From a virus: a stretch of DNA of 6,706 nt. The translations under genes and the position numbers were made by a program. The stretch lies in IMG/VR virus record IMGVR_UViG_3300034682_000254, positions 1 through 6,706 of that record; one strand, 5' to 3'. Of the stretch, positions 1 through 6,706 are shown piece after piece (position 1 is the first letter of the stretch; every line of letters starts with the position of its first letter). The notes beneath the pieces were generated by a model. It saw only the letters and a program-made list of their open reading frames with translations, ran no database searches and was not told the DNA's origin.

Positions 1-127
1 TCTTGTTGCCAGTGATGCCGCCAATTGCATTACGAGCGAGCTTATCACCGCCCGATTTTGTAAATAGAAACCAAGAAAGAGACATTAAAACAACAATGGC
101 AATAATCGCATAAATAAACTTGCTTTG
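1..127. repeat. Terminal redundancy copy A (identical to 6580-6706)
   Basis: Checked base by base: 127/127 identical. It lies inside the gI coding frame, so it marks circularity or tandem copies (or an assembler overlap), not an att site. Confidence 0.95.
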
Positions 128-742
128 TATTTTGAACTGTATAGAAGTATGTGCCGAAGCACTTGTGTACATATCTTGCCATTTTTTGTTATAGAAAAAT
201 TTATAACTGTCTTGATAACTCACCGTTCGAGTTGATGCCGCAGCTTGCCACGGATCACGGAGCCATCGTTCAAATTCGTAGATAGTTGCGAAAGGCGGCT
301 TTTGAATCGGACGCTTAACTAGATACATTTTTTCGACTAATTTTCTTATACCCTTATTTAATCGCTCAGGGTCTTGTGTCATCAAAATAATATCTTTGTT
401 CTGATGTCCATGTGTTGTTAAATCAACAATCATGGGATTTTGTGACATTTTCCCGTCAGAATCGCAATATTCGGGGCGTTTATGTATTTCGTCCATGAAA
501 ATAATTGAATCATTCGGAACGTCACGCCAGTCTTTCGGAGCTTGCTGAATAAAATCACATTTTTCGGCATGTCCTTCAATATCAGAATAAATTTGACGAA
601 CAATGTCTGTTTTAAGATTAAATTTGCCCGAATCTATACGCTTTTGAATCTCAATATTTTTTTGGTGATATTCATAAGCCATTTTTGCCGCAAATTGGCT
701 TTTCCCGTGACGAGGTTGACCAACAATTAAATAAATAGCCAT
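1..742 (-). CDS. gI: Zot/gpI-like assembly ATPase, N-terminal part (codons 1-247). It continues across the circular junction into 6017-6579; full length is 434 aa
   Basis: Manual translation from ATG 740-742 gives MAIYLIVGQPRHGKSQFAAKMAYEYHQ... with no stop down to nt 1. Walker A GQPRHGKS lies at 698-721 and Walker B-like IIFMDE at 488-505. A TM segment FIYAIIAIVVLMSLSWFLF lies near 61-117. The frame is continuous with track ORF 6017-6664 (742-85=657, a multiple of 3). The start overlaps the upstream stop (TAATG). Confidence 0.85.
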   Translation of the reverse strand, partial: MAIYLIVGQPRHGKSQFAAKMAYEYHQKNIEIQKRIDSGKFNLKTDIVRQIYSDIEGHAEKCDFIQQAPKDWRDVPNDSIIFMDEIHKRPEYCDSDGKMSQNPMIVDLTTHGHQNKDIILMTQDPERLNKGIRKLVEKMYLVKRPIQKPPFATIYEFERWLRDPWQAAASTRTVSYQDSYKFFYNKKWQDMYTSASAHTSIQFKIQSKFIYAIIAIVVLMSLSWFLFTKSGGDKLARNAIGGITGNK

Positions 743-1032
743 TAGTTTGTCGCCTTTCCGATTGTGATTTTATTAATCATCAAAGTAATTTTAAGAACAC
801 AAGCGCCCACAATAATTGATAAACCGTAGTCAATATTTGCAAGTGCGAGTATTTGCAAAACAGCGCTTGAAAGCTGACCCCATTCTTGTTGTGCGTGTGA
901 AATCAATTGATTAAATAGAGTTAAAACAACACCACTGGAGAAGATGCCCAAACCTAAACCCTTTAGAACTGATTTACCGAGTTTTGATAGCGTCCAGTCT
1001 GCAACTGCAACAAGTAATAATTTTAGGCTCAT
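742..1032 (-). CDS. Small hydrophobic minor virion/assembly protein in the gpVI position (96 aa)
   Basis: The ATG overlaps the gIII-like stop (ATGA at 1029-1032). The protein is largely hydrophobic with several predicted membrane segments. It sits between the adsorption protein and gI, as in Ff phages. The call rests on position and composition only. Confidence 0.55.
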   Translation of the reverse strand: MSLKLLLVAVADWTLSKLGKSVLKGLGLGIFSSGVVLTLFNQLISHAQQEWGQLSSAVLQILALANIDYGLSIIVGACVLKITLMINKITIGKATN

Positions 1033-2339
1033 ATCTCGCCATCCTCGCCTTTCCTACCCACACCAATAAGAATCATAGCACCCGATAAAAAACCAATAAG
1101 CGGAGCAACAAATGACCATTTTTCGGCAAATTGACAAATCGGTTCATAGCTTATAGTTGCATTGCCATCCGTGCCGATTGATACGTGAATCGGAATATCA
1201 GGAGGACACCCAGCAGTCGCCTTAAAGGCATCCGCTTCGAATTGTGGCAGTTCCATTTCTTGTGGTTGTTCAGGTTCTTCATTTTCTAAAGAATCATTTT
1301 CTTTAGACCAGTCGAAAAATTCATTCACCTTTTCCCAAAAAGTTAATTCTTTAACTCTATGATCATCATTGTTTTTTGAATCTTCTTTATATTTTGCGTA
1401 CCACTCGCACATGATTGGAGCAATAGAACAGAAAGGAGGTAATTTAAATTCTGAGCCTTGCGAGGGCAAGTTAGGATCATAAACGTCAGGTTTACCATCC
1501 CCGTTTGTGTCTTTATTTGGTTTGTTAGTAACGTCACCAACTGGGGGCGTTTTTGGTTGTGGTTCGGCTTTATTTAAAATACTTTCTGTGGCATCAGGCG
1601 CAGGACTAGGGCGAGGCACAGGATTGTTAGGTGAATAAATATCAGGAACAATTTGCGGAGCTTGTGGAGATTCTAATATTTTATTGCCCATTTCATCGGG
1701 TGATACTGGAATATTGCTTGGTGCACCTAGATCGGGGTTATATTTTGGATTTGGAATTTTTTTAATAGTTCCGTTATTAATTTCACGATTGAATTGTTTA
1801 GCTTTGCAATTATAAGTATTTGCATCAACAAATTCTAAACCCAAATATTTCGGAGCGCTTCCAGTTCCATCGCCTTGATTACCAAGAAGAGATTTACATA
1901 AAGCATCTGGATCAGTATTGTAAGCATTTCCATACGACCAAACATAAGGGGCATTGTTTGGATTGACAGTTGCGGGATCAATCTTTTTTACAACACCATT
2001 TTCGATAATCCATCCAACGCCCTCAACTAATGCCAAAACAGCAGCAGAAGCAAGCCCGTACTTAATCATTGTAAAAGCAGTTGAACCCAATGCAGAAGCA
2101 GAAACGGGGACAGTCGCCTTGTATTTAAAATCGTTAGCAGCAGCGCCAAAGTTTTTTTGGACGGTGTACTGTAAATTTTTTCCTATGTTGTTATATACAA
2201 CTTCTTCAATTGTCCACTTTTCAGCAGCACCCGCATAAGCAGAATTAAAAGTATTAAAATAGAGTGTAAAAATAAGAAATACAGAGAAGATTTGTTTTAA
2301 AAGAGCTTTGCGCCCACGATTAGCCACATGATTATACAT
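1029..2339 (-). CDS. gpIII-like minor coat / host adsorption protein (436 aa from ATG 2339; the track's 2375 start is GTG)
   Basis: AGGGG lies 7 nt upstream of ATG 2337-2339. The signal peptide is MYNHVANRGRKALLKQIFSVFLIFTLYFNTFNSAYA|GA. Paired Cys occur in the N- and C-terminal domains. A long Pro-rich linker covers aa ~207-305 of the 448-aa track ORF. The C-terminal membrane anchor is WSFVAPLIGFLSGAMILIGVGRK. The gene follows the major coat gene and its terminator. Confidence 0.7.
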   Translation of the reverse strand: MYNHVANRGRKALLKQIFSVFLIFTLYFNTFNSAYAGAAEKWTIEEVVYNNIGKNLQYTVQKNFGAAANDFKYKATVPVSASALGSTAFTMIKYGLASAAVLALVEGVGWIIENGVVKKIDPATVNPNNAPYVWSYGNAYNTDPDALCKSLLGNQGDGTGSAPKYLGLEFVDANTYNCKAKQFNREINNGTIKKIPNPKYNPDLGAPSNIPVSPDEMGNKILESPQAPQIVPDIYSPNNPVPRPSPAPDATESILNKAEPQPKTPPVGDVTNKPNKDTNGDGKPDVYDPNLPSQGSEFKLPPFCSIAPIMCEWYAKYKEDSKNNDDHRVKELTFWEKVNEFFDWSKENDSLENEEPEQPQEMELPQFEADAFKATAGCPPDIPIHVSIGTDGNATISYEPICQFAEKWSFVAPLIGFLSGAMILIGVGRKGEDGEI

Positions 2340-2381
2340 ATATATGCCCCTAAATTTTCTATATCCATATTTCACCCAGTC

Positions 2382-2411
2382 AAAAAGAAAAAATGCCCTC
2401 AGTTGAGGGCA
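2382..2411 (-). terminator. Rho-independent terminator after the major coat gene
   Basis: A 7-bp GC-rich stem pairs tgccctc (2394-2400) with gagggca (2405-2411), with a 4-nt loop. On the minus strand it is followed by TTTTTTCTTTTT (2382-2393). It starts 8 nt after the coat stop codon. Ff phages also have a terminator after gVIII. Confidence 0.75.
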
Positions 2412-2418
2412 CTGTTTG

Positions 2419-2688
2419 TTACATAGCTGATCGTGCCCATTTGAATACTTTGATCACAACAACAAGAGAAAGCACAGCTAAACCGATTGCACTAACAGTA
2501 GTTACGCCATCGGTAATAGTTCCAACAACTGATGTAACATCAATAGCGGCAGCATTCGCATTACTTACAAGCGCAGCAGATACGGCAACACCGAAACCAT
2601 ATTTTTTAACAGCAGCAACAAAGGCAGCACGGTTGCCGTAAGTTTTGTTCATTGCTTCGTTTACTTGGTCTTGAGTTAATTTGTCCAT
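2419..2688 (-). CDS. gVIII: Major coat protein precursor (gpVIII-like), 89 aa, predicted 43-aa mature peptide
   Basis: A strong SD AAGGAG (2695-2700) lies 6 nt upstream of the ATG. The leader ends in ANA (aa 44-46). The mature peptide AAIDVTSVVGTITDGVTTVSAIGLAVLSLVVVIKVFKWARSAM has an acidic N-terminus, a hydrophobic core and a basic C-terminus (K,K,R), the classic inovirus coat layout. A terminator follows. Confidence 0.85.
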   Translation of the reverse strand: MDKLTQDQVNEAMNKTYGNRAAFVAAVKKYGFGVAVSAALVSNANAAAIDVTSVVGTITDGVTTVSAIGLAVLSLVVVIKVFKWARSAM

Positions 2689-2701
2689 AACGGACTCCTT
2701 T

Positions 2702-2878
2702 TTAATGTAGTGCTTTGATGCACTTTTTGATTACAAAGACCGTTGCAAACACCATTAGACAAGAAAAACCAATGGTATTACCCTCTACTAGTGTGAGCTT
2801 CGGCAACAAAGTGGGCATTTCTACCCATACAAGGCACTGATTTGTTGTAGTATCGAGTTGGTTACAGACCAGTGCCAT
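2702..2878 (-). CDS. Small hydrophobic protein (58 aa, or 38 aa from ATG 2816-2818); candidate gpVII/gpIX-type minor coat protein
   Basis: This ORF is not in the track because it is under 60 aa. Manual translation gives MALVCNQLDTTTNQCLVWVEMPTLLPKLTLVEGNTIGFSCLMVFATVFVIKKCIKALH. It has one C-terminal TM segment plus a basic tail. It fills the gap between the upstream stop (2890) and the coat-gene SD exactly. AGGAA overlaps the upstream stop, 9 nt before the ATG. Confidence 0.5.
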   Translation of the reverse strand: MALVCNQLDTTTNQCLVWVEMPTLLPKLTLVEGNTIGFSCLMVFATVFVIKKCIKALH

Positions 2879-2889
2879 TTCTTAAATTC

Positions 2890-3273
2890 CTAACGTATGT
2901 TTTGACAACCAACTTCGTGAAGTTGTGTCTTGTAAAAGTCTTGTACAGATCCAAAATTCTTATGACATGAGCTACAAGTGACAGATTTAAAAGGTCTTGG
3001 TTCTGTTCCGTCTTTTGGAAAAGCTACACTTGTTGCATACGAGTTGCCCCAGTAAACAGTTTTTGGTTCTGCAAAATATTCAGGATGTGCAATATTGGTT
3101 GCGCCATCTTCATCAGGATCTTGTTCAAATCCCGATGGTTCGCCAGTAACTTGTTCTACTGTTAAACGTGTGCAGTCAGAACAACGTGAATCAGCAAATA
3201 GATATGCAGTTTCTCGTTCACACTGGTAGCAAGTTGAAAGATCCTTTATTAATTGCTCTTTAGGGTCAAACAT
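2890..3273 (-). CDS. Acidic Cys-rich hypothetical protein (127 aa) with two putative zinc-binding knuckle sets
   Basis: The start lies 1 nt after the upstream stop (TGAAATG). One set is C15-x2-C18-x12-C31-x2-C34 (nt 3172-3231). The other is C100-x2-C103-x15-H119-x3-C123 (nt 2905-2976). There is no TM segment. The middle is acidic (EQDPDEDG). I recognise no family. Confidence 0.6.
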   Translation of the reverse strand: MFDPKEQLIKDLSTCYQCERETAYLFADSRCSDCTRLTVEQVTGEPSGFEQDPDEDGATNIAHPEYFAEPKTVYWGNSYATSVAFPKDGTEPRPFKSVTCSSCHKNFGSVQDFYKTQLHEVGCQNIR

Positions 3274-3274
3274 T

Positions 3275-3595
3275 TCAGGCAGCCTTAACTTGTTTTTCTT
3301 CGAGCATTAACGGCTTGCCGTCACCAGTGGTTTTGTAAAAGATCGCCATACCATTCATTTGAGTAGACAATTCAACAGGCAAATAAATGTCACGGCCTTT
3401 AAATGAAAGATAGAAATCTTTCATATGTTGGTGATCTTGAATAACAGTAACGTTTTGAGAACATGGGACGATTTGTTCTAATCCCTTATCAAATTTTTGT
3501 GATGCAAAGATAAGACGCATTTTTGGATTGCCTTTATCATCTACACCATTGTTTTCGACATTAAGTAATTTTGCTTTAAAGATTAATTGAGACAT
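3275..3595 (-). CDS. Probable ssDNA-binding protein (gpV position), 106 aa
   Basis: SD AAGGTG overlaps the gII stop, 5 nt upstream of ATG 3593-3595. It lies immediately downstream of gII as gV does in Ff. It is small and its sequence suggests beta-strand richness. The function is assigned by position only; I see no clear similarity to M13 gpV. Confidence 0.5.
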   Translation of the reverse strand: MSQLIFKAKLLNVENNGVDDKGNPKMRLIFASQKFDKGLEQIVPCSQNVTVIQDHQHMKDFYLSFKGRDIYLPVELSTQMNGMAIFYKTTGDGKPLMLEEKQVKAA

Positions 3596-3604
3596 GTTTT
3601 CACC

Positions 3605-4210
3605 TTATGCGGTACGTAATTGATAACTGAACATTGAAACTGGTTCGACAAAGTTTTCAGGTAATTGATCTTCGAATTTCATTTCGAACATTTTGATAAA
3701 TGGAATAACGTTATTGGTTGATTGAACATGCAGATTTTGAAGATAAACAAGTGAATAACCACACTTTTTAAGAGCAGCAATAAGATTTGAAAACTGAGAT
3801 TTCTTGTATTTTGACTTCATTTCTTCATAGCCAAATTTTTCAAGATCGTAATAAAAACGTTCAATATTTCTAGCTTTACGCTCTGAAACCGTACCAGCAG
3901 GAATTTCTTTTTTAAATGCCTTAAATAGCTGTATGTAAACATTGATATGACAGAAATTCTGTGACGGTTTTTCATGTAGACGTTGTAAGTATGTACCACT
4001 AAAACCAGTATCAATCAGATCGGCAACAAGGTTTAAAAAACGCTTATGCGTGTATTTCTTTTTCGTTTCATTATGACCAATTTTCTCAAGCAAAAGATAA
4101 AACTCCATGAGTTCATCAACCTTTCGTGTACAAATTTTCTTTTCAGTAGATACAGTTTGATGAACAGCAAGAATATTTTTAAATACAGTTTCATGGTCAG
4201 ATACTTTCAT
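3605..4210 (-). CDS. gX: Candidate in-frame nested gX-like product (201 aa, from Met292 of gII)
   Basis: ATG 4208-4210 is preceded by GAGGG with a 7-nt spacer (gca ttt GAG GGt aca aat ATG). This Met aligns with the Met in M13 ...AFEGDSM NIYDD..., where gene X starts, as I recall it. Confidence 0.5.
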   Translation of the reverse strand: MKVSDHETVFKNILAVHQTVSTEKKICTRKVDELMEFYLLLEKIGHNETKKKYTHKRFLNLVADLIDTGFSGTYLQRLHEKPSQNFCHINVYIQLFKAFKKEIPAGTVSERKARNIERFYYDLEKFGYEEMKSKYKKSQFSNLIAALKKCGYSLVYLQNLHVQSTNNVIPFIKMFEMKFEDQLPENFVEPVSMFSYQLRTA

Positions 4211-5083
4211 ATTTGTACCCTCAAATGCTTGAAATAATTGATGGTTTGCTTTAAGCCAGATGTCTTGTAAAAAAGTAGGATTAGAACGTTGATAGCGAAT
4301 TAATTGAAATAAATTAGTGGGGATGTCGAGTTCTTTCATAACATAGGCTTTAATGCCTGTTTCAAATCTTAAAAGACCACGAGCAAAAGCTTGTAACTCA
4401 GGGTCAGACATAACTTTCACAACACGCTGAGCGCATTTATCATTTGCTTTAGCAAGTTTAATTTGTTCCTGTAATTGATCTTGGAACTCATTAAATTTGA
4501 CATAGACTTTACGAGCAAAACGCTTGCAACGTTCAGAACCAAAGTAAAGCGTATTTTTAAAAGTAGCGTCTTTTGTTGATTTACGGATGTGTTGCGTAGA
4601 AACATTACGCATCAAAGCAAGAACTTTTTCTGCTTCTCGATCATCCTTGAAACGAAATGAATATGTAGCGTCAAGTTGCTTAACTTCTGTCATACCAATG
4701 TCAAGAATGTCATAGAGTGCAGGGTTTGATTGAGCTAGAAAGCCCAACATTTCTAAAGCACCCTCTTCTATCCAGTCAGTACCATAGACGTTATGCCCTT
4801 GCATAATTTTTGCAGGTGAGCATTTAAGCTCTACATAGGGATGACCAACAACATCATGAAACAACTTGAAAGACATTGCTGTATGTGAAGTCGGGATTTT
4901 TGACCATACATGATGCAAGATTTGATTTTTAACATTGCCATCTTCATCTTTGTATACATCGTAAGAACCAACTTTAAGATTTAGGTCAAGCAGATCAAAA
5001 CAAATAATGCAGTGTCGACCGTCACTTGTTAATTCAACAAGCTCAGTCTTAACAGGTATCCACATTACAATTCTGTCTAGCAT
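3605..5083 (-). CDS. gII: Rolling-circle replication initiator, Ff gpII family (492 aa)
   Basis: Several blocks match my recollection of M13/f1 gpII. VELKCSPAKIMQGHNVYGT matches VEIKASPAKVLQGHNVFGT. LYDILDIG..LDATYSFRF matches LYDLLDVN..IDATFSAR. MSDPELQAFARGLLRFETGIKAY..IPTNLFQLIRY matches LSNPDLLEFASGLVRFEARIKTRY..LPLNLFDAIRF. LFQAFEGTNM matches LFKAFEGDSM. STNNVIPFIKMF matches STCNNVVPLVRFI. Confidence 0.9.
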   Translation of the reverse strand: MLDRIVMWIPVKTELVELTSDGRHCIICFDLLDLNLKVGSYDVYKDEDGNVKNQILHHVWSKIPTSHTAMSFKLFHDVVGHPYVELKCSPAKIMQGHNVYGTDWIEEGALEMLGFLAQSNPALYDILDIGMTEVKQLDATYSFRFKDDREAEKVLALMRNVSTQHIRKSTKDATFKNTLYFGSERCKRFARKVYVKFNEFQDQLQEQIKLAKANDKCAQRVVKVMSDPELQAFARGLLRFETGIKAYVMKELDIPTNLFQLIRYQRSNPTFLQDIWLKANHQLFQAFEGTNMKVSDHETVFKNILAVHQTVSTEKKICTRKVDELMEFYLLLEKIGHNETKKKYTHKRFLNLVADLIDTGFSGTYLQRLHEKPSQNFCHINVYIQLFKAFKKEIPAGTVSERKARNIERFYYDLEKFGYEEMKSKYKKSQFSNLIAALKKCGYSLVYLQNLHVQSTNNVIPFIKMFEMKFEDQLPENFVEPVSMFSYQLRTA

Positions 5084-5214
5084 GATTATTCTTAGACCCT
5101 AAAATCACAAATGCATAAATCATTTTAGGGAGATAAAAACATAAATCACATATAAACACAAGCAGAAATCACAAATTCATTTAGAATCTAGTGATTTTTA
5201 AAAGGATTATCGAA
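5084..5214. promoter_or_regulatory. Divergent control region between gII (minus) and the regulator (plus), with repeated AAATCAC(A) motifs and a 34-bp palindrome
   Basis: AAATCACA occurs at 5102-5109, 5143-5150 and 5166-5173. The variant AAATCAT is at 5117-5123 and an inverted copy GTGATTT at 5191-5197. Longer repeats are AAATCACAAAT (5102-5112, 5166-5176) and CATAAATCA (5114-5122, 5140-5148). A 9-bp inverted repeat pairs ccctaaaat (5097-5105) with attttaggg (5122-5130), centred on ATGCAT. The region is AT-rich with -10-like hexamers (TAGAAT 5182-5187 on plus; TAAAAT 5122-5127 on minus), but I found no convincing -35 elements. Confidence 0.5.
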
Positions 5215-5418
5215 ATGGCTAAAACGTTTAGATTTACTGATGAAGAAGAACAAGCATTAAATGAAGTTGCTTTGAAGATAAATCGAGACCTAGTTAAAGC
5301 AGGGAAAAAGCCGTTAAGAGATACAGAAATATTCCACGAAATTATTAAACAAACATTAGTTAATGGAAGCGTAGAAGTAAGCAGAGATGGAAGTTTGAAA
5401 GTAGAGACAAAAAAGTAA
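5215..5418 (+). CDS. Small ribbon-helix-helix-like DNA-binding regulator (67 aa), divergent from gII
   Basis: AAAGGA (5201-5206) lies 8 nt upstream of ATG 5215; the track start at 5191 is GTG. The N-terminus MAKTFRFTDEEEQALNEVALKINRDL...RDTEIFHEIIKQTL fits a strand-helix-turn-helix (RHH) pattern. It is the only plus-strand gene and is placed like the divergent repressors of temperate inoviruses. A hairpin plus T5 follows it. Confidence 0.6.
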   Translation: MAKTFRFTDEEEQALNEVALKINRDLVKAGKKPLRDTEIFHEIIKQTLVNGSVEVSRDGSLKVETKK

Positions 5419-5422
5419 GTTT

Positions 5423-5465
5423 TCCGAAATATCGGACTTAAGTCCACTCCAGAGAACGTGGACTT
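5423..5465 (-). other. Candidate plus-strand (viral-strand) replication origin: f1-like nick hairpin plus adjacent palindromes. On the window plus strand it may also act as the intrinsic terminator of the regulator gene
   Basis: The minus strand reads AAGTCCAC-GTTCTCTGGA-GTGGACTT (8-bp stem 5440-5447/5458-5465). The f1 ori as I recall it is GAGTCCAC-GTTCTTTAATA-GTGGACTC. They share AGTCCACGTTCT (12/12) and GTGGACT (7/7). Next to it are the palindrome GGACTTAAGTCC (5434-5445) and the inverted repeat TCCGA-AATA-TCGGA (5423-5436), where f1 has its gpII-binding inverted repeat. On the plus strand the stem is followed by TTTTT (5465-5469), 22 nt after the regulator stop. Confidence 0.6.
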
Positions 5466-5477
5466 TTTCACGAATGG

Positions 5478-5530
5478 ACGCTTTGCAATGGTCGAGTTGC
5501 GAGCCCTCACTCCACCCCATTGCAAAGCGT
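5478..5530. other. Perfect 14-bp inverted repeat (hairpin with a 25-nt GC-rich loop) between the ori-like hairpin and the dif-like site
   Basis: acgctttgcaatgg (5478-5491) is the exact reverse complement of ccattgcaaagcgt (5517-5530). The loop is tcgagttgcgagccctcactccacc. It is locally GC-rich in an AT-rich genome. Confidence 0.6.
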
Positions 5531-5540
5531 ATAGGCTTGT

Positions 5541-6706: not shown

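Follow-up and report, generated by a model that had tools for sequence, protein, structure and literature searches.

Tandem duplication of the gX module in the gene II-type replication protein of a lineage of Acinetobacter filamentous phages

The genome and its replication protein

The stretch of DNA analysed here, which we refer to as the window, is 6706 nt long and consists of a circular genome of 6579 nt with 127 nt repeated at the ends. The phage is an inovirus, a small filamentous phage of Acinetobacter, and the minus strand carries all the main genes of the genome, which are listed below.

Start at 742, minus strand: Zot/gI, 434 aa, intact, crossing the window ends
After Zot/gI: a small ORF
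Before Rep: a divergent ORF of 75 aa
3605..5083, minus strand: gene II-type replication initiator (Rep), 492 aa plus stop, identified from the ORF and its Pfam and NCBIfam matches
Gene V position: an ORF of family phrog_15713, which has no annotated function
After the ORF in the gene V position: a 127-aa insert
Between the 127-aa insert and the major coat protein: a second small ORF
Major coat protein: Phage_Coat_B
An ORF of 448 aa, positioned like an M02 gene that carries the annotation virulence factor TspB C-terminal domain-related
Last: a DUF2523 protein

An absence of the assembly gene Zot/gI from the genome was considered and ruled out, as the intact ORF spans the ends of the circle. The host is almost certainly Acinetobacter, because Rep is 92-93% identical at the protein level to sequences in Acinetobacter parvus DSM 16617 and A. 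higginsii CIP 70.18 (the latter a prophage in a 2.6-Mb scaffold), is 99% identical on an IMG/VR contig, and has the Acinetobacter phage M02 as its best known phage match, at 40% identity. No record near-identical to the window was found among 50,697 phage records.

By every testable criterion Rep is a member of the gpII/gpX family, and nicking and the initiation of rolling-circle replication are only predicted for it. The Phage_CRI family (Pfam PF05144) matches aa 1-254 (E 5e-43, 147.9 bits against a cut-off of 21.7), G2P_X_C (Pfam PF05155) matches aa 395-484 (E 5e-15, 56.4 bits against a cut-off of 25), and the NCBIfam model rep_II_X (TIGR01629) scores the protein at 267 bits against a cut-off of 29. 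The catalytic features are placed as follows.

4211..5083, minus strand: predicted N-terminal catalytic part, aa 1-291, Phage_CRI / Rep_trans-like, from Pfam and the invariant motif
4502-4504 of the window, minus strand: candidate catalytic Tyr194, in Y-V-K-F-N-E

Residues Y194, K196 and E199 are invariant across 53 aligned sequences. The YxKxxE motif has been described for Rep_trans and Phage_CRI (PMC5714925, PMC4797284), and fd gII reads Y-L-K-H-V-E at the corresponding stretch. Judged by its sequence, Rep differs from all characterised gpII/gpX members in having two C-terminal modules.

The gX module is repeated in tandem

The first-pass annotation had proposed a tandem duplication of the gX module with a period of 82 aa, and comparison of the protein with itself bears this out. 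Residues 320-376 align with residues 402-458 at an offset of exactly 82, with 25 of 57 identities. The best ungapped BLOSUM62 self-diagonal of Rep lies at this same offset with a score of 119, as against 28 for the next-best diagonal and a mean of 32.4 (sd 3.9, maximum 48) in 200 shuffle controls, and the gapped Smith-Waterman alignment of aa 301-398 with aa 399-492 scores 126 versus 27±4.4 for shuffles (z = 22). The numbering that accompanied the proposal was correct, with aa 320-458 of the minus-strand ORF 3605-5083 falling at 3710-4126 of the window, but the boundaries of the units are wider than first noted: whole units of 82 aa align, namely aa 317-398 with aa 399-480.

3890..4135, minus strand: copy 1, aa 317-398, internal in position and a divergent paralogue of the module; its tail bears a conserved motif not shared with copy 2, N-x-(D/S)-H-x-x-x-Y...FKK
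3644..3889, minus strand: copy 2, aa 399-480, the conservative one, which corresponds to the only module present in Ff and in single-module Acinetobacter phages
3608..3643, minus strand: unrepeated C-terminal tail beyond copy 2, aa 481-492, with low or variable pLDDT

Comparison with single-module relatives indicates that each unit comprises a short beta-hairpin, four helices and the beginning of the tail. The beta-hairpin reads QTVSTEKKIC in one unit and EIPAGTVS in the other, with TVTPSGRVS as the equivalent in single-module proteins, and the tail starts with FCHINVYIQLFKAFKK and VIPFIKMFEMKFEDQ, respectively.

At the DNA level the copies are 54% identical, and at third codon positions 44% identical versus 28% for shuffles; the duplication is therefore old and not an assembly artefact. 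Chance or low-complexity similarity, or an artefact in the assembly of this contig, could be entertained a priori, and self-BLASTP leaves the internal repeat out of its list because contained HSPs are culled (we replaced it by diagonal scans, Smith-Waterman comparison with shuffles, and HMMs), but these explanations are refuted by the distance of the real score from the shuffles, by the low DNA identity of the copies, and by the recurrence of the architecture in over 25 independent sequences, some of them from isolate genomes (A. parvus, A. higginsii, A. wuhouensis and A. baumannii). Domain annotation does not reveal the duplication, because only copy 2 passes the Pfam threshold; with G2P_X_C, copy 1 on its own reaches 13.9 bits, below the cut-off of 25.

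The two modules also appear in the predicted structure. The AF2 model of Rep, computed from the alignment of 53 sequences, has a pLDDT of 85 and a pTM of 0.72. Helices are predicted in copy 1 at 320-335, 337-341, 346-358, 363-367 and 379-390, with pLDDT 91-95, making this copy the most confident portion of the C-terminal region, and in copy 2 at 402-417, 419-425, 428-440 and 445-449, each exactly 82 residues from its counterpart in copy 1. Structure prediction had been proposed as a check on the duplication, and the model places the four module helices in tandem at that offset. As to a helix-turn-helix or winged-helix fold of the module, the predicted order around 419-425 and 428-440 is helix, short helix, turn and long helix, an arrangement for which Foldseek gave no match with E below 0.1 in the PDB or BFVD. 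Foldseek searches with the full and the X-only models gave no match with E below 0.1 in the PDB or BFVD, and a PDB sequence search with the 53-sequence profile gave no match. Weak TBP-like Foldseek matches (probability 0.4) were obtained for the whole model; a curved sheet of TBP-like topology has been noted for Rep_trans and proposed to be common to Phage_CRI nickases (PMC4797284), and the weak matches would fit such a shared sheet.

One-module and two-module proteins among relatives

The proposal of an extra copy leaned on M13 gpII having one module and 410 aa, so that the difference from the 492 aa of Rep equals one period, and this holds when fd is taken as the reference. The gpII of fd (NC_025824) has 410 aa with a single module at aa 326-406, and fd gpX has 111 aa. 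In alignment with fd, Rep 1-369 corresponds to fd 1-377 and Rep 395-482 to fd 321-406, so that the one fd module fits both copies. The full-length TIGR01629 profile likewise meets Rep in two stretches, with copy 1 alone falling on profile positions 297-377, and profile alignment, which had been named as a way to count module copies, thus agrees with an extra copy in Rep.

A sharper comparison than the one with Ff is provided by the sister Reps of Acinetobacter inoviruses, of about 411 aa. Approximately 75% of the related Acinetobacter inovirus Reps are of this length and have one unit.

A survey of gII homologues for one or two copies, as the first-pass annotation had suggested, finds both states, the two-module proteins making up a lineage of about 30 sequences with lengths of 490-494 aa, all from Acinetobacter or from metagenomes. 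The homologue set consists of 114 homologues drawn from 5.8 billion proteins, among which species names include A. wuhouensis, A. gyllenbergii, A. baumannii and A. bereziniae, and it is split by length into about 28 two-module proteins of 490-517 aa (51-91% identical to Rep) versus about 74 one-module proteins of 400-434 aa, with no overlap between the two size classes. With a module HMM, 74 of 74 proteins of 395-460 aa have one module, and the proteins of at least 480 aa include 28 with two modules, all of the 490-517-aa Acinetobacter type. In the 173 loci that were fetched, two modules are present in 31 of 187 Rep ORFs, all of these from Acinetobacter or from unassigned viral contigs. We also searched 1.84 billion cluster representatives with a profile of the two copies and obtained 59 matches at E ≤ 0.001, of which only two (P0010, 493 aa, and P0117, 490 aa) are full-length matches in two stretches; this small number is consistent with restriction to a lineage, with the limit that a profile built from two sequences is insensitive and that divergent independent duplications could escape it.

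Two groups of long proteins were considered as further duplications and rejected. In the Vibrio-type Reps of about 517-531 aa, the C-terminal extension is unrelated to the module (z about 0 in the four tested, of 522-525 aa), and in the Rep of Pseudomonas phage NEU2023 (457 aa) the extra length sits in the N-terminal part. The one-module state is shown to be general in the family, being found in Ff, Pseudomonas, Vibrio and most Acinetobacter phages.

The nested gene X

In the gpII/gpX family the regulator X is encoded in-frame within gene II, and a candidate for it is found in the window.

4218..4222, minus strand: Shine-Dalgarno sequence GAGGG of the nested gene X, within the conserved Glu-Gly codons 288-289
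3605..4210, minus strand: candidate nested in-frame gene X, Met292 to stop, 201 aa, spanning both modules, with its ATG at 4208-4210

The GAGGG is kept in 8 two-module phages (GAGG in M02), 8 nt ahead of the start codon. Met292 itself is kept in 99 of 108 homologues, and in three close relatives (P0008-10) it is Val encoded by GTG, which is still a start codon. The sequence around Met292, QAFEGTNM, matches the start of fd gX, KAFEGDSM, with FEGxxM as the common motif. Among close relatives, identity at third codon positions peaks at 0.85 around codons 281-305, compared with about 0.5 elsewhere. Because the conserved internal start lies upstream of both copies, the nested product would carry both, and we consider it very likely that an X of 201 aa with the two copies is made. 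The position of this start agrees with the earlier expectation that a duplication would change the nested product as well as Rep.

If a second internal start lay just before copy 2, a classical single-module X would be produced and the duplication would affect Rep only. This arrangement is conceivable since the X of Ff starts right before its module, but nothing in its favour was found: no in-frame ATG, GTG or TTG with a Shine-Dalgarno sequence lies between aa 331 and aa 422 in the window, group B does not conserve Met422, and synonymous-site conservation shows no peak ahead of copy 2 similar to that at codon 292. We regard it as very improbable. The regulatory role of X has been called unclear in one paper.

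The duplication is confirmed as real, old, conserved and lineage-restricted, and it is present in the nested gene X frame as well.

The plus-strand origin and its co-variation with the module

Upstream of Rep lies an origin of the Ff type, whose parts are given here together with the helix of copy 2 that co-varies with it.

5421..5468, minus strand: plus-strand origin core, Ff-like, AAAAAGTCCACGTTCTCTGGAGTGGACTTAAGTCCGATATTTCGGAAA, conserved over 48 nt and lying 330-390 nt upstream of Rep
5441-5464, minus strand: hairpin 1, AGTCCAC-GTTCTCTGGA-GTGGACT, with the presumed nick in the loop
5423-5436, minus strand: inverted repeat IR2, TCCGA-TATT-TCGGA
3770..3805, minus strand: putative recognition helix of copy 2, aa 427-438, KKSQFSNLIAAL, in which 427, 429, 430, 433 and 437 co-vary with IR2

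The plus-strand origin of fd, AGTCCACGTTCTTTAATAGTGGACTCTTGTTCCAAACTGGAACA (NC_025824), has the same architecture as the origin in the window and nearly the same sequence; the cut site of Ff pII is TTCTTT^AATA (PMC4403547). A GTCCAC-N(6-16)-GTGGAC hairpin is present in 121 of the 187 Rep loci, usually with a loop of 10 or 11 nt. After the hairpin, at a fixed offset, a short inverted repeat follows whose sequence is variable among 86 unique phages. Its sequence, TCCGATATTTCGGA, is identical in M02 and in the window.

To describe this variation we defined the IR2 class as the 5-mer at +6 to +10 after GTGGAC, and compared it with the columns of the Rep alignment in the 86 unique phages. Normalised mutual information with IR2 is highest for Rep residue 429. 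For close pairs of phages (N-domains at least 70% identical), the columns 429, 437, 433, 430 and 427 are the top five of 406, with deltas of 0.49-0.70 and a median of 0.04 across columns, and the S429 column is also at the top in the mid and far pair strata. These residues (S429, A437, N433, Q430 and K427) share one face of helix 428-440 in copy 2 or in the single module. A C at the third base of IR2 goes with Ser or Thr at 429 in 38 of 43 combinations, and a base other than C goes with other residues (Ala, Pro and others) in 17 of 18; the table built from these 61 unique combinations, which derive from 23 N-domain clusters, reads 38/5 versus 1/17 and gives a Fisher p = 8e-10 that is not fully corrected for phylogeny. 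An apparently simple code would pair S or T at residue 429 with C, and A or P with T, at the third base of the repeat.

The same pairings recur on different backgrounds. KSQFxNL is paired with TCCGA-TATT-TCGGA in the phage of the window, in group B phage L100 and in M02-like phages, which have unrelated backbones, and T-R-F is paired with CTCCCG in both one-module and two-module phages. Since IR2 co-varies with one face of a helix of copy 2 or the single module, the module is probably the origin-recognition domain of Rep. A separate DNA-binding domain beside the catalytic domain would parallel the Rep_trans initiators (PMC4797284). When the comparison is restricted to the 20 two-module phages, the independent pairs are too few for co-variation to tell the two copies apart.

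History of the two copies

In a tree of modules, all copy-1 sequences (groups A, B and L022) form one clade in 497 of 500 bootstraps, and they share a tail motif, N-x-(D/S)-H-x-x-x-Y...F-K-K, which is absent from copy 2 and from single modules. The copy-2 sequences are scattered among single modules, and just 49 of 500 bootstraps support their monophyly. Because all the internal copies form one clade, the module tree indicates that copy 1 arose once; it appears to have diverged fast, and copy 2 to have stayed conservative.

The tree of N-domains does not recover the two-module Reps as strictly monophyletic. The Rep of A. qingfengensis (L022) has an M02-like N-domain, with 65% identity versus 41% to the Rep of the window, and also an M02-like copy 2, and its copy 1 is that of the two-module lineage. 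Because the N-domain tree is not monophyletic and L022 is mixed in this way, the history would involve either recombination of copy 1 or several losses, and does not reduce to a simple account of a single lineage.

Among eight Rep genes dN is far below dS in both copies, and dN in copy 1 is 1.5-2 times that in copy 2 and the N-domain, with the reservation that synonymous sites are saturated, which makes omega rough and only the qualitative dN/dS result usable. Both copies are in this qualitative sense shown to be under purifying selection.

What the internal copy may do

The helix of copy 1 that is equivalent to the putative recognition helix can be compared with the origin in the same way.

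4016..4051, minus strand: helix of copy 1 equivalent to the putative recognition helix, aa 345-356, THKRFLNLVADL

Its motif K-R-(F/Y)-L-N-L is kept in all nine group A phages, the sole variation being F/Y in L010. The IR2 of group A phages falls into four classes (TCCGA, GCCTA, GCTCA and TCTCA), and the copy 2 helices differ accordingly. In the other two-module groups the copy 1 helices are different ones, and again constant within the clade. Because its helix is constant within clades while IR2 changes, copy 1 does not look like a second reader of IR2.

The layout of the origin, a hairpin with a single symmetric IR2, is the same in one-module and two-module phages, and no DNA motif specific to two-module phages was found. 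Enriched k-mers in the form of TGTGATTT repeats upstream of gII were considered as an element specific to these phages and rejected, as L138, a phage with one module in its Rep, has these repeats too and many two-module phages do not have them; they belong instead to an exchangeable regulator or operator module.

The best explanation, to which we assign a probability of roughly 0.7, is an ancient in-frame duplication of 82 codons in which copy 2 reads the IR2 of the origin and copy 1 is kept for another function. In this explanation, 82 codons of gene II would have been duplicated in-frame and in tandem, long ago, in one lineage of Acinetobacter filamentous phages. Copy 2 would keep the ancestral task of origin recognition, with the helix-3 face formed by 427, 429, 430, 433 and 437 reading IR2 at a fixed distance from the nick hairpin. 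Copy 1 would no longer read IR2 and would have been retained for a different function, for which our best guess is an additional protein-protein contact, or a contact with DNA other than IR2, that alters the assembly of Rep and X at the origin. Through the nesting of gene X, the presumed regulator would have 201 aa and both modules, compared with 111-120 aa elsewhere, and it may compete with Rep or join it at the origin through copy 2 and bring copy 1 along.

A more specific version of this function is a tentative suggestion, and we hold it to be the less probable side of the question. Copy 1 may be a neofunctionalised cassette that gives Rep and X a second specificity, for a host factor, a phage protein or DNA other than IR2, and that has been moved between unrelated Rep backbones by recombination, for example into the 2.6-kb mini-replicon of A. 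qingfengensis. Were this so, the cassette could bring about distinct replication control, or interference between co-resident filamentous phages.

The duplication could alternatively have created a single-chain dimer, in which a single chain of Rep or X would read the two half-sites of the palindromic repeat in place of a dimer of single-module proteins. The two-fold palindrome of IR2 in all phages and the confident prediction of two tandem homologous helical modules would suit such an arrangement, but the residues at the relevant positions of copy 1 (T345, K347, R348, N351 and D355) differ from those of copy 2 and do not vary within group A, where IR2 and the copy 2 helix change in step. IR2 is also equal in length, symmetry and offset in one-module and two-module phages, and two different helices would not be expected on one symmetric site. 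We judge a single-chain dimer to be improbable.

We think it just as doubtful that copy 1 is a functionless, decaying relic that now serves as a linker only. The faster evolution of copy 1 and its score under the Pfam threshold are what a relic would be expected to show. However, its dN remains far below dS, it is preserved at full length and with no indels of note across Reps that are only 51-57% identical, it has conserved motifs of its own together with the highest pLDDT of the C-terminal region, and it is also found in the different Rep backbone of L022. These observations argue against a relic.

Relation to known systems

The gpII and X proteins of Ff (f1/fd/M13) and IKe resemble those described here in several respects. 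They too have a nickase domain with Y-x-K-x-x-E followed by a C-terminal module, an in-frame internal start in FEGxxM, and the gene order gII/gX then gV, and their plus-strand origin has a GTCCAC...GTGGAC hairpin and, at the same offset beyond it, an inverted repeat. Ff differs in having one module, with 410 aa and an X of 111 aa, whereas Rep here has two, with 492 aa and a predicted X of 201 aa; overall identity between Ff gpII and Rep is only about 30%. The single-module Reps of Acinetobacter phages (phage M02, OQ693633, and the Af phages of Narancic et al. 2024) come from the same host genus and from genomes of the same size and layout, with a nearly identical origin and Reps that are 40-64% identical, but they have 405-413 aa and are without the 82-aa copy 1.

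A more distant likeness exists to the pT181-family Rep_trans initiators (RepD/RepC; Carr et al. 2016, PMC4797284), which combine a tyrosine nickase with a separate DNA-binding domain and whose motifs are similar to those of Phage_CRI. Their DNA-binding domains, in contrast, have no detectable similarity to the module in sequence or fold, and neither a nested regulator nor a tandem duplication has been described for them, so that the likeness is one of analogy and not of membership.

Little has been reported on the molecular role of the C-terminal third of gpII and of protein X. The lineage described here constitutes a natural experiment, in which one Rep family occurs with one or with two modules and the extra copy is automatically included in the nested protein, and the co-variation offers a testable assignment, with the module as origin reader, 427-437 as the recognition helix and IR2 as its site. 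If true, origin reading by the module would account for origin specificity and incompatibility among Acinetobacter filamentous phages and prophages, in a genus of clinical relevance, and the same assignment could help in designing orthogonal Ff-type replicons. The duplication itself does not amount to a new kind of system; a domain was duplicated and then diverged within overlapping genes.

Full-text searches returned no description of a duplicated gX module in the searchable literature, in line with the first-pass annotation, which was aware of no such description; the papers on Acinetobacter filamentous phages that were consulted treat Rep only generically. Proteins of the two-module lineage are already present in public databases under a generic name, and the architecture is not unique to this phage.

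Co-variation between Rep and the plus-strand origin

The origin of the window carries a variable inverted repeat, TCCGATATTTCGGA, at a fixed offset after the hairpin AGTCCAC-loop-GTGGACT, and we presume that the nick falls within GTTCTCT^GGA. The same Ff-like origin was found at L001, L003, L005, L007-L011 and L013, which are Rep loci of related phages or prophages, and at about 110 further loci. The order of the elements, hairpin and then inverted repeat, is kept across fd and the Acinetobacter, Pseudomonas and Vibrio phages.

5421-5468, minus strand: Ff-like plus-strand origin, hairpin AGTCCAC-loop-GTGGACT and inverted repeat
5423-5436: inverted repeat of the origin, co-varying with Rep
3770-3805: Rep residues 427-438, co-varying with the origin inverted repeat
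5479-5529: perfect hairpin with a 13-bp stem, CGCTTTGCAATGG ... CCATTGCAAAGCG, immediately upstream of the plus-strand origin

Across 86 phages, residues 427, 429, 430, 433 and 437 of the Rep C-terminal module co-vary with this inverted repeat. The module motif KSQFxNL pairs with the repeat TCCGA-TATT-TCGGA, the motif T-R-F pairs with CTCCCG in the origin repeat, and alanine or proline at residue 429 corresponds to T as the third base of the repeat. These sequence correspondences have the appearance of a protein-DNA recognition code linking the Rep module to the inverted repeat of the origin. The neighbouring hairpin with the 13-bp stem, which is also found in the related locus L014, could serve in packaging as a signal or act as the origin of the minus strand.

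Within the Rep gene itself, synonymous-site conservation peaks at window 4169-4243 (Rep codons 281-305), around the start of the nested gene X. Third-position identity is 0.75-0.85 at these codons, as compared with about 0.5 elsewhere, which points to a constraint at the nucleotide level; a site of translation initiation or a promoter inside the gene would be examples.

Genome layout and mosaicism

The window represents a circular genome of 6579 nt with a terminal redundancy of 127 nt. The ORF list has merely a 215-aa fragment of Zot/gI, because the gene crosses the ends of the window.

1-742 and 6017-6579, minus strand: Zot/gI gene, 434 aa, ATG at 742, spanning the window ends
2890-3273, minus strand: Cys-rich ORF, 127 aa, CxxC...CxxC...CxxC, PHROG 8389
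5102-5109, 5143-5150 and 5166-5173 (within 5084-5190), minus strand: three direct TGTGATTT repeats
5191-5418, plus strand: divergent ORF, 75 aa, PHROG 5642

This genome is a mosaic. The only DNA that it has in common with L005, the phage encoding P0001 (a Rep 91% identical to that of the window), is the stretch from gII through the ORF at the gene V position (window 3290-5083, 82% nucleotide identity) and a 56-nt origin core (5415-5470), and the structural and assembly genes of the two cannot be aligned at the DNA level. The Cys-rich ORF, which separates the ORF at the gene V position from the small structural genes, resembles a moron that has been inserted; it is missing in the closest relatives (L094, L095, L014 and L026), where the alignments skip from about 3279 to 2891. 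The TGTGATTT repeats occupy the gap separating gII from the divergent 75-aa ORF and may act as the operator of an exchangeable regulator module. This regulator module recurs in some of the two-module phages and in one phage with a single module, L138.

Unusual Reps in other loci

Positions 1-5210 of L022, a contig of Acinetobacter qingfengensis CCUG 69710T, hold an exact tandem unit of 2598 nt, whose complete contents are two 66-aa ORFs, the origin, a Rep with two modules and an ORF of 116 aa. It may be a mini-replicon or satellite of 2.6 kb that derives from an inovirus and came out of the assembly in dimeric form. The Rep encoded there is chimeric: its N-domain and copy 2 are like those of the single-module Acinetobacter phage M02, and its copy 1 belongs to the two-module lineage. 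The two-module Rep of L123 (509-1855) is a frameshifted or defective variant, cut off within copy 2 at 449 aa with the terminus ...RELFLLSST. The 517-531-aa Reps from Vibrio and Shewanella (P0109-P0113; L055, L072, L080, L081, L083 and L088) carry a single module followed by a C-terminal extension of ~100 aa that is unrelated to the module.
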